Shown here: one piece after another, positions 1 to 64,000 of the stretch | How positions within the stretch are numbered: position 1 is the stretch's first letter | Layout of the letters: each line of letters begins with the position of its first letter | NCBI GenBank assembly: GCA_965249705.1 | Contig: CBDFMO010000016.1 | Coordinates: 58,063 to 122,062 of the forward strand | DNA from: Sphingomonas sp. | GTDB taxonomy: Bacteria; Pseudomonadota; Alphaproteobacteria; Sphingomonadales; Sphingomonadaceae | DNA: 64,000 nt | Direction: 5' to 3' | The notes under the pieces: model-generated | What the model saw: only the letters and a program-made list of their open reading frames with translations | Database searches by the model: none | What the model was told of the DNA's origin: nothing | Program-made: the position numbers and the translations under genes

Positions 1-1605
1 CATCGCCTCCTGCATGTTGCTGACGGTCTTTTCGAACAACGGCCCCGACGGTGCGATGACGATGAGCGGGACGTTTTCGTCGATCAGCGCGATGGGGCCG
101 TGTTTCATCTCGCCCGACGCATAGCCTTCGGCGTGGATGTAACTGATTTCCTTGAGCTTTAGCGCCCCTTCCAGCGCGAGGGGATAATCGGGGCCGCGCC
201 CGAGGTAGAGCACGTCGCGCGCGCCCGCGATGGTGTGCGCCATCCCCTCGATCGCGCTGTCGCGGCCGAGCGCCGCGTTGAGCGCTGCGGGAATTTCGGT
301 CAGGTGCGTCACGATGTCACGCTCGTCGGCGGCGGCCAATTTTCCCTTGGCCCGCGCAAGGTTCACGGCAAGCGCCGCCATGACCGCAAGCTGGCACGTG
401 AACGCCTTGGTCGAGGCAACGCCGATCTCGGGGCCCGCATGCGTCGGCAGCAACAGATCGACTTCGCGCGCCATGCTCGATGTCGGCACGTTGATGATGC
501 CCGCCGTCGTCAGTCCGCCGGCTTTCATGTGGCGCAGCGCGGCAAGCGTGTCGGCAGTCTCGCCCGACTGGGAAACGACGACGCCCAGCATTTTGGGCAG
601 AAGCACCGGGTCGCGGTAGCGGTATTCCGAAGCGACATCGACCTCGACCGGCACACGCGCAAGCTGTTCGATCCAGTATTTGCCGATCATGCCGACATAG
701 GATGCGGTGCCGCAGGCCACGATGACCACGCGTTCGATGGTGGAAAGATCGAAATCCATCTGCGGCAAGCCGACCTGCTCCTCGAGCGGACGCAGGTACG
801 AGCGGAGCGTCTGCGCCACCACGATGGGCTGCTCGTAGATTTCCTTGAGCATGAAGTGGCGGTAGTTTCCCTTTTCCATCACGGCCGCCGACACACCTGA
901 AATCGTGATGTCGCGCGTGACGGGCTGGTTGTCGACATCGAAGACTTGCGCGCCGTCGCGGCTGAGCACGACCCAGTCGCCTTCCTCGAGATAGGCTATG
1001 CGCTGGGTCAGCGGCGCGAGCGCAAGCGCGTCGGACCCGAGATAGGTCTCGCCGTCGCCATAGCCGACCACAAGGGGAGAGCCGAGCCGCGCGCCGATCA
1101 GAAGATCGGGATGCTGGCGAAAGGCGATTGCCAGCGCAAAGGCGCCGCGCAGGCGCGGCAGGACAAGCTTTACCGCCTCCTGCGGCGACAGGCCCGCTTC
1201 GACATGCTCGCTGACGAGATGCGCCACGACCTCGGTGTCGGTCTGGCTCTCGAACTGGCGACCGCGCGCCTGCAGCTCTTCGCGCAGCGGCTTGAAATTC
1301 TCGATGATGCCGTTGTGCACCAGCGCCACTTCCTGCGTCGCGTGCGGGTGTGCGTTGACCGTGTTCGGCACGCCGTGCGTCGCCCAGCGCGTGTGCGCGA
1401 TACCCGTGCTGCCAGGCGCAGGATCGCCCTCGAGGACGCGCACCAGGTTGAGCAGCTTGCCCTCGGCGCGACGGCGGATCAGCTGGCCATGCTCCACGGT
1501 GCAGAGGCCGGCCGAGTCATAACCGCGATATTCCATCCGCTTCAGGCCATCGACCAGTCGGTCGGCGACCGCATCCTTCCCAACGATTCCGATAATGCCA
1601 CACAT
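1..1605 (-). CDS. glmS: Glutamine--fructose-6-phosphate transaminase (isomerizing), 3' end truncated by window edge
   Basis: Manual translation from ATG at 1605 gives MCGIIGIVGK...RMEYRGYDSAG, the N-terminal Cys class II amidotransferase signature; downstream HTRWATHG and SQSGETADT motifs; follows glmU. Confidence 0.97.
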   Translation of the reverse strand, partial: MCGIIGIVGKDAVADRLVDGLKRMEYRGYDSAGLCTVEHGQLIRRRAEGKLLNLVRVLEGDPAPGSTGIAHTRWATHGVPNTVNAHPHATQEVALVHNGIIENFKPLREELQARGRQFESQTDTEVVAHLVSEHVEAGLSPQEAVKLVLPRLRGAFALAIAFRQHPDLLIGARLGSPLVVGYGDGETYLGSDALALAPLTQRIAYLEEGDWVVLSRDGAQVFDVDNQPVTRDITISGVSAAVMEKGNYRHFMLKEIYEQPIVVAQTLRSYLRPLEEQVGLPQMDFDLSTIERVVIVACGTASYVGMIGKYWIEQLARVPVEVDVASEYRYRDPVLLPKMLGVVVSQSGETADTLAALRHMKAGGLTTAGIINVPTSSMAREVDLLLPTHAGPEIGVASTKAFTCQLAVMAALAVNLARAKGKLAAADERDIVTHLTEIPAALNAALGRDSAIEGMAHTIAGARDVLYLGRGPDYPLALEGALKLKEISYIHAEGYASGEMKHGPIALIDENVPLIVIAPSGPLFEKTVSNMQEAM

Positions 1606-1643
1606 GTCTTGTCTATCTCCGCGACGAGCGCCTGCGCCCGAAA

Positions 1644-2987
1644 TTACTTGCCCCGTGCTGCCATCATCGTGCGAAATCCCTTGGCCCAGCCGGGTTTCGA
1701 CTCCTGCTTGCCCCGCGCCACGGCCAGCGCGTCGGGCGCGACATCCGCCGTTATAACGCTGCCCGCCGCAACGATCGCACCGGGGCCGATCGTCACCGGC
1801 GCCACCAGCGCGCTGTTCGAGCCGACAAAGGCGCCGGCGCCGATCTCCGTCTTGTACTTGAAGAACCCGTCATAGTTGCACGTGATCGTCCCGGCGCCAA
1901 CATTGGCTCCCGCGCCGACTTCCGCATCGCCGAGATAGCTCAGGTGGTTGGCCTTTGCCCCTGCTCCCATGGTCGTCTTCTTGACCTCGACAAAATTGCC
2001 CACCTTCGACTTTTCGCCCAGCACCGCGCCCGGTCGCAGGCGCACAAACGGCCCAACTTCCGCGCCCGCGCCAACGACCGCCCCTTCCAAATGGCTGAAC
2101 GCCCGGATCGTCGCGCCGTCGGCGACCCGCACGCCCGGCCCGAAGAAAACATTTGGTTCGACGAGTACGTCACGTCCGACCTGCGTGTCCCAGGCGAACC
2201 ACACGGTCTCCGGCGCGATCAGCGTGGCACCGGCGGCCATGACCTCGCGGCGGCGCTCCTTTTGCCAGCCGGCCTCGACGCTCGCCAGCTCGGCCCGGCT
2301 GTTGACACCGGCAACCTCGGCTGCACCGGTTTCAATGACGGCGCTGGCCCGTCCGTCCGCACGCGCGAGCATAACGATGTCCGGCAGATAATATTCGCCC
2401 GCCGCATTGTCGTTGCCGACGCGGGCAAGCAGCGCAAGCAGATCGGCGCTCCTGACTGCCATGAGCCCCGAATTGCACAGGTCAAGTTCGCGCTCGGCAG
2501 CAGTGGCATCCTTGAACTCGACCATCTTGGTGATGGTGCGACCGTCTTCGCTGACGATGCGGCCATAGGCGCCGGGCTCGTCCGGCCGAAAGCCCAGCAC
2601 GACGGCCGCGGGCGCATCGGCCTCGTTCAGCCGGTCGAGCATCCGGCGCATCGTCGCCGCGCGAACGAGCGGCGCGTCGCCATAAAGGATGAGGACGTCG
2701 CCGTCGAAGTCCGAAAGCTGTGCGCGGGCCTGCAGGACGGCATGGCCGGTGCCGAACTGCTCGGCCTGCACCGCAAGGCTGACCCCGAGCGGCGCCACCG
2801 CCGTCTCGATCTGTTCGCGGCGCGCGCCCGCGACGACAATGATCTGCGCCGGCTCAAGTTCGGCGGCACTGGCAAGCAGGTGCAGCAGCATCGGCCGCCC
2901 CGCTATCGGATGCAGCACCTTGTGCAGGTCGGATTTCATCCGCGTGCCCTGCCCCGCCGCCAGCACGATAACCGCCACCTGCCTCAA
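1644..2987 (-). CDS. glmU: Bifunctional UDP-N-acetylglucosamine pyrophosphorylase / glucosamine-1-phosphate N-acetyltransferase
   Basis: LAAGQGTRMKS motif, NAAGEYYLPD, hexapeptide-repeat C-terminus (GNFVEVKK, HLSYLGDA); probable TTG start at 2987 after GGAG; upstream part of track ORF is spurious. Confidence 0.96.
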   Translation of the reverse strand: MRQVAVIVLAAGQGTRMKSDLHKVLHPIAGRPMLLHLLASAAELEPAQIIVVAGARREQIETAVAPLGVSLAVQAEQFGTGHAVLQARAQLSDFDGDVLILYGDAPLVRAATMRRMLDRLNEADAPAAVVLGFRPDEPGAYGRIVSEDGRTITKMVEFKDATAAERELDLCNSGLMAVRSADLLALLARVGNDNAAGEYYLPDIVMLARADGRASAVIETGAAEVAGVNSRAELASVEAGWQKERRREVMAAGATLIAPETVWFAWDTQVGRDVLVEPNVFFGPGVRVADGATIRAFSHLEGAVVGAGAEVGPFVRLRPGAVLGEKSKVGNFVEVKKTTMGAGAKANHLSYLGDAEVGAGANVGAGTITCNYDGFFKYKTEIGAGAFVGSNSALVAPVTIGPGAIVAAGSVITADVAPDALAVARGKQESKPGWAKGFRTMMAARGK

Positions 2988-3067
2988 GATGCTTCTCCAT
3001 TCGCTTCGCACCCGCCCCTTAGACCCGCGCGCTTGTCTCTGCCAGCCACTTGGCCGATGGCAGCGCC

Positions 3068-3745
3068 ATGACGCATTTTCCCTTCGACATCGTCGGCTTC
3101 GACCTTGACGGCACATTGGTCGACACATCAGGCGACCTGACGGCGGCGGTAAATCACACGCTCGGTCTGGCGGGCCGCACGCCGCTTCCGGCCGAGGCGG
3201 TACGGGGCATGATCGGTGGCGGGGCCAAGGCCATGTTGCAACGTGGCCTCGACGCGACCGGCGGCTGCGAGCCCGAAGAAGCGCGACGGCTCTACAAGTT
3301 GATGCTTGCCTTTTACGGCGAAAACATTGCCGTCTGTTCACGACCCTTTCCCGGCATGCTGGCCGCGCTGGACGAGCTGGACGCATTGGGCGTCAAAGTC
3401 GCGGTCGTGACGAACAAATTCGAGGGCTTTGCGCGCAAGTTGCTTGCCGAGCTCAATCTGGCCGATCGCTTTGCAACGCTGATCGGCGGCGACACCCTGG
3501 GGCCCGGACGCGCCAAACCGGCAGCGGACCCGATCCTCGAGATGATGAGCCGGCTCGGCGGCGGCCGCACGGCCTTTGTCGGCGATTCCATCTATGACAC
3601 CCAGGCAGCGCGGAATGCGAAAGTGCCGAGCATTGCCGTCTCGTTCGGCTTTCTCGACCGACCCGTGGCCGAGCTCGGCGCCGACGCCGTGATCGACAGC
3701 TACGGCGACTTGGTGTCCGTGCTCAGGACGCTTTGCGCCACTTGA
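3068..3745 (+). CDS. gph: HAD-family hydrolase, phosphoglycolate phosphatase-like
   Basis: FDLDGTLVDT motif I, TNK motif II, KP and VGDS..D motifs. Confidence 0.85.
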   Translation: MTHFPFDIVGFDLDGTLVDTSGDLTAAVNHTLGLAGRTPLPAEAVRGMIGGGAKAMLQRGLDATGGCEPEEARRLYKLMLAFYGENIAVCSRPFPGMLAALDELDALGVKVAVVTNKFEGFARKLLAELNLADRFATLIGGDTLGPGRAKPAADPILEMMSRLGGGRTAFVGDSIYDTQAARNAKVPSIAVSFGFLDRPVAELGADAVIDSYGDLVSVLRTLCAT

Positions 3746-4730
3746 TCCACAAATGCCGCGCCAGCATCAGCGGCGGCATGCGAAGCCAATGCGAGCGGAC
3801 GTAGAAGGCGAGGCGGAGCAGCGGGCGTGTCGGCCGGCCCCAGCCGTCGCGGGCGAGGAGGCGGGACCGAAACCATTTGTCCTGCCCGGTCAGACGGTCA
3901 TGCCGCTTGGGAATGGGCGTAGAAAACAGCTGGGCGGACAGCCGCAGGCTGCGGCGTACGACATCGGACAGTCCGTGGCGTTTTGCGTGCGCGTCGAGGG
4001 TGTCCCAGAAGGCTTCGCCTTCGAACTCGCGGACCAGCCGGTCAATGTCCCACAAGTTTCGCAAGCCTCCTGCCATGTCGCCATCGGCCAGAAGATGCGC
4101 AGCGGCGTGGATGACCATGTCCGCTGGGCACAGCACCCTCAGCCCATTTTCGAGCGGCAGGCTCGCCGCAATGAGCGCGTCCGCATCCGGCGTCGGGCGC
4201 GCTGTCAGCGGCAAGACCGTGTGGTGCACGTCGATCATCCGGTCGCGATCGCGGTGAATGAGGGGCGGCAGCTCGTGCATCCAGCGGCGGTAATAGGCGT
4301 CGTCATAGGGGTCGGGCTTGACCCATTCCCAGCCGGCCGCCAGCAATGCCGCTTCTGCCTCGTCGAGCCGGTTGGCGGGCACGAGAATGTCGAGGTCTCC
4401 GATGAGCCGTCCCTGCCCGGCGTCGAGGCCGGCTGCGACGAAGGCAGTTCCCTTCAGCAGCACGACGGGCATCCCAAGCGGCATGAGGGTGCGGCGCGCC
4501 ATTTCGGCTTCCCACAGCGCCTCGGTACGGCCGACGTCGGCCTCCACGCCCGCGCGGTCCAGCACGCCCTGGACGTCCTCGGGCAGGTCAAGGCCGCGGA
4601 GACGACAGGCCAGGCTTGCAAGCAGGCGCTCCGCGCGCGCTGCGCACAAAATGTCCGTCCATGCCGAGCGGTCGAGACCGGTCGCACCCGCCGGGTCCGC
4701 CAGCAGCGCGGCGACGCCCGCAGCCGTCAC
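3723..4730 (-). CDS. Nucleotidyltransferase family protein (NTP_transf_5-like) of the HPr-kinase-related cassette
   Basis: VVLLKGTAF and GDLDILVP motifs, later IDVHH; GTG start overlaps the kinase stop (GTGA). Confidence 0.8.
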   Translation of the reverse strand: MTAAGVAALLADPAGATGLDRSAWTDILCAARAERLLASLACRLRGLDLPEDVQGVLDRAGVEADVGRTEALWEAEMARRTLMPLGMPVVLLKGTAFVAAGLDAGQGRLIGDLDILVPANRLDEAEAALLAAGWEWVKPDPYDDAYYRRWMHELPPLIHRDRDRMIDVHHTVLPLTARPTPDADALIAASLPLENGLRVLCPADMVIHAAAHLLADGDMAGGLRNLWDIDRLVREFEGEAFWDTLDAHAKRHGLSDVVRRSLRLSAQLFSTPIPKRHDRLTGQDKWFRSRLLARDGWGRPTRPLLRLAFYVRSHWLRMPPLMLARHLWIKWRKAS

Positions 4731-5584
4731 AGCGCGCCCCACAAGTCGTCGATCATCCGGCGCGCGGTCGTCATGTCCGGATAATCGAGCGCGACTGCGG
4801 GCACGCCTTCGACAAGAGCAGTGAGAGCTGTAAAACCACGTTCGCCGAGCGCGACATAGTTTGTCGAGGCCTGCGTCAGCCGGACGAAGGCTTCGCTCGG
4901 CGCGACGGGGCGTGCGGCTTCGGACAGGCCAAAGCGCGGGAATGCAACGAGCGCCGGTGCGGCCGGGACACGCATGGCCTGCAGTGCGCTGGACAGCGGG
5001 GCGACATGACGAATGCGACCCTTGGGCGTGTTTTCAAGAAGCGGGCCGAACCGCAGGCGGTCGATCTTACTCAACGCCGCTTCGATGCCTTCGTTCTTGA
5101 GGCTGGACGGTCTGGGAAACGGAAAAGCCATCCCCGACTCAGGATCGATCAGCGCAAATTCGTCGCCCATGAAGCGCCAGCCGTCACTACCCAGCAAGGT
5201 TGCGAGCGTCGATTTCCCCGCGCCGCTCTCGCCGGTCAAAATCAGTGCGCGTCCGTCACGCTCGACGCTGGCCGCGTGCAGCAGGAGGAAGCGGCGCTCG
5301 CCAAGCGCAAGTTGCAGGTTCATCCCCATCTCGGCCGCAAGCAGACCGAGGCGCAGCGGTAGCGGCGCGGCCTCGGGCAGCGTGAAGTCTCCGCCGATTC
5401 CGAGTGTGGGGCGGATCCAGCGCCGCCACGGGGCGGCAGGCTCGAGACGCACCGTAAAATCTGGCACGCCCATGGGCGTCGGGTAATCCCGATACAGCGA
5501 TGCGAGCGCGGCGATCGGCGAGCGCCACGCACTACCGATCCGGAAGGCAACGGGCCCGACCTGTACGTCAAAGCGATGTTTCAC
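4727..5584 (-). CDS. HPr kinase-related kinase (HprK-related kinase A type)
   Basis: LLLHAASV, Walker A GESGAGKST, GDEFALID; cassette context with PqqD-like protein and nucleotidyltransferase. Confidence 0.85.
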   Translation of the reverse strand: MKHRFDVQVGPVAFRIGSAWRSPIAALASLYRDYPTPMGVPDFTVRLEPAAPWRRWIRPTLGIGGDFTLPEAAPLPLRLGLLAAEMGMNLQLALGERRFLLLHAASVERDGRALILTGESGAGKSTLATLLGSDGWRFMGDEFALIDPESGMAFPFPRPSSLKNEGIEAALSKIDRLRFGPLLENTPKGRIRHVAPLSSALQAMRVPAAPALVAFPRFGLSEAARPVAPSEAFVRLTQASTNYVALGERGFTALTALVEGVPAVALDYPDMTTARRMIDDLWGAL

Positions 5585-5829
5585 AGCGCTTCGACCAGCC
5601 CGCTCGCCGCCAGTTCCGCGAGGCGTTCGGCGAGCGCGTCCAGTTCTTCGATGCCCAGCCGGGAAGCGAGGCCGGGGATATCGGCGTCACCTTCCCCCAA
5701 TGCCTCCAAAACCGTTGGCACGATCTCGGACACGACATGCGTGGCGTTCGACCGCCGGTCGTAAATCGCCGTCATGCTGTCGAGACGGACAAGGCGCAGT
5801 ACGCCGAGAGCCGGCGCCCGAAACACCAT
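5581..5829 (-). CDS. PqqD/RRE-family peptide chaperone of the HPr-kinase-related cassette
   Basis: About 82 aa, LDSMTAIYDRRSNATHVVSE...LAERLAELAASGLV matches the PqqD beta-strand plus helix pattern; stop overlaps kinase ATG (ATGA); start placed at MVFRAP. Confidence 0.75.
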   Translation of the reverse strand: MVFRAPALGVLRLVRLDSMTAIYDRRSNATHVVSEIVPTVLEALGEGDADIPGLASRLGIEELDALAERLAELAASGLVEAL

Positions 5830-5840
5830 GGCTGGCCCGC

Positions 5841-6254
5841 TCAGCGGCCCGGCATCTGGAGCGACGCGTAGCAGGTGAAGCCGCTCTGTCCGCGCTGGAG
5901 GCGGCGGATATAGTTGGTCCATGCCTGGCTCTGCGACGGGTCGGCACCGGGAATGACATTGCCGGAAAGCGCCGCCTTGACGTCCTCACCCTTGAGCGGC
6001 GTAGCCGACCCGGGGAAGGCGCCTGCCGTGCCAGTGGGGACGACGCTGCCGTCGGCCGCAATATAGCTGCCGGCGCGACCGGCATCGGGCACGGGTATCT
6101 GGCAGGTCAGCACCGAGGTCGCGGCCTGCGCGATTGCTGGCCGGATCGTCACGACGGCGGCGACCCCAAGGCCGCCGAGCCTGAGCAGTTGGCGCCGGTC
6201 CGCCACGCCGTTCCGGGCCGCAAAGTCGTCGTCCTGTTCGTCCGCTGCCGCCAT
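5841..6254 (-). CDS. Hypothetical 137-aa protein with RR-containing leader and two Cys; first gene of the kinase cassette
   Basis: MAAADEQDDD...DRRQLLRLGGLGVAAVVTIRPAIAQAATSVLTC...SGFTCYASLQMPGR; ends 11 nt before the PqqD-like gene on the same strand. Confidence 0.7.
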   Translation of the reverse strand: MAAADEQDDDFAARNGVADRRQLLRLGGLGVAAVVTIRPAIAQAATSVLTCQIPVPDAGRAGSYIAADGSVVPTGTAGAFPGSATPLKGEDVKAALSGNVIPGADPSQSQAWTNYIRRLQRGQSGFTCYASLQMPGR

Positions 6255-6407
6255 GCGTTGCGCTGCCCCATTGTCTTCACGCTGTCTTCGACAAGCCATA
6301 TCGCCAATTTCGCCTTGTGGCGATGATGATTGGTTAACAATGGTGATCTGCGCGACTAGTCCCGATCCAGCGCCCGACGACTCAGTGCGGGCCGGAACCG
6401 CCATGTC

Positions 6408-7640
6408 ATGATCCGTACCGTGATTGCCCTGCTGATTGTCCTCATGGCAGCGCTGGTGGCGGGCCTCGTGCCGGACATCCGGGTTGGCGCCATGATCATC
6501 GGCGGCGTGACGGCGGTCCTGATGGTCGCGACCAGCCGCGTCGAGCCGCCCCAGGCGCGCATGCGCGCCACCCCGCCCCCGCCACCCGCCTCGGAACAAT
6601 CGGTTGTCGATGCGATCAGCGAGCCTGTGCTGCTCATTGTCGACGGGCGCGTCCGCATCGCCAACCAGGCGGCGCGTACGCTTCTCGGTGAGCATATCAT
6701 CGGCGAGGACGTCAGGCTTGCGATCAGGCATCCCGCGGCGGCCGAGCGGCTTGCCGCAGGCGGCATGGACGGCAGCACCGAGCTTGTCGGGCTCGGCGGG
6801 CGCGACCAGCGGGTCCAGATGCAGGTCTCGACGATTTCGCCGGGGCGGCGACTCGTCCACCTCATCGATCGGACAACGAGCTATGCGGCAGAGCGGGCAA
6901 GGGTGGATTTCGTGGCCAATTCCAGCCACGAGCTGCGTACGCCGCTGGCCGCCATCATCGGGTTCATCGAAACGCTCGACGATGAAAAGGCCGGATCGGA
7001 CGCGGGTGTGCGTGCGCGGTTCCTATCCGTGATGATGAAGGAAGCGCGGCGCATGCAGCGCCTGATCGACGACCTTATTTCGCTCAGCCGGATCGAGGCG
7101 GAGAAGTACCGCCTGCCCGACACGCCGGTGGCGCTCGGGCGCTTGATCGAGGAAGTCGCCGCCGACCTTCGCGATACGGACAGCACGGCGCGTGCCGACC
7201 TGCGGCTCGACATCGCCGACGATGTGCCCAATGTCGCGGGCGACGCGGCACAGCTCGCGCAGGTTCTCCACAACCTGGTCGGCAACGCCTTAAAATACGG
7301 CAAGCGTGGGACGCCGGTCACGATCGGCCTGCGCCGCGATGGAGAAACGCTCATCCGACTGTCCGTCAGCGATGAAGGCGACGGCATTCCGGCCGAGCAC
7401 CTGCCCCGCCTGACCGAGCGATTCTATCGTGTCGATCCCGGTCGCAGCCGAGCGCAGGGCGGCACCGGGCTGGGGCTGGCGATCGTCAAGCACATCGTAG
7501 AACGGCACCGTGGGCGGCTCGACATCGCAAGCACCCCCGGCAGCGGCACGACGGTGTCCATCCTGTTGCCGATATCGCTCATGCCGCCCAAACGACCCAC
7601 GGCGCCGGCAAGCGTTGTCACATCATTGTCATTAAATTGA
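6408..7640 (+). CDS. phoR: Phosphate regulon sensor histidine kinase
   Basis: N-terminal TM pair, H-box HELRTPL, N-box NALKYG, G1 DEGDGI, RFYRVD, G2 GTGLGL; directly upstream of pstSCAB-phoU-phoB. Confidence 0.9.
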   Translation: MIRTVIALLIVLMAALVAGLVPDIRVGAMIIGGVTAVLMVATSRVEPPQARMRATPPPPPASEQSVVDAISEPVLLIVDGRVRIANQAARTLLGEHIIGEDVRLAIRHPAAAERLAAGGMDGSTELVGLGGRDQRVQMQVSTISPGRRLVHLIDRTTSYAAERARVDFVANSSHELRTPLAAIIGFIETLDDEKAGSDAGVRARFLSVMMKEARRMQRLIDDLISLSRIEAEKYRLPDTPVALGRLIEEVAADLRDTDSTARADLRLDIADDVPNVAGDAAQLAQVLHNLVGNALKYGKRGTPVTIGLRRDGETLIRLSVSDEGDGIPAEHLPRLTERFYRVDPGRSRAQGGTGLGLAIVKHIVERHRGRLDIASTPGSGTTVSILLPISLMPPKRPTAPASVVTSLSLN

Positions 7641-7643
7641 AAC
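7615..7643 (+). promoter_or_regulatory. Pho box (PhoB direct repeats) upstream of pstS
   Basis: TTGTCAC-ATCA-TTGTCAT-TAAA-TTGAAAC: 7-mers at an 11-bp period resembling CTGTCAT-N4-CTGTCAT, about 70-95 nt upstream of pstS. Confidence 0.8.
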
Positions 7644-7711
7644 GTAAGCTACGCCTATGGGCTGCTAGGCACGGTACGCGGACCGGCTGCCGCACAATCT
7701 AGGGGGAAAAT

Positions 7712-8761
7712 ATGAAAACCGTCCGCACGTCGGCCATCGCCTTCGTGGCACTCAGCAGTGCTTTTGCCCTTTCGGCCTGCGATTCGAGCGGCGGCAACGT
7801 CCGCTCACAAGTGCGTGCCGTGGGATCGTCGACGGTCTATCCCTTTGCCACGGCGGTTGCCGAGCAGTTCGTCAACGCCAACCCCAAGTTCAAGTCGCCG
7901 ATCATCGAATCGACCGGCACGGGCGCGGGTTTCAAGCTGTTTTGCGCCGGCGTCGGGTCGGCGCATCCCGACATCTCGAACGCCTCGCGCCGGATCAAGA
8001 AGTCGGAATATGAGGTTTGCGCAAAGAACGGTGTGGACAAGATCGTCGAAATCCAAATCGGCCTCGACGGCATTGCCTTCGCGGAGTCGATCAAGGGGTT
8101 GAAGATCCCGCTGACCGTCGCCGACCTTTACAAGGCGCTTGCCGCCACGCCGTTCGGCAAGCCGCAGACCGCAAAGACGTGGAAAGACGTCAACCCTTCC
8201 CTGCCTGCCGAGGCGATCAAGGTCTATGGCCCGCCGTCGACGTCGGGCACGCGCGACGCACTGGTCGAACTGATCCTCACGCGCGGTTGCGACAGCGACC
8301 CCGCCATGCTCGAGCTAAAGGCGAAGGACGACGCCGCGCACAAGAAGATCTGCGGCACCATCCGCGAAGACGGCGCGTATGTCGATGCCGGCGAGAACGA
8401 CAATCTCATCGTGCAGAAGATCGAAGCCGATCCGAAGGCACTGGGCATTTTCGGCTTTTCCTTCTTCGAAGAGAATAAGGACAAGCTGGCAGCGAACACG
8501 CTGAACGGCGTGGCGCCGACCTATTTTACGATTTCCGACTTCAGCTATCCCGGTGCGCGGCCCCTGTACATCTATGTGAAGTCCGCGCATCTCAATGCCG
8601 TGCCGGGACTGAAAGAATATATCGCGCAATTTGCCCAGTCGTGGGAACCCGGCGGCTATCTGGCAAAGCGCGGGATGGTCGTGGCGCCCGGATCGGTCCG
8701 CGATGCCGCCGCGATCACGGCCAAGGAGTTGACTCCGCTCGACCCGTCGGTGCTGAAATAG
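7712..8761 (+). CDS. pstS: Phosphate ABC transporter substrate-binding lipoprotein
   Basis: Lipobox LSAC, GSSTVYP, STGTGAG, ASRRIK, SGTRD motifs. Confidence 0.95.
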   Translation: MKTVRTSAIAFVALSSAFALSACDSSGGNVRSQVRAVGSSTVYPFATAVAEQFVNANPKFKSPIIESTGTGAGFKLFCAGVGSAHPDISNASRRIKKSEYEVCAKNGVDKIVEIQIGLDGIAFAESIKGLKIPLTVADLYKALAATPFGKPQTAKTWKDVNPSLPAEAIKVYGPPSTSGTRDALVELILTRGCDSDPAMLELKAKDDAAHKKICGTIREDGAYVDAGENDNLIVQKIEADPKALGIFGFSFFEENKDKLAANTLNGVAPTYFTISDFSYPGARPLYIYVKSAHLNAVPGLKEYIAQFAQSWEPGGYLAKRGMVVAPGSVRDAAAITAKELTPLDPSVLK

Positions 8762-8807
8762 CTTTCAGGGAATCTGACGGAATTGGGTTGAGCGGAATGA
8801 AGCGGCC

Positions 8808-10172
8808 ATGACCTTGCTGTTCGTGCTGGCGTTCGGGTTGGGCATGGTCGCGTGGTTGGTCGGTCGCGCGCGCGCCGGCGCCTTTGTCGCGGGTCCGGCG
8901 AAGAGCCACTCGCTGGCAGGCTACCACGGTGCCTATGTCGCTTTGTGGACGGTCGTACCTGCCTTGCTGCTTGCCACGGTATGGGCGGGGATTGCACCGG
9001 GGCTGATTACGCAGCGGGTTGTCGCCAGCCCTGCCGCTGCCACGCTCCCGGCCGATCCTGGGGAACGGCGCGCCATCCTGTCCGAAGCGCGAGGGCTCGC
9101 CGAAGGCGAATTGCAGACGGCGTTCAATCCACTCGCCGAAGCCCTTGCGCCCGAGTACGGTGCCGCGCGGACACAACTGACGATCATCGGGCTGGCGCTC
9201 TGCGCTATCATTGCCTTCGCCGGTGGCGCCTTTGCCTTCACGCGGGTCAAGCCCGACTTTCGCGCGCGCACGCGGGTCGAACGCGCCGTGACGATCACGT
9301 TGCTGGTGGCATCGCTCATCGCCATCCTGACGACGATCGGCATCGTAGCTTCGCTTCTGTTCGAATCGATCCGCTTTTTCGGCAAGGTCGGCGCCTTTGA
9401 TTTCCTGTTCGGCACGCGCTGGAGTCCCCAAGCTGCATCGGGTGGCGACATGAAGGCGCTGGGCGCAGTCCCGCTGTTCTGGGGGACGATCTTCATCGGC
9501 GCGATTATCGCGATGATCGTCGCCATTCCATTGGGCCTCATGAGCGCCATCTACCTGACACAATATGCCGGGGCCGCGACCCGTCGCTGGATGAAGCCGC
9601 TGCTGGAAATCCTGGCGGGCGTTCCGACAGTCGTCTACGGGTATTTTGCGGCTCTGACAGTCGCACCCATCGTGCGGGCCGTCGGCGATGCGCTGCACAT
9701 CCCGGGCACAAGCTCGGAAAGTGCCCTAGCCGCGGGTCTCGTCATGGGCATCATGATCATCCCCTTCGTGTCATCGATGGCCGACGATTCACTTGCTGCA
9801 GTGCCGCAGTCGATGCGCGATGGCAGCCTTGCCATGGGCGCCACCAAGTCGGAGACAATTCGCCGCGTGCTCGTGCCGGCGGCGCTGCCAGGCATCGTCG
9901 GTGGCGTGCTGCTCGCGGTCAGCCGCGCCATCGGCGAGACGATGATTGTGGTCATGGCGGCCGGGCTTGCCGCCAACCTGACGGCCAATCCCTTCGCAAG
10001 TGTGACGACGGTGACGGTGCAGATCGTGCAGCTTCTGACTGGCGACCAGGAATTCGACAGTGCCAAGACACTCGCCGCCTTTGCGCTCGGTCTCGTGCTT
10101 TTCATTGTGACCTTGTTGCTCAACATTGTCGCGCTCAGCGTCGTGAAACGATATCGCGAAGCCTATGACTGA
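8808..10172 (+). CDS. pstC: Phosphate ABC transporter permease
   Basis: Multiple TMs, LEILAGVPTVVYG, SRAIGETMIV; operon order. Confidence 0.95.
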   Translation: MTLLFVLAFGLGMVAWLVGRARAGAFVAGPAKSHSLAGYHGAYVALWTVVPALLLATVWAGIAPGLITQRVVASPAAATLPADPGERRAILSEARGLAEGELQTAFNPLAEALAPEYGAARTQLTIIGLALCAIIAFAGGAFAFTRVKPDFRARTRVERAVTITLLVASLIAILTTIGIVASLLFESIRFFGKVGAFDFLFGTRWSPQAASGGDMKALGAVPLFWGTIFIGAIIAMIVAIPLGLMSAIYLTQYAGAATRRWMKPLLEILAGVPTVVYGYFAALTVAPIVRAVGDALHIPGTSSESALAAGLVMGIMIIPFVSSMADDSLAAVPQSMRDGSLAMGATKSETIRRVLVPAALPGIVGGVLLAVSRAIGETMIVVMAAGLAANLTANPFASVTTVTVQIVQLLTGDQEFDSAKTLAAFALGLVLFIVTLLLNIVALSVVKRYREAYD

Positions 10173-11424
10173 TGCCCGTCTTCCCACCGACTGGCAGTCG
10201 GACGCGATGCAGAAGCGCATCCGCCGGCGCTATGTGTCCGAACGAAACTTCAAATTTGCGGGCCTGTTTGCCGTTACGCTGTCGGCGGGATTCCTCGCGT
10301 TCCTGATTATCACAATGGCTTGGAGCGGTGCGCGCGGGTTCACGCGCAGCAGCGTCGCCGTGCCGTTCGACTTCCCCGCGCTGGCCGTGCCGCTGTCGCC
10401 GGCGGCACTTTCGCGCGGCGGGGATATGGACTCGCAGTTTGCCGCAGCCGATCTCCCCGCGGTGGTGACCCGAGCAACGCAGGCCGCGTTCGGACCAAAG
10501 GGCCCGGCGACGGTATCGGACAGCGGCTGGCTCGCGCTGCGGACGGCAATCAAGCGCGATCCCTCGATCCTGACCCGCAAAACGGTCGTTTCCATCCCCG
10601 CATCCGCCGCACTCGACATTGCAGAGAACGGCGAAAGCGACCCTGCGATGCAGGCCGTCTACAAGCAGTTGAAAGCCAGCGGGGCGGTGTCGCGCGCGCT
10701 CAATCTGTCGTTCCTGACCGACAGCGACGCGACCGACCCAACGCAGGCCGGCATTTGGGGGGCGTTCAAGGGGTCGCTGCTCACGATGCTCGTCACATTG
10801 GCCCTGGCGTTTCCGGTGGGCGTGCTTTCGGCGGTTTATCTCGAGGAATATGCGCCACGGAATCGCTGGACCGACCTGATCGAGGTGTCGATCAACAATC
10901 TCGCGGCGGTTCCTTCGATCATCTTCGGACTGCTCGGTCTGGCTGTATTCCTGAACACGTTCAACCTGCCACGTTCCGCCCCGCTGGTCGGTGGCCTGAC
11001 CCTGGCACTGATGACCATGCCCGTCATCGTCATTGCCGGCCGCAACGCGATCAAGGCCGTTCCGCCGTCGATCCGTGACGCGGCGCTCGGCATCGGCGCG
11101 TCGCCGATCCAGGTCGTTTTCCACCACGTCCTTCCGCTAGCCCTGCCCGGCATCCTGACCGGCACGATCATCGGCATGGCCCGTGCGTTGGGCGAAACGG
11201 CACCGCTGCTGATGATCGGCATGCGCGCCTTTGTGGCGACGCCGCCAAGCGGCATCACCGACCCGTCGAGCGTCCTGCCGGTGCAGATATTTCTCTGGTC
11301 CGACGAGATTTCGCGCGGTTTCATCGAGAAGACGAGCGCGGCGATCATCGTCCTGCTGGCGTTCCTTCTCGCGATGAACGGTGCCGCCATATACCTTCGC
11401 AACCGCTTTGAAACTCGCTGGTGA
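10165..11424 (+). CDS. pstA: Phosphate ABC transporter permease
   Basis: NLAAVPSIIFGLLG, ARALGETAPLL; overlaps the pstC stop. Confidence 0.95.
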   Translation: MTDARLPTDWQSDAMQKRIRRRYVSERNFKFAGLFAVTLSAGFLAFLIITMAWSGARGFTRSSVAVPFDFPALAVPLSPAALSRGGDMDSQFAAADLPAVVTRATQAAFGPKGPATVSDSGWLALRTAIKRDPSILTRKTVVSIPASAALDIAENGESDPAMQAVYKQLKASGAVSRALNLSFLTDSDATDPTQAGIWGAFKGSLLTMLVTLALAFPVGVLSAVYLEEYAPRNRWTDLIEVSINNLAAVPSIIFGLLGLAVFLNTFNLPRSAPLVGGLTLALMTMPVIVIAGRNAIKAVPPSIRDAALGIGASPIQVVFHHVLPLALPGILTGTIIGMARALGETAPLLMIGMRAFVATPPSGITDPSSVLPVQIFLWSDEISRGFIEKTSAAIIVLLAFLLAMNGAAIYLRNRFETRW

Positions 11425-11433
11425 CCTGACCCT

Positions 11434-12219
11434 ATGGCTTCTGCCCCCCACCTTTCGAATGCCCCCCCGAAGATGTCTGCGCGCGACGTTTCGGTCTGGT
11501 ACGGTCCGAAAAAGGCGATCGACAATGTTTCGATCGACGTCGAACAGGAAAATGTCACGGCCTTCATCGGCCCATCGGGCTGCGGCAAGTCGACGTTCCT
11601 GCGCACGCTCAACCGAATGAACGACACCGTCGCATCGGCCCGGGTCGAAGGTGACATCACGCTTGACGGCGCCGACATCTATGCTCCGTCGATGGATGTG
11701 GTCCAGCTACGCGCGCGCGTGGGCATGGTTTTCCAGAAACCAAACCCGTTTCCCAAGTCGATCTACGAAAATGTGGCTTATGGACCGCGTATTCATGGCC
11801 TTGCGACAGCGAAGGCTGACATGGACCGTATCGTCGAGGAATCGCTGGCCCGCGCCGGTTTGTGGGAAGAAGTGAAGGATCGCCTTGACGCGAGTGGCAC
11901 GGCGCTGTCGGGCGGGCAGCAGCAGCGTCTGTGCATCGCACGCGCCATCGCCGTCGACCCCGAAGTCATCCTGATGGACGAGCCGTGCTCAGCTCTCGAT
12001 CCCATCGCGACGGCGCGCATCGAAGAGCTCATCCATGCGCTGCGCGGGCGCTATGCCATCGTCATCGTGACGCACAACATGCAGCAGGCAGCGCGCGTTT
12101 CACAACGCACTGCCTTTTTCCACTTGGGAACGCTCGTGGAGTATGGCGTGACATCGGACATCTTCACCAATCCGAAAGCCGAGCGGACCAAGGATTACAT
12201 CACGGGAAGGTACGGCTGA
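11434..12219 (+). CDS. pstB: Phosphate ABC transporter ATP-binding protein
   Basis: [40 protein letters not shown]. Confidence 0.97.
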
Positions 12220-12923
12220 TGGGCATCGGCACCGAGCATACCGTCAAGGCCTTCGACGATGAAATCGGCGAACTGCGGGGGCATATCGCCGAGATGGGCA
12301 GCCGTGCGGAAGCCGCGATTACGCGTGCGATGGAAGCACTGGTAAAGCGCGACCTCGATCTGGCACGCCATGTCATCGACGACGACCGGATCATCGACCG
12401 GCTCGAATCCGAGGTCGAAAAGCTCGCGGTCCAGATCATTGCGCTTCGGGCACCCATGGCGGACGACCTGCGCGACGTCGTCTCGGCGCTCAAGATCGCC
12501 AGCGTTCTCGAGCGTGTCGGCGATTACGGCAAGAACATTGCCAAACGCGTCGGCGCGATCGAGGGGCGACGCAAGATCGAACCCCTGTCGCTGTTGCCAA
12601 GCATGGCGCAGGTCGCGACCGAGATGGTCAACGATGCGCTGACGGCCTTCGCCGCGCGCGACGCGGCGCTTGCCGTCGCGGTCAACGAGCGCGACCGGGT
12701 TGTCGATGATTTCTACAACTCGATCTTCCGCACACTGGTGACCTATATGGTCGAGTATCCACCGTCGATCAGCGACGCCGCGCACCTGCTGTTCGTCGCC
12801 AAGAACCTCGAGCGCGTGGGCGACCACGCGACGAACGTAGCGGAAATGGTCTATTTCGCCGCGACTGGGGAATATATGGCGGAGCGCGATCGCACCGACG
12901 CTTACGACCAAACGGGGAGTTGA
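12219..12923 (+). CDS. phoU: Phosphate signalling complex protein
   Basis: ATG overlaps the pstB stop; HTVKAFD, QPMA-like RAPMADDLR, two LER(V)GD repeats. Confidence 0.95.
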   Translation: MGIGTEHTVKAFDDEIGELRGHIAEMGSRAEAAITRAMEALVKRDLDLARHVIDDDRIIDRLESEVEKLAVQIIALRAPMADDLRDVVSALKIASVLERVGDYGKNIAKRVGAIEGRRKIEPLSLLPSMAQVATEMVNDALTAFAARDAALAVAVNERDRVVDDFYNSIFRTLVTYMVEYPPSISDAAHLLFVAKNLERVGDHATNVAEMVYFAATGEYMAERDRTDAYDQTGS

Positions 12924-12926
12924 TAA

Positions 12927-13625
12927 ATGGCGCGCGCAAAAATGTTGCTAGTAGAGGATGATGCGGCGCTGGCCGAACTTCTGGTCTATCATTTTCGACG
13001 GGAAGATTTCGACGTAAAGCAGACTGCGGACGGCGAGGAAGCTCTCCTGCTTGCCCAGGAAAACGCCCCCGACATCGTATTGCTCGACTGGATGATCGAA
13101 GGCCTGTCGGGGATCGAGGTATGCCGCCGTTTGCGCCGGATGCCCGAGACACAGAATGTGCCAATCATCATGCTGACGGCGCGCGGTGAAGAGGAAGATC
13201 GCGTGCGGGGCCTGGAAACCGGGGCCGACGATTATGTGACGAAGCCTTTCAGCCCCCGCGAACTCGTGGCCCGCGTGGGAGCCGTCCTGCGCCGCGTGCG
13301 CCCGGCGCTTGCGGGCGAGGCGTTGATTTACGCAGATTTGGAGATGGATACGGTGGGGCACAAGGTCAAACGGGGCGGCAAGATGGTGCCCCTCGGTCCG
13401 ACCGAGTTCCGGCTACTTAAGCATTTCCTCGAACATCCCGCGCATGTCTTTTCACGCGAGCGATTGCTCGACAGCGTCTGGGGCCATGACAGCGATATCG
13501 AACCCCGGACCGTGGACGTCCATATCCGGCGGCTGCGCAAGGCGATCAATGAAGGCGGTTATGCCGATATCATCCGCACAGTGCGGTCTGCCGGCTATGC
13601 GCTGGACGCCGAGGGTCGCCTCTGA
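12927..13625 (+). CDS. phoB: Phosphate regulon response regulator
   Basis: Receiver domain (LLDWM, GADDYVTKPFS) plus OmpR winged helix (GPTEFRLL, RTVDVHIRRLRK). Confidence 0.95.
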   Translation: MARAKMLLVEDDAALAELLVYHFRREDFDVKQTADGEEALLLAQENAPDIVLLDWMIEGLSGIEVCRRLRRMPETQNVPIIMLTARGEEEDRVRGLETGADDYVTKPFSPRELVARVGAVLRRVRPALAGEALIYADLEMDTVGHKVKRGGKMVPLGPTEFRLLKHFLEHPAHVFSRERLLDSVWGHDSDIEPRTVDVHIRRLRKAINEGGYADIIRTVRSAGYALDAEGRL

Positions 13626-13737
13626 ACGCGGGAGCCCCGTCCGCCGCGAGAGTCCCTGCGACGAAACCCATCGTCGTTTCATGCATTGACCCCATGCACA
13701 CGCGCCTCCCCCGGCGTGACGCAACGGAGTAAAATCT

Positions 13738-14217
13738 ATGAAATCGCTCGTATTTTCGGCTGCACTGCTTCTCGGCACGGCAGCCATAGCCCAATCAACG
13801 ACACCGACGACCACGCCTTCCACCGGCAGCTCCGGCACGTCGACCACGCAAGGTACCGATACGACAGCGCCCCCGATGGGCACCACCAACGACGGCACGA
13901 TGTCGACGAGCCCGGCGCCTGCCAGCGACCCGGCTTCTCCGACACCGCCTGCACCCAACACTAGCGGCGGCACGGGCACAATGGGCAGCACGGGCGCGAC
14001 CGGAACGAGCATGAGCCAGCCCGGCATGTCGGGAACAGCCGGTCAGGCCATGACCGGACAACCCATGGGACAGTCGGGCATGACGCAATCCGGTGGTGCT
14101 GCCCCGATGGCGCAGGCCAGCTATCCGCGCTGTTCGGCAACGGTCACCGATCAGTGCCGTCAGGGATCGGCGCGCGAAAGCGATCGCCGCGGCGGCCCGC
14201 GCAAGCGTCGCGGTTGA
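13738..14217 (+). CDS. Secreted low-complexity (T/S/G/P/M/Q) hypothetical protein with a C-terminal Cys pair
   Basis: Signal peptide MKSLVFSAALLLGTAAIAQ, long T/S/G-rich tract, terminal YPRCSATVTDQCRQ. Confidence 0.7.
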   Translation: MKSLVFSAALLLGTAAIAQSTTPTTTPSTGSSGTSTTQGTDTTAPPMGTTNDGTMSTSPAPASDPASPTPPAPNTSGGTGTMGSTGATGTSMSQPGMSGTAGQAMTGQPMGQSGMTQSGGAAPMAQASYPRCSATVTDQCRQGSARESDRRGGPRKRRG

Positions 14218-14276
14218 CGTAAACGGAACCTCGGTGCATCGGCGGCACGCACACTGCCAATGCACCGGGGAAACCA

Positions 14277-15173
14277 ATGACCATTTCGTTCGAAAATCGC
14301 GTTGCCATTGTTACCGGCGCTGGCGGTGGACTGGGGCGGGCATATGCGTTGGAACTCGCGCGGCGCGGCGCTAAAGTCGTTGTTAACGACCTCGGCGCAG
14401 CGCGCGATGGCACGGGCCATTCCGATGCGGCCCTCCAGGTGGTCGAAGAGATTCGCAGCAAAGGTGGAACCGCTCTGTCGAACGGTGGCAGCGTCACCGA
14501 ATACGACCAGATGGTGGCCATGGTCGCCGAGGCAAAAGCGCAGTGGGGTCGCGTCGACATCCTGATCAACAACGCCGGAATCCTGCGCGACAAGAGCTTT
14601 GCGAAGATGGAGCCTGCCGATTTCGACCTTGTCGTCAAAGTGCATTTGAGCGGCAGCGCGAATGTCACAAAGGCCGTTTGGGAGACGATGCGCGAGCAAG
14701 CCTATGGTCGCATATTGATGACGGCGTCGTCGACAGGCCTGTTCGGCAACTTCGGTCAGGCAAATTATGGCGCCGCCAAGCTTGGACTCGCCGGGCTGAC
14801 CAAGACGCTGTACCTCGAAGGCGCGAAATATAACGTGCGCGTCAACACGATCGCGCCCGTCGCCGGAACACGGATGACAGAGGACCTCTTTCCGCCGGAA
14901 GCGTTCAAGGCGTTTGCGCCGGAAAACGTGGTCCCGGCGGCGCTCTATCTTGTGAGCGAGGATGCACCCTCGAACGCTATAATCGGCGCCGGCGCGGGCG
15001 TGGTCCAGGCAGCCTATGTCACACTGACGCCGGGAGCCTATCTGCCGGAGGGAGACCGTACGCCCGAGGCCGTCGCCCGGCTTTGGGAAAAAATCACCGA
15101 CCGCACCGGCGAAATCGTGCCCCAGTCCGGCAATGAGCAATCGATGCTCATCCTGAAGACGATGCAGGGCTGA
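14277..15173 (+). CDS. SDR family NAD(P)-dependent oxidoreductase (MFE-2/3-hydroxyacyl-CoA dehydrogenase-like)
   Basis: TGAGGGLG, VVVNDLG, NNAGILRD, catalytic YGAAK. Confidence 0.9.
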   Translation: MTISFENRVAIVTGAGGGLGRAYALELARRGAKVVVNDLGAARDGTGHSDAALQVVEEIRSKGGTALSNGGSVTEYDQMVAMVAEAKAQWGRVDILINNAGILRDKSFAKMEPADFDLVVKVHLSGSANVTKAVWETMREQAYGRILMTASSTGLFGNFGQANYGAAKLGLAGLTKTLYLEGAKYNVRVNTIAPVAGTRMTEDLFPPEAFKAFAPENVVPAALYLVSEDAPSNAIIGAGAGVVQAAYVTLTPGAYLPEGDRTPEAVARLWEKITDRTGEIVPQSGNEQSMLILKTMQG

Positions 15174-15176
15174 ACG

Positions 15177-15512
15177 CTAGTCCGCGACCAGCTTCATCAG
15201 CCTTCGTTCCACCGGCGCGAGCACCGGGGCAAGCTCGTGGCCGCGTTTCAGGACGACGCCGCCCTCCCCGATCAATGCCCATTGGCCTTGGCGGTTGCGC
15301 AGAGCAGGTCGTTTTTCAATTCTTATTTCGGGCCTCTCGGTTGCGTGGCGGAACGCCGCAAACGCGGCAGCGTCGCGATCAAAATGCACGGCATAATCGC
15401 GCCAATGCCCTGCGGCCACCATGCGCCCGTAGAGGTCGAGAATGCGGGTCAATTCGTTACGTTCGAAGCCGACTTGGACGGGCATCGCGCGAGGAAAGGG
15501 AACAACGCCCAT
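15177..15512 (-). CDS. DUF2794-family protein
   Basis: FERNELTRILDLYGRMVAAGHWRDYA...IEKRP...VLKRGHEL; usual position after cysE in Alphaproteobacteria. Confidence 0.8.
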   Translation of the reverse strand: MGVVPFPRAMPVQVGFERNELTRILDLYGRMVAAGHWRDYAVHFDRDAAAFAAFRHATERPEIRIEKRPALRNRQGQWALIGEGGVVLKRGHELAPVLAPVERRLMKLVAD

Positions 15513-16186
15513 CAGGCGGATTTTCGCCCTTCTTCTTCTTGCTCCGAAACATAAGCCGACAATTTAGCACGAAGGCTCTCGACTTCGCACTTCAGGATTT
15601 CGAGTTGCTGTGTCGCGGGGTCGAAACGCTCGCTGCACGGCGTGCCATAGGGAATGAACCCGCTATTGGCTTCGACAAGGGTAGAGCGCGCCGGGATGCC
15701 GACCATCGTTGCACCCTCGGCGACGTCTTTCGTGACGACGGAATTTGCGCCAATGCGTGCGCGTTCGCCCACGGTGATCGGCCCAAGCACCTGCGCGCCC
15801 GACCCGATGATGACTCCGTTCGAAATCGTCGGATGGCGTTTTCCGGGCACGCCATCTGCGGGATTGGTGCCCCCGAGCGTGACGCACTGGTAGATCGTCA
15901 CGTCGTCCCCGATTTCGGCCGTCTCGCCGATAACCGTGAAGCCGTGATCGATGAAGAAGTTGCGACCAATGGTTGCGCCCGGATGGATATCGATGGCCGT
16001 GAAGAAACGGCCGATATGGTTGACCAGGCGCGCAAACCAGTAGAGCTCGCCAACGTATAGCCAATGGGCAATGCGGTGGAAGGCCAGCGCCCAGACGCCC
16101 GGGTACAGCAGGACTTCCCAGCGCGAACGTGCAGCTGGGTCGCGGGCCTTGATTGCGTCGAGATAAGCGATGAGTCCGCTGGACAT
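15512..16186 (-). CDS. cysE: Serine O-acetyltransferase
   Basis: [38 protein letters not shown]; start at MSSGLIAY. Confidence 0.93.
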
Positions 16187-16327
16187 TGGTGCCTCCCCGG
16201 CACGGTTCATTTCGTCCAACTTAGGCGTGACGACTCTCGGTTTCAAACCCCTATGCCGAACTAGGCTTTCGTGGATGACCGTTGGTGGGGCTTGCGGCGA
16301 CTGTCCCTCCCTGCGAAACGCCTTCCG

Positions 16328-17092
16328 ATGACGTTCGATGCGGGCATGTTCGAGGCGCTTCTGCCCTTCATCGCGGTTGGCTTTGCCGCCCAACTTGTGG
16401 ACGGCGCGCTAGGCATGGCTTTTGGCGTGATTTCGAACACGTTGCTGGTGACTGTGCTCGGCGTGCCGCCCAAACAGGGATCTGCCGGCGTCCACCTCGT
16501 CGAAATGTTCACAACTGCGGCAAGCGGGATCAGCCATATCCTCCATCGCAATGTCGACTGGTGGCTGTTTCTGCGGCTCGTGTTTCCCGGGATCGGAGGC
16601 GGCATGCTGGGCGCCTATCTTTTGGTTGGGCTCGATGGCTCAGTAACGCGGCCCTTCGTCATGGCCTATCTCTCGCTGATCGGCGTGTATCTGCTGGCGC
16701 GGTCATTTGGTGTCACGCCCCGCCCGCGTCGGCCGCGCATCATTGCGCCGCTGGCGCTGCTCGGCGGCTTTCTCGATGCGGCGGGCGGTGGTGGCTGGGG
16801 TCCCGTCGTCACGTCGAACCTGCTGTTGCAGGGCAGCGACCCCCGCCAAACGATCGGGACGGTCAATACGGCGGAGTTTTTTCTGACCACGAGCATCTCA
16901 ATCGCGTTCATCGTCGGCATCGGGTTCGAAGCCTTTACCGTTGCAACGATAGGGCTGCTGCTCGGCGGCATCGCCGCTGCCCCCTTGGGGGCAATGCTGG
17001 CAAAGCGCGTGACCCCGTCGACCTTGCTTCGGCTGGTTGGAATTGTGCTGACAGCGACGAGCGTTTTCAGCCTGTATCGGGCGCTCGCCTAA
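16328..17092 (+). CDS. Sulfite exporter TauE/SafE family membrane protein
   Basis: [37 protein letters not shown]; about 8 TMs. Confidence 0.85.
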
Positions 17093-17529
17093 TTCCAGCG
17101 TGCCGCGGCCGCTTCGTCGCTGTGGCGCGCATCGACCCAAATTTCCCGGCCATCTGCGAAACTTTCCCGCTTCCAAAAGGGTGCGTCGGTCTTCAGCCGA
17201 TCGATGAGGAACGCGCACGCCGCAAGCGCGTCGGCGCGGTGGGGACTCGCGCAGGCGACCAGAACGATCGGCTCGCCGGGTACGAGACGGCCTACGCGGT
17301 GATGTAGCGTAAGTCCGCCGAGCGACCACCGCGACGCCGCCTCGTTCGCAAGCGCGCGCAGGGCAGAGTCGGTCATTGCCGGATAATGTTCGAGCGTGAG
17401 CGCGATCAGCCCGGCGTCGCCACGCACGATGCCAATAAAGCTCGCGACAGCGCCCATGCCGTCAATCGAAAGCGCAGCGATCTCCGCGCCTGTATTGAAC
17501 GCGTCGGTCGAAACGCGCACAGTGATCAC
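17089..17529 (-). CDS. moaE: Molybdopterin synthase catalytic subunit
   Basis: LEHYPAMT, HRVGRL, HRADA, LKTDAPFWKRE; GTG start overlapping the moaD stop. Confidence 0.93.
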   Translation of the reverse strand: MITVRVSTDAFNTGAEIAALSIDGMGAVASFIGIVRGDAGLIALTLEHYPAMTDSALRALANEAASRWSLGGLTLHHRVGRLVPGEPIVLVACASPHRADALAACAFLIDRLKTDAPFWKRESFADGREIWVDARHSDEAAAARWN

Positions 17530-17768
17530 CCGCCAGTCACCGGCGGAAAAAACGCAATTTCGCGAGCGCCGGCAATATTCGTGTCGAAGCGCGCCATTAC
17601 CTGGTCGACGGCAACGCGCAAACGATCGCGCTCCGCAAAAATCGGGTGGCGCAGCGCGAGCCAGTCGGCCAAGTCGGCCACCGTCGTCATGCTTTGAGGC
17701 AGGTCGAGCCGCTCCTCGCCCGTTCCAACCGCATCGCGCACCTTGGCGAAATAGAGCAGCGTGACCAC
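17526..17768 (-). CDS. moaD: Molybdopterin synthase sulfur carrier subunit
   Basis: 80 aa, LLYFA start, terminal FFPPVTGG. Confidence 0.95.
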   Translation of the reverse strand: MVTLLYFAKVRDAVGTGEERLDLPQSMTTVADLADWLALRHPIFAERDRLRVAVDQVMARFDTNIAGAREIAFFPPVTGG

Positions 17769-17771
17769 GGC

Positions 17772-18335
17772 TCAGTCCATGTGCTTCAGGCCGACGCGCA
17801 AATAATCCCAGCCGGTCAGCAGGGTCAGCGCGGCAGCACCCCAGAGCGAGACGAGTCCGACTGTCTTGACCCATCCATAAATGGGCAGCGCACCTGCCAG
17901 GATGAGCGCGCCGAGCGCGACGATCTGCAGCGTCGTCTTGTATTTGGCGAGTTGCGAGACTGGCACGGAAACCTGCAATCCGGCGAGAAATTCACGCAGG
18001 CCCGACACGGCGATCTCGCGGAGGAGAATGACGAGCGCCGCTATGAGATGGACACCGGTGATCGACGCGGCCTCATGCCGTGTTCCGACAAGCATAAGAA
18101 TGACCGCGGCGACCATGATCTTGTCGGCGATGGGATCGAGGAACTGGCCCAGCTTCGATACGGTGCCCTGCGCGCGGGCAAGATAGCCGTCGAAATAGTC
18201 AGTCACGCCCATGAGGCAGTAAAGCACAAAGCCGAGCGCGTAACCCAGCTCCCACCCCGGATACCATAGCAGCGCCACGAGCAGCGGCACCGTGACGATG
18301 CGCGACAGGGTCAAGATGTTGGGCAGGCTGAGCAC
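17772..18335 (-). CDS. pgsA: CDP-diacylglycerol--glycerol-3-phosphate 3-phosphatidyltransferase
   Basis: LPNILTLSRI, TDYFDGYLAR, GQFLDPIADK, REIAVSGLRE; GTG start at 18335. Confidence 0.95.
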   Translation of the reverse strand: MLSLPNILTLSRIVTVPLLVALLWYPGWELGYALGFVLYCLMGVTDYFDGYLARAQGTVSKLGQFLDPIADKIMVAAVILMLVGTRHEAASITGVHLIAALVILLREIAVSGLREFLAGLQVSVPVSQLAKYKTTLQIVALGALILAGALPIYGWVKTVGLVSLWGAAALTLLTGWDYLRVGLKHMD

Positions 18336-18417
18336 GGGCACAGCCTCTAACCGCCATTGGACCCGCGCGCAAAGGCCGCTATGGCGCGCTCCAGTCACAA
18401 TTGGATCGCACCACCTT

Positions 18418-19707
18418 ATGCAGATGTCGCTCGCGCTGATGAATCGGCGTCGTTTCCTGCCTCTATTCGTCACGCAATTCCTCGGCGCGATGAACGATAA
18501 CCTGTTCAAAACCTCGATGATTTTGTTCGTCATCTACAACATCTACAACGACCCCAAGCAGGAGGAGCTGTTCAGCGCCGTCGCTTCGGCCGTGTTTATT
18601 CTGCCGTTTTTCCTGCTGTCTGCGGTCGCGGGGCAGCTGGCCGACGCCTATGACAAGGCGCAGCTGGTGCGCATCGTGAAGAGCTGCGAAATCGGCATCA
18701 TGATCGTGGGCGGCGTCGGCCTGATGATCGGCAACATTCCGCTGATGATGGTCGCGCTGTTCGCCATGGGTGTACATTCGACATTTTTCGGGCCGATAAA
18801 ATACGCCATCCTGCCCCAGCATCTGAGCAGCGAGGAAGTGCTGGGCGGTACGGGCCTCGTCGAGGCGGGCACGTACATCGCAATCCTTGCCGGCACGATT
18901 CTGGCGGGCTTCATCAACCATCATGTCGCGGCCGTGGGGGTGCTTCTCATTGCGGTCGTCGGGTGGTTCGCGGGCCGCGAAGTGCCGCCGGCCCCGGCTA
19001 TCGGCAATGATCACGCCATCGACTGGAACATCTTCAGGGCGTCCTACCGGCTGGTCTCGGCGACAATGCACGTCCGCCACCTCTTCCTGGCCATCGTGTC
19101 GATCAGTTTTTTCTGGATGATTGGAGCCGTTCTCTTCGTACAGTTCCCGCCGCTTGTGAAAAACGTCCTCCAGGCTGACAAGAGCGTGGCCAGCTTGTTC
19201 CTTGCGATCTTTTCAGTCGGCATCGCGATCGGGTCGGTCTGGATCAACCGCCTGCTAAAAGGCCAGGTCTCAGCACGCTTTGCGCCGGTGTCCGTCCTTT
19301 TCATGGGCGCGTTTGTGCTGGGCTTTCATTTCATCGCGAAATTCTGGGAGCGCAGTACCGAGGGCTCGCTCTACAACATCGTCGAGTTCATCCACTTGCC
19401 GGGGGCCGCTCTGCTTCTGGCATGCCTGCTGGCAATTGCTGTCTCGGGCGGAATGTTCGTCGTGCCGCTCTATGCGTTCCTGACGACGACCGTCGCCAAG
19501 AGCGAGACCGCGCGAACGGTGGGTGCGAACAATTTCGTCAACGCCGGGTGCATGGTGGTCGGCTCGGTGCTTGCGGTCGGCCTGAGCGCCGTCGGCGTTT
19601 CAGCGACCGATCAGTTCATCATGACTGCATGCATGTGCGTCATTTCGGCCTGGCTGGCATGGACGCTGCACAAGGCATGCCCGGCGGGCGATTGCTACCC
19701 AAGCTAG
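18418..19707 (+). CDS. MFS transporter, LplT/Aas-like lysophospholipid transporter
   Basis: RRFLPLFVTQFLGAMNDNLFK, STFFGPIKYAILP, FVVPLYA; about 12 TMs. Confidence 0.8.
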   Translation: MQMSLALMNRRRFLPLFVTQFLGAMNDNLFKTSMILFVIYNIYNDPKQEELFSAVASAVFILPFFLLSAVAGQLADAYDKAQLVRIVKSCEIGIMIVGGVGLMIGNIPLMMVALFAMGVHSTFFGPIKYAILPQHLSSEEVLGGTGLVEAGTYIAILAGTILAGFINHHVAAVGVLLIAVVGWFAGREVPPAPAIGNDHAIDWNIFRASYRLVSATMHVRHLFLAIVSISFFWMIGAVLFVQFPPLVKNVLQADKSVASLFLAIFSVGIAIGSVWINRLLKGQVSARFAPVSVLFMGAFVLGFHFIAKFWERSTEGSLYNIVEFIHLPGAALLLACLLAIAVSGGMFVVPLYAFLTTTVAKSETARTVGANNFVNAGCMVVGSVLAVGLSAVGVSATDQFIMTACMCVISAWLAWTLHKACPAGDCYPS

Positions 19708-19749
19708 GCGGTCGACCGGATGGGGGGGGCGCCGCCCGGTCGACCGCCT
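19706..19749. repeat. 14-bp perfect inverted repeat (terminator- or REP-like hairpin)
   Basis: AGGCGGTCGACCGG (19706-19719) and CCGGTCGACCGCCT (19736-19749), 16-nt loop with a G8 run, at the MFS stop between convergent genes. Confidence 0.6.
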
Positions 19750-19885
19750 CGGCGACGGCTCGCTGAACGCCGTCCGCCGCCGAACCTTGAAGGGTAGAAG
19801 CCACTTGCGCGCCCGATGTTGCCGTCCGCGCCGACACCGGCCTCGTTCGCATTGAGCGGGCGAAAACGGACGACCGCTCCCGTGA

Positions 19886-20854
19886 CTAACGCGGCTGGGA
19901 CGAAAACCCTTCGCCGCCTTTATCCGGCAATTGAGCTTGTCGTCCGAGGCGCATGGCGCGGCGTTGCTGCATCCCCTGGCGAAACTGGCTGCGTTGCTCG
20001 GGCGTCATCTGCTGCCATCGTTCGCGACGAAGAGCGCGGGCTTCGGGCGAAAGCAGGGCACGCTGCCGCTGCGGCGCGGCACCGTCCACCGCGAGTGGCT
20101 TTACCGGAACGACCGGTGGGTCGCTCGAGGATGGAGCCGTGGAAGCCACTCCCTGCTGCTCGGCGATCCTCGCCTCTTGGGCCTGAATGCGCCGGTCGAT
20201 CATTCTTTCGGCGATAAGCCGATCGCGCCGGGCCGCCCGAGCAAGAGCGACCCGGTCGAGCGGCTCCAGCGAGCGTGCACCAGCGAGCGAGGCGTCCACA
20301 CCGGGCAGCATCAACGCCTGCCGCCGCTCAAGTGCGCGCCGTTGAAGCTGTTCGCGAACGCGCTCGCGGATGATCTGCGCAGCCACAGGGTGTTCGGCGG
20401 CAAAGGCCTGCCGCCTCTCGCGTCGTTCCTCGCGCAAGGCCATGCGCTCCGAGGGTAGCAGAGGCCGCGGGAGCAGACCCGGCGGTGTCGGATCGACCAA
20501 AGTTGCTGGCGGCGGAGCGATCGGCAAGGGTGCGGGCGACCGCTTCACGACAACGTGCTCGGGCCTCACCAACGGTTTCGGCTTGGCCGCAAGCATTGCC
20601 GTCAGCACGGGTACCGCAATGCCGACTTTGCCCAGTAGGCCCGACGCCACGGCGCCCGCACTCAGCAGTCCGACGGCCATTGTCCCGAGCAGCACCTGTC
20701 GCCCCCGCCGCCACAAACCCCGCCGGTCGCGGCGCGGCGACTTCGGCCGTGCGATGGCGGGCGCGGCGGAAGCCGCCATGATCCTGTCGGCAAGGCCGGC
20801 TGAAAGAGACGGCACATCAAAGCGATCAAGCGCAAGGTCCAGGGCGTCGCTCAT
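19886..20854 (-). CDS. Putative anti-sigma factor with one TM and a long R/Q-rich C-terminal domain
   Basis: ATG overlaps the ECF sigma stop (ATGA); MSDALDLALDRFDVPSLSAGLADRI, TM segment, Pro-rich linker, charged helical tail. Confidence 0.6.
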   Translation of the reverse strand: MSDALDLALDRFDVPSLSAGLADRIMAASAAPAIARPKSPRRDRRGLWRRGRQVLLGTMAVGLLSAGAVASGLLGKVGIAVPVLTAMLAAKPKPLVRPEHVVVKRSPAPLPIAPPPATLVDPTPPGLLPRPLLPSERMALREERRERRQAFAAEHPVAAQIIRERVREQLQRRALERRQALMLPGVDASLAGARSLEPLDRVALARAARRDRLIAERMIDRRIQAQEARIAEQQGVASTAPSSSDPPVVPVKPLAVDGAAPQRQRALLSPEARALRRERWQQMTPEQRSQFRQGMQQRRAMRLGRQAQLPDKGGEGFSSQPR

Positions 20855-21432
20855 TGCGCAGCTTCCTTCATCGGCGTCAGCGAAGACCGCAACGCCGCAC
20901 GGGCGCGCAACAGGAGCGACTCGAATGCCTTGATGTTCATGTCCAACGTATCTGCCGCCACCAGGTTCGAAACCTCTTCGTAATAAGTCAGCACGACTGC
21001 CGCGCGCTGCCGGTCGGGAAGCGCCGCAATCGCGGCAACCGTTGCCGCGCGCAGTCTTGCGCGATCCATTTCTTCGGGTGCGAGCGGCGCATCGTCGGCG
21101 CGCTCGGGCACGGCTTCGTCGCTCGAAAAGCGCCGCCGTCGGAGCCTGTCGAAGCACAGGTTCACCACGACACGCTTTAGCCATGGCCCCGCGCCGGCAT
21201 TCCCGGACTGCCATTTCGCCGAATCGCGCCACAATCGCAGCAGCGCCTCCTGTGCGAGATCTTCGGCTTCGGTCGCATCGCCAATCATGCGATAGGCAAT
21301 GCGGTGAAGGGTACGCACGTTCCGCTCCACAAGAATGCGGAATGCCGCGGCATCATGCGCGCGCACCCGCGCCATTAGCGCGTCATCGCTGTCAGCGTCG
21401 GTCGCGCGGAGTGCCGCCTGCGTCTCTGTCAC
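20851..21432 (-). CDS. ECF (sigma-70 group 4) RNA polymerase sigma factor
   Basis: AEDLAQEALLRLW (region 2), LPDRQRAAVVLTYYEE, FESLLLRARAALR (region 4). Confidence 0.93.
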   Translation of the reverse strand: MTETQAALRATDADSDDALMARVRAHDAAAFRILVERNVRTLHRIAYRMIGDATEAEDLAQEALLRLWRDSAKWQSGNAGAGPWLKRVVVNLCFDRLRRRRFSSDEAVPERADDAPLAPEEMDRARLRAATVAAIAALPDRQRAAVVLTYYEEVSNLVAADTLDMNIKAFESLLLRARAALRSSLTPMKEAAQ

Positions 21433-21504
21433 GTCCCCGCCGGTCTGATCGATATTCCCGAAGCTATTGGCCTTATAACGTTGGGGGACGCAATTCCCTT
21501 CGGC

Positions 21505-21678
21505 TCAGGCCAAGAAGGTTGAAAAGGCTAGGAAGGCCGCAACGAAAGTCAAAAGGAATAACGCACGGTCCGAGAGCGGTTCGCGACGGGGCTTGGCTGC
21601 CGCCAACGGCGGCGGCAGCGTCTGGCGGAAAGGATGGCGGGCTGACTCGTTGGTCAGGACAAGGCGACGGTTCATCAT
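21505..21678 (-). CDS. Small 57-aa protein with C-terminal TM helix (not in ORF track)
   Basis: Manual translation: MMNRRLVLTNESARHPFRQTLPPPLAAAKPRREPLSDRALFLLTFVAAFLAFSTFLA*; fills the intergenic gap upstream of the ECF sigma. Confidence 0.6.
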   Translation of the reverse strand: MMNRRLVLTNESARHPFRQTLPPPLAAAKPRREPLSDRALFLLTFVAAFLAFSTFLA

Positions 21679-21757
21679 CAAACCGTAAACGCGCCATTCA
21701 CCATCAAGGCCAGCGCAAACCGTGCCTCAATTTGGGGCGTCCGGTCGTGGGACGGTC

Positions 21758-23032
21758 CTAATGGCCTTCAATTTGCTTTCGGATTGCGCGCAGGGTCAGC
21801 CAGACGAGAACGGCAATGACAGGTGCCAAGATGCCGAGCGCCAGTGTCGCGTCGAAACCGTGCATCTCATGTTCAAGTGCTTTTACGGGATAAGACAACA
21901 ACATCAGTGAATAATAGCTGATTGCCGCTACCGACAGGCCCTCAACCGTGCGCTGCAAGCGCAGCGATGCGTCAGCGCGGGCGTTCATCGAGCTGAGCAG
22001 TTCGGCGCTCGTCGCTTCGTCGGCAACCTTGATTCGCGTATCAAGCATGGCCCCAGCGCGGGCGATACGGGCGATGACCGCCCGCTCGCGCTCCGCCACG
22101 GAATTGCAGGTGCGCATGGCGGGCGCGAGCCGCCGCTCCATAAACTCACCAATTGTTTGAACGCCCGCGATCTTCTCCTCGCGCAACGACGCCACTCGGT
22201 CTCGTACCAGATCGTGATAGGCATTGGCGCCGCCAAAGCGAAACGTCGTGCGCGCGCTCAACCCTTCGGCCTCGCCCGACAAGGTAATGAGCCGGGAGAG
22301 CAGCGTCCGGTCGGCCTCGACCCCTTCTTCTGCCGATAGACGCGAGGCAAGGATCCCCGCCTCCGCCTCGATTGCGCGCAGCTGTACGGTTGCTTCTCCG
22401 GCGAGCGGAAAGGCAAGCAGCGCCATCATTCGGTAGGTCTCGATTTCGAGGAGGATCAGGGCGAGCCGTCCGGCGAGCGCCGCGTCGCGCGAGCGCAACA
22501 TGACGCGAAAGCGGGTCATGCCGCTGTCGTCCGCGCGAAAATCGGTAAAGACGCGTGCGGCCCCTTCGAGCACGATCGCACCGATCTGGACGCCATCTGA
22601 AGCAAGCGGCGGAGGAGCCGTGCCACGGTCGTCGCGTCGCAGTTCGAGCATCGTTGCCACAAGCACGTCGCTCGGGAAGCTTTCCAGCCAATCGGTCGGT
22701 AGCCGTTCCAGCGGATCCCTCGGATCGGCGGCATTTGCCGGAGGGCAGAACAAGGTCCAGCTTGAAAACTCGGTGTGACGTTCCCACCGCAAGGACCAGC
22801 AAGGCCCCTCGAGCGCCCACCATCGCGTGCCTCGTTCCGGTACTTGGGCACCGAATTGTTCACACAGGGCGGCCATATGCAAGCGATCGGAATCGGCAGC
22901 TTCCTGCCCGGAGACATTGGCAAGCCGGATCGCGATAACCGGCGCTTCCAGCGGTGTAGAGGGCCGTGCATGCGCCTCGGCCAACAAGCGCTCGCGGTCG
23001 CCGTGCCAGTCGAAACCCCTGCCATGCTGCAT
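21758..23032 (-). CDS. DUF3422-family membrane-anchored protein
   Basis: EAHARP, LRWERHTEFS, EIETYRMMALL, RLQRTVEGLSVAAISYY, two C-terminal TMs. Confidence 0.85.
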   Translation of the reverse strand: MQHGRGFDWHGDRERLLAEAHARPSTPLEAPVIAIRLANVSGQEAADSDRLHMAALCEQFGAQVPERGTRWWALEGPCWSLRWERHTEFSSWTLFCPPANAADPRDPLERLPTDWLESFPSDVLVATMLELRRDDRGTAPPPLASDGVQIGAIVLEGAARVFTDFRADDSGMTRFRVMLRSRDAALAGRLALILLEIETYRMMALLAFPLAGEATVQLRAIEAEAGILASRLSAEEGVEADRTLLSRLITLSGEAEGLSARTTFRFGGANAYHDLVRDRVASLREEKIAGVQTIGEFMERRLAPAMRTCNSVAERERAVIARIARAGAMLDTRIKVADEATSAELLSSMNARADASLRLQRTVEGLSVAAISYYSLMLLSYPVKALEHEMHGFDATLALGILAPVIAVLVWLTLRAIRKQIEGH

Positions 23033-23167
23033 CGCAACTGTCCCCCTCGGCACCACGCTAAACCATGCCGGACATCGCACAAGCTATAGTGATTGCACCG
23101 CCACCGGTTTCATGTAATTTCCGCGCCCTGACTATCGGGTCAGCAAGAATTCTGGATGGAGACTCAC

Positions 23168-23677
23168 ATGGCAAAAGTGAAGGCGTACCTCGGGGTATCG
23201 CTGGGTGTCGTTGCCTTGCTGGCACTGCCGGCTTGTTCGAAGAAGGCAGAAGACGATGCGGCACCTGCCGCAACGACGACGGCTGCCGCCAATACCGCAA
23301 CGCCGGCGGCGGCCGCGGCGCCTGCGGCCGACAACACCGACACGCTCGACGGGAGCAAGTTCGCCAGCTTTACCGGCGATGCCACGGCCGGCGAGAAGGT
23401 CTTCATCGCCTGCAAGACATGCCATTCGAGCGAAGCCGGCAAGAACATGGTGGGTCCGTCGCTGCATGCAATTCAGGGCCGCCACTCGGGCGAGGTTCCT
23501 GGCTATAGCTACTCGGCGGCGAACAAGAACAGCGGCATCGTGTGGAGCGACGAGAAGCTGTTCCAGTATCTCGAAAATCCGCAGCGCGTGATCCCCGGTA
23601 CCAAGATGACCTACACAGGCGTCAAGGATCCGCAGCAGCGCGCGAACGTGATCGCCTACCTCAACACGCTGAAGTAA
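23168..23677 (+). CDS. cycA: Cytochrome c2-type class I cytochrome, lipoprotein-anchored
   Basis: Lipobox LPAC, A/T/P linker, CKTCH heme motif, GPSLH, PGTKM axial Met. Confidence 0.85.
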   Translation: MAKVKAYLGVSLGVVALLALPACSKKAEDDAAPAATTTAAANTATPAAAAAPAADNTDTLDGSKFASFTGDATAGEKVFIACKTCHSSEAGKNMVGPSLHAIQGRHSGEVPGYSYSAANKNSGIVWSDEKLFQYLENPQRVIPGTKMTYTGVKDPQQRANVIAYLNTLK

Positions 23678-23927
23678 GCCGCGCTGATCGACGGTGTCGC
23701 AAATCCGCCAGGTGCACTGGCAGCGACACCGTCAACGGCACCGCTACCCAGTACCAGGGCATTCCTGTAAGCCCCGCGCGCAGCGCAAGCAGCATTAAAG
23801 CGCCTGGAGCCAGCATCAGCGCGACACTTTGGGTCGGCCATTGCCGCGCGATAAGCCATCCACCCTCCAGCAGCATGAACACCAGGACGAGGTCGACAGC
23901 ATGACCGCTGGCGAACAGCCAGTTCAT
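23661..23927 (-). CDS. Small membrane hypothetical protein coupled to bchP
   Basis: ATG overlaps the bchP stop; hydrophobic 88 aa (HAVDLVLVFMLLEG...HLADL). Confidence 0.7.
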   Translation of the reverse strand: MNWLFASGHAVDLVLVFMLLEGGWLIARQWPTQSVALMLAPGALMLLALRAGLTGMPWYWVAVPLTVSLPVHLADLRHRRSARLTSAC

Positions 23928-25138
23928 TCAGCTGGCACCTGCGGCGTCGCCTCAACTTTTCCTATTCCCAGCAAATGGCCCAAGTCCTTGAAGAAGATGC
24001 GCACGTGCGCCATCGGGTCGGCGCGAACGAGCTGCTTGTTCATATAGGCGTCCCACGTCAGCCGCTGGACATCCGGGTCGGCACACATCTTGACGAAACG
24101 CTCACGCCGCTTGTCCGACGCGTACCAGAAATACTGCATGATGCCGAGGATGAGGAACACCCGGCCATGTTGCCGCATGAAGCGCTTGCGGGCCTGTTTG
24201 AGCGCCGACGGCCGACCTGTGGCGAGACAGCATTCGACAGCGTCGGCGGCCTCGCGTCCCGCGACCATGGCGTAGTAGATTCCCTCGCCCGAGGCGGGCG
24301 CGACGACACCCGCGGCATCGCCTGCCACGACGACGTCTCGCCCATTGTCCCAGCGTCTGAGCGGTTTTAGGGGAATGGGTGCGCCTTCGCAGCGAATTGT
24401 TTCGAACGCGTCAAGCCCGGTAGCCTCGCGCAAGGCGCGGGTCGTATCGCGCAAGGGGAACCCTTTATGGGCGCTGCCCAGCCCGATGCTTGCCGTCTCG
24501 CCATGCGGAAAGACCCAGGCATAGAAGTCAGGCGAATATTTTCCCTGGTAAATGACGTCGCAGCGGTGTGGGTCGAACCCCGCAGCGCCACCGTCGGGCA
24601 CCTTCACAATTTCGTGATAAGCAAAGACGCAGGGCATGCGGTCCGCGCCTTTCAGTTCCTGCCGGGCGACGCCCGACCGCGCCCCGTCGGCCCCGATGAC
24701 GGTGCGGGTTCTCGCGCTCGACTCCGGACCATTGCGTTGCGTGCGCCAGACGACGCGCGCGACGCCATCGGGGTCGCGGTCGATGCGCTCAAATGTACCA
24801 GTCGCCCGCTCTGCTCCCGCGAGGGCAGCGCGGGCCCGCAACCACTCGTCGAAGACGTCACGGTCGACCATGCCGACCGCACCATTACCCACGGGCATAT
24901 CAACGCTGTTTCCCGAGGGCGCGACCATGCGGGCGAGGGTGGCCTGCGCGACCATCAGGCTGTCGGGGATGTCGAAATCGCGATTGAGCCGGGGCGGAAT
25001 CGCGCCGCCGCAGGGCTTGATGCGGCCCGCCCGGTCGAGCAGCAGGACGTGGCGTCCCAGCCGCGCCAAATCGGTGGCTGCTGTCGCGCCAGATGGTCCG
25101 CCGCCGACGACAATCGTGTCATAGTCATAACCGCTCAT
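23924..25138 (-). CDS. bchP: Geranylgeranyl-bacteriochlorophyll reductase
   Basis: GGGPSG, IKPCGGAIP, GADGARS, YAWVFPHG, GDAAGVVAPASGEGIYYA. Confidence 0.96.
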   Translation of the reverse strand: MSGYDYDTIVVGGGPSGATAATDLARLGRHVLLLDRAGRIKPCGGAIPPRLNRDFDIPDSLMVAQATLARMVAPSGNSVDMPVGNGAVGMVDRDVFDEWLRARAALAGAERATGTFERIDRDPDGVARVVWRTQRNGPESSARTRTVIGADGARSGVARQELKGADRMPCVFAYHEIVKVPDGGAAGFDPHRCDVIYQGKYSPDFYAWVFPHGETASIGLGSAHKGFPLRDTTRALREATGLDAFETIRCEGAPIPLKPLRRWDNGRDVVVAGDAAGVVAPASGEGIYYAMVAGREAADAVECCLATGRPSALKQARKRFMRQHGRVFLILGIMQYFWYASDKRRERFVKMCADPDVQRLTWDAYMNKQLVRADPMAHVRIFFKDLGHLLGIGKVEATPQVPAE

Positions 25139-26424
25139 GCCAGCACCTCTCTTCCTCGCGCGGGCGCGGACGATACCGCCCCCGCCGCGAGCCAGGCCGC
25201 AACCAGGAACAACCCGGCCTCGACCGCAAAAACATTCGAAAACGCCAGACCGTCCGCCCCGGTGATATGGCGCATCGCATCGACGCCCACGGCACCGCTA
25301 AGGCCGCCGAGCCCGAACGCAATTGCTTGCGCCGCACCCCACACGCCCATGCGGATTCCCTCGCGCCCCCCTGGGTCAGACGCACTGCCCTGTCCCGCCA
25401 GCGCCATCATTGCGCCGATTGCCGAAACCGCGAAGACGCCGTTGCAAAAGCCCAGCAGCGCGACGTTGGCGGCAAAGGGCCAGTGCGGCGCCACTTGCGC
25501 CGCCACCGTCAATCCGGCCAGCGCTATTGCAGAGCCGATGCAGCCGCTCACGGTCCAGCCGCGCAGTCCCCGCGCACTTCCACCGCCAAAGGTTCGGGCA
25601 CCAAAGCCGACGAGGACCATGCCCGCGAGTACACCCTGGTGCTGGATGCCCGACAGGCTGGTCGATTGGCCCGGGGTATAGGCGAACATCAAACCCGCAA
25701 ACGGCTCAAGGATCATGTCCTGCATCGAATAGGCGAGCATCGACATGAAGACGAAAATCGTGAAGCCGCGTGCTTCGGGATCCGTCCAGATCTCGCGCAA
25801 CTCGGATCCGAAGGCAGTTTGAGTACGGGATCGGCTCTCGACGATCGGCTCGCCCTCGATGTTCCATACCCCGAATGTCGCGACTGCGAAGGCGACCAGT
25901 GCGACACCACCGACGACGGCGACCAGCCGCTGCACCGAAAACGGTTCGAGCAACCGGCCCGCGAGGCCCGCAGCGACGATGATCCCCACGATCATCATGA
26001 TCCAGGTTAGCGAGGCTGCCCCGGCACGTCTTTCGGGCGCAGTGCGCGTGGCCAGCAAAGCAAGCAGTGAAGTGCCTGCGGCGCCGACGCCCGCGCCGAT
26101 CAGGGCATAAGCGACGACCGACAGGAAAAGGAGATGCGCAACCATAGCCGCGACCGCAAGCAGCGAACCGCCTGCCAGCACGGCCATGCCCCCGATGATC
26201 CATGGTGTCCGCCGTAGCCCCTTGTCCGAACCATGCCCCCAAGCCGGGCGCGCCAGCTGCACGGCATAGTGCCAGGCGACGAGGCCTGCGGGAATGGCTG
26301 CGGGAAGCGCATATTCGACGACCATCACTCGGTTGAGCAGCGATGTCGACAGCATGACCATCGCGCCGATGGCGCTTTGCACAAGACCGAGGCGCGCGAT
26401 CTGCGGCCAGCTGAGCGGAGTCAT
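25135..26424 (-). CDS. pucC: BCD/PucC-family MFS protein
   Basis: RLGLVQSAIGA, LNRVMVVE, QDMILEPFAG, GVWGAAQAIAFG; between bchG and bchP. Confidence 0.85.
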   Translation of the reverse strand: MTPLSWPQIARLGLVQSAIGAMVMLSTSLLNRVMVVEYALPAAIPAGLVAWHYAVQLARPAWGHGSDKGLRRTPWIIGGMAVLAGGSLLAVAAMVAHLLFLSVVAYALIGAGVGAAGTSLLALLATRTAPERRAGAASLTWIMMIVGIIVAAGLAGRLLEPFSVQRLVAVVGGVALVAFAVATFGVWNIEGEPIVESRSRTQTAFGSELREIWTDPEARGFTIFVFMSMLAYSMQDMILEPFAGLMFAYTPGQSTSLSGIQHQGVLAGMVLVGFGARTFGGGSARGLRGWTVSGCIGSAIALAGLTVAAQVAPHWPFAANVALLGFCNGVFAVSAIGAMMALAGQGSASDPGGREGIRMGVWGAAQAIAFGLGGLSGAVGVDAMRHITGADGLAFSNVFAVEAGLFLVAAWLAAGAVSSAPARGREVLA

Positions 26425-27323
26425 ATGATGCCGCCCAGCCCGAGTGCGGTTGCAAGCATACCCAGCACATAGCAGCTTGTGCCGGTGGCATTGTACCAGG
26501 GCGCCAGCGCCTTTGGGTCACGGAGCATGCGCGCCATCAGGCCGAACTGGGTGAGCAGCAGCGCGCCGACGATGGCTGCCGAGAGCGGGAGGGACCAGCG
26601 GACAAGAAGTACAAGCACGATCGCCTGGGGGAGGGCCATGACCACACAGGCGAGGCGGGCGGCGTTGGTGACGCCGAGCCGGACCGGGAGAGAGCGCACG
26701 CCCGTGGCAAGATCGCCCTCTACCGCCTTGAAATCGTTGAGAGTCATGATGCCGTGGGCCCCCAGGCTGTAGAGCAGCAGGACGCCGATGATGTGCGCCG
26801 AGGGTAGCGCGCCCAGCATCACGGCCGCCCCGGTGAACCAGGTCAGCCCTTCGTAGGTCAATGCCACGACGGCGGGCCCCGCCCAGCCGTCGGCCTTTAG
26901 CCGCAGCGGCGGCGCGCTGTACGCCCAGGCGCAGACCAGCCCGAGCAGAGTTGCGATGAAGACCCAGATCCCCGCCGGCCACGCCACGACGGCCGCGAGC
27001 ACGGTGCCGGTGACCGCGATACGCAGCCCCCAATTGCCCGCGATCCGCCCGGACGGAATCGGCCGGCCGGGTTCGTTGATGGCGTCGACATGGCGGTCGA
27101 ACCAGTCGTTCACCGCCTGCGACGTGCCGCAGACCAACGGGCCGGTCAGCAGGATGCCGATGAACAGAAAGGGCAATCGCTCTGCCACGGGGACGCCCGA
27201 CGAGACGACGCCACACAGGAACGCCCACATCGGCGGGAACCAGGTGATGGGCTTGAGCAGCGCCACGACGTCGCGCGCGGCGGGAACCGGTGTCGTGGCG
27301 GACGGGGACAGCGAACTGGCCAT
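26421..27323 (-). CDS. bchG: Bacteriochlorophyll synthase
   Basis: LLKPITWFPPMWA, NDWFDRHVDAINEPGRPIPSGR, NDFKAVEGD (UbiA family). Confidence 0.96.
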   Translation of the reverse strand: MASSLSPSATTPVPAARDVVALLKPITWFPPMWAFLCGVVSSGVPVAERLPFLFIGILLTGPLVCGTSQAVNDWFDRHVDAINEPGRPIPSGRIAGNWGLRIAVTGTVLAAVVAWPAGIWVFIATLLGLVCAWAYSAPPLRLKADGWAGPAVVALTYEGLTWFTGAAVMLGALPSAHIIGVLLLYSLGAHGIMTLNDFKAVEGDLATGVRSLPVRLGVTNAARLACVVMALPQAIVLVLLVRWSLPLSAAIVGALLLTQFGLMARMLRDPKALAPWYNATGTSCYVLGMLATALGLGGII

Positions 27324-27326
27324 GGA

Positions 27327-27370
27327 CCGACGCTATGCCTGACACCCCAAAGCGTCAAGGAAAATGGACA
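27327..27370. promoter_or_regulatory. PpsR operator pair upstream of bchG
   Basis: CGT-N12-ACA at 27353-27370 and a degenerate site ending in TGACA at 27327-27344, 8-bp spacer. Confidence 0.65.
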
Positions 27371-27387
27371 GTTATTTCGTCCGAAGA

Positions 27388-28794
27388 CTATTCGCCCTCG
27401 CCGACGAGATTGCCGAGACCGTGGCGGTGCAGCTTCGAGTAGAGGCTTTGCCGCGACACGCCCAGGATTTCGGCGGCGGACGCCCGGTTGTCGCTGGTAT
27501 ATTCGAGCGCCGCCTCGATGCAGAGCCGCTCGATCAGGTCGGTCGATTCGCGGACGATGTCCTTGAGCGACATGCGGCCCACCAGCTCGGTCAGTTGCTC
27601 GACCGACCGCGGCATATCCTTGGGCTGCGGCGGCAGGTCGCGCGCGCGGCGCGCGATGCTGCGGATCGAAAAGCCGAATCCGTCGCCGTCCGGTCCCGGC
27701 GCCGAGACGGCCGAAACCTCGACCTCCTCCATGGCACCCGAACGGCCCCGAAGCACCGTCGCGAAGTTGCGGACATTGCCATATTCGCGAAGCTGCTCGA
27801 CGATGACATCGGCATCGATGCCCGAGCGACCGAGATAATCGCCGAGCGAGTCGCCCTTGACCCGCGCCGCCGAAACTTCGCCCGTCATGTCGACGAAAGC
27901 CGCATTCACCGACAGGATCGACAGGCGGGCATCGGTCAGGACGAAAGCATCGGGCAGGCGCTCGATCATGTCGCGCATCGGCTGGATGTCCGCGCCCTGC
28001 CCGCCGACGTCCGACGAAATGCGGACGAGGAAGAACGGCGCCCGATCCTGGCGGAAAGCCGTTGCCGTCAGGGCGATGATCGCTTTGCCCGAGGCCAGGC
28101 GGAGCTGAACCGGCTCAGGCGTGTCCCTTACCGTGGCGAGCCCGAGATACGCGAACAGCGCTTCGTGATCGCCCGTATGGATGAGGCTCGTCAGCGCGCG
28201 ATTCACGAGCGCGCCCGGTTTCGCCTTGGCCAGTGCCGTCGCCGCGGGATTGGCCTCGCGGATCCGACGGGTATCGCCCTCGACGATCAGGACGGCTTCG
28301 CTGTCGAGATCGAACAGCATGCGGTACCGCGTTTCCGCCTGGCGCAGCTTGAGATAGTCGCGCTCGAGCGATTGCTGCGCCTGGATCAGCCGCTGCTGCA
28401 TCGCTGCCTGGGCGCGCATGTCGTTGCCGATGGCGACGATGTTGCCGGCACGGCCCGAGCCGACGGTCAGGTAGCGCACCGCCACATCGCCCTCGTTGCC
28501 GGGATGATTGACCTGTCGCCAGCGCGGTGCGCCGCCGTTCGCCGATTCCAGCATCTCGGCGATTTTCGGCTTGCTGTCGATATTGACCAGATCGGCCCAG
28601 TTCCGGCCGATCCATGCGTCCTGGCCGGTGCCGGTCGGATCGCCATGCGAAAAGGCGACGTCGATGATGCGCCCATCGGACGCCATGACCAGAGCGATAT
28701 CGCCGGAAGCCGCGGCAAGCTTTGAAAAGCTCGACGCGTCGAAACCTCCAAACCCCTTTTCAGGTGCGCGGAACGCAATGCCACTATCCGGCAT
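27388..28794 (-). CDS. ppsR: Photosynthesis gene repressor PpsR (CrtJ)
   Basis: PAS domains, Q-linker (QQRLIQAQQSLERDY), C-terminal HTH RLCIEAALEYTSDNRASAAEILGVSRQSLYSKL with conserved Cys. Confidence 0.96.
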   Translation of the reverse strand: MPDSGIAFRAPEKGFGGFDASSFSKLAAASGDIALVMASDGRIIDVAFSHGDPTGTGQDAWIGRNWADLVNIDSKPKIAEMLESANGGAPRWRQVNHPGNEGDVAVRYLTVGSGRAGNIVAIGNDMRAQAAMQQRLIQAQQSLERDYLKLRQAETRYRMLFDLDSEAVLIVEGDTRRIREANPAATALAKAKPGALVNRALTSLIHTGDHEALFAYLGLATVRDTPEPVQLRLASGKAIIALTATAFRQDRAPFFLVRISSDVGGQGADIQPMRDMIERLPDAFVLTDARLSILSVNAAFVDMTGEVSAARVKGDSLGDYLGRSGIDADVIVEQLREYGNVRNFATVLRGRSGAMEEVEVSAVSAPGPDGDGFGFSIRSIARRARDLPPQPKDMPRSVEQLTELVGRMSLKDIVRESTDLIERLCIEAALEYTSDNRASAAEILGVSRQSLYSKLHRHGLGNLVGEGE

Positions 28795-28830
28795 GGTCAA
28801 ATGCCTTCCTCATCTTCACAGCCTTCACGG

Positions 28831-29748
28831 TCAGGCGGTGAATACCTCGCGACAGGCATTCGCGGTAACCAGTCGATCGGCCAAAGCGACCGCCGACTGT
28901 GCATCGGCTGCCGTTCCATCGGCACCGACACGAAGGGCAAGCTGGGGATCGTCCATCAGGACGCGGCCGCCAAGCAATATGCATAGCCGTGGATTTCTCG
29001 ATACACTGCGTATCGCCAGAATCAGCGACGGCAGGCGCTCCGTATGAGCGTCGAGACTGACGGTCAAGCCGACGAGGTCGTAACGTGCTGATGCAACGGC
29101 ACTGAGCAGTGCCCCCTGCTGGGCATCGAGCAGCAGCTCGGTCGACCAGCCCGCCCGCCGGAAGATATCCTCGACGATCACCGTCCCGAAATTATGCTGT
29201 TCGCCCGGCATCGCCGAGAAGACCGCGCGAAAGCCGTCGGACGGACGGGCTGCGCGGACCGGCACGCGGGCCGACAGCTCGCGAACGACTTCCTGGAGGC
29301 GCCACAGACCCATGGTCACGTCGACGAAATCGCAGTCGTCCTGCTCCCACATGATGCCCAGCCGTCGGGCGGCTGGCGCAAGGATGTTGATGAGGATCGA
29401 TTCGATTTCGGTGCCGCTCGTCAGCATGGCATCGAGCCGGGCAAGGATTTCTTCGGCATCGGCATCGATGGCGAGCGCAGCGAACGCCATCGCTTCATCC
29501 TGCCAGTTGCGCGCGTCGCGAACCGGCGCCGGGTCGCCGTGGTGCGCCTCGACGACATGGGGAATCACGGCCTGTTCAATCAGTTCGGCAAGCGGCCCCA
29601 TCGCCTGCCGGTGCGATTGCGAGGTGGCGAGGGTGAGCGCGGGAACGGGATGCTGCGGTTGAATCGGCTCCGGCGCACGCTTCCGCCGCCCGACGAACTC
29701 CGGAAGGAGGGCTCGTGCCTGCTCCATTATCCCGGCAACCGATGCCAT
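28831..29748 (-). CDS. ppaA: Cobalamin-binding antirepressor PpaA/AerR
   Basis: WEQDDCDFVDVT, PGEQHNFG (ExHxxG B12 motif), LLGGR; directly upstream of ppsR. Confidence 0.9.
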   Translation of the reverse strand: MASVAGIMEQARALLPEFVGRRKRAPEPIQPQHPVPALTLATSQSHRQAMGPLAELIEQAVIPHVVEAHHGDPAPVRDARNWQDEAMAFAALAIDADAEEILARLDAMLTSGTEIESILINILAPAARRLGIMWEQDDCDFVDVTMGLWRLQEVVRELSARVPVRAARPSDGFRAVFSAMPGEQHNFGTVIVEDIFRRAGWSTELLLDAQQGALLSAVASARYDLVGLTVSLDAHTERLPSLILAIRSVSRNPRLCILLGGRVLMDDPQLALRVGADGTAADAQSAVALADRLVTANACREVFTA

Positions 29749-29892
29749 TCCGGTTCTCCCGACCCGGCCGAGCCGCAAACGATATCGCGACTTCTCATTA
29801 GATGGCTTTGTCCCCACCATCCCAGCGACTCGGATGCTATGCCTGTTCAGATTAATTGGCAATCACCCGACACCGGAGGCGCTGAAAAAAAC

Positions 29893-29926
29893 TGTCATCT
29901 TTGTTTTACGTCAAAAAGATTTGACA
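29893..29926. promoter_or_regulatory. Two overlapping PpsR-like operators in the ppaA/bchF divergent region
   Basis: TGTCATCTTTGTTTTACG (29893-29910) and CGTCAAAAAGATTTGACA (29909-29926). Confidence 0.7.
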
Positions 29927-29980
29927 CTTCTGAGACGCCGGTACAGTCTCCCCCATCGAGTGGAGAGGCGTGTCGCAACC

Positions 29981-31749
<1,769 letters not shown>

Positions 31750-31751
31750 CC

Positions 31752-33309
31752 ATGCAATTGGCCGTTTGGACATATGAAGGCCCCCCGCATGTCGGGGCCA
31801 TGCGCGTCGCGACGGCGATGACCGATGTCCATTACGTCCTGCATGCGCCGCAGGGCGACACCTATGCCGACCTGCTGTTCACGATGATCGAGCGGCGCGG
31901 GGCGCGGCCGCCGGTGACCTATACGACGTTCCAGGCGCGCGACCTGGGCAAGGACACCGCCGAGCTGTTCCAGTCGTCGGCCCGCGATGCCTATGACCGG
32001 TTCAAGCCGGCGGCGATGCTTGTCGGCGCGTCGTGCACCGCCGAACTGATCCAGGACGATCCTGCCGGCCTCGTCGATGCGATGGACCTGCCCTGCCCCG
32101 TCGTCGCGCTCGAACTGCCGAGCTATAGCCGCAAGGAAAACTGGGGCGCGGGCGAAACCTTTTACCAGCTCGTCCGCAAGCTGGCCGACCGCGACATCGT
32201 GCGGCCGCCGGTCGAGGGGCGTCGCCTGCGCGCCAATCTGCTCGGGCCGACCGCGCTCGGTTTCCGCCACCGCGACGACGTGATCGAAGTGACGGCGCTG
32301 CTCGACTCGGTCGGGGTCGATGTCCATATGGTCGCCCCGCTGGGGGCGAGTGCGGCGCAGATTGCCGACATCGGTTCGGCCGATTTCAACGTGCTGCTCT
32401 ATCCCGAGATCGGCGACACGGCGGCACGCTGGCTGGAACGGACCTTCCGCCAGCCGCTCGTGCGCACCATTCCGATCGGGCACGGCGCGACAGCCGAGTT
32501 CGTTCGCGAAATCGCGGCGCTCGCCGGCACCGATCCCGAGCCCGCCCTTGCCGCCGCCCAGTCGCGGATGCCCTGGTGGTCGCGTTCGGTCGATTCCAAC
32601 TATCTGACCGGCAAGCGCGTCTTCATTTTCGGGGACGCGACCCATGCCATTGCCGCGGCACGCGTGGCGCACGAGGAACTGGGCTTCGAGGTCGTCGGCC
32701 TCGGCTGCTACAACCGCGAATTTGCGCGCGACCTGCGCGAGGCCGCCGCCAGATACGGCGTCGAGCCGCTGATCACCGACGACCATATGGAAGTCGAGGA
32801 CGCGATCATCGCCGCCGCGCCCGAGCTGGTGCTCGGCAGCCAGATGGAGCGCCACATCGCCAAGCGCCTGCGGATTTCGTGCGCGGTGATCTCGGCGCCG
32901 GTCCATGTCCAGGACTTTCCGGCGCGGCACAGCCCGCAAATGGGATGGGAAGGCGCGAACGTCCTGTTCGACAGCTGGGTCCACCCGCTGACGATGGGGC
33001 TGGAAGAGCATCTGCTGGCGATGTTCCGCGACGATTTCGAGTTCAGCGATGCCAATGGCGCGAGCCATCATGGGGCGGTGGGCCATGCGCCACAGGCGCC
33101 GGCGGCAACCGAAGCGCTGATCGAAGCCGAGACGGTGGTTCTGGAGCCCGTGGAGGCGGGCAACATCTGGACGGCCGAGGCCGAACAGGAGCTCCGCAAG
33201 ATCCCGTTCTTCGTGCGGGGCAAGGCACGCAAGAATACCGAACGGTTCGCCGCCGAACAGGGGCTTGCCGCGATCTCGCTCAACACGCTGTACGAGGCAA
33301 AGGCGCATT

Positions 33310-33320
<11 letters not shown>
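31752..33320 (+). CDS. bchB: Dark-operative protochlorophyllide reductase subunit B
   Basis: [25 protein letters not shown]-terminal PCP-red domain [15 protein letters not shown]. Confidence 0.96.
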
Positions 33321-37809
<4,489 letters not shown>

Positions 37810-37810
<1 letters not shown>

Positions 37811-38490
37811 TGGCTTCGGCGACCTACGACCTTTATCGCGCGCGGCTCGAGACCTATTTCGACCGCACGGCGATGGACGCGTGGGCGCGCCTGACGTCGG
37901 ATGCCCCGGTCAGCGGCATCCGCGCCACCGTCCGCAAGGGCCGCGACGCGATGCACGCCACGCTGATGGGGTGGCTGCCCGACAACATGACCGGCCTACG
38001 CCTGCTCGACGCGGGCTGCGGCACGGGGGCGCTGGCCATCGCCGCGGCCCGGCGCGGTGCCAGCGTCGTTGCCATCGACGTGTCGGCCAGCCTGATCGAC
38101 ATCGCGCGCGACCGCGCCCCCGCCGGCCTCGACATCGACTGGCAGGTCGGCGACATGCTCGACCCCACGCTCGGCGCCTTTCATCACGTGATCGCGATGG
38201 ACTCGCTGATCCACTACAAGACGGCGGACATCATCGCGGCGGTCGAGACGCTGCGTGCGCGCACGAGCGGGTCGGTCCTCGTCACGTTCGCGCCGCGCAC
38301 GCCGATGCTGACCGTCATGCACACCGCCGGCCTGATGTTCCCGCGCAGCGACCGGGCACCGGCGATCATCCCGGTGACCGAGAGCAAGCTGCGCGGCCAT
38401 TTCGGCGCCGCCGCGCTGCGCGGCCAGCGGATCAGCAGCGGCTTCTACAAGAGCCATGCGCTCGAAGTGAGCGGGAGGTCGATGGCATGA
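37810..38490 (+). CDS. bchM: Magnesium protoporphyrin IX methyltransferase
   Basis: YFDRTA, SAM motif LLDAGCGTG, MDSLIHY, FPRSDRAP, ISSGFY. Confidence 0.95.
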
Positions 38491-39863
38491 AGGTCGTGGG
38501 CCGCGCCGCCATGTGGAACCGCATCGGAACACGCTTCCTGCCGTTCGCCGACGCGGCCACGCCGGAGCTGCCACTGTCGCGCCTGCTGCGCCTGTCGCTG
38601 TTCCAGATTTCGGTCGGCATGTGTGCCGTCCTGCTGACGGGCACGCTCAACCGCGTGATGATCGTCGAGCTCGGCCTGCCCGCCTGGGTCGTCTCTGCCA
38701 TGGTGTCGCTGCCGCTGCTGTTCGCGCCGCTGCGCGCGCTGATCGGGCACAAGTCGGACCATCACCGCTCGGTGCTCGGCTGGAAGCGCGTTCCCTATAT
38801 CTGGTTCGGCACCCTGCTGCAGTTCGGTGGCCTTGCGATCATGCCATTCGCGCTGCTGGTGATGACGCTGGACAATGGCGGCGCGATCGTGGGCGAGATC
38901 GGCGCAGCCTTTGCCTTCCTGATGGTCGGCGCCGGCATGCACACGACGCAGACCGCAGGCCTGGCGCTCGCGACCGACCTTGCCGACGAAGAGACCGCGC
39001 CGCGCGTCGTCGCGCTGCTCTATGTCATGCTGCTCGTGGGCATGATGGTGAGCGCCATCGTCATCGGCCGGGTGCTCGCCGACTATACGCCGACCCGCCT
39101 TGCGCAGGTGGTGCAGGGCACGGCCTTGCTGACCGTGATCTTCAACGTGACGGCGCTCTGGAAGCAGGAGGCCCGCTCGCGGGTCCGCATCACGACGCCG
39201 GCCCCCGATTTCGGCGCGGAATGGCGGCGGTTCATCACCGAAGGGCGCAATTTGCGGCTGCTGGTCGCGGTCGGCCTGGGCGCCGCGGCCTTTGCCATGC
39301 AGGACGTGCTCCTCGAACCCTATGGCGGACAGATGCTGCACCTGTCGGTCGGCGCGACGACGTCGCTGACCGCGCTCTGGGCGACGGGCACGCTGCTTGC
39401 CTTTGCACTGGCGGCCCGCGCGCTGAGCGGCGGCGGCGAACCGCATCGCCTCGCCGGGTTCGGCTGCGTCGGGGGCGTGGCGGCCTTTGCGATGATCATT
39501 TTCGCGGCACCGGCACACAGCCCCGTGCTGCTGGGCGTGGGTGCGGCGCTGATGGGCTTCGGCGGCGGCCTGTTCTCGGTGGGCACGCTGACCGCGACGA
39601 TGCAATTGTCGCAGGACGGCAAGCGCTCGGGCCTGGCGCTCGGCGCCTGGGGTGCCGTCCAGGCGAGTTGCGCCGGGACCGCCATCGCGGTGGGCGGCCT
39701 GGTTCGCGATGCCATCGGCTCGTCGGGCTATGCCACTGTCTACTCCGCTGAAATCGTCTTGCTGATCCTGACCCTGATTGCCGTGGGACCGCTCGTGCGC
39801 CCCACGTCCGAGTTCGTCGCGCGTACCAAACGGCCATTCGGCCTCGCCGAATTTCCGGCCTGA
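38487..39863 (+). CDS. lhaA: LH1 assembly protein LhaA (PucC family)
   Basis: LPFADAATPELPLSRLLRLSLFQ, GWKRVPYIWFG, LGAWGAVQA; between bchM and puhA. Confidence 0.92.
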   Translation: MKVVGRAAMWNRIGTRFLPFADAATPELPLSRLLRLSLFQISVGMCAVLLTGTLNRVMIVELGLPAWVVSAMVSLPLLFAPLRALIGHKSDHHRSVLGWKRVPYIWFGTLLQFGGLAIMPFALLVMTLDNGGAIVGEIGAAFAFLMVGAGMHTTQTAGLALATDLADEETAPRVVALLYVMLLVGMMVSAIVIGRVLADYTPTRLAQVVQGTALLTVIFNVTALWKQEARSRVRITTPAPDFGAEWRRFITEGRNLRLLVAVGLGAAAFAMQDVLLEPYGGQMLHLSVGATTSLTALWATGTLLAFALAARALSGGGEPHRLAGFGCVGGVAAFAMIIFAAPAHSPVLLGVGAALMGFGGGLFSVGTLTATMQLSQDGKRSGLALGAWGAVQASCAGTAIAVGGLVRDAIGSSGYATVYSAEIVLLILTLIAVGPLVRPTSEFVARTKRPFGLAEFPA

Positions 39864-39881
39864 AAACGAAAGGAAACGCCC

Positions 39882-40637
39882 ATGTCACCCGTTATTGCAG
39901 GGAACATCGATGTGGCACTGCTCACCTTCTACGCGTTCGTGCTGTTCTTTGTCGGACTCGTCATCCACCTGAACCGCGAGAGCCGCCGCGAGGGCTTCCC
40001 GCTCGAGGATGATTTCGGCGGCAAGCTGCACAGCCGCGCGCTGGTCCAGGATGCCAGCCCCAAGATCTTCCGCCTGCCCTTCGGCCGGGGCACCCGCTCC
40101 ACCGCCGATTATCCGCGCGAGCCGATCGACCTGCCGGTGGCGCGCGAGCGCTTTCCCGGCTCACCGCTGCGCCCGACCGGCAATCCGCTGGTCGACGGCA
40201 TCGGGCCGGCCGCCTGGGCGAACCGGGCAAAAGTGCCGGATCTCGACGTCGAAGGCCATGCGCGCATCGTGCCCTTGTCCTCGACTGGGGATTACTGGCT
40301 CGACCGGCGCGACCGTGATCCGCGCGGCATGAAGGTGATCGCGGCCGGAGGCGATGTCGCCGGCACGGTCAGCGACGTCTGGATCGACAAGGCCGACCGG
40401 CTGATCCGATACCTGAGCGTCGATACCGGCACACGCACGGTGCTTGCGCCGATGACGATGGCCAAGATCGGCAAGGGACGCGTGCTCATCGACGCGATCA
40501 CGGCGGCGCAATATGCCGACGCGCCCGCAATCGAGGGGCCGAATACGATCACGCTGTACGAGGAAGAGCGCGTGCAAGCCTATTTCGGGGGCGGCTATCT
40601 CTATGCCACCGCCGACCGCCAGGAGCCGCTGCTGTGA
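39882..40637 (+). CDS. puhA: Reaction centre H subunit
   Basis: N-terminal TM, RESRREGFPL, PTGNPLVDGIGPAAW, PRC barrel, ITLYEEERV. Confidence 0.96.
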   Translation: MSPVIAGNIDVALLTFYAFVLFFVGLVIHLNRESRREGFPLEDDFGGKLHSRALVQDASPKIFRLPFGRGTRSTADYPREPIDLPVARERFPGSPLRPTGNPLVDGIGPAAWANRAKVPDLDVEGHARIVPLSSTGDYWLDRRDRDPRGMKVIAAGGDVAGTVSDVWIDKADRLIRYLSVDTGTRTVLAPMTMAKIGKGRVLIDAITAAQYADAPAIEGPNTITLYEEERVQAYFGGGYLYATADRQEPLL

Positions 40638-41248
40638 TCGTCGAGCATGACGTCGAACCGATCCGCGGGCTGCCGGGCGACCTGCCGCAGGGCGAACGGA
40701 TCCTGTGGCAGGGATCGCCCGATGCGTGGCGGATCGCCGTCCATGCCTATCATGTCCGCAGCATCGCGATCTATTTCGCGCTGCTCGCAGGCTGGGGTGC
40801 GGTCGGCGCGCTGCGCGGGGCCAACAGCTGGACGGGCACGTTGGTGACGCTGGCCGTCGGCGCACTCGGGCTCGCCGTCGTCGGCGCGATCGCCTGGGGG
40901 GCATCGCGGACGACCGTCTATACGCTGACCAACAAGCGCATCGTGCTGCGGTTCGGCATCGCGCTGCCCAAGTGCGTCAACCTGCCACTGGGCACGATCG
41001 CCGCGGCCGACCTGGCGATGCAGGGCAAGGGGATCGGCGATATCGCGCTGCGCCTGACCGAGCAGCAGAGGCTCGGCTGGATGCAGCTGTGGCCGCACGC
41101 GCGGCCCTGGGCGCTGACCGAAGTGCAGCCGATGCTGCGCAGCATTCCGGAAGCCGAAAATGTCGCGGGCCTGCTCGCCCGCACGGTCGGCGCGGCGCAG
41201 GGGACACCGGTTTCGGCCAGGCCGCCGGTGCTGGCGGTGGCGGCATGA
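40634..41248 (+). CDS. puhB: Photosynthetic complex assembly protein PuhB
   Basis: EPIRGLPGDLPQGERILWQG, TTVYTLTNKRIVLRFG, LWPHARPW. Confidence 0.92.
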   Translation: MIVEHDVEPIRGLPGDLPQGERILWQGSPDAWRIAVHAYHVRSIAIYFALLAGWGAVGALRGANSWTGTLVTLAVGALGLAVVGAIAWGASRTTVYTLTNKRIVLRFGIALPKCVNLPLGTIAAADLAMQGKGIGDIALRLTEQQRLGWMQLWPHARPWALTEVQPMLRSIPEAENVAGLLARTVGAAQGTPVSARPPVLAVAA

Positions 41249-41715
41249 GCCTTGTCCACAACCATCACGAGCGCCCCTTTCCCAAAGGCGCGCTGTGGTT
41301 CGTCGCGGCAGTCGTCACCTTCACGATGATGTCGGCTGGCGCCGTGCGGCTCGGCTATGCGCCGGTGTCGGCATCGCCTGTATTGTTGCGGCAGGCCGAG
41401 CATCTGAAGCCGCTGGTGACGCGCGACCTGAGCTTTGCCGATCGTGCCGACGGGGGCCTCGTCATCACAAACACCGGCACCGGCAAAATCGTCAAGACCA
41501 TCGTGCCCGGCGAGCCGAGCGGTTTCATCCGCGGCGTGGTGCGCAGCATGGGGCGCGAGCGGCGGATGCATCATGTCGGCCCGAGCGCGCCGTTCCGCGT
41601 GGCGTCCTGGCCCGATGGCGAGCTGTCGCTCACCGACACCTTCACGGGCCGCGTCATCGAGCTGAACTCGTTCGGTTCGACGAACCGCGCCTCCTTTGCC
41701 GAGCTGCTGAAATGA
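41245..41715 (+). CDS. puhC: Photosynthetic complex assembly protein PuhC
   Basis: N-terminal [29 protein letters not shown]. Confidence 0.9.
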
Positions 41716-42008
41716 GCCGCAGCTTCGACACGCCCTGCACCGTCGAGGTCGAACACGGCTTCGACCATCTGCATGCGCATGTCGAACTCGACGGCGACGT
41801 CCAGATCTTCCCGGGCGACAAGGTGCGCGTCCATGGCGCGTCGATCCGGCTGCCCTATGGCGAGCGGCTCGTCGAGCACCGCATGGCGACCGTGACGCGG
41901 GCAACGCCGCTCGGCCGTTTGTTGACCAGGCTCAAAGCGCGGTTCGAGATCACCGAGCTATACGAACTCAGCTTTTCCAATGCCACCGACCTGAGGGGCG
42001 CGCGATGA
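41712..42008 (+). CDS. Hypothetical protein between puhC and acsF
   Basis: [28 protein letters not shown]...ELYELSF; ATGA overlaps at both ends. Confidence 0.8.
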
Positions 42009-43048
42009 ACGACATGACGCACAACTTCACGAAAGACGACGCGCACGCGATCGCCACGCAGGACACGGTGCTCAGCCCGCGCTTCTACACGACCGATTTC
42101 GACGCGATGGACCGGCTCGACGTGTCGCTCGTGCGCCGCGAATGGGACGCGCTGATCGCCGAGATGACCGCCGATCCGAACAAGGAGCATTTCAAGAAGA
42201 GTGAAAGCTTCGAAGGGCTGATCGATGCGATGGAGCCGGAGCTGCGGCGCGAATTCGTCGATTTCCTGGTGTCGTCGCTGACCTCGGAATTCTCGGGCTG
42301 CATTCTTTACGCCGAGATCGCCAAGCGGACGAAGAACCCCGATGCCAAGGCGCTCTACAAGCTGATGGCGCGCGACGAGAGCCGGCATGCGGGCTTCATC
42401 AACGACAGCCTGAAGGATGCCGGGATCGGCATCGACCTGAGCTTCCTGACGAAGACCAAGAAATACACGTTCTTCAAGCCGAAGTTCATTTACTACGCGA
42501 CATACCTGTCCGAGAAGATCGGCTATGCGCGGTACATCACGATCTTCCGCCACCTGCAGCGCAACCCGGACCGGATGATCCACCCGATCTTCAACTGGTT
42601 CGAGCAATGGTGCAACGACGAGTTCCGCCATGGCGAGGCATTTGCGCTGGTCATGCGGTCGGACCCCAAGCTGCTGACGGGGCTGAACAAATTGTGGATC
42701 CGGTTCTTCCTCGTCGCGGTCTATGCGACGATGTACGTGCGCGACCATGCGCGGCCGCATTTCCACGCGGCGCTCGGCATCGACCCGACCGAATACGACT
42801 ATACGGTGTTCCGCACCTGCTCGACGATCACGCGCCAGGTCTTCCCGGTGGTGCTCGACAGCGACAATCCGGCGTTCCGCGCGCGCATGGAAGCGATCCG
42901 CCTCGCGCATGTCGAAGGCCAGAGCGCCGGCGCGCTCGGCCGCTTCGCCAGCAAGCTGCGCATCGGCTACCACATGACGCGCCTCTATTTCATGCCGACG
43001 GAGCGCAACGCGGTGCCCGCCAAGGTCCGGCTGGTGCCCGCCTGGTGA
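42005..43048 (+). CDS. acsF: Aerobic Mg-protoporphyrin IX monomethyl ester oxidative cyclase
   Basis: [10 protein letters not shown], di-iron motifs [22 protein letters not shown]. Confidence 0.97.
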
Positions 43049-43842
43049 GCCCAGCATTGAGCCTTGGGGGTCATATCCTGCCGCTGGTCTTCGTGGCGCT
43101 GCTGTGGTTCGCGTCCACGGCGCTCGTCGTCTGGCTCGACAACCGTCCGCGCGTCAGCTTCACCAACAGCCTGACGATCACTGGCATGGCCGCGCTGTTC
43201 GGCGTCGGCATCATCGCGGCCGCCGCGCCCTCGGCATCGCTGCTGGCGACCTATGCCTCGTTCGTCGCGGCGTTCGCGGTCTGGGGCTGGCACGAGCTGA
43301 GCTTCCTGACCGGCACGACCACCGGCCCCCGGCGTGAGCCCTGCCCTGCCGATGCCAGAGGATGGCAGCGCTTTCGCCTGTCCGCCGCCACCGTCATCCA
43401 CCACGAGCTTGCGCTCGTCGCTACGCTCGCGCTCCTGATCGTGCTGACATGGGGCAGCGCGAACCCGACCGGTGCCTATGCCTTTGCCGTGCTGTTTGGC
43501 ATGCGGCTGTCGACAAAGCTCAACGTCTTCCTGGGCGTGCCCAATTTCTCGACGGAGATCCTGCCGCCGCAATTGGCCTATCTCAAAAGCTATTTCCGCA
43601 AACGCGCCTTCAATGCGCTGATGCCGATGTCGCTCGCGCTGGGGGCCGTCGTGACCCTGTTGCTGGCGCGGACCGCGCTGGCCTCGACGGGCGATGCGGC
43701 GGTGATCTGGTCGCTCTTGACCGGCCTCGCCTTGCTGGGCGTGCTCGAACACCTGTTTCTTGTGCTGCCGTTCCGCGACAGCGCGCTCTGGCGCTGGGCC
43801 CTGCCGCAAGGCGGGTCCGCAGCGCCTATAAAAGAACTCTGA
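43045..43842 (+). CDS. puhE: Photosynthetic complex assembly protein PuhE
   Basis: [40 protein letters not shown]; GTG start overlapping the acsF stop. Confidence 0.9.
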
Positions 43843-43854
43843 GGGGAGGCTCTG

Positions 43855-45078
43855 ATGAACTACGATGCCCTGTTCGCCGAACAGCTCGATACCTTGCGCG
43901 AAGCCGGCAATTACCGGGTCTTTGCCGAGATCGAACGCAAGAAAGGCGAATTCCCCCGGGCGCGCCGCTATGACGCGAACGGCGAGATCGGCGAAGTCAC
44001 CGTCTGGTGCTCGAACGACTATCTCGGCATGGGCCAGCACCCCAAGGTGCTCGAAGCGATGCACGACACGCTCGACAGCTGCGGCGCGGGCGCCGGCGGC
44101 ACGCGCAACATCAGCGGCACCAACCACCAGCACGTCCTGCTCGAGCGCGAGCTCGCCGACCTGCACGGCAAGGAATCGGCATTACTCTTCACCAGCGGCT
44201 ATGTGTCGAACTGGGCCGCGCTCGGCACGCTCGCCGCGCGCATGCCCAATTGCGTCGTCCTCTCCGACGCACTCAATCATGCCTCGATGATCGAAGGCAT
44301 CCGCCACAGTCGCGCCGAGTGCCTGCGCTTCCGCCACAACGACGTCGCGCACCTCGACGAATTGCTGAGCCAGGTCGAACCGGGCCGGCCCAAGCTCGTC
44401 GCGTTCGAAAGCGTCTATTCGATGGACGGCGACATCGCCCCCATCGCCGAGATCCTCGACGTCTGCGAAAAGCATGGCGCGCTCAGCTATATCGACGAAG
44501 TCCATGGCGTCGGCCTCTATGGGCCGCGCGGCGGCGGCGTTGCCGAGCGCGAAGGACTGATGGACCGGATCGACGTGATCGAAGGGACGCTGGGCAAGGC
44601 GTTCGGCGTGATGGGTGGCTATATCGCCGCATCGAAGAACCTGTGCGATTTCGTCCGCAGCTTTGCGAGCGGCTTCATCTTTTCGACGGCCCTGCCCCCG
44701 GCGATCGCGGCCGGGGCCGCGGCGTCCATCCGGCACCTCAAGGAAAGCCAGATCGAGCGCGTCCGGCACCAGAACCGGGTAAAGATTGTCCGCGAGCGCC
44801 TCGACGCGATGGGCATTCCCCATCTCGACAACCCGAGCCACATCATTCCCGTCATGGTCGGCGACGCACACCATGCCAAGATGATCAGCGACTGGCTGAT
44901 GGACAATCACGGCATCTATGTGCAGCCCATCAACTACCCGACCGTCCCCAAAGGCACCGAGCGCCTGCGGATCACGCCCTCGCCCGTGCACACCGATGGC
45001 GACATCGAGCGGCTGACGACGGCGCTGAGCGAGATCTGGAGCATGTGCGCGCTCGCGCGCACATCGATGGCGGCCTAG
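43855..45078 (+). CDS. hemA: 5-aminolevulinate synthase
   Basis: [39 protein letters not shown] Lys in GTLGKAFG. Confidence 0.97.
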
Positions 45079-45746
45079 CGCGGTACGGCGAACCAGATGA
45101 CATGGCGCGGGCCCTTGCCATTGGCACGGGCCCGGACGTTGACTTCTTCGACGACGAAGCCCCCCTCTGCCAGGCGCCGCGCGAACGCGGCATCCGGTGC
45201 GGCCGACCAGATCGCCAGTACACCGCCAGGCGACAGCGCCGCCTTCGCCGCTGCCAGACCTGCCCGCGAATAGATCCGGTCATTGTCAGCGCGGACCAGA
45301 CCATCCGGGCCATTGTCGACGTCGAGCAGGATTGCGTCGAACTGGCCGCGCGCTTCGCCGATCGCCAGCGCGACGTCGCGCATGTCGAGCCGGACGCGGG
45401 GATCGGCCAAGCAGCCCGCCGCCAGTTCGGCCATCGGGCCCTGCGCCCAGGCAATGATTTCCGGCACGAGTTCGGCGACCGTCACTTTCGCGGCCGCCGG
45501 CAACCGCGCCAGCGCCGCCCGGAGCGTAAAGCCCATGCCATAGCCCCCGATGAGGAGCCGGGGCGCCGGCGACGCGGCAAGGCGCTCGATCGTCATGTCT
45601 GCCAGTGCTTCCTCCGATCCGCTCATCCGGCTGTTCATCAGCTCGTTGCGATCGAGGACGATCATGAAGTCGTCGCCCCGGCGGAAAAGCCGCAGTGGCT
45701 CTCCTCCGGGGACAGGGGCGGTGTCGATCAACTCGCGGGGTATCAT
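45075..45746 (-). CDS. Spermidine-synthase-like SAM-dependent methyltransferase
   Basis: [44 protein letters not shown]. Confidence 0.8.
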
Positions 45747-45859
45747 CGGGCAGCGATAGGGAGGCGCGCGGCAAAACGCCATGCGTCACACCGGGCTTGC
45801 GCGAAATCGCTGTGCGACTATCAGCGCGCTTCATCCCTGACCAACCGGAACCGTATTTC

Positions 45860-46195
45860 ATGGCAGCGTTCAAACAGCCGACTTTCCAGGAGCGTGCCGC
45901 ACTGGCCGCCAAAGCCAAAGAGGCGGCGCTGGAAAAGCTGAAGGCGAAGCCGCCAGTCGACGAGGCCGAGCTGGCCGCCCGGCGCGAAGCCGCAGCGGCA
46001 AAAGCGGCGGCGCTGGCAAAGGCCAGCGAGGAAAAGCGGGCCGCGATCGAGGCAGAGAAAATCACCCGCAAGGAACGTGCTGCAGCGGCCGCCGCGGCGG
46101 CGCCTCCTCCCCCCAGGAAGCTTACGCCCGAGGAGCAAAAGGCGATCCGCGACGCGAAATACGCCGCCCGCAAGAACCGCGCGGGCAAGCGCTGA
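45860..46195 (+). CDS. Small Ala/Lys-rich protein (DUF6481-like)
   Basis: MAAFKQPTFQER...EQKAIRDAKYAARKNR. Confidence 0.7.
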   Translation: MAAFKQPTFQERAALAAKAKEAALEKLKAKPPVDEAELAARREAAAAKAAALAKASEEKRAAIEAEKITRKERAAAAAAAAPPPPRKLTPEEQKAIRDAKYAARKNRAGKR

Positions 46196-46213
46196 GGTCC
46201 GGCCGATCCCCTA

Positions 46214-47368
46214 TTAGGGGGTCGTCTTTCCCGCCGCCGGAGTCGTTGCAGCAGATGCCGGCGTCGCGGCTGCCGGGACAGCCGGCGTCGCCGCAGCCGC
46301 CGCAGGAACCGCGCTGGCCGCGCCGGGCCACAAGACCGGATTCTCCGCCCGCATCGACACGCCGTTCATTGGCTTGTTCAGGCCCTGGTGGCAGGTCGCG
46401 CAGTTGATCTTGTAGACATCGCCCATCGGCCCCTTGCGCCACGGGCTGACCGTCGCGCCGGCATGAACCGCCGGGAAAACGCTGGCGAGCGGCGTCATAT
46501 ATTCGGCATTGCTCTTTGCAACCATACGCAGGCCGTACCAGGCCACGGCACGCTTCGGGCTGCTCACGTTCCACGTCCGGAACGACGCCGTATTGTGGCA
46601 ATAGGTGCAGTTGACGCCGAGCCCGGACGACATGTGCATCATCAGGCCATAAGTCTTCTCGGCATCCTTGACCGAGACGACATGGTCGGGCGACGGCAGC
46701 GCCATCGCCGACTGCACGCGGATGTTGTTGACGCCGCCGTCCTTCAGATAGGACGAGAACGGATCGCCGGGCAGCGAGGCATAGGCCACGCCGGGTTCGG
46801 GATGGTTCTGGCCGGTCTGCACGCGCGCGAAGCCCATCGACTTGGCCGGGGCCGCCGTCGCCCATTTATACTGGGGCACGGCATTGCCGCGGTGGCAGGT
46901 CCAGCAGGTCACGCCCGTCCCCTGCACATGCTGGGTGTAGTTGGCGTTGATATTCTGCGTCATCTGGATCATGCGCCGCGCCACGACCTTCGTATATTTT
47001 TCGTCGGACGCCATGTTATTGGGGTTGTGGCAATAATTGCAGCCGACCTGGTTCGGGTCGGCACCGGTCTGCGGCGCGACCCAATTGTTCATCTGCGCCA
47101 TCAGATGGTTGAAGCGATCGGTGCTGACGCCGCCGAGCACCTGGACGTTCTGGTAGGTGGCGCCGGCGCGCGGCCCGCTGTCGTCGGGCGTCGCATAGAC
47201 GTTGGGCGGGATCTGCACCTGCGCCTTGACCAGCTTCGGGTTGACGATCTGATCGATGCCCGTCCCGCGATAACCGGTCTGGGTCGATTGCTTCGGCCCG
47301 ATTTCGCAGCCGCCAAGCAGCAACGGGATCGTTGCGGCGGCGGCAATCAGGATCTGCTTCTGGCTCAT
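46214..47368 (-). CDS. pufC: Reaction-centre-bound tetraheme cytochrome c subunit
   Basis: Lipobox [13 protein letters not shown], four CxxCH motifs (CNYCH, CWTCH, CTYCH, CATCH); ATG overlaps the pufM stop. Confidence 0.96.
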
Positions 47369-48339
47369 TTTGCTGCTCCCGGAAGAGTGGCAGGATCGAT
47401 CACGCCTGTCGAGGGGTAGCTCGGCGCATAGCCATGCTGCTGCGCCCACAGATACCAGTTATCAACGACCGTTCCGGTCAAAAGGATGCCGATGCCGCCG
47501 GTCAGCGTCGTCAGCACCGCGAACCACCACGCCCAGCGATGGATCGATTCCATCGTGGCGTTGAAGCCCATGGTCCAGCGCCAGAACAGGGCCGCCCGCT
47601 CGGTCGCCGTGCCGCGATCGGTAATCTGTTCGATCTCGCGCTCGCCGCCGTAACGGCCGACCGCCAGAATGGTCGCACCGTGCATCGCAAAGAGCAGGGT
47701 CGAGCCATAGAGGAAGGCGATCGAAAGCGCGTGGAACGGATTGTAGAACAGGTTGCCATAGCGGATCGAGAAGGCCGCGGTCCAATCGAGGTGCGGGAAG
47801 ATGCCGAAGGGCACGCTTTCCGCCCAGCTGCCCATCAGCATCGGCCGAATGAAGCCGAGCGACAGCATCAGGAAGATCGCGCTCGCAAAGGCCCAGGCGA
47901 CATGCGTTCCCATGCCCAGGGCCCTGGCACGCGTATAGATGCGTGCCCACCAGAGCAGGACCGAAGCCGTCAGACAGAAGCCGGCGATCTGCCACCAGCC
48001 ACCCTTGTTGAGCGGCACGAACATCTGGAAGCCGTATTCGGGCCCTGGCGGTTCGAGGGCGAGCCAGAACAGCTGGCGCACGAATTGCACCGGGTTCCAG
48101 TTGACCGAGGCCAGCATGTTGAGCCCGGTGATCTCGAACGCGAGGAAGAAGAAGAAGATCGAGGCGATACCGAGCCGCCCGAGGTAGATCGGGCCGATCT
48201 GGGCATTGCCGAACTTGCCCATCCAGTAGGAAAATCCAGGTTTTCCGTCGCGCTGGAAGTCACCTGCCGGAAGGGCCGGCCCGGTCTCCGCCGCGCCGCG
48301 CAGCTGAACCTGGGTGAAGATATTCTGATAGCGTGCCAT
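47365..48339 (-). CDS. pufM: Reaction centre M subunit
   Basis: [60 protein letters not shown]. Confidence 0.98.
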
Positions 48340-48353
48340 GTCCTATCTCCCCC

Positions 48354-49178
48354 TTATGACCAGATCGGCAGATTGAGCCACCAGGTCCACCATTCAGGCC
48401 AGCCGCGGGTCCAGAACGGGCCCGAGATGATGATGCAGACCGCGCTCCAGAAGCCGGCGCTGAGCGCCAGGAACAGGCCGACGCGATGGATGCCGAGCGT
48501 GCCGACCGAATAGCCGATCGTGTCGCGAAAGAACGCGTCCTCATATTCCGGCGTCTTCACGTCCTGCCCCTTGGCCGGATTGACCGCCGACAGGATGAGC
48601 GACCCGTGCAGCGCGAGCGCCATGGTCGTCGTGAAGAAGAAGGTCACCGCCAGCATGTGCGCCGGATTGTAGTGGAAATGGAGGTACTGGTACCCCGTGT
48701 TCGACACCCAATCGAGGTGGCTGAAAATGCCGTAGGGAAAGCCGAAGCCCCAGGCGCCGAGCAGGACGGGCCGGATCACTTCCAGCGAGATATAGGCGAA
48801 GATCGCCACGCTGAAGGCGAAGGGCACGTGATAGCCGATGCCGAGCTTGCGGCAGATTTCGACCTCGCGCAGTGCCCAGGACACAAAGGCCCCGATCGCG
48901 CAGATGGTGATGATCTGCCAGAAGCCGCCTTCGCGCAGGGGCGCCAGGCTCAGGCCATAGGAAATGTCGGGTGGCGCAATGCTAATGAGCCACGGGTTCC
49001 ACGTCGGCCCCAGCGAGGCCGCGTAAAAGATGAGGGCCGTGCCCAAGGCCGCGCAGAGCGCCGTCGTCACGCCGAAAAATCCGACATAGAACGGGCCCAC
49101 CCAGAAATCGAACAGGTCGCCACCGATCAGCGTCCCTCCCCGAACCCGGTATTTTCTTTCGAAGCTCAACAGCGCCAT
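48354..49178 (-). CDS. pufL: Reaction centre L subunit
   Basis: [45 protein letters not shown]. Confidence 0.98.
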
Positions 49179-49316
49179 GGCACGTCTCCGCGTGCTTCGC
49201 CCGGTCATCGGGCGAAGTCCCTTTTGGTACGCAAACTCGTTACGCAAACTTTTTCCGGGTCACGGAACGGGGCAGGTGTCGCGCCCGACCCCGCTCCGCT
49301 TCCCCGAACCGTATTG
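49179..49316 (-). promoter_or_regulatory. Structured pufA-pufL intercistronic region (stem-loops)
   Basis: Stem 49263-49298 (CGGAGCGGGG/CCCCGTTCCG on the minus strand), perfect 9-bp stem 49195-49217, and a GCACG/CGTGC stem around the pufL RBS. Confidence 0.65.
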
Positions 49317-49496
49317 CTACGGCGTAGTCGTGGCCGGTGCGGCAGCGACCGTGGCAGCTGCATGCGGACCGTCGAGCCAGTTGAACCGGTCGGTGCTCAG
49401 CAAGATGAAGTGAATCAGCAGTGCCAGCACGAACAGGAAAACGGCCAGTGCGACCAGCGTACGCCGCGGGTCGAATATCATCCAAAGTCTCCACAT
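49317..49496 (-). CDS. pufA: LH1 alpha apoprotein (not in ORF track)
   Basis: Manual translation: [59 protein letters not shown]. Confidence 0.97.
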
Positions 49497-49585
49497 CGTC
49501 GTGGTTCCTTGTATTGAGGTGTCAATTCCGGGCTCTCGCTCCCCGACCGAGATCGGGCAACGGCAGGCCGGTCGTCAGTTGCGGA

Positions 49586-49738
49586 TCAACCCAGCCAGGG
49601 CTTCCACATCCAGACGAGGACGTGCGCAACCACTGCGATCGCCGTGAAGCCCATGAAACTGCTCACGAAAATCTTGTGGAACTCTTTCGCCTCGTCGGCG
49701 GTCAGGTAGGTCCCGACCCCGTCTCTGTTATCGCTCAT
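49586..49738 (-). CDS. pufB: LH1 beta apoprotein (not in ORF track)
   Basis: Manual translation: [50 protein letters not shown]. Confidence 0.97.
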
Positions 49739-49868
49739 GTTTCCGTCTCCATTATGCCCTTGGAAAGATGGAGCGACGGGTGCGCCCCCGGGCGGTATCC
49801 GCGTGACGGGCAGGCCCGCCGCGAGGATGGGTTGAGGTCCGCAAGGACCGAAAGGATGAGCGGCGCGC

Positions 49869-51311
49869 TCATGCGCTCGCCTCTGCCATGGCTTCGTCGA
49901 CGCGTATCTGCGTCACGACCGCTTCGCCGGCGCGGCGCGCGGCGCGCTCGGCCGCGTCACGGATGCGCTTGGCCATCGAAATGCGGACCAGCACGGGCGC
50001 GCGCTCGACGGCGGCGTCGAGGCTGTCCTTGGCCGTCACGTCCCAGGCCAGTTCGGTGAGGGTGCGCGCCGGCGTCGCCTCGACCTTGTCGAGCACGGTG
50101 CCGAGCGGCAGGATGTTGAACAGCGCATCGAACAGCGCGTTGCAGACTTCCTGGATCAGGTAGGTCGCGCCCGCATAGCCCATGAACGGCGTGCCCGTAT
50201 GGCGGCGGATGACGGCGCCGGGGAAGCTGGCGGGCACGAACATGCTGCGCCCGCCCGCTTCGGCGCCGTACATGCGCTCGTTGAAGCTGCCGAACAGCAC
50301 GAGCGGCGGATTGCTGTGGATGGCGGCGCGGACCGCCGCATTGTCGGACTTGGTCCCGGCGGTACGCGCAACCGCGAAGTTGCAGGGCATGCCCATGTCG
50401 TCCTCGAGGAACGAGCGGATGCCGCGGGCATAGGTCTCGCCGGCCACGATGCCAAAGCTGGCGGTCCCGTAGAAATCCTGCGTGACGCTGCGCCACAGGT
50501 CCCACAGCGGCTTGATCGTGGTGTGCTTCTCGCGCTGGATGAACGGCTCGGGATCGACCCCGGTGAGTTCGCCCAGCTTGCGCAGGAACAGCGTCGTGCT
50601 CTCCAGCCCGATCGGCGCCTGGAGGTACGGCCGCTCGAGCGTTTCGCACAGGCCCCGGCCGAACTCGCGGTAGAGGCAGACGTTGACGCTGGCGTCGGCC
50701 AGCTTGCGGACATCGGCGATGTGGCTGCCCAGCGGGAAGGCCATGTTGACCTCGCACCCGATGCCCTCGATCAGGCGCCGGATCTCGGCGAGGTCGCTCG
50801 GGCAATTGAACTGGCCATATTGCGCGCCGATGATGTTGACGCGCGGCTTGGCGCCTTCGGGCAGGATGCGCGGGCCGGGCACCTTCTTCGGCCCGAACTG
50901 CGTCCACAGCCAGGTCAGCGCGCGGTCGGCGGCCTGCCACTGGTCCTCGTCGATGGTGCGCGGCAGGAAGCGGACGATGTTCGTCCCTTCGGGCGTCACG
51001 CCGCCGCCGATCATTTCCGAAATGCTGCCGGTCACCACCACGGCGGGCAGATCGGGATCGAGCGTCTTCCACGCGCGCTTCATTGCGCCTTCGGTGCCGT
51101 CGCGGCCGAGTTCCTGCTCGCCAAGACCGGTCACGACGATGGGCAGCTCGTGCGGCGGCAGCGCGTCGGTGTAATGCAGCACGCTGGTCACCGGCAGGTT
51201 CTCGCACCCGACCGGCCCGTCGATGATGACCTGCAATCCCTTGATCGCGGTGAACGCGTAGACCGCGCCCCAATAGCCCCCTGCCCGGTCGTGATCGAGG
51301 ATCAGCGTCAT
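49869..51311 (-). CDS. bchZ: Chlorophyllide a reductase subunit Z
   Basis: [42 protein letters not shown]. Confidence 0.96.
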
Positions 51312-52798
51312 ACGCCCACCGCCTCTTCCGCCTTGGCGGCAGCAATGCGCTTTGCGGCAAATTTCGCCTTGAATTCGGGCCGGTCGACCGGGGTCTTTTC
51401 CCAGACACCGGCGCTATAGCCTTCGCCGACGCCCTCGAAGAAGGACTTCATCCGGTCGAAGCGCGCCTGGTTGCCGAGCGCGGCATTGACAACCTGCGCG
51501 AGGCTTCCGGCACCGGCGACGCCCATGAGGGGTCGTGCCGAAATGAGGTTGGTGAAATAGAGTGCCGGGATGGCCTTCGCCTTGGCGTGCTGGACGACGG
51601 GGGTCGTGCCGATCGCGAGATCGGGCTCGAAGGCGTCGACCGCCTGCAGATCCTTTTCGAGGCTGGCGCGATATTCGACATGCACGCCGCGCGCGACGAG
51701 CCATTCGCGATCGGGATCGCTCCACACCGTGCGGGGCGCCGCCGTGCCGACATAGGGGACATCGGCGCCGCTCTCGATCAGAAGGCGTGCGACCAGCAAT
51801 TCCGAGCCTTCATAGCCGGATACGGTAATCCGTCCCGAAATCGGCTTGGCGGCGAGCGCGGCGCGGATGGCGGGCACGAAGCGGTTCTTTGCTTCATCAA
51901 CCTTGGCTTGTGCGATACCGCACGCACTGCCCACCGCGTCGAGCCACGCCGCCGTCCCGTCCGCGCCCACAGGGGCCGATCCGATGACTGTCCGTCCCGC
52001 GGCTTCGAATTCGCGGACACTGGCGGTGTAGAAAGGATGGATTGCCGCAACGGCGGCGCAGTCGAGCGCCGAATAGAGTTCACGCCATTCGCGCGTGGGG
52101 ACGACCGGGCCGGCCGCCAGGCCGAGCGGCGCGAGCATCTGCCCGATGCCGACCGGGTCGACCGGGAACATCTCGCCCAGCAGCGTGACCGTCGGCAGGG
52201 CGGAACGCTCGCGCGGGGCGGCGACGGGGCCAGCCTCGGCCTCCAGCCGTGCATAGTTGAGCATCGCCCCGGCAAGCACGTCCTTCGCCTCGGCATGGGT
52301 CGGAATGCCGAAGCCCGGCACGTCGATGCCGATGATGCGGACGCCGTTGATCGACTTGGGCAGCAGCTGCAGCGGCACGCCCGACGCGGTCGGCACGCAC
52401 AGGTTGGTGACCACGATGGTGTCGTAATTGGCGGGATCGGCGAGCTGCTCGACCGCTTCCTTGATGTCCTCAAATAATTTGCCGGTGACGAGCGTCTCCG
52501 AAGAGAACGGCACATAGCCGACCGACCGCTTGGCCCCATAGAAGTGCGATGTGAAGGTCAGCCCATAAACGCAGCAGGCCGAACCCGAGAGCACGGTCGC
52601 GGTACGGCGCATACGCAGTCCGACACGCAGCGAACCAAAGGCCGGGCACATCGATTGCGGCTGGTCGTGCGGCCCCTGCGGATAGTCCGCCGCATAACGC
52701 GCGAGCACGTCCGACTTGCCTGCCTGCACGGCGGCGGCGCGCAGCGTGTCGGCGCTCGAGCAGCCCCCTTCGGGCACGGGAGGCGCGATCTCAGACAG
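51308..52798 (-). CDS. bchY: Chlorophyllide a reductase subunit Y (start codon uncertain, non-ATG)
   Basis: [49 protein letters not shown]. Confidence 0.95.
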
Positions 52799-53774
52799 CG
52801 TCGTAGACCACTTCGAGGCTGGGCTTGGCGACAAATTCGACGCCACGCATGTCGGCCTGCGACGCAGGCTTCAACGAATAGTCGGCACCGGTGATGTCGG
52901 CGCTGAACAGGCCGAGCAACCCGTCCTGGTCGAGTGGCGCGGGGCGCAGCGGCGGCGCTTCCGCCACATTGATGGCAAGCTCTTCGAACAGCGGCGCCCA
53001 TTGGCCGCCGGGTTTGCCGATGATCTGGTAGTTGGCGGATTTCTTGCGGATGTCCTCGTTCGCCGGGATCGCGCACAGCACGGGAATGCCGACCGCTTCG
53101 GCAAAGGCATTGGCCTCGCCGGTGCCGTCGTCCTTGTTGAGGATCATGCCGGCCACGCCGACATTGCCGCCCATCTTGCGGAAATATTCGACCGCCTTGC
53201 AGACATTGTTCGCGACGTAGAGCGACTGCAGGTCGTTCGACGCAACCACGATCACCTTCTGGCACATGTCGCGCGCGATCGGCAGGCCGAAGCCGCCGCA
53301 GACGACGTCGCCCAGGAAATCGAGCAGGACGTAGTCGAAACCCCATTCGTGGAAGCCGAGCTTTTCGAGCGTCTCGAACCCGTGGATGATGCCACGACCG
53401 CCGCAGCCGCGGCCGACCTCGGGTCCGCCGAGTTCCATCGCGAACACGCCGTCGCGCTGGAAGCAGACATCCTCGATGCCGATTTCCTCGCCCGCGAGCT
53501 TTTTGCGTGACGACGTCTCGATGATCGTGGGTGTCGACTTGCCCCCGAACAACAAGCTGGTCGTATCCGATTTCGGATCGCAGCCAATGAGCAGCACGCG
53601 CTTGCCCTGCTGCGCCATCATATAGCTGAGGTTCGCCAGCGCGAACGACTTGCCGGAGCCACCCTTGCCGTAAATGGCGATGATCTGGGTTTCCTTGGTC
53701 ACCGGGCCGGTCGGCACGGGATCGGGCTCATGGCTTGCTTCTTCACGCAGGTCGCTCGGGTCGAACATACTCAT
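52791..53774 (-). CDS. bchX: Chlorophyllide a reductase iron protein X
   Basis: [41 protein letters not shown]. Confidence 0.97.
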
Positions 53775-54703
53775 AGCGAACTCCAGTCGAGCACCATTTT
53801 CAGGCAGGCAGGATCGGTGAAGGCCTGCGGGTAGGCGGTATCGAAATCACGCACCGGCCGGACGTCGGTGACGAGACCGTCGAGGTCGAGCGTTCCAGCG
53901 TCGAGCATCGCCGACACGTCTGCCATGTCGGCGGGCAGGAATTCCGACGCGATCCGAAGCCGCGCCTCGCGCATGAACGCCGGGGGAAAGGCAAAGCTGA
54001 TCGGCTGGGTGTAGAAGCCCGCCAGCACGAGCTCGCCACCGCGGGCCAGACGCATGATCAGGGTATCGGCGAGCCCTTCGGCTCCGCTGGCATCATAAAC
54101 AGCCCGATAGTCGCGGCGCTCGTCATGTTCGGCATCGGTCACGACATAGCCCTGCGCGCCCGCGCGCCGCACCGGGTTGGTTTCCCAGACGGTGGGCGCC
54201 GGCGCGCCAGAGGCAAGGGTGACGCGCGCGAGCAGCCGCCCGAGGACGCCGTGTCCGACGATCAGGTCGGGCGCCGCATGGCCGGCAATCGCATGTCGGG
54301 CGGTCGCCGCAAGCGCGCACAGAATACCGCGCGCGCCAAGGCTTTCGGGCACGGGCAATACCCGCGCCGAGGGCACGACGACGCGGCTGGACGCGCCGCC
54401 GAACAGGCCGCGCGCCCCTTCGTAACAATTGGCGCCGGGGACAAAGACCCATTCGCCGATCCGCCCGCGCGCGTCGGCGCCGGCATCGACGACGCGGCCG
54501 ACCGATTCATAGCCCGGGACCAGCGGATAGCCCATGCCGGGAAAGCTGGGCATGCGCCCTTCCCACAACAGCCGTTCGGTGCCCGAGCTGATTCCGCTCC
54601 AGGCAATGTCGACGACGAGGTCCGAATTACGGGGCGCGACGAGCGAAAGCGAGCGGAGCGACAATGCGCCCGGTGCCTCCAAGATGATCGCCGCAGCGGT
54701 CAT
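53771..54703 (-). CDS. bchC: 3-hydroxyethyl bacteriochlorophyllide dehydrogenase
   Basis: [42 protein letters not shown]. Confidence 0.95.
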
Positions 54704-54752
54704 GCCGTCTCCCCCAGGTTGCACCGCGGAGGGATATCCACTGCAACCTGAC

Positions 54753-54822
54753 TGTCACTCTAGGATTACAAAATTCAATGTCAATAAATTCTGACACTCG
54801 TTTGTGTCAGGCCTCGGCAACA
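54753..54822. promoter_or_regulatory. Three tandem perfect PpsR operators (TGT-N12-ACA) at the bchC promoter
   Basis: 54753-54770, 54779-54796 and 54805-54822, each separated by 8 bp; minus-strand TTGACA-N16-TAGAGT promoter-like motif inside the array. Confidence 0.9.
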
Positions 54823-55883
54823 ATGATCTGGGCGATCAAAGGCAGGCTGGTGGAGATCATCCGGCTGCGCGAAAAGCCGCAGTTTTTGAGGGCGTCACGC
54901 AATTCGCCCGGGGTCCGGGCGCGTCCCGATCCCATCGCCAGCAGGTACATGCCGAAATAGGCATCCCCCATGGCCTCGTCGCCGCGCAGGCCGGCCATCG
55001 GCTCCACGATCAGCAACCGCCCGCCCGACTCGAGCCCCGCTTTTGCTGCACGCAAAATGCGCAGCATCGAGTCGTCGTCATGGTCGTGGAGGATGCGGAC
55101 CAGGGTGATCAGGTCGTAGCCGCGTGGCAGCTGGTCGGTCAGGAAGCTGCCGCCGTGGCGCGCGACAGCGGGATCTTCGATCCGGGCCACGACATCGGGC
55201 AGGTCGAACACGGCACGCGTCAACCGGGGCGCGACCTTGCCGACGGCGGCAACAAAGGTGCCCTGCCCGCCGCCGACGTCGAGCATCCGCTGATGGCGTG
55301 TAAAGTCATAGGCGTCGGTGGCCTGCGCCGCGACCATCGGCTGCGAGGCTGCCATGAGCGCGGAATATCCGGAAACGCCCCCCGCCTGTCCCTCGGCATA
55401 GGGCCAGAAACCCGACAGGGCCCCGCCACCGCCGCCATCCTTCACGTTAGACCGGCGGAGCAGCGCGAGCGGATCGGCGAGGTCGGTATAAAGCAGATGA
55501 TGGTGGCGGATCATGGCAACGATGCCCGGATCTGCGGCAACGGCCGCACCGACGCGCCCGAGCATATAGCAGCCGCCCCCGACGTCTTCGGCGAGGTGCA
55601 GCGCGGCCGCGGCCCGCAAAAGCCTGAGCGCCGCCGCGGGCGGAAGGTCGCACTTTGCTGCGACGTCGTCGGCCGTCACCGGCCCCGTCGCGAGCAACCC
55701 CAGAATGTCGCCCTCGATACAGGCCGCCAACACCTGCGAATAGACGAAGCCCGCGACGAGGGAGAAGGTTTCGCGGGCCCGCGCGCGCGCCACCGGGCGC
55801 GTCAGCGGGAAGCGTGCCGCCCAGCGGCGGAAGCCGTCACTCGCCAGAATGGCGTTACGCCAGCCGACCCAACGCACTTTCAT
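54807..55883 (-). CDS. crtF: Hydroxyneurosporene/carotenoid O-methyltransferase
   Basis: WRNAILAS...FPLTRPVAR, FVYSQVL, MLDVGGGQG, RILHDHDD, YFGMYLLAMGSGR; start could be 55907. Confidence 0.92.
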   Translation of the reverse strand: MKVRWVGWRNAILASDGFRRWAARFPLTRPVARARARETFSLVAGFVYSQVLAACIEGDILGLLATGPVTADDVAAKCDLPPAAALRLLRAAAALHLAEDVGGGCYMLGRVGAAVAADPGIVAMIRHHHLLYTDLADPLALLRRSNVKDGGGGGALSGFWPYAEGQAGGVSGYSALMAASQPMVAAQATDAYDFTRHQRMLDVGGGQGTFVAAVGKVAPRLTRAVFDLPDVVARIEDPAVARHGGSFLTDQLPRGYDLITLVRILHDHDDDSMLRILRAAKAGLESGGRLLIVEPMAGLRGDEAMGDAYFGMYLLAMGSGRARTPGELRDALKNCGFSRSRMISTSLPLIAQIIVAEA

Positions 55884-55926
55884 GTCCGAGCGAACTGACG
55901 TATCCATATGTCCAGTTGACTGGACG
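55883..55926. promoter_or_regulatory. PpsR operator pair in the crtF/crtD divergent region
   Basis: TGTCCGAGCGAACTGACG (55883-55900) and TGTCCAGTTGACTGGACG (55909-55926), 8-bp spacer. Confidence 0.75.
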
Positions 55927-55956
55927 CTTGGCGCTATCCGGTCAAGGAGACGGTTG

Positions 55957-57480
55957 ATGCCGGAGCGTATCGTCATCGTGGGAGCAGGGGTCGGCGGGCT
56001 GGTATCCGCCGCCCTGCTCGCCGCGCGCGGTCATGACGTCACGGTGCTCGAAGCCCAAGCGATCCCCGGCGGCAAACTGCGCGCCATCGACGGCATCGAT
56101 GCCGGGCCGACGGTGTTCACCCTGCGCACGGTCTTCGACGAAATCTTCGACGCCTGCGGCGCGCGACTCGACGATCATGTGACGCTCGCCCCGGCGACGA
56201 TTCTTGCGCGCCATGCCTGGAGTGACGGTTCGACGCTCGACCTGTTTGCCGATCCCGACGCCAGCGAGCGGGCAATTGCCGATTTTGCCGGCACCGGCGC
56301 GGCGACCGGGTATCGCCGTTTCCGGCGCGAGGCGAAGCGGCTGCACGCGGCGCTCGACCGGCCCTTCCTGCGCGCGGCCAAGACCGACCCGCTGACGCTG
56401 GGCTGGCGGATGGGGTTGTCGGGATTTGCCGATTACTGCACGTTGCGCCCCTATAGCTCGATGTGGCGGGCGCTCGGCAGCTATTTCCCCGATCCGCGGC
56501 TGCGCCAGCTGTTCGGTCGCTATACGACCTATTGCGGGTCGTCGCCGTTCCACACCCCCGCCACGCTGATGCTGATCGCCGATGTCGAGGCGCAGGGCGT
56601 GTGGCTGGTCGACGGCGGGATGAACAGGCTGGGCGCCGCGCTGGCGACGCTGGCCGAACGGGCGGGCGCCACGCTGCGGTACGGCGCGCGGGTCACGCAG
56701 GTCCTGAGCGCGGGCGGCCGCGCGGCCGGGGTCGAAACCGCGCAGGGCGAGCGGTTCGCGGCGGACAGCGTGATCGTCAACGCCGACCCGGCGGCCCTTG
56801 GCACCGGTCGGTTCGGCGCGGCGGCCGCGCGCGCGGTGGGCGCGATGCCGGTGCGGGCGCGATCGCTGTCGGCGCTGGTCTGGCTGGCCCGGGGCACCAC
56901 CGGCGGCCTCCCCCTCACGCGCCACAATGTGTTCTTTTCGGACGATTATCGCGCCGAGTTCGACGCGATCGCGCAGGGCGGCGTGCCGTCGGCGCCCAGC
57001 GTCTATGTCTGCGCGCAGGACGACGACGCGTTCCAGATCATCGTCAATGCCCCTCCGAATGGCGACACCCATAGCTATACCCCGCAGGAGACCGACCGAT
57101 GCGCGACGCACATGCTGGCCACGCTGGAACGATGCGGGCTGAACCTCAGCCCCCAGTCGCTTTCGGTGCTGACGCCGAACGACTTCGAGCGACTCAATCC
57201 CTCGACGGGTGGAGCCCTGTATGGACGGGCCTCGCACGGGTGGGCGGCATCCTTCCGCCGCCAGGGGTCGCGCACCCGGATGCCTGGGCTCTATTGCGCG
57301 GGCGGGAGCACCCATCCGGGCGCGGGCGTACCGATGGCCGCACTTTCGGGACGGCTGGCATCCGAAGCCCTGCTCTCGGACCGCGCTTCGACCGCGAGGT
57401 CGCGGCCGGCGGCTATAGCTGGTGGTACATCGACGCGATCAGCGACGCCGAAGGTCCCGACGGGGGCAAATACGGCCTGA
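55957..57480 (+). CDS. crtD: 1-hydroxycarotenoid 3,4-desaturase
   Basis: FAD motif GAGVGGL, DAGPTVFT, FGRYTTYCGSSPF, HGWAASF, GGSTHPGAGVPMAALSG; RBS AAGGAG. Confidence 0.93.
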   Translation: MPERIVIVGAGVGGLVSAALLAARGHDVTVLEAQAIPGGKLRAIDGIDAGPTVFTLRTVFDEIFDACGARLDDHVTLAPATILARHAWSDGSTLDLFADPDASERAIADFAGTGAATGYRRFRREAKRLHAALDRPFLRAAKTDPLTLGWRMGLSGFADYCTLRPYSSMWRALGSYFPDPRLRQLFGRYTTYCGSSPFHTPATLMLIADVEAQGVWLVDGGMNRLGAALATLAERAGATLRYGARVTQVLSAGGRAAGVETAQGERFAADSVIVNADPAALGTGRFGAAAARAVGAMPVRARSLSALVWLARGTTGGLPLTRHNVFFSDDYRAEFDAIAQGGVPSAPSVYVCAQDDDAFQIIVNAPPNGDTHSYTPQETDRCATHMLATLERCGLNLSPQSLSVLTPNDFERLNPSTGGALYGRASHGWAASFRRQGSRTRMPGLYCAGGSTHPGAGVPMAALSGRLASEALLSDRASTARSRPAAIAGGTSTRSATPKVPTGANTA

Positions 57481-58361
57481 CGATCATCGCCTTCATCGGC
57501 AGCGTGTTCTCGCCCTATTACAAGGCCAGCGGGCGCGCGAACCCGCTCGACCATTGTGCGATCAACGTGGCGCTGACCGGCCCACGGGGCAATCGCTGGG
57601 CGATGACCGAGCGCGGCGAAGGTAGCGTGTGGCGCGACGCGGCGACGCTGTCGATCGGGCCGAGCGCGGTCCACTGGGACGGCAATGCGCTGGTCATCGA
57701 CATCGACGAGCGCTGCGCGGTCATGCCGTTCGGCGTGAAGGGACGCGTACGCGTGACGCCCGAGGTCATGGGGCCGACGGCGTTCGACCTGGGCGGCGGC
57801 CATATGTGGCACCCGATCGCGCCGCGCGCGCGGGTCGAGGCACAGTTTGCGACGCCCGGCATCAGCTGGTCGGGCAACGGCTATTTCGACTCGAACCGGG
57901 GTACCGAGTCGCTCGAGGCGGGCTTTCGCGACTGGCAGTGGTCGCGCGCGCATGTCGGCCCCGATGTCGGCGTGATCTACGAGGGGGTGCGGCGCGACGG
58001 GTCCGAATTCGGCATGGCGCTGCGCTGCGACAAATCGGGGCACTGGGCCGACGAGCCCCTGCCCCCGCGCCAGCGTCTGATGCCGACGCCGTTCGCCATC
58101 GGCCGCAGCACGCGCGCCGATGCGGGCTATCGCGCGCGGGTGGTGAAGACCTGGCTCGACGCGCCCTTCTATGCGCGCTCCGCGCTTCGTACCAAGATGT
58201 TCGGGCACGAGGGCGAAGGGGTCCACGAAAGCCTGTCGCTCGACAGGCTCGTCAACCCTGTGGTGCAGCGGATGCTGCCCTACCGGATGCCGCGCGTGGC
58301 ACTGCCAGGCGGTCGCGCTCGAATCGGCTTGCCAATGGCCATGCGATGGCCGTCGCAATGA
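57294..58361 (+). CDS. crtC: Carotenoid 1,2-hydratase (start uncertain; 5' end overlaps crtD)
   Basis: GGYSWWYIDA, IAFIGSVFSPYY, HxW (GHMWHP), YFD (GYFDSN), DAPFYARS, HESLSLDRL, MLPYRMPR. Confidence 0.9.
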   Translation: MRGREHPSGRGRTDGRTFGTAGIRSPALGPRFDREVAAGGYSWWYIDAISDAEGPDGGKYGLTIIAFIGSVFSPYYKASGRANPLDHCAINVALTGPRGNRWAMTERGEGSVWRDAATLSIGPSAVHWDGNALVIDIDERCAVMPFGVKGRVRVTPEVMGPTAFDLGGGHMWHPIAPRARVEAQFATPGISWSGNGYFDSNRGTESLEAGFRDWQWSRAHVGPDVGVIYEGVRRDGSEFGMALRCDKSGHWADEPLPPRQRLMPTPFAIGRSTRADAGYRARVVKTWLDAPFYARSALRTKMFGHEGEGVHESLSLDRLVNPVVQRMLPYRMPRVALPGGRARIGLPMAMRWPSQ

Positions 58362-59502
58362 GGCAGGCGCCCAGCCCGAGGGGACCGATCGCGCCATAGC
58401 CGCCGAACATTTGGGCGATGATCCCGGCGCCGAGCGAGCCGAACGACTGGAACAAGAGCCAGGTACCGGTCGTCATGACCGCCAGCCGTCCCGTCGCATC
58501 GGTTGAATAGGCAAGCCCGAGGAGCAGCGGATAGGTGATGAACCAGCTCACGTTGAACACGATGAGCGCCGAGGCGAACGCAAGCGGAAGCGATACCGTC
58601 GTCAGCAGCGCGCACGCGACGCCGCAGCTTCCGAGCGCAAGCGCCATCGGCCATGTCCGCGGCAACCGCGCGACGACGGCGACGAGGCTGAGATTGCCGA
58701 GCGCACTCAACAGCGTGGCAACGCTCTGATACTGTCCGAACGTCGTCGCCGACAGGCCGATGGCATGCGCGGCACGCTCCATGAAGGGCCAGATCGCGAG
58801 ACTACCGAATGCGAACAGGGCCATGGCGGCCAGCACGCGCCAGCCGTCGCGCCCGATCGGCGCGGCAGGCGCCTTCGGCGATATCGTGCCCTGTTTCACG
58901 CCGCCCGCATCGGGCAGCAGCAGCGTGCCGAGGCCCAGAACCGCGGATAATCCAGCAAGCGAGGCGAACATGCCGCCCACACCGTAAACAGCCCCGACCA
59001 TCGGCAGGCCGATATTGACGGCCGCGAACAGCGTGGTCTGAAAGGCGATACCTGCCGAGATCGCGCGCGCCGGATGCGCGGTGCGTCCGGCAGCCAGATT
59101 GACGGCACTGTTGAGCAGTCCGAAGCCGAACCCGGTTGCGATACGCCCGGCCAGGAGGAGCGGATACATGGCCGTTGTTGCCGAGAGCAATTGCGCGGCA
59201 ACCACAACGATGGTGGCCGCGAGCCCGATCGTCCGCGCGCTGACCGCCTGCGCGCGCGGGGCGACAAGGAACATGGCGGCGGCATAGGCAAGCGTTTCGG
59301 CCATGCTCCACGCCCCCATCTGGATGGGCGTGAACCCATAGCGATCGATCAGGCCACCGACGAGATAGGTTGTGAAGTTGTTGCCGATATGCGCCGCGCC
59401 GGTCGCAGCACCGATGCCCACGACGACCAGGGTCTGGGCCCGGCGCGACCCGGCCGCCGCCTGGCGCCCGCCGACCGTCCGTTGCGCGTCGACCGCCGTC
59501 AC
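58252..59502 (-). CDS. MFS transporter
   Basis: About 12 hydrophobic segments, LLLAGRIATGFGFG; GTG start overlaps the betC stop (GTGA). Confidence 0.8.
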   Translation of the reverse strand: MTAVDAQRTVGGRQAAAGSRRAQTLVVVGIGAATGAAHIGNNFTTYLVGGLIDRYGFTPIQMGAWSMAETLAYAAAMFLVAPRAQAVSARTIGLAATIVVVAAQLLSATTAMYPLLLAGRIATGFGFGLLNSAVNLAAGRTAHPARAISAGIAFQTTLFAAVNIGLPMVGAVYGVGGMFASLAGLSAVLGLGTLLLPDAGGVKQGTISPKAPAAPIGRDGWRVLAAMALFAFGSLAIWPFMERAAHAIGLSATTFGQYQSVATLLSALGNLSLVAVVARLPRTWPMALALGSCGVACALLTTVSLPLAFASALIVFNVSWFITYPLLLGLAYSTDATGRLAVMTTGTWLLFQSFGSLGAGIIAQMFGGYGAIGPLGLGACLIATAIAWPLASRFERDRLAVPRAASGRAASAAPQG

Positions 59503-61022
59503 GCCTGGCGCACGCGGGGAAAGCGGGCCGAGGCCTCGAGCAGCTCGAGGTCCATGTGGTTGCGGATATACTCGCGCGAAGCATCCCGAGGGGGGTGCCA
59601 GTCCCAGGCCTGATGCGTGCCGATCGCGTTTGCCGCCGCGACCAGGCGGCGGCGGTGCTGACTTGCCAGGACATCGGACTCGATCGCTCCAAGGTCCCAG
59701 CGCGTCGCGACTTCGTGGCGGAATGCCGCAACCACGTCGGCATGGGCCGGATCGCGCGCGCAATTCACCAGCTCGTCGGGATCGGCCGAGAGGTCGAAAA
59801 GCAAGTCAGGATCGCTTGGCGAATGAATGAATTTCCACTGGTTGCGGCGGATCATGACGATCGGCGCAATCGCCCCTTCGCCCAGATATTCGCCAATGAC
59901 CTCGTCATGCCCGGCGCCGTCCGACAAATGGGGAAACAGGCTGCGCCCGTCGAGGGGCATCGTATCGGCATGGCCCAGACCGGCAATCTCGAGCAGGCTC
60001 GGCAGCAGATCGACGAGCGACACGCTCGCATCGATGCTGCGCGGCGCAAAGCGGCCGGGCGCGCTGAAGATGAAGGGAATGCGCGACGCCCCTTCGAAGA
60101 AGTTCATCTTGTACCACAGGCCGCGTTCGCCAAGCATTTCACCATGATCGCTGCACAGGACGATGACCGTGTCGTCGGCCATCCCGCTTTCGGCCAGCGC
60201 GCCGAGAATCAGGCCGATCTGTTCGTCGACGAAGCTGATTGCGCCGTAATAGGCGCGCCGCGCCGCGATGACCTGTTCGTCGGTCACCGCGTCGAGATCG
60301 TTGCCGCAGACGTGCCGGAGACGCAGCGAGTGCGGATCCTGCGCGTCGAGCGGGATCGTGACACGGGGCCCCTCGATCTCCACGCCCTCGTACAGATCCC
60401 AGTAACGCCGGGGGATGGCGAAGGGATCATGGGGGTGCGTGAGCGATGCCACGAGGAAGAACGGCCGCGTGTCGCCGTCCGCCTGGCGAGCGAGGTCGAA
60501 CAGCTTGCGACGCGTCGTGAAGACCACTTCCTCGTCGAAATCGAGCTGGTTGGTCCGGATTGCCGGGCCGGCGGTCAGGACCGAATCCATCGAGTGATAC
60601 CAGCTGGGGCGATCGTCGAAGCGGGTCCAGTCGGGTGTCCAGCCGAAATCCGCAGGATAGATGTCGGTTGTCAGCCGCTCTTCGAAGCCGTGCAGCTGGT
60701 CGGGCCCCACGAAATGCATCTTGCCCGACAGGATCGTGCGATACCCCCCCGCCCGAAGATAATGGGCGACCGTCGGCGTGGTGGCGGCCAGCTCGCACGC
60801 ATTGTCATAGGCACCGATGCGTGACGGGAGCTGGCCCGAAAGCATCGAGAATCGCGAGGGTGCACACAGCGGGCTGTTGCAATAGGCGGACCGGAATAAC
60901 ACGCCTTGCGCCGCCAGCTTTGCCAAGTGCGGCGCCTTGACCGGAGATGTGCCAAGGAACGGGAGGGCGGCTGCGGCGAGCTGGTCCGCCATCAGCATCA
61001 GGATATTTGGTTGTCTGTTCAT
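59499..61022 (-). CDS. betC: Choline-sulfatase
   Basis: PNILMLMADQL, formylglycine motif LCAPSR, GKMHFVGPDQLHGFEERLTTDIYPADFGWTPDW, SDHGEMLGERGLWYKM, YIRNH...LE...RFPR tail. Confidence 0.9.
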   Translation of the reverse strand: MNRQPNILMLMADQLAAAALPFLGTSPVKAPHLAKLAAQGVLFRSAYCNSPLCAPSRFSMLSGQLPSRIGAYDNACELAATTPTVAHYLRAGGYRTILSGKMHFVGPDQLHGFEERLTTDIYPADFGWTPDWTRFDDRPSWYHSMDSVLTAGPAIRTNQLDFDEEVVFTTRRKLFDLARQADGDTRPFFLVASLTHPHDPFAIPRRYWDLYEGVEIEGPRVTIPLDAQDPHSLRLRHVCGNDLDAVTDEQVIAARRAYYGAISFVDEQIGLILGALAESGMADDTVIVLCSDHGEMLGERGLWYKMNFFEGASRIPFIFSAPGRFAPRSIDASVSLVDLLPSLLEIAGLGHADTMPLDGRSLFPHLSDGAGHDEVIGEYLGEGAIAPIVMIRRNQWKFIHSPSDPDLLFDLSADPDELVNCARDPAHADVVAAFRHEVATRWDLGAIESDVLASQHRRRLVAAANAIGTHQAWDWHPPRDASREYIRNHMDLELLEASARFPRVRQA

Positions 61023-61090
61023 CGCCGCAGCTTAACCGGATATTACGCAGACGCTACGCCCTACGATGTTAAATTGTGCTTTTGCGTGTC

Positions 61091-62728
61091 CTAACCCGTC
61101 GCCAGCCGCGCCGTCGCATGGCTTATCGCAATCACGCCGAGGCAGCTTGCCAGCGCCAACCACGGCCACCATCCGGCCCGCCCCGTCAGGTCGCCGCCCC
61201 GTGCTGTTTCTCCGGCCGAGTCGTCGCGGGGGAAGCGGCCGCCGTCCTGGACATAGTGCCGGAACACGAAGACCGGCACGATCAGAAAGCCGGCAATCAG
61301 GCCGTTGCGCAAGGTTCCTGGACCCCAGACGTCCGCGCCGGCGCCGAGGAACGCCATGTTGACGAAGCCGAACCCCGCGCCCAACGCGAGCAGCCAGCTT
61401 GGGCAGCGGAACGGCCGTGCCTGTTCGGGCCGGTCGATGCGGTGAATCCAGCCCGCCTGCAGGTTGAGAAAGTTGAAGATCAGGTAACAGACGTTGGAAA
61501 TCATCAGCACCGCAAAATAATCTGACGCGAGCAACAGGACGAGGTTGAAGCCGAGGTCGGTCCACATCGCCGCCGTCGGTGCGCCATGGCGATTGACCCG
61601 TGACAGATAGCGCGGCAGCCAGCCATCGAGCGAAGCCTGATACAGCGTGCGCGACGAGCCCATCATCGAGGTCATGACGATGAGCAACAACGCCAGGATC
61701 AGCATGGTGACGAACACGTTGGTCACGACGACACCACCGCCGACGATATGCGCCAGCGCCAGCGCCACGCCCGATCCATCATAGATACGCGGATCGAGCA
61801 GGCCGTCGAGGCCAAGCGAGGCCTGGAACGCCAGCGGCACGAGCGTGAAGATAACGATGCAAAGCAGCCCCGAGGCCAGGATCGCGCGGGGCGTATCGCG
61901 CGCCGGGTCGCGGAATTCACGCGTATAACATACCGCTGTTTCGAACCCGTACGTCGACCAGGCCGCGCCGAACATCGCCCCCATCAAGAGCGTCAACCCG
62001 GCGGCGTCCCACGATCCGAACCGGGCGTGGCCGGCAGCGTCGCGGACCAGCGGCAGCAATGGAAAAAGGTGATTTGTCGGCAGGTCGCCCGTCAGCAGCG
62101 GCACGAGCCCGACGAGGATCAGCGGCGCCAGGCAGACCGCGCCGATCAGCTTTTGCGCATGGGCCGCGCGCGCCGCGCCATGATGCTGGAGCGTGAAAGT
62201 CAGCACCAGGAACCCGGCTGCAATGATCGACACGGCGTTGATCCTCAGGCTCAGCCCGGGGCGGATGAAATCCAGGGCGAGCAGCGGGACCTGCCAATGG
62301 TTGATTGCCGCGTCGGGCGCGAACAGGCTTGCCATCACATAGCCCGCGCCCAAGCTGGTCCCGAGCGCCAGGACCGGCGACCAGGCCAGCCAGTTGCACC
62401 AGACCGAAACGGGCGCGACGAACTTGCTGTAGGGCAGCCAGGCCGCGGCGCCATAGACCGAGGCGCCGCCCGACTTGTGCGGAAAGAGCCCGGCGATCTC
62501 GGCATAGACGAACGATTGGATGAACCCCATCAGGATCGAGGCGATCCAGACCACCCAGCTCGGCTGGCCGATCACCGTTGCGATCCCGCCCATCGTCAGC
62601 AGCACGCCCGCAGGCACACCGCTCGACGCCCAGAACGCGCCCTTCCAGTCGAGGCTGCGGTGCAGTCCGCCCGCGGGGGAGCTGATCAGGTTCGCAGCCC
62701 GGGCGAGCGGCAGCTCATCGGCCATCAT
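61091..62728 (-). CDS. APC-family amino acid/amine permease
   Basis: LDWKGAFWASSGVP, YAEIAGLFPHKSGGASVYG, GFETAVCYTREF, GSSRTLYQASLDGWLP; 12 or more TMs. Confidence 0.85.
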   Translation of the reverse strand: MMADELPLARAANLISSPAGGLHRSLDWKGAFWASSGVPAGVLLTMGGIATVIGQPSWVVWIASILMGFIQSFVYAEIAGLFPHKSGGASVYGAAAWLPYSKFVAPVSVWCNWLAWSPVLALGTSLGAGYVMASLFAPDAAINHWQVPLLALDFIRPGLSLRINAVSIIAAGFLVLTFTLQHHGAARAAHAQKLIGAVCLAPLILVGLVPLLTGDLPTNHLFPLLPLVRDAAGHARFGSWDAAGLTLLMGAMFGAAWSTYGFETAVCYTREFRDPARDTPRAILASGLLCIVIFTLVPLAFQASLGLDGLLDPRIYDGSGVALALAHIVGGGVVVTNVFVTMLILALLLIVMTSMMGSSRTLYQASLDGWLPRYLSRVNRHGAPTAAMWTDLGFNLVLLLASDYFAVLMISNVCYLIFNFLNLQAGWIHRIDRPEQARPFRCPSWLLALGAGFGFVNMAFLGAGADVWGPGTLRNGLIAGFLIVPVFVFRHYVQDGGRFPRDDSAGETARGGDLTGRAGWWPWLALASCLGVIAISHATARLATG

Positions 62729-62843
62729 CGTTGCGCTTCCCCCCATCGCCCTCGACGGAGTATGCCGCGTTCGGGCGCGGCAGCAACTGCTTGCCGGATA
62801 TTCGGGAAACAGGCGCTATGTGCCGGCGGTCCGGTTCATTGCG

Positions 62844-62981
62844 TCAGGATCGGTCGTCGTCTCGCTTTTCCGGCTGGTCGTCGGACTTCATCGTGCGCAG
62901 CGACCGCAGCTGCCAGAAGCCGAACCCGAACACGATCAACAGCGTCAGCCCCGCTTCGATGATCCCGAAATAGCCCTTCAT
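62844..62981 (-). CDS. Small 45-aa single-TM protein coupled to bchO (not in ORF track)
   Basis: Manual translation: MKGYFGIIEAGLTLLIVFGFGFWQLRSLRTMKSDDQPEKRDDDRS*; ATG overlaps the bchO stop (ATGA). Confidence 0.7.
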   Translation of the reverse strand: MKGYFGIIEAGLTLLIVFGFGFWQLRSLRTMKSDDQPEKRDDDRS

Positions 62982-63865
62982 GCGGCTTTCCCCTCGGCAG
63001 CAAGGATAGCATGGGTGCGTGCAAATTGCAGGATGTGGCCGACCGCCAGCGCGGGCGCCTCCTCATGTGCGAGATGGCCCAGTCCCGGCAGTATCTCCAG
63101 CGTGCAATCCGGGATCAGGCCAGCCGATTCGCGGGCAGCCGCCACGGGAATGGCAACATCCCCGTCGCCGTGCAGCATCAGCATCGGGCCGGAAAGCAGC
63201 GGGAGGTCGCGCTTCAACGGCAGCAGATCCCAATCGGCCATCATGCCGATCGCGCCCGCGCAATGCGCCGACGTGCCGAACAGCCGCGCATAGGCGGCGA
63301 TCCCCGCGGCGTCGATCGTCGATCCCGTGCTGCGCGCCAGGAACCGTTCGACGGCGCCCGGCCCTCGCGCGACCGACGCAAAGAGGTGTGGCGCGAGCGG
63401 ATTGACGAACAACAGCTTCGCCATGGTCGGAAAAAGGTGCTGTGCAATTCCGGGAAAGGGCAGCAGCGCCGGCGCGACGCCGACAATGCCGGCCGGCTGG
63501 ACCATCCGGTTGATGACCATCCGGATGGCGACTGCCGCCCCCGCCGAATGGCCCACGACGAGCACGGGATCGGCCTGCAGCTCGGACAAGAGATAGGCGA
63601 TCGCCCGGGCGATACCGGGCATGGTCAGCCCATTCGGCGGACGGCCCTTGGTAAAGCCATGCCCCGGCAGGTCGGGCGCGATCACGCGAAAATGCTGCGC
63701 CAGCGGATGCAGCATATCGCGCCAGCTGTGGGTCGCGGCACCAGTACCGTGCAGGAGGAGCAACACCGGCCCGTCGCCGGCGATCTGCACATGCCAGTCG
63801 ATGCCGCCGAGCCGCACCGATTCGCTGTTCATGCAGTTTGGCCAGCCGGCGGGTGGCAGACTCAT
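62978..63865 (-). CDS. bchO: Alpha/beta hydrolase BchO (Mg-chelatase accessory)
   Basis: LLLHGTGAATHSWR, PDLPGHGF, nucleophile elbow GHSAG, GHLAHEE; directly after bchD. Confidence 0.9.
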   Translation of the reverse strand: MSLPPAGWPNCMNSESVRLGGIDWHVQIAGDGPVLLLLHGTGAATHSWRDMLHPLAQHFRVIAPDLPGHGFTKGRPPNGLTMPGIARAIAYLLSELQADPVLVVGHSAGAAVAIRMVINRMVQPAGIVGVAPALLPFPGIAQHLFPTMAKLLFVNPLAPHLFASVARGPGAVERFLARSTGSTIDAAGIAAYARLFGTSAHCAGAIGMMADWDLLPLKRDLPLLSGPMLMLHGDGDVAIPVAAARESAGLIPDCTLEILPGLGHLAHEEAPALAVGHILQFARTHAILAAEGKAA

Positions 63866-64000
63866 CGGACCGCCTTCACTGCGCCCGCCAGTCCGGCGGC
63901 GTCGGCACGGGGCAAGGGCAGGTAGCGCGCGTGCATGGCGGTTGCGAGTTCGGCGCCCTCCGGTCGCGGCCGGCTGGAAATATCGACGAAGACCGCCCCG
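63862..64000 (-). CDS. bchD: Magnesium chelatase subunit D, C-terminal fragment (gene continues beyond window)
   Basis: Manual translation: GAVFVDISSRPRPEGAELATAMHARYLPLPRADAAGLAGAVKAVR*, matching the BchD vWA terminus; stop overlaps bchO ATG. Confidence 0.85.
   Translation of the reverse strand, partial: GAVFVDISSRPRPEGAELATAMHARYLPLPRADAAGLAGAVKAVR

Follow-up and report, generated by a model that had tools for sequence, protein, structure and literature searches.

The DNA analysed here (the window) is a stretch of 64,000 nucleotides from Sphingomonas sp. (GenBank assembly GCA_965249705.1, contig CBDFMO010000016.1). Four genes on its minus strand encode a 137-aa candidate precursor, P0001 (5841–6254, by ORF translation), an 82-aa PqqD-type RRE (5581–5829, by TIGR04353 and predicted fold), a 285-aa HprK-related kinase A (4727–5584, by TIGR04352), and a PF14907 (NTP_transf_5) nucleotidyltransferase that extends from 3723 to 4730 or, with an alternative in-frame GTG start, to 4742. 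The P0001 stop lies 11 nt upstream of the PqqD-like ATG at 5829, the PqqD stop and the kinase GTG start overlap as GTGA (5581–5584), and the kinase stop overlaps the nucleotidyltransferase GTG at 4730, again as GTGA. The four genes are a tightly coupled operon, and the 3' end of the nucleotidyltransferase gene overlaps a convergent HAD gene by 23 nt. The positions, shared strand, 11-nt gap, and overlap coupling given by an initial annotation of this DNA were all confirmed, and our translation of P0001 matched its description exactly (an acidic N-terminus, DRRQLLRLGG, AIAQA, TCQIP, and SGFTCYASL).

Upstream of the operon, conservation and spacing delimit a conserved element and a putative sigma-70-type promoter on the minus strand (6295–6337). 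This region is ordered as TTAACCA (6337–6331), N6, a -35-like TCGCCA (6323–6318), a 17-nt spacer, and a -10-like TATGGC (6300–6295). When the window was aligned with four loci of the same genus, TTAACCA, ATCGCCA, and TAT.G were invariant. A simple consensus scan upstream of the operon found no promoter.

Neighbouring genes include glmS and glmU, which serve UDP-GlcNAc synthesis, along with genes for a HAD phosphatase and a phoR-like histidine kinase, pstSCAB, and phoU. The sole ABC components nearby are those of the phosphate importer pstCAB. Among genes up to 6 kb on either side of the operon, we found no dedicated peptidase, exporter, or cyclase-type domain, including that of an asparagine-synthetase-like macrolactam cyclase. 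The NF033537 profile for the lasso B2 peptidase had no match in the 99.6%-complete genome and was positive in a control genome. No lasso machinery was thus found, in keeping with the initial annotation, which noted no lasso cyclase.

Enzymes of the cassette

The RRE scored 32 bits against TIGR04353 (E = 1.8e-07), slightly below the cut-off of 35, and the same model matched all 30 RRE orthologues that we aligned, with a best E of 3e-18. TIGR04353 stands for the 'HPr-rel-A system PqqD family peptide chaperone'. An AF2 model of the protein, predicted with high confidence (pLDDT 95.7), has three strands and three helices. Its best Foldseek matches were TbiB1 and FusB1, both leader-bound lasso B1 proteins, followed by the RRE domains of CteB, ThcOx, TigE, TruD/LynD, McbB, and PbtF (TM 0.55–0.74). 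This predicted structure supports the earlier assignment of the PqqD-like gene as an RRE. On the other side, the leader of P0001 lacks the [Y/W]xxP motif to which the RREs of lasso and LPP systems bind, and the Pro of the P-x-V-x-T-L leader segment found in other families is replaced by Ala in this genus.

The kinase matched TIGR04352 (HprK_rel_A) at 215.4 bits, above the cut-off of 200, over model positions 3–280 of 280. It carries a P-loop, GESGAGKST, at aa 118–126, around which it aligns weakly with the HprK C-terminal domain and with PDB 1jb1. Across nine orthologues from different families, the invariant residues were H103, S120-G-x-G-K-S-T126, D141-E142, R158, K163, and K188. Kinases of this type are common: among 401 genomes sampled from the phylum, 62 have a kinase that exceeds the curated TIGR04352 cut-off, and 35 of the 212 genera represented have matches at E ≤ 1e-20.

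The nucleotidyltransferase, translationally coupled to the kinase, matched PF14907 at E = 1.3e-49, and the genome has no second PF14907 gene. Its pol-beta-type catalytic signature is intact, since all 43 orthologues compared share K97-G98, G111-R112, D116-x-D118, E130, D171, and H173. The initial annotation had proposed that the phosphorylated residue is then nucleotidylated. This is not supported: PsmN, which alone among PF14907 enzymes has a reported product, is needed to add hexoses to phosphoserine (PMC6993621), and LppN was inactive when expressed heterologously (PMC13381572). As the direct activity of PsmN is also unproven, the nucleotidyltransferase step has the least support of those proposed below.

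The candidate precursor protein

P0001 carries a twin-arginine leader at aa 18–44, with the arginine pair at aa 20–21 (nt 6192–6197), the invariant Thr36 (nt 6147–6149) within its hydrophobic part, and an AQA after which cleavage is predicted (after aa 44). The mature part is rich in Gly, Ala, Pro, and Ser and contains the invariant Cys51 (nt 6102–6104), Cys128 (nt 5871–5873), and Ser131 (nt 5862–5864), the last two forming a C-x-x-S motif within the C-terminal T-C-Y-A-S-L. Among 27 aligned sequences with a mean column identity of 22%, just six columns were invariant: R20, R21, T36, C51, C128, and S131. Identity was 0.47 in the leader, 0.11 in the middle, and 0.36 in the C-terminal motif; at the level of sequence, a conserved leader with a variable core is the usual RiPP pattern. 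Most class I precursors also have a Ser 3–5 residues before the first Cys, whose match to the LPP Ser is a positional analogy alone.

The family has gone unannotated. All 3046 homologous clusters of the Sphingomonadales subfamily are labelled 'hypothetical protein', and P0001 matched no Pfam or NCBIfam model. Likewise, other precursors that we tested matched no model of either collection apart from sub-threshold Tat-signal matches. The AF2 model of P0001 was poor (pLDDT 55.9), so the presentation of its candidate sites cannot be judged from it.

Pairing of precursor and cassette

If P0001 were the substrate of the cassette, as the initial annotation proposed, such a protein should accompany the kinase elsewhere. 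In 45 of 50 loci, the gene immediately preceding the RRE gene encoded an RR-leader protein. Wider flanks settled two of the other five: at one locus the precursor lies on the divergent strand, and at the other it is 2.2 kb upstream, separated by a sulfotransferase gene. In total, 48 of 51 loci, which include the window and come from several proteobacterial classes, have a twin-arginine-leader protein of 120–225 aa next to the cassette. This arrangement is far above chance, as the genome background predicts 0.024 such ORFs per 2.5 kb. The pairing holds in different families and classes, including loci whose mature sequence has diverged beyond recognition. It also extends to a second, unrelated precursor class (six loci) that has the same leader type, a Cys shortly after the leader, and the same cassette. 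Of the genomes of this genus, 21 had both the protein and the kinase, adjacent to each other, and three had neither. The anticipated presence of a small RR-leader, Cys-pair protein beside the kinase was thus observed, and conserved adjacency and co-occurrence point to P0001 as the likely substrate.

We considered whether P0001 could instead be an ordinary Tat-secreted partner in the operon, with the real substrate encoded elsewhere or by a short unannotated ORF. P0001 far exceeds classic RiPP precursors in length, and two kinase loci (L044 and L045) had no detectable RR-leader ORF within the sequence examined. However, LPP precursors reach 200 aa, P0001 is single-copy, and a scan of the genome for a similar leader with the Cys pattern returned nothing else except one spurious frame. 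Adjacency that survives divergence of the mature sequence and spans two unrelated precursor classes, perfect co-occurrence in the genus, and a leader much more conserved than the core also speak against an ordinary partner, which we regard as unlikely.

Evidence bearing on Tat export

The segment D-R-R-Q-L-L-R-L, followed by a hydrophobic stretch and A-Q-A, fits the S/T-R-R-x-F-L-K type of Tat pattern and resembles other Tat-type N-termini of the same genome. The arginine pair is invariant in 27 of 27 precursors. TatC (PF00902) was found at 230 bits on contig C13 of the genome. Mature parts of the precursors always contain two or four Cys, an even count as expected for periplasmic disulfides. 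The operon encodes no protease or exporter of its own, so any account of processing has to draw on housekeeping export and cleavage. Together, these sequence features make the Tat export raised by the initial annotation plausible.

The N-terminus might alternatively be an RRE-recognition leader that merely resembles a Tat signal, with the product remaining in the cytoplasm or being exported otherwise after cleavage by another protease. The curated Tat models TIGR01409 and PF10518 did not match P0001, and its relatives scored about 13 bits against cut-offs of 16.7 and 22.7. Moreover, the invariant Thr falls at +15 from the arginine pair in 20 of 27 precursors, a regularity that plain signal peptides do not usually show, and its fixed distance indicates specific recognition. 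Nevertheless, the canonical R-R-x-[FL]-[LI]-K, h-region, and A-x-A site recur in nearly all members. Given these features, the even Cys count of every mature part, and TatC in a genome whose operon lacks its own protease and exporter, we consider a leader without a Tat function very unlikely.

Relation to known systems

The operon is a member of the NCBIfam 'HPr-rel-A system' (TIGR04352 and TIGR04353), with a kinase above cut-off and the PqqD partner and PF14907 gene adjacent. That catalogue names enzymes alone, and our analysis adds a candidate precursor. We found no mention of the HPr-rel-A system in the literature searched.

The initial annotation held that such a cassette has no assigned function, but a characterised relative appeared in print in May 2026. 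This relative, the closest among characterised systems, is the pathway for Linear Polyphosphorylated Peptides (LPPs) in Bacillota, with clusters of LppA/B/K/N/S/D (Popov et al., Nat Commun 2026, PMC13381572). There, an RRE, an HprK-like kinase, and an NTP transferase act on linear precursors of 35–200 aa, the kinase polyphosphorylates core Ser3, and the leader is cleaved by a signal-peptidase-I-type enzyme; LPPs are stated to be confined to Bacillota (PMC13381572). [quoted passage not shown] The two differ in several respects. The LPP leader reads YxxPxVLxHQxIxFETxxS, whereas the leader here reads RR-x-L-L-[RK]-x-G ... [PA]-x-V-x-T-[LIF] ... A-x-A and has no Y/W-x-x-P. LPP clusters include a SipW-like LppS and an MsbA-like LppD, neither of which occurs in the four-gene operon or its flanks, where a Tat-type leader presumably relies on a housekeeping signal peptidase and Tat export. 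Unlike LPPs, the mature part here has an invariant Cys pair and a C-terminal C-x-x-S, the host belongs to the Proteobacteria, and the kinase is of the TIGR04352 clade.

Three protein types are also shared with the tailoring of paeninodin-type lasso peptides (PadeK/PsmK, PsmN, and the B1 RRE; PMC6993621, PMC5067487), whose B1 structures are the best matches to our RRE model. For pseudomycoidin, the kinase phosphorylates a precursor Ser before cyclisation, and PsmN is then required for hexose on the phosphate (PMC6993621). In contrast to those clusters, the genome here has no B2 peptidase and the operon flanks have no cyclase, peptidase, or ABC exporter. A lasso core is about 20 aa long, whereas the candidate substrate here is a 137-aa signal-bearing protein.

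Genomic context elsewhere raises the question of whether the kinase and nucleotidyltransferase act on an exopolysaccharide, a lipid-linked sugar, or a small molecule, with P0001 and the PqqD-like protein as accessories. The gene immediately upstream of the precursor encodes a GT4 glycosyltransferase in 17 of 30 loci of other classes, one locus has a sulfotransferase inside the module, and the operon here adjoins glmS and glmU. Yet the GT4 neighbour is absent from all 20 same-order loci, which shows that polysaccharide genes are not required. LPP clusters, like the other-class relatives of our cassette, are often inside polysaccharide loci, and those within capsule loci nonetheless modify a peptide. 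In addition, the PqqD protein is predicted to have a peptide-binding RRE fold that best matches lasso B1, and the closest characterised analogues (PadeK, PsmK, and LppK with PsmN and LppN) act on peptides. A non-protein substrate hence seems highly unlikely.

Two further systems resemble the proposed use of a secretion signal. DUF2282 precursors have Sec-dependent signal peptides and are paired with DUF2063-type RREs, although no specific RRE-recognised motif was found in their leaders (PMC12710340). That system likewise places an N-terminal secretion signal on a RiPP-type precursor with an RRE-containing partner, but it has Sec signals and different modifying enzymes, whereas the signal here is Tat-type with an invariant Thr at fixed spacing from the arginine pair. 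TorD, DmsD, and NapD are proofreading chaperones that bind Tat signals awaiting cofactor insertion. Our proposal similarly has a small cytoplasmic protein holding a specific twin-arginine signal until maturation ends; unlike those chaperones, it has the RRE winged-helix fold, and the proposed maturation is a covalent side-chain modification.

Discussion

We computed the operon structure, enzyme families, RRE fold, intact motifs, adjacency and co-occurrence of the leader protein, leader/core pattern, presence of TatC, and lack of lasso machinery and of a peptidase or exporter dedicated to the operon. In our judgement, the operon is probably a 'modify, then export' unit, that is, a proteobacterial HPr-rel-A system with a previously unassigned substrate. 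The initial annotation's overall reading is retained in part, namely P0001 as substrate, the RRE, and plausible Tat export, while nucleotidylation and the lack of a characterised relative are not.

The binding, chemical, and export steps of the following mechanism are all ones that we infer. The 137-aa protein would be made in the cytoplasm with its N-terminal twin-arginine leader, and the RRE would bind this leader in its conserved hydrophobic stretch, around Thr36. The leader-bound RRE would then recruit both enzymes and probably shield the signal from the Tat machinery. Using ATP, the HprK-like kinase would phosphorylate, or perhaps polyphosphorylate, a Ser. Our first-choice site is the Ser/Thr cluster T46/S47/T50 at the leader-core junction just before Cys51, by analogy to Ser3 of LppA; the second choice is Ser131 of the C-x-x-S motif, by analogy to the C-terminal Ser of paeninodin and pseudomycoidin. 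The PF14907 enzyme may next extend the phosphate with a sugar or another nucleotide-activated group. Finally, the modified protein would be exported via Tat, housekeeping signal peptidase I would cut after A-Q-A, and a Cys51–Cys128 disulfide would form in the periplasm. As a complete picture, a Tat signal that doubles as a RiPP-style leader, an RRE that reads one particular strand of that signal near the invariant Thr and serves as recruitment platform and export-proofreading chaperone, and a Ser-O-(poly)phosphate-linked group installed in the cytoplasm is a possibility that we put forward tentatively.

If this mechanism is true, a secreted proteobacterial family reaches the periplasm bearing a sugar or nucleotide-derived group linked through Ser-O-(poly)phosphate, an addition possible solely in the cytoplasm. 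Tat substrates would then have a new class of covalent modification, whose restriction to the cytoplasm would explain the use of Tat by small, cofactor-less proteins. In other classes the cassette is often inside exopolysaccharide loci, a location that hints at a function linked to the cell envelope or the matrix of biofilms.

For years the enzyme trio has stood in the catalogue (TIGR04352, TIGR04353) with neither substrate nor function assigned. Its link to a conserved family of unannotated Tat-leader proteins makes this system directly testable. If the proposal is true, the chemistry of LPPs would reach beyond Bacillota into Gram-negative bacteria, recognition of a secretion signal by an RRE would be established, and cytoplasmic phospho-glyco (or related) modification would be a new reason for Tat export.

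Results

The initial annotation had asked whether the kinase is always preceded by a small protein with an RR leader and a Cys pair, as it is here by the 137-aa candidate precursor P0001. We assembled a set of 50 kinase loci, drawn from the window's genus, from further families of its order, and from classes of the phylum other than its own. Searching with P0001 by tblastn found such a neighbour only within the genus, at 63-78% identity, and reading the ORFs revealed that 45 of the 50 loci have, immediately 5' of the PqqD gene, a gene for a protein of 120-225 aa with a twin-arginine leader. In one of the five exceptions the locus is truncated at the end of its contig, and a P0001-like gene lies on another contig of that genome. 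Wider flanks placed the precursor gene next to the cassette on the divergent strand in a second exception and, in a third, 2.2 kb upstream, beyond an intervening sulfotransferase gene; no precursor was detected in the remaining two even with wider flanks. Counting the window, an RR-leader protein stands beside the cassette in 48 of 51 loci, and ORFs with the same leader pattern have a background of 0.024 per 2.5 kb in this genome. Of the genomes of this genus, 21 have a single P0001 homologue, next to the kinase gene; the only three in which it is absent are those without the kinase. The expected association was therefore borne out, and this comparative evidence makes it quite likely that P0001 is the substrate of the cassette.

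Several loci depart from the common arrangement. Two kinase loci, L044 (760-1272) and L045 (2442-3695), have neither a PqqD gene nor a detectable precursor, and upstream there is an MNT-type (PF01909) nucleotidyltransferase in one and a GT4 glycosyltransferase in the other; these may be degenerate or rearranged modules. In one locus of another class, L042, a PF13469 sulfotransferase gene at 59-964 (the region also covered by L053) separates the precursor from the PqqD gene. Sulfotransferases occur in some paeninodin-type lasso clusters. In L003, from another family of the order, two precursor genes stand in tandem (16-426 and 825-1373) and have near-identical leaders and C-terminal motifs, an arrangement resembling that of multi-precursor RiPP clusters; a long Asn/Gly-rich insert in the second contributes two extra Cys. 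In 17 of the 30 loci from other classes (L021, L025, L029-L040, L046, L048, and L049, within the first ~500 nt of each in kinase-forward orientation), the gene immediately preceding the precursor encodes a GT4 glycosyltransferase, which places the module inside polysaccharide loci there. This neighbour is absent from all 20 same-order loci.

The precursors fall into two classes sharing one type of leader. An alignment of 27 class I proteins had a mean column identity of 22% and only six invariant columns, corresponding to R20, R21, T36, C51, C128, and S131 of P0001. The leader had a pairwise identity of 0.47 and the C-terminal motif, [ST]-C-[WYFL]-x-S-[FLI], one of 0.36, against 0.11 for the middle. 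The Thr lies exactly 15 residues after the RR in 20 of 27 proteins, and the first Cys follows 13-21 residues after the Thr. Class II precursors are longer (190-225 aa) and occur upstream of the PqqD gene in six loci (L022, L024, L027, L043, L047, and possibly L023). Their mature part appears unrelated to that of class I, with a Cys right after the leader, then a Ser-rich C-[ST]-x-(x)-S-G-[FN]-x-S, and no C-terminal C-x-x-S. A conserved leader on variable or apparently unrelated cores that share one set of enzymes is a hallmark of RiPP-type substrate recognition. Sphingomonadales metagenome bins are the source of the named P0001 homologues. Neither P0001 nor any of six diverse relatives was assigned to a family by Pfam or NCBIfam, and a structure model of P0001 built from the 27-sequence alignment (pLDDT 55.9, pTM 0.25) was too poor for a fold search.

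Nearly all members have a Tat consensus, RR-x-[FL]-[LI]-[KR], followed by a hydrophobic region and A-x-A. The P0001 leader, a putative Tat signal, resembles other Tat-type N-termini of the same genome, which also encodes TatC. Curated Tat-signal HMMs gave the only matches in the family scans, none for P0001 and sub-threshold ones for its relatives, as is common with these short models. Each mature part has either two or four Cys, as would be expected of proteins with periplasmic disulfides. We rejected a lipobox reading of the post-leader Cys, as in most members the residues preceding it depart from L-[AS]-[GA]-C. The invariant Thr sits inside the h-region, which suggests that the RiPP recognition element (RRE) would read the Tat signal itself.

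The three enzymes of the cassette were each assigned to a family. The kinase P0003 matched the NCBIfam model TIGR04352 (HprK-related kinase A) with 215.4 bits, relative to a curated cut-off of 200, and matched genuine HPr kinase weakly in the P-loop region. An alignment of P0003 to eight orthologues of other families showed no variation at H103, the P-loop S120-G-x-G-K-S-T126, D141-E142, R158, K163, and K188. The PqqD-like protein P0002 scored 32 bits against TIGR04353 (HPr-rel-A system PqqD family peptide chaperone), just below the cut-off of 35, and all 30 of its aligned orthologues matched this model. An AlphaFold2 model of P0002 from the 30-orthologue alignment (pLDDT 95.7) has the three-strand, three-helix RRE layout. 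Its best structural matches in the PDB were the leader-bound lasso-peptide B1 proteins TbiB1 and FusB1, followed by the RRE domains of CteB, ThcOx, TigE, TruD/LynD, McbB, and PbtF (TM 0.55-0.74). The nucleotidyltransferase P0004 belongs to PF14907 (NTP_transf_5; E = 1.3e-49), and both its pol-beta-type signature (K97-G98, G111-R112, D116-x-D118) and E130, D171, and H173 are invariant in 43 orthologues. A sequence search of the PDB returned nothing meaningful for the nucleotidyltransferase or RRE and only a weak HprK P-loop match for the kinase. Given the invariant residues of the kinase and nucleotidyltransferase and the confident RRE model, all three proteins look functional. A profile search with the RRE alignment yielded 4234 clusters; no fusion of the RRE to a Tat leader was present among the 150 listed, all of which were stand-alone, including four with C-terminal extensions lacking an RR leader.

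The spacing and overlaps of the genes, together with their flanks, indicate a compact four-gene operon on the minus strand, in a stretch of 65-68% G+C. The P0001 gene (5841-6254) comes first and ends 11 nt before the gene for P0002 (5581-5829, 82 aa), whose stop overlaps the start of the kinase gene (4727-5584, 285 aa) as GTGA. The kinase stop likewise overlaps, as GTGA, a GTG at 4730 that may begin the nucleotidyltransferase gene (3723-4730, or to 4742, where there is a second in-frame GTG). The features of P0001 quoted in the initial annotation were all found in its translation. On one flank are glmS, glmU, and a convergent HAD phosphatase gene, and on the other a divergent phoR-like histidine kinase gene followed by pstS, pstC, pstA, pstB, and phoU, so that the operon is wedged between the two blocks. 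The 3' ends of the nucleotidyltransferase gene and the HAD-family phosphatase gene (3050-3745) overlap by 23 nt (3723-3745). No dedicated protease, cyclase, or exporter is encoded in the operon or these flanks.

Upstream of the precursor gene, the minus strand carries a conserved element, TTAACCA-N6-ATCGCCA-N17-TATGG (6295-6337), whose blocks are invariant in four same-genus loci. It fits a putative promoter with -35 TCGCCA and -10 TATGGC separated by 17 nt, and TTAACCA could be a candidate regulator site common to the divergent phoR-pst operon. A consensus scan for promoters and terminators was uninformative for the operon, and Rfam had no match in 3400-6700. We also considered a direct repeat with an 11-bp period, GAAGACA-N4-GAAGACA (6272-6289), just 5' of the P0001 start codon. 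On the opposite strand it resembles a Pho box, one that the operon and the divergent phoR might have had in common, but it was conserved in none of 11 same-genus loci and is therefore probably due to chance.

In our phylum sample, above-cut-off kinases within the window's class were confined to the window's order; two other genomes of the class had matches of ~86 bits, below the cut-off and with partial model coverage. TIGR04352 scores were 330-395 bits in other classes of the phylum versus 188-324 bits in the window's order. This distribution, combined with the lower scores, implies that the order may have acquired a divergent copy of the kinase.

Discussion

The lasso pathway is excluded because no lasso B2 peptidase was found in this genome. 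A literature search found no paper on the TIGR04352/TIGR04353/PF14907 cassette of proteobacteria, and the RRE survey papers examined do not mention it. The nearest characterised system is the Linear Polyphosphorylated Peptide (LPP) family, published in May 2026, which has a discrete RRE (LppB), an HprK-like kinase (LppK), an NTP transferase (LppN), a SipW-like signal peptidase (LppS), and an MsbA-like pump (LppD) (PMC13381572). LPP precursors are linear, 35-200 aa long, with a conserved leader and variable C-terminus; LppK adds several phosphates to core Ser3, LppS cleavage requires the RRE, and LppN had no activity in a heterologous host (PMC13381572). The clusters are often in capsule loci, which the GT4 neighbours in other classes echo, and the authors state that they are restricted to Bacillota (PMC13381572). 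This operon shares the enzyme trio and linear-precursor logic of LPP, but lacks LppS, LppD, and a YxxP-type leader, having a Tat-type leader instead. Precedent for signal-bearing RiPP precursors exists in DUF2282 peptides, which are Sec-dependent and have DUF2063 RREs as partners (PMC12710340).

These comparisons suggest a mechanism in which the RRE would bind the P0001 leader, the kinase would phosphorylate a Ser of the precursor, and the nucleotidyltransferase would then extend the phosphate. Tat would export the product, signal peptidase would cut after A-Q-A, and a disulfide would form between Cys51 and Cys128. Post-translational Tat export of the finished product with cleavage by a housekeeping signal peptidase is the most economical reading, since both enzymes depend on cytoplasmic nucleotides and the operon lacks an exporter or protease of its own. 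Both precursor classes have a Ser close to the first Cys, no more than a few residues away, positioned like Ser3 of the LPP precursor LppA, and T46, S47, and T50 are candidate acceptors near Cys51 in P0001. Ser131, in the C-terminal motif, is the sole invariant hydroxyl residue of class I outside the leader, where Thr36 lies, and recalls the C-terminal Ser of paeninodin and pseudomycoidin. In the lasso peptide pseudomycoidin, the PF14907-type PsmN is required to add one or two hexoses to phosphoserine and needs its D-x-D motif (PMC6993621). The nucleotidylation proposed in the initial annotation finds no support in the one studied PF14907 homologue. We consider the full series of steps moderately likely.

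The arrangement described in the initial annotation is confirmed and its interpretation is supported in part: the proposal of P0001 as substrate is strong on comparative grounds, and the system now has a characterised relative. The cassette appears to be a widespread proteobacterial, Tat-leader version of an LPP-type phospho-modification pathway, with predicted chemistry.

Follow-up and report, generated by a model that had tools for sequence, protein, structure and literature searches.

The closest described relatives of the locus analysed here come from several quarters. Choline-O-sulfate is cleaved by BetC, the choline sulfatase of Sinorhizobium meliloti (6FNY, 6G5Z), where the gene belongs to a betICBA operon, while the betC locus of Pseudomonas and Burkholderia carries a LysR regulator (BetR/CosR, TIGR03418) and a choline-sulfate binding protein. 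Uptake loci combining a TonB-dependent receptor with an MFS carrier are found in Sphingomonadaceae and Caulobacterales, and according to a recent study dedicated bacterial choline-O-sulfate transporters remain unknown (2025; PMC12442346). In aerobic anoxygenic phototrophs, non-photosynthetic ('unrelated') genes have also been described within photosynthesis gene clusters (Zheng et al., 2011; PMC3176799). These lines meet in the window studied here, a 64,000-nt stretch of a Sphingomonas sp. contig, in which about 4.5 kb (roughly 58300–62843) carrying an APC permease, betC and an MFS transporter lies inside such a cluster. We consider it likely that this span is strain-specific accessory cargo for the acquisition of choline-O-sulfate and choline, lodged at a permissive junction and standing outside the photosynthesis programme.

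The gene order and orientation are those of the original prediction: on the minus strand bchI-bchD-bchO is followed by a 45-codon membrane ORF, the APC permease, betC and the MFS gene, the series converging on crtD-crtC. The 3' end of bchD (63862–64000, minus) closes the window, and the remainder of the gene, with bchI upstream of it, lies just past the window end; extended in its own genome, the bchD ORF matches the Mg-chelatase subunit D model NF009943 (607 bits, cut-off 571), and bchI contains Mg_chelatase and AAA_lid_2 domains. Next comes the alpha/beta hydrolase gene bchO (62978–63865, minus), which scores 292 bits on TIGR03056 (cut-off 173) and is a standard constituent of photosynthesis clusters. 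The small ORF (62844–62981, minus) encodes a conserved single-pass membrane protein of 45 aa and begins at an ATG overlapping the stop codon of bchO (ATGA). Its homologues directly follow bchO throughout the genus, and at the DNA level relatives match from bchO through the small ORF to about 62843; judged from these alignments, it is a native gene of the cluster, not part of the insert.

The cargo itself consists of three minus-strand genes, namely the APC-superfamily permease (61091–62746; PF13520, 238 bits), betC (59499–61022; TIGR03417, 772.9 bits, cut-off 433.45) and the MFS transporter (58252–59502; PF07690, MFS_1, 43.8 bits against a gathering threshold of 33.4), which has a GTG start. 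The predicted 68-nt spacer between the APC gene and betC is present, as is the GTGA shared by the betC stop and the MFS start. The spacer between the small ORF and the APC gene is 97 nt long if the gene starts at its first ATG (62746), the 115 nt given originally being correct for the ATG at 62728, evidently the start then used. The MFS gene does end head-on in crtC (57099–58361, plus; start codon uncertain, best NCBIfam match NF045922 at 279 bits, below the cut-off of 400), and moreover the two overlap by 110 nt (58252–58361). The picture of a module embedded in the photosynthesis cluster downstream of bchD-bchO also needs adjusting: the module is inside the cluster, but bchIDO is the terminal unit, with a KDG kinase gene and uxaC beyond it, so that the insert sits one operon inside the cluster edge.

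The identification of BetC is well supported. The protein aligns over its full length with the Sinorhizobium choline sulfatase 6FNY (E = 5e-152), its SPLCAPSR falling on the SPLCAPAR of 6FNY at the formylglycine motif (type I sulfatase C-x-P-x-R), and it has the Choline_sulf_C C-terminal domain (PF12411, 72.5 bits). An FGE-domain gene occurs elsewhere in the genome (PF03781, 182 bits; C17:321714-322535), which together with the homology and the retained motif fits the earlier view of a BetC activated by formylglycine. By eye the protein lacks a signal peptide and is therefore taken as cytoplasmic. As had been noted, the window lacks betA and betB, and its range of contig C16 holds no BetA or BetB candidate; a bona fide betA lies at C16:299778-301448, about 180 kb from betC, and no BetB orthologue above the cut-off was found in the genome. 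Thus betI, betB and betA are not adjacent to betC as they would be in a betICBA-type operon. GbcA-like and DMGDH-like demethylation genes are located near BetA. The DMGDH-like gene is apparently split over two reading frames, and this, like the missing BetB, counts against our reading of the module. The gene identities, together with the FGE and betA genes, support the proposal of a module for the uptake and hydrolysis of a quaternary-amine organosulfate.

DNA comparison with relatives shows the insert to be composite, a mosaic of two segments from separate loci. Segment A (58316–61068, minus), with betC and the MFS gene, shares 83% DNA identity with a cassette on contig C4 of genome G018, where its neighbours are genes for an acyl-CoA dehydrogenase, HpcH, a mesaconyl-CoA hydratase and AIM24; the betC part (59499–61068, minus) includes a conserved 46-nt 5' region with a TAATAT box. 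Segment B (61091–62801, minus) comprises the APC gene and a conserved 55-nt 5' region containing TTGCTG-N16-CATACT, and is 86% identical to the APC locus on contig C3 of G018, about 750 kb from the photosynthesis cluster of that genome. G018 is the closest relative, and its matching loci for both segments are non-photosynthetic. The A/B joint (61069–61090, 22 nt) is bounded by the limits of the blastn matches, and the right joint (62802–62843, 42 nt) matches, by blastn, neither the cluster nor the APC locus in relatives. At the left joint (58300–58315), where the 3' end of crtC meets the cassette, cluster homology stops at 58295–58299 and cassette homology starts at 58316. This joint rewrote the C-termini of both flanking proteins: compared with G018 and G020, the native CrtC ending ...MPRVV* is replaced by ...MPRV-ALPGGRARIGLPMAMRWPSQ*, and homology of the MFS protein to its orthologue ends at 58316, its last 19 codons being the antisense of the crtC 3' end.

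Two simpler histories were considered and set aside. A single ancestral APC-betC-MFS unit might be read from a Novosphingobium MAG (L174 and L214) with the same gene order, but its APC-betC spacer is non-homologous, and the nearest orthologues (G018, L204, L213) hold APC and betC-MFS apart; we therefore judge the shared order to be independent and not inherited. A translocation leaving an 'empty donor site' was also sought, but the sequences flanking each segment in G018 align with other variable regions of the present genome, and no clean donor site could be defined. Each cargo gene occurs once in this genome. In GC and GC3 the cargo does not differ from the genes around it or from the genome at large, so composition is no argument for or against transfer from a close relative. 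A search of 58100–63100 gave no meaningful flanking direct or inverted repeats, the Rfam scan of the insert region returned neither a tRNA target nor any other match, and the insert holds no integrase or transposase, its three genes accounting for every large ORF. With these hallmarks of mobile elements and genomic islands missing, nothing of the kind explains how the cargo arrived, and this counts against our preferred explanation.

The distribution of the insert among relatives is more telling. We surveyed 17 congeners with a resolved crtC/bchO junction, this genome among them. In 13 of these crtC is immediately followed by the small ORF and bchO at a distance of no more than about 190 nt, and in G024 the stop codons of crtC and the small ORF overlap. 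The other four junctions are loaded, each with different cargo: an M28 peptidase and a PEP-CTERM protein in G018, an M48 peptidase in G020, a Uma2 nuclease in G022, these sister cargoes lying in either orientation, and APC-betC-MFS in the present genome only (0 of the 16 other congeners). The betC gene is itself rare (2 of 25 genomes of the genus, 9 of 401 of the family), and the three further genomes that have betC as well as a true BchO (G018, G288, G333) keep betC and bchO on separate contigs or at distances of about 2.0 and 2.8 Mb. By position, then, the module has no place among core photosynthesis-cluster genes, whether at the junction in the 16 congeners or in the other three betC-BchO genomes. 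The original prediction tied this placement to photosynthesis and named linkage unique to one strain as a finding that would speak against it; such linkage is what the synteny survey returned. The best reading of these alignments is that the crtC/small-ORF junction is a recurrent, permissive insertion hot spot in this Sphingomonas-like genus, where insertions are tolerated since two transcription units meet there by their 3' ends.

Regulatory features leave some room for a transcriptional connection. No PpsR/CrtJ operator (TGT-N12-ACA) occurs in 58300–63000, the PpsR-type sites closest to the module being at 54753–54822 and, within crtC, at 57505. A promoter and terminator scan of the insert region gave nothing informative. 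Upstream alignments show that each segment retained about 50 nt of 5' sequence conserved with orthologues outside photosynthesis clusters, which suggests that both carry promoters of their own, although with only that much upstream DNA brought along these native promoters may be incomplete. Read-through from bchIDO into the module is possible, given the common orientation, the 97-nt spacer and the lack of a predicted intrinsic terminator in it. On the same grounds, and with upstream regions of only about 50 nt, the cassette might have been captured by the bchIDO transcription unit in this one strain, so that PpsR, oxygen and light would switch uptake of choline-O-sulfate and choline together with bacteriochlorophyll synthesis. 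We hold this to be unlikely; if true, it would be an accidental regulatory rewiring tying the use of an algal or plant osmolyte to the phototrophic state. A stronger version, in which the module is co-transcribed and co-regulated with Mg-chelatase and provides glycine, C1 units or sulfur to the synthesis of bacteriochlorophyll and carotenoids, could draw on the same orientation, spacer, missing terminator and truncated upstream regions, and also on the BetA and demethylation genes in the genome. It is nevertheless less probable still, since none of the other 16 congeners, and none of the other three genomes with betC and BchO, shows the linkage, unrelated cargo occupies the same site in sister genomes in either orientation, a PpsR palindrome is missing near the module, and orthologues of both segments reside in non-photosynthetic contexts. 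These points, with the retained 5' sequences, speak against the functional or regulatory tie to pigment synthesis that had been proposed; the fallback offered beside it, a neutral insertion, fits the data best. Strain-specific cargo at a site where close relatives carry other genes or nothing makes any link of the module to photosynthesis unlikely.

Two further accounts concern the reality of the arrangement and the identity of one carrier. The genome assembly comprises 17 contigs, and every run containing it is a metagenomic contig set of DNA or unspecified type, so the juxtaposition of crtC and the betC module might be an artefact of mis-assembly or binning. We give this very little credence: separate Logan contigs of metagenome run X1, which may be the source sample of the genome assembly, run across each of the three joints with 0–5 mismatches (58091–59888 for crtC/MFS, 60574–61352 for betC/APC, 62549–64000 for APC/small ORF/bchO), which argues that the arrangement is no assembly chimera. 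The joints also lie inside a 651-kb contig, and the chimeric CrtC and MFS C-termini are still open and coherent. As to the carrier, the APC protein scores above the cut-off of the equivalog model for the TMAO permease TmoP of Methylocella silvestris (NF053774, 766 bits against 690) and belongs to the same superfamily; an insertion accident might thus have combined TMAO uptake with choline-sulfate hydrolysis. This, too, seems doubtful, for the genome lacks a TMAO demethylase (Tdm; best NF053776 score 194 bits against a cut-off of 1100), and the closest homologues sit in choline-catabolism clusters, repeatedly beside betC. Among 80 loci with such homologues, a TonB receptor gene is nearby in 39, betA in 37 and betB in 35, with DMGDH, GbcA-like and soxB genes as further neighbours and not tdm/dmm. 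Because the conserved neighbours of the clade are choline-catabolism genes, the NCBIfam name is probably too narrow for it.

The partnership of betC with both carriers recurs well beyond this genome. Homologues of the MFS gene, down to 41% identity, adjoin betC in 19 of 24 loci, and in six of the MFS-betC loci one gene of about 2.4 kb intervenes, which in both of the two scanned encodes a TonB-dependent receptor. The APC gene is next to betC also in Novosphingobium, in gammaproteobacterial MAGs and in Paraburkholderia, where the same family lies about 2.2 kb from betC with a TIGR03418 choline-sulfate regulator; from the sequences we judge that this adjacency arose independently in those lineages. 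The betC-coupled MFS (with or without a TonB-dependent receptor gene) and the betC-associated APC are thus testable candidate choline-O-sulfate transporters.

Taking the module as accessory cargo, we suggest that the betC-MFS and APC segments were drawn from the floating gene pool of the genus and joined where crtC and the small ORF converge. Choline-O-sulfate would pass the inner membrane via the betC-coupled MFS and be cleaved to choline and sulfate by cytoplasmic, formylglycine-activated BetC, while the APC permease would import choline or a close quaternary-amine analogue. Oxidation of the choline could then fall to BetA, whose unlinked gene lies about 180 kb off on this contig, with GbcA-like and DMGDH-like demethylation to follow, the sulfate going to assimilation. 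We infer these substrates and directions of transport, as well as independent regulation, from gene identity and linkage. For the biology of photosynthesis the module, as a passenger, carries little weight.

Set against known systems, the enzyme is conventional and its setting is not. BetC resembles that of S. meliloti in full length, formylglycine motif, Choline_sulf_C domain and a TIGR03417 score well above the cut-off, but where S. meliloti has betICBA, here betC is translationally coupled to an MFS gene, betA is distant and no BetB passes the cut-off. As in Pseudomonas and Burkholderia, betC stands apart from betBA with uptake components of its own; unlike there, it has neither a LysR regulator nor a periplasmic binding protein, and uptake is assigned to the MFS and APC carriers. 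The six relatives with a gene between betC and MFS recall the TonB-receptor and MFS loci of Sphingomonadaceae and Caulobacterales, whereas the copy in this window is without a receptor gene. Like the clusters of Zheng et al. (2011), this one is interrupted by genes without a photosynthesis role at the boundary of conserved blocks (bchIDO, crt genes); here, in addition, the point of insertion is resolved to the nucleotide and different cargo is seen in sister species, a hot spot that shows how photosynthesis clusters acquire unrelated genes.

In the window, positions 58063-122062 of contig C16, listing and translation of open reading frames, with Pfam and NCBIfam scans, gave on the minus strand bchO (62978-63865; TIGR03056, 292 bits against a cut-off of 173), a small membrane ORF (62844-62981), an APC-superfamily permease gene (61091-62746; PF13520; NF053774 'TMAO permease', 766 bits, cut-off 690), the choline-O-sulfatase gene betC (59499-61022; TIGR03417, 773 bits, cut-off 433, with a PF12411 tail) and an MFS transporter gene (58252-59502; PF07690), whose GTG start overlaps the betC stop as GTGA. 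crtD (NF045637, 641 bits) and crtC, both on the plus strand, are oriented toward the MFS gene. When the scan was extended into the genome beyond the window, bchD (NF009943, 607 bits) and bchI were found 5' of bchO, followed by KDG kinase and uxaC genes, which makes bchIDO the final unit of the photosynthesis cluster; the APC-betC-MFS module lies between this unit and the body of the cluster. The original prediction had placed the module inside the photosynthesis cluster, and this is confirmed. Its gap sizes are correct (68 nt for APC-betC; the 115 nt between small ORF and APC holds for an ATG at 62728, or 97 nt from the first ATG), and all three joints are crossed by independent Logan contigs of a metagenome run with 0 to 5 mismatches, so the gene order is no assembly artefact.

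Two smaller features of these genes were also observed. The small ORF encodes a 45-residue single-pass membrane protein (MKGYFGIIEAGLTLLIVFGFGFWQLRSL...), its start overlapping the bchO stop as ATGA; it is kept directly 3' of bchO across the genus, with the common core IE.G...GF..WQL.S, and seems to be a small photosynthesis-cluster gene that has escaped annotation. The conserved N-terminal region of CrtC (FDREVAAGGYSWWY...) is encoded at 57099-57480, 5' of the crtD stop at 57480, which implies that crtD and crtC, read in different frames, share at least ~100 nt.

We mapped crtC and bchO in the 17 same-genus genomes that carry both on one contig. In 13 of these, crtC adjoins bchO and the small ORF within ~190 nt, and in one (G024) the stop codons of crtC and the small ORF overlap. 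Each of the remaining four has its own cargo: an M28 peptidase and a PEP-CTERM protein in G018 (crtC 97% identical), an M48 peptidase in G020, a Uma2 nuclease in G022, and the APC-betC-MFS module in the genome studied here. The cargo sits between the stops of crtC and the small ORF in all but G022, which differs in having the Uma2 gene between bchO and the small ORF. The crtC-bchO junction is an insertion hot spot within the photosynthesis cluster, and is now mapped.

The ends of blastn matches set the limits of the insert: next to crtC, homology to the cluster stops at 58295-58299, and it restarts where the small ORF ends, at ~62843; two independent segments lie between these limits. One (58316-61068) comprises the MFS gene, betC and the 46 nt preceding betC; its counterpart, with 83% identity, is a cassette on G018 contig C4 whose neighbours are acyl-CoA dehydrogenase, HpcH-type lyase, mesaconyl-CoA hydratase and AIM24 genes. 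The other (61091-62801), made up of the APC gene and the 55 nt preceding it, matches a G018 locus at 86% identity; this locus is on contig C3, ~750 kb away from the photosynthesis cluster of G018. All three genes are single copy in the present genome, and the flanks of both G018 loci match other variable regions of it. At the left joint the CrtC C-terminus is changed (...MPRV-ALPGGRARIGLPMAMRWPSQ before the stop, versus ...MPRVV), the final 19 MFS residues are antisense of crtC, and the convergent 3' ends overlap by 110 nt (58252-58361), each protein having gained a C-terminal tail from the other's antisense strand; this overlap is the direct scar of a recombination joint. A search for repeats flanking the insert, and for an integrase, a tRNA or Rfam elements, found none, and cargo GC and GC3 equal those of its neighbours and of the genome. 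These results, and the 83-86% identity to G018, favour a reshuffling within the accessory gene pool of the genus through illegitimate recombination.

The original prediction proposed a possible coupling of the module to Mg-chelatase or pigment synthesis, with neutral insertion as its alternative. Shared direction with bchIDO, a short spacer and the lack of a predicted intrinsic terminator between them make read-through from bchIDO into the cargo possible. The short 5' regions retained by both segments and conserved with orthologues outside photosynthesis clusters (TTGCTG-N16-CATACT for APC; a TAATAT box ~24 nt ahead of the betC ATG) suggest that the genes bring their own promoters. A pattern search of the window for TGT-N12-ACA palindromes returned 9 matches, against 4.7 expected by chance, including three exact tandem copies at the crtF/bchC boundary (54753-54822) and one within crtC; none lies within or upstream of the module. 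betC itself is scarce (2 of 25 genus and 9 of 401 family genomes), and in the three other betC-positive genomes with a true BchO (G018, G288 and G333) it is nowhere near bchO, being on a separate contig or ~2.0 and ~2.8 Mb away. Linkage unique to this strain, which the prediction had itself named as refuting the coupling, is thus what we observed; with other cargo in sister genomes and no palindrome at the module, the coupling is unsupported and neutral insertion explains the data best. The module does not belong to the photosynthesis cluster; it is an unusually placed betC cassette.

As to function, the proposed choline-O-sulfate/quaternary-amine uptake and hydrolysis unit is backed, and sharpened, by gene identities and neighbourhoods. 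BetC aligns over its full length to the Sinorhizobium choline sulfatase of known structure (6FNY, E = 5e-152), its formylglycine motif SPLCAPSR is intact, and an FGE-domain gene is present in the genome. No signal peptide is apparent by eye, so the substrate would need to be imported. A BetA equivalog (C16:299778-301448; 822 bits, cut-off 732) adjoins GbcA-like and DMGDH-like genes; no BetB match above cut-off was found in the genome. The DMGDH-like gene (C16:294592-297097, outside the window) aligns to its homologue in two parts, with a change of reading frame at ~296290 that reflects either a frameshift or pseudogene or else a sequencing error. GcvT-domain demethylase/oxidase genes at 247906, 274015, 276435, 288969 and 294595 are grouped with betA and a second GMC/ALDH pair, and C16:~245000-303000, also outside the window, looks like a methylated-amine catabolic region.

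Many of the 80 loci with the closest APC homologues carry choline-catabolism genes nearby: betA in 37 (check, 812 bits) and betB in 35 (781 bits), both above cut-off, GbcA-like genes in 17 and DMGDH-like genes in 16, with TonB-dependent receptors in 39, soxB in 16 and BCCT transporters in 10. Given these neighbourhoods, and that no TMAO demethylase was found in the genome (best score 194 bits, cut-off 1100), we read the APC protein as a permease for choline or quaternary amines that belongs to choline-catabolic clusters. The NF053774 equivalog captures a Sphingomonadaceae clade inside betA-betB-TonB receptor-DMGDH clusters, and its name is probably too narrow for this clade. Three other lineages have independently brought APC and betC together: a Novosphingobium MAG, whose gene order is the same but whose spacer is not homologous; Paraburkholderia, where a choline-binding-protein-like gene, the APC gene, purU and a TIGR03418 choline-sulfate regulator lie beside betC; and gammaproteobacterial MAGs, with APC and betC ~6.5 kb apart or less and intervening genes that are, judged by N-terminal sequence alone, dgcAB-like and etf-like.

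betC lies immediately upstream of the MFS homologue in 19 of 24 loci, a pairing that persists to 41% identity (Rhodoblastus, Rhodopseudomonas). Six of the 19 have one ~2.4 kb gene between the two, a TonB-dependent receptor in both loci scanned. An outer-membrane receptor, an inner-membrane carrier and a cytoplasmic hydrolase form a classic layout, and from it we infer that the betC-linked MFS imports choline-O-sulfate. The MFS and APC proteins are candidate carriers for choline-O-sulfate and choline, and choline-sulfate uptake by an MFS protein has a fungal precedent in Soa1 (PMC5303821).
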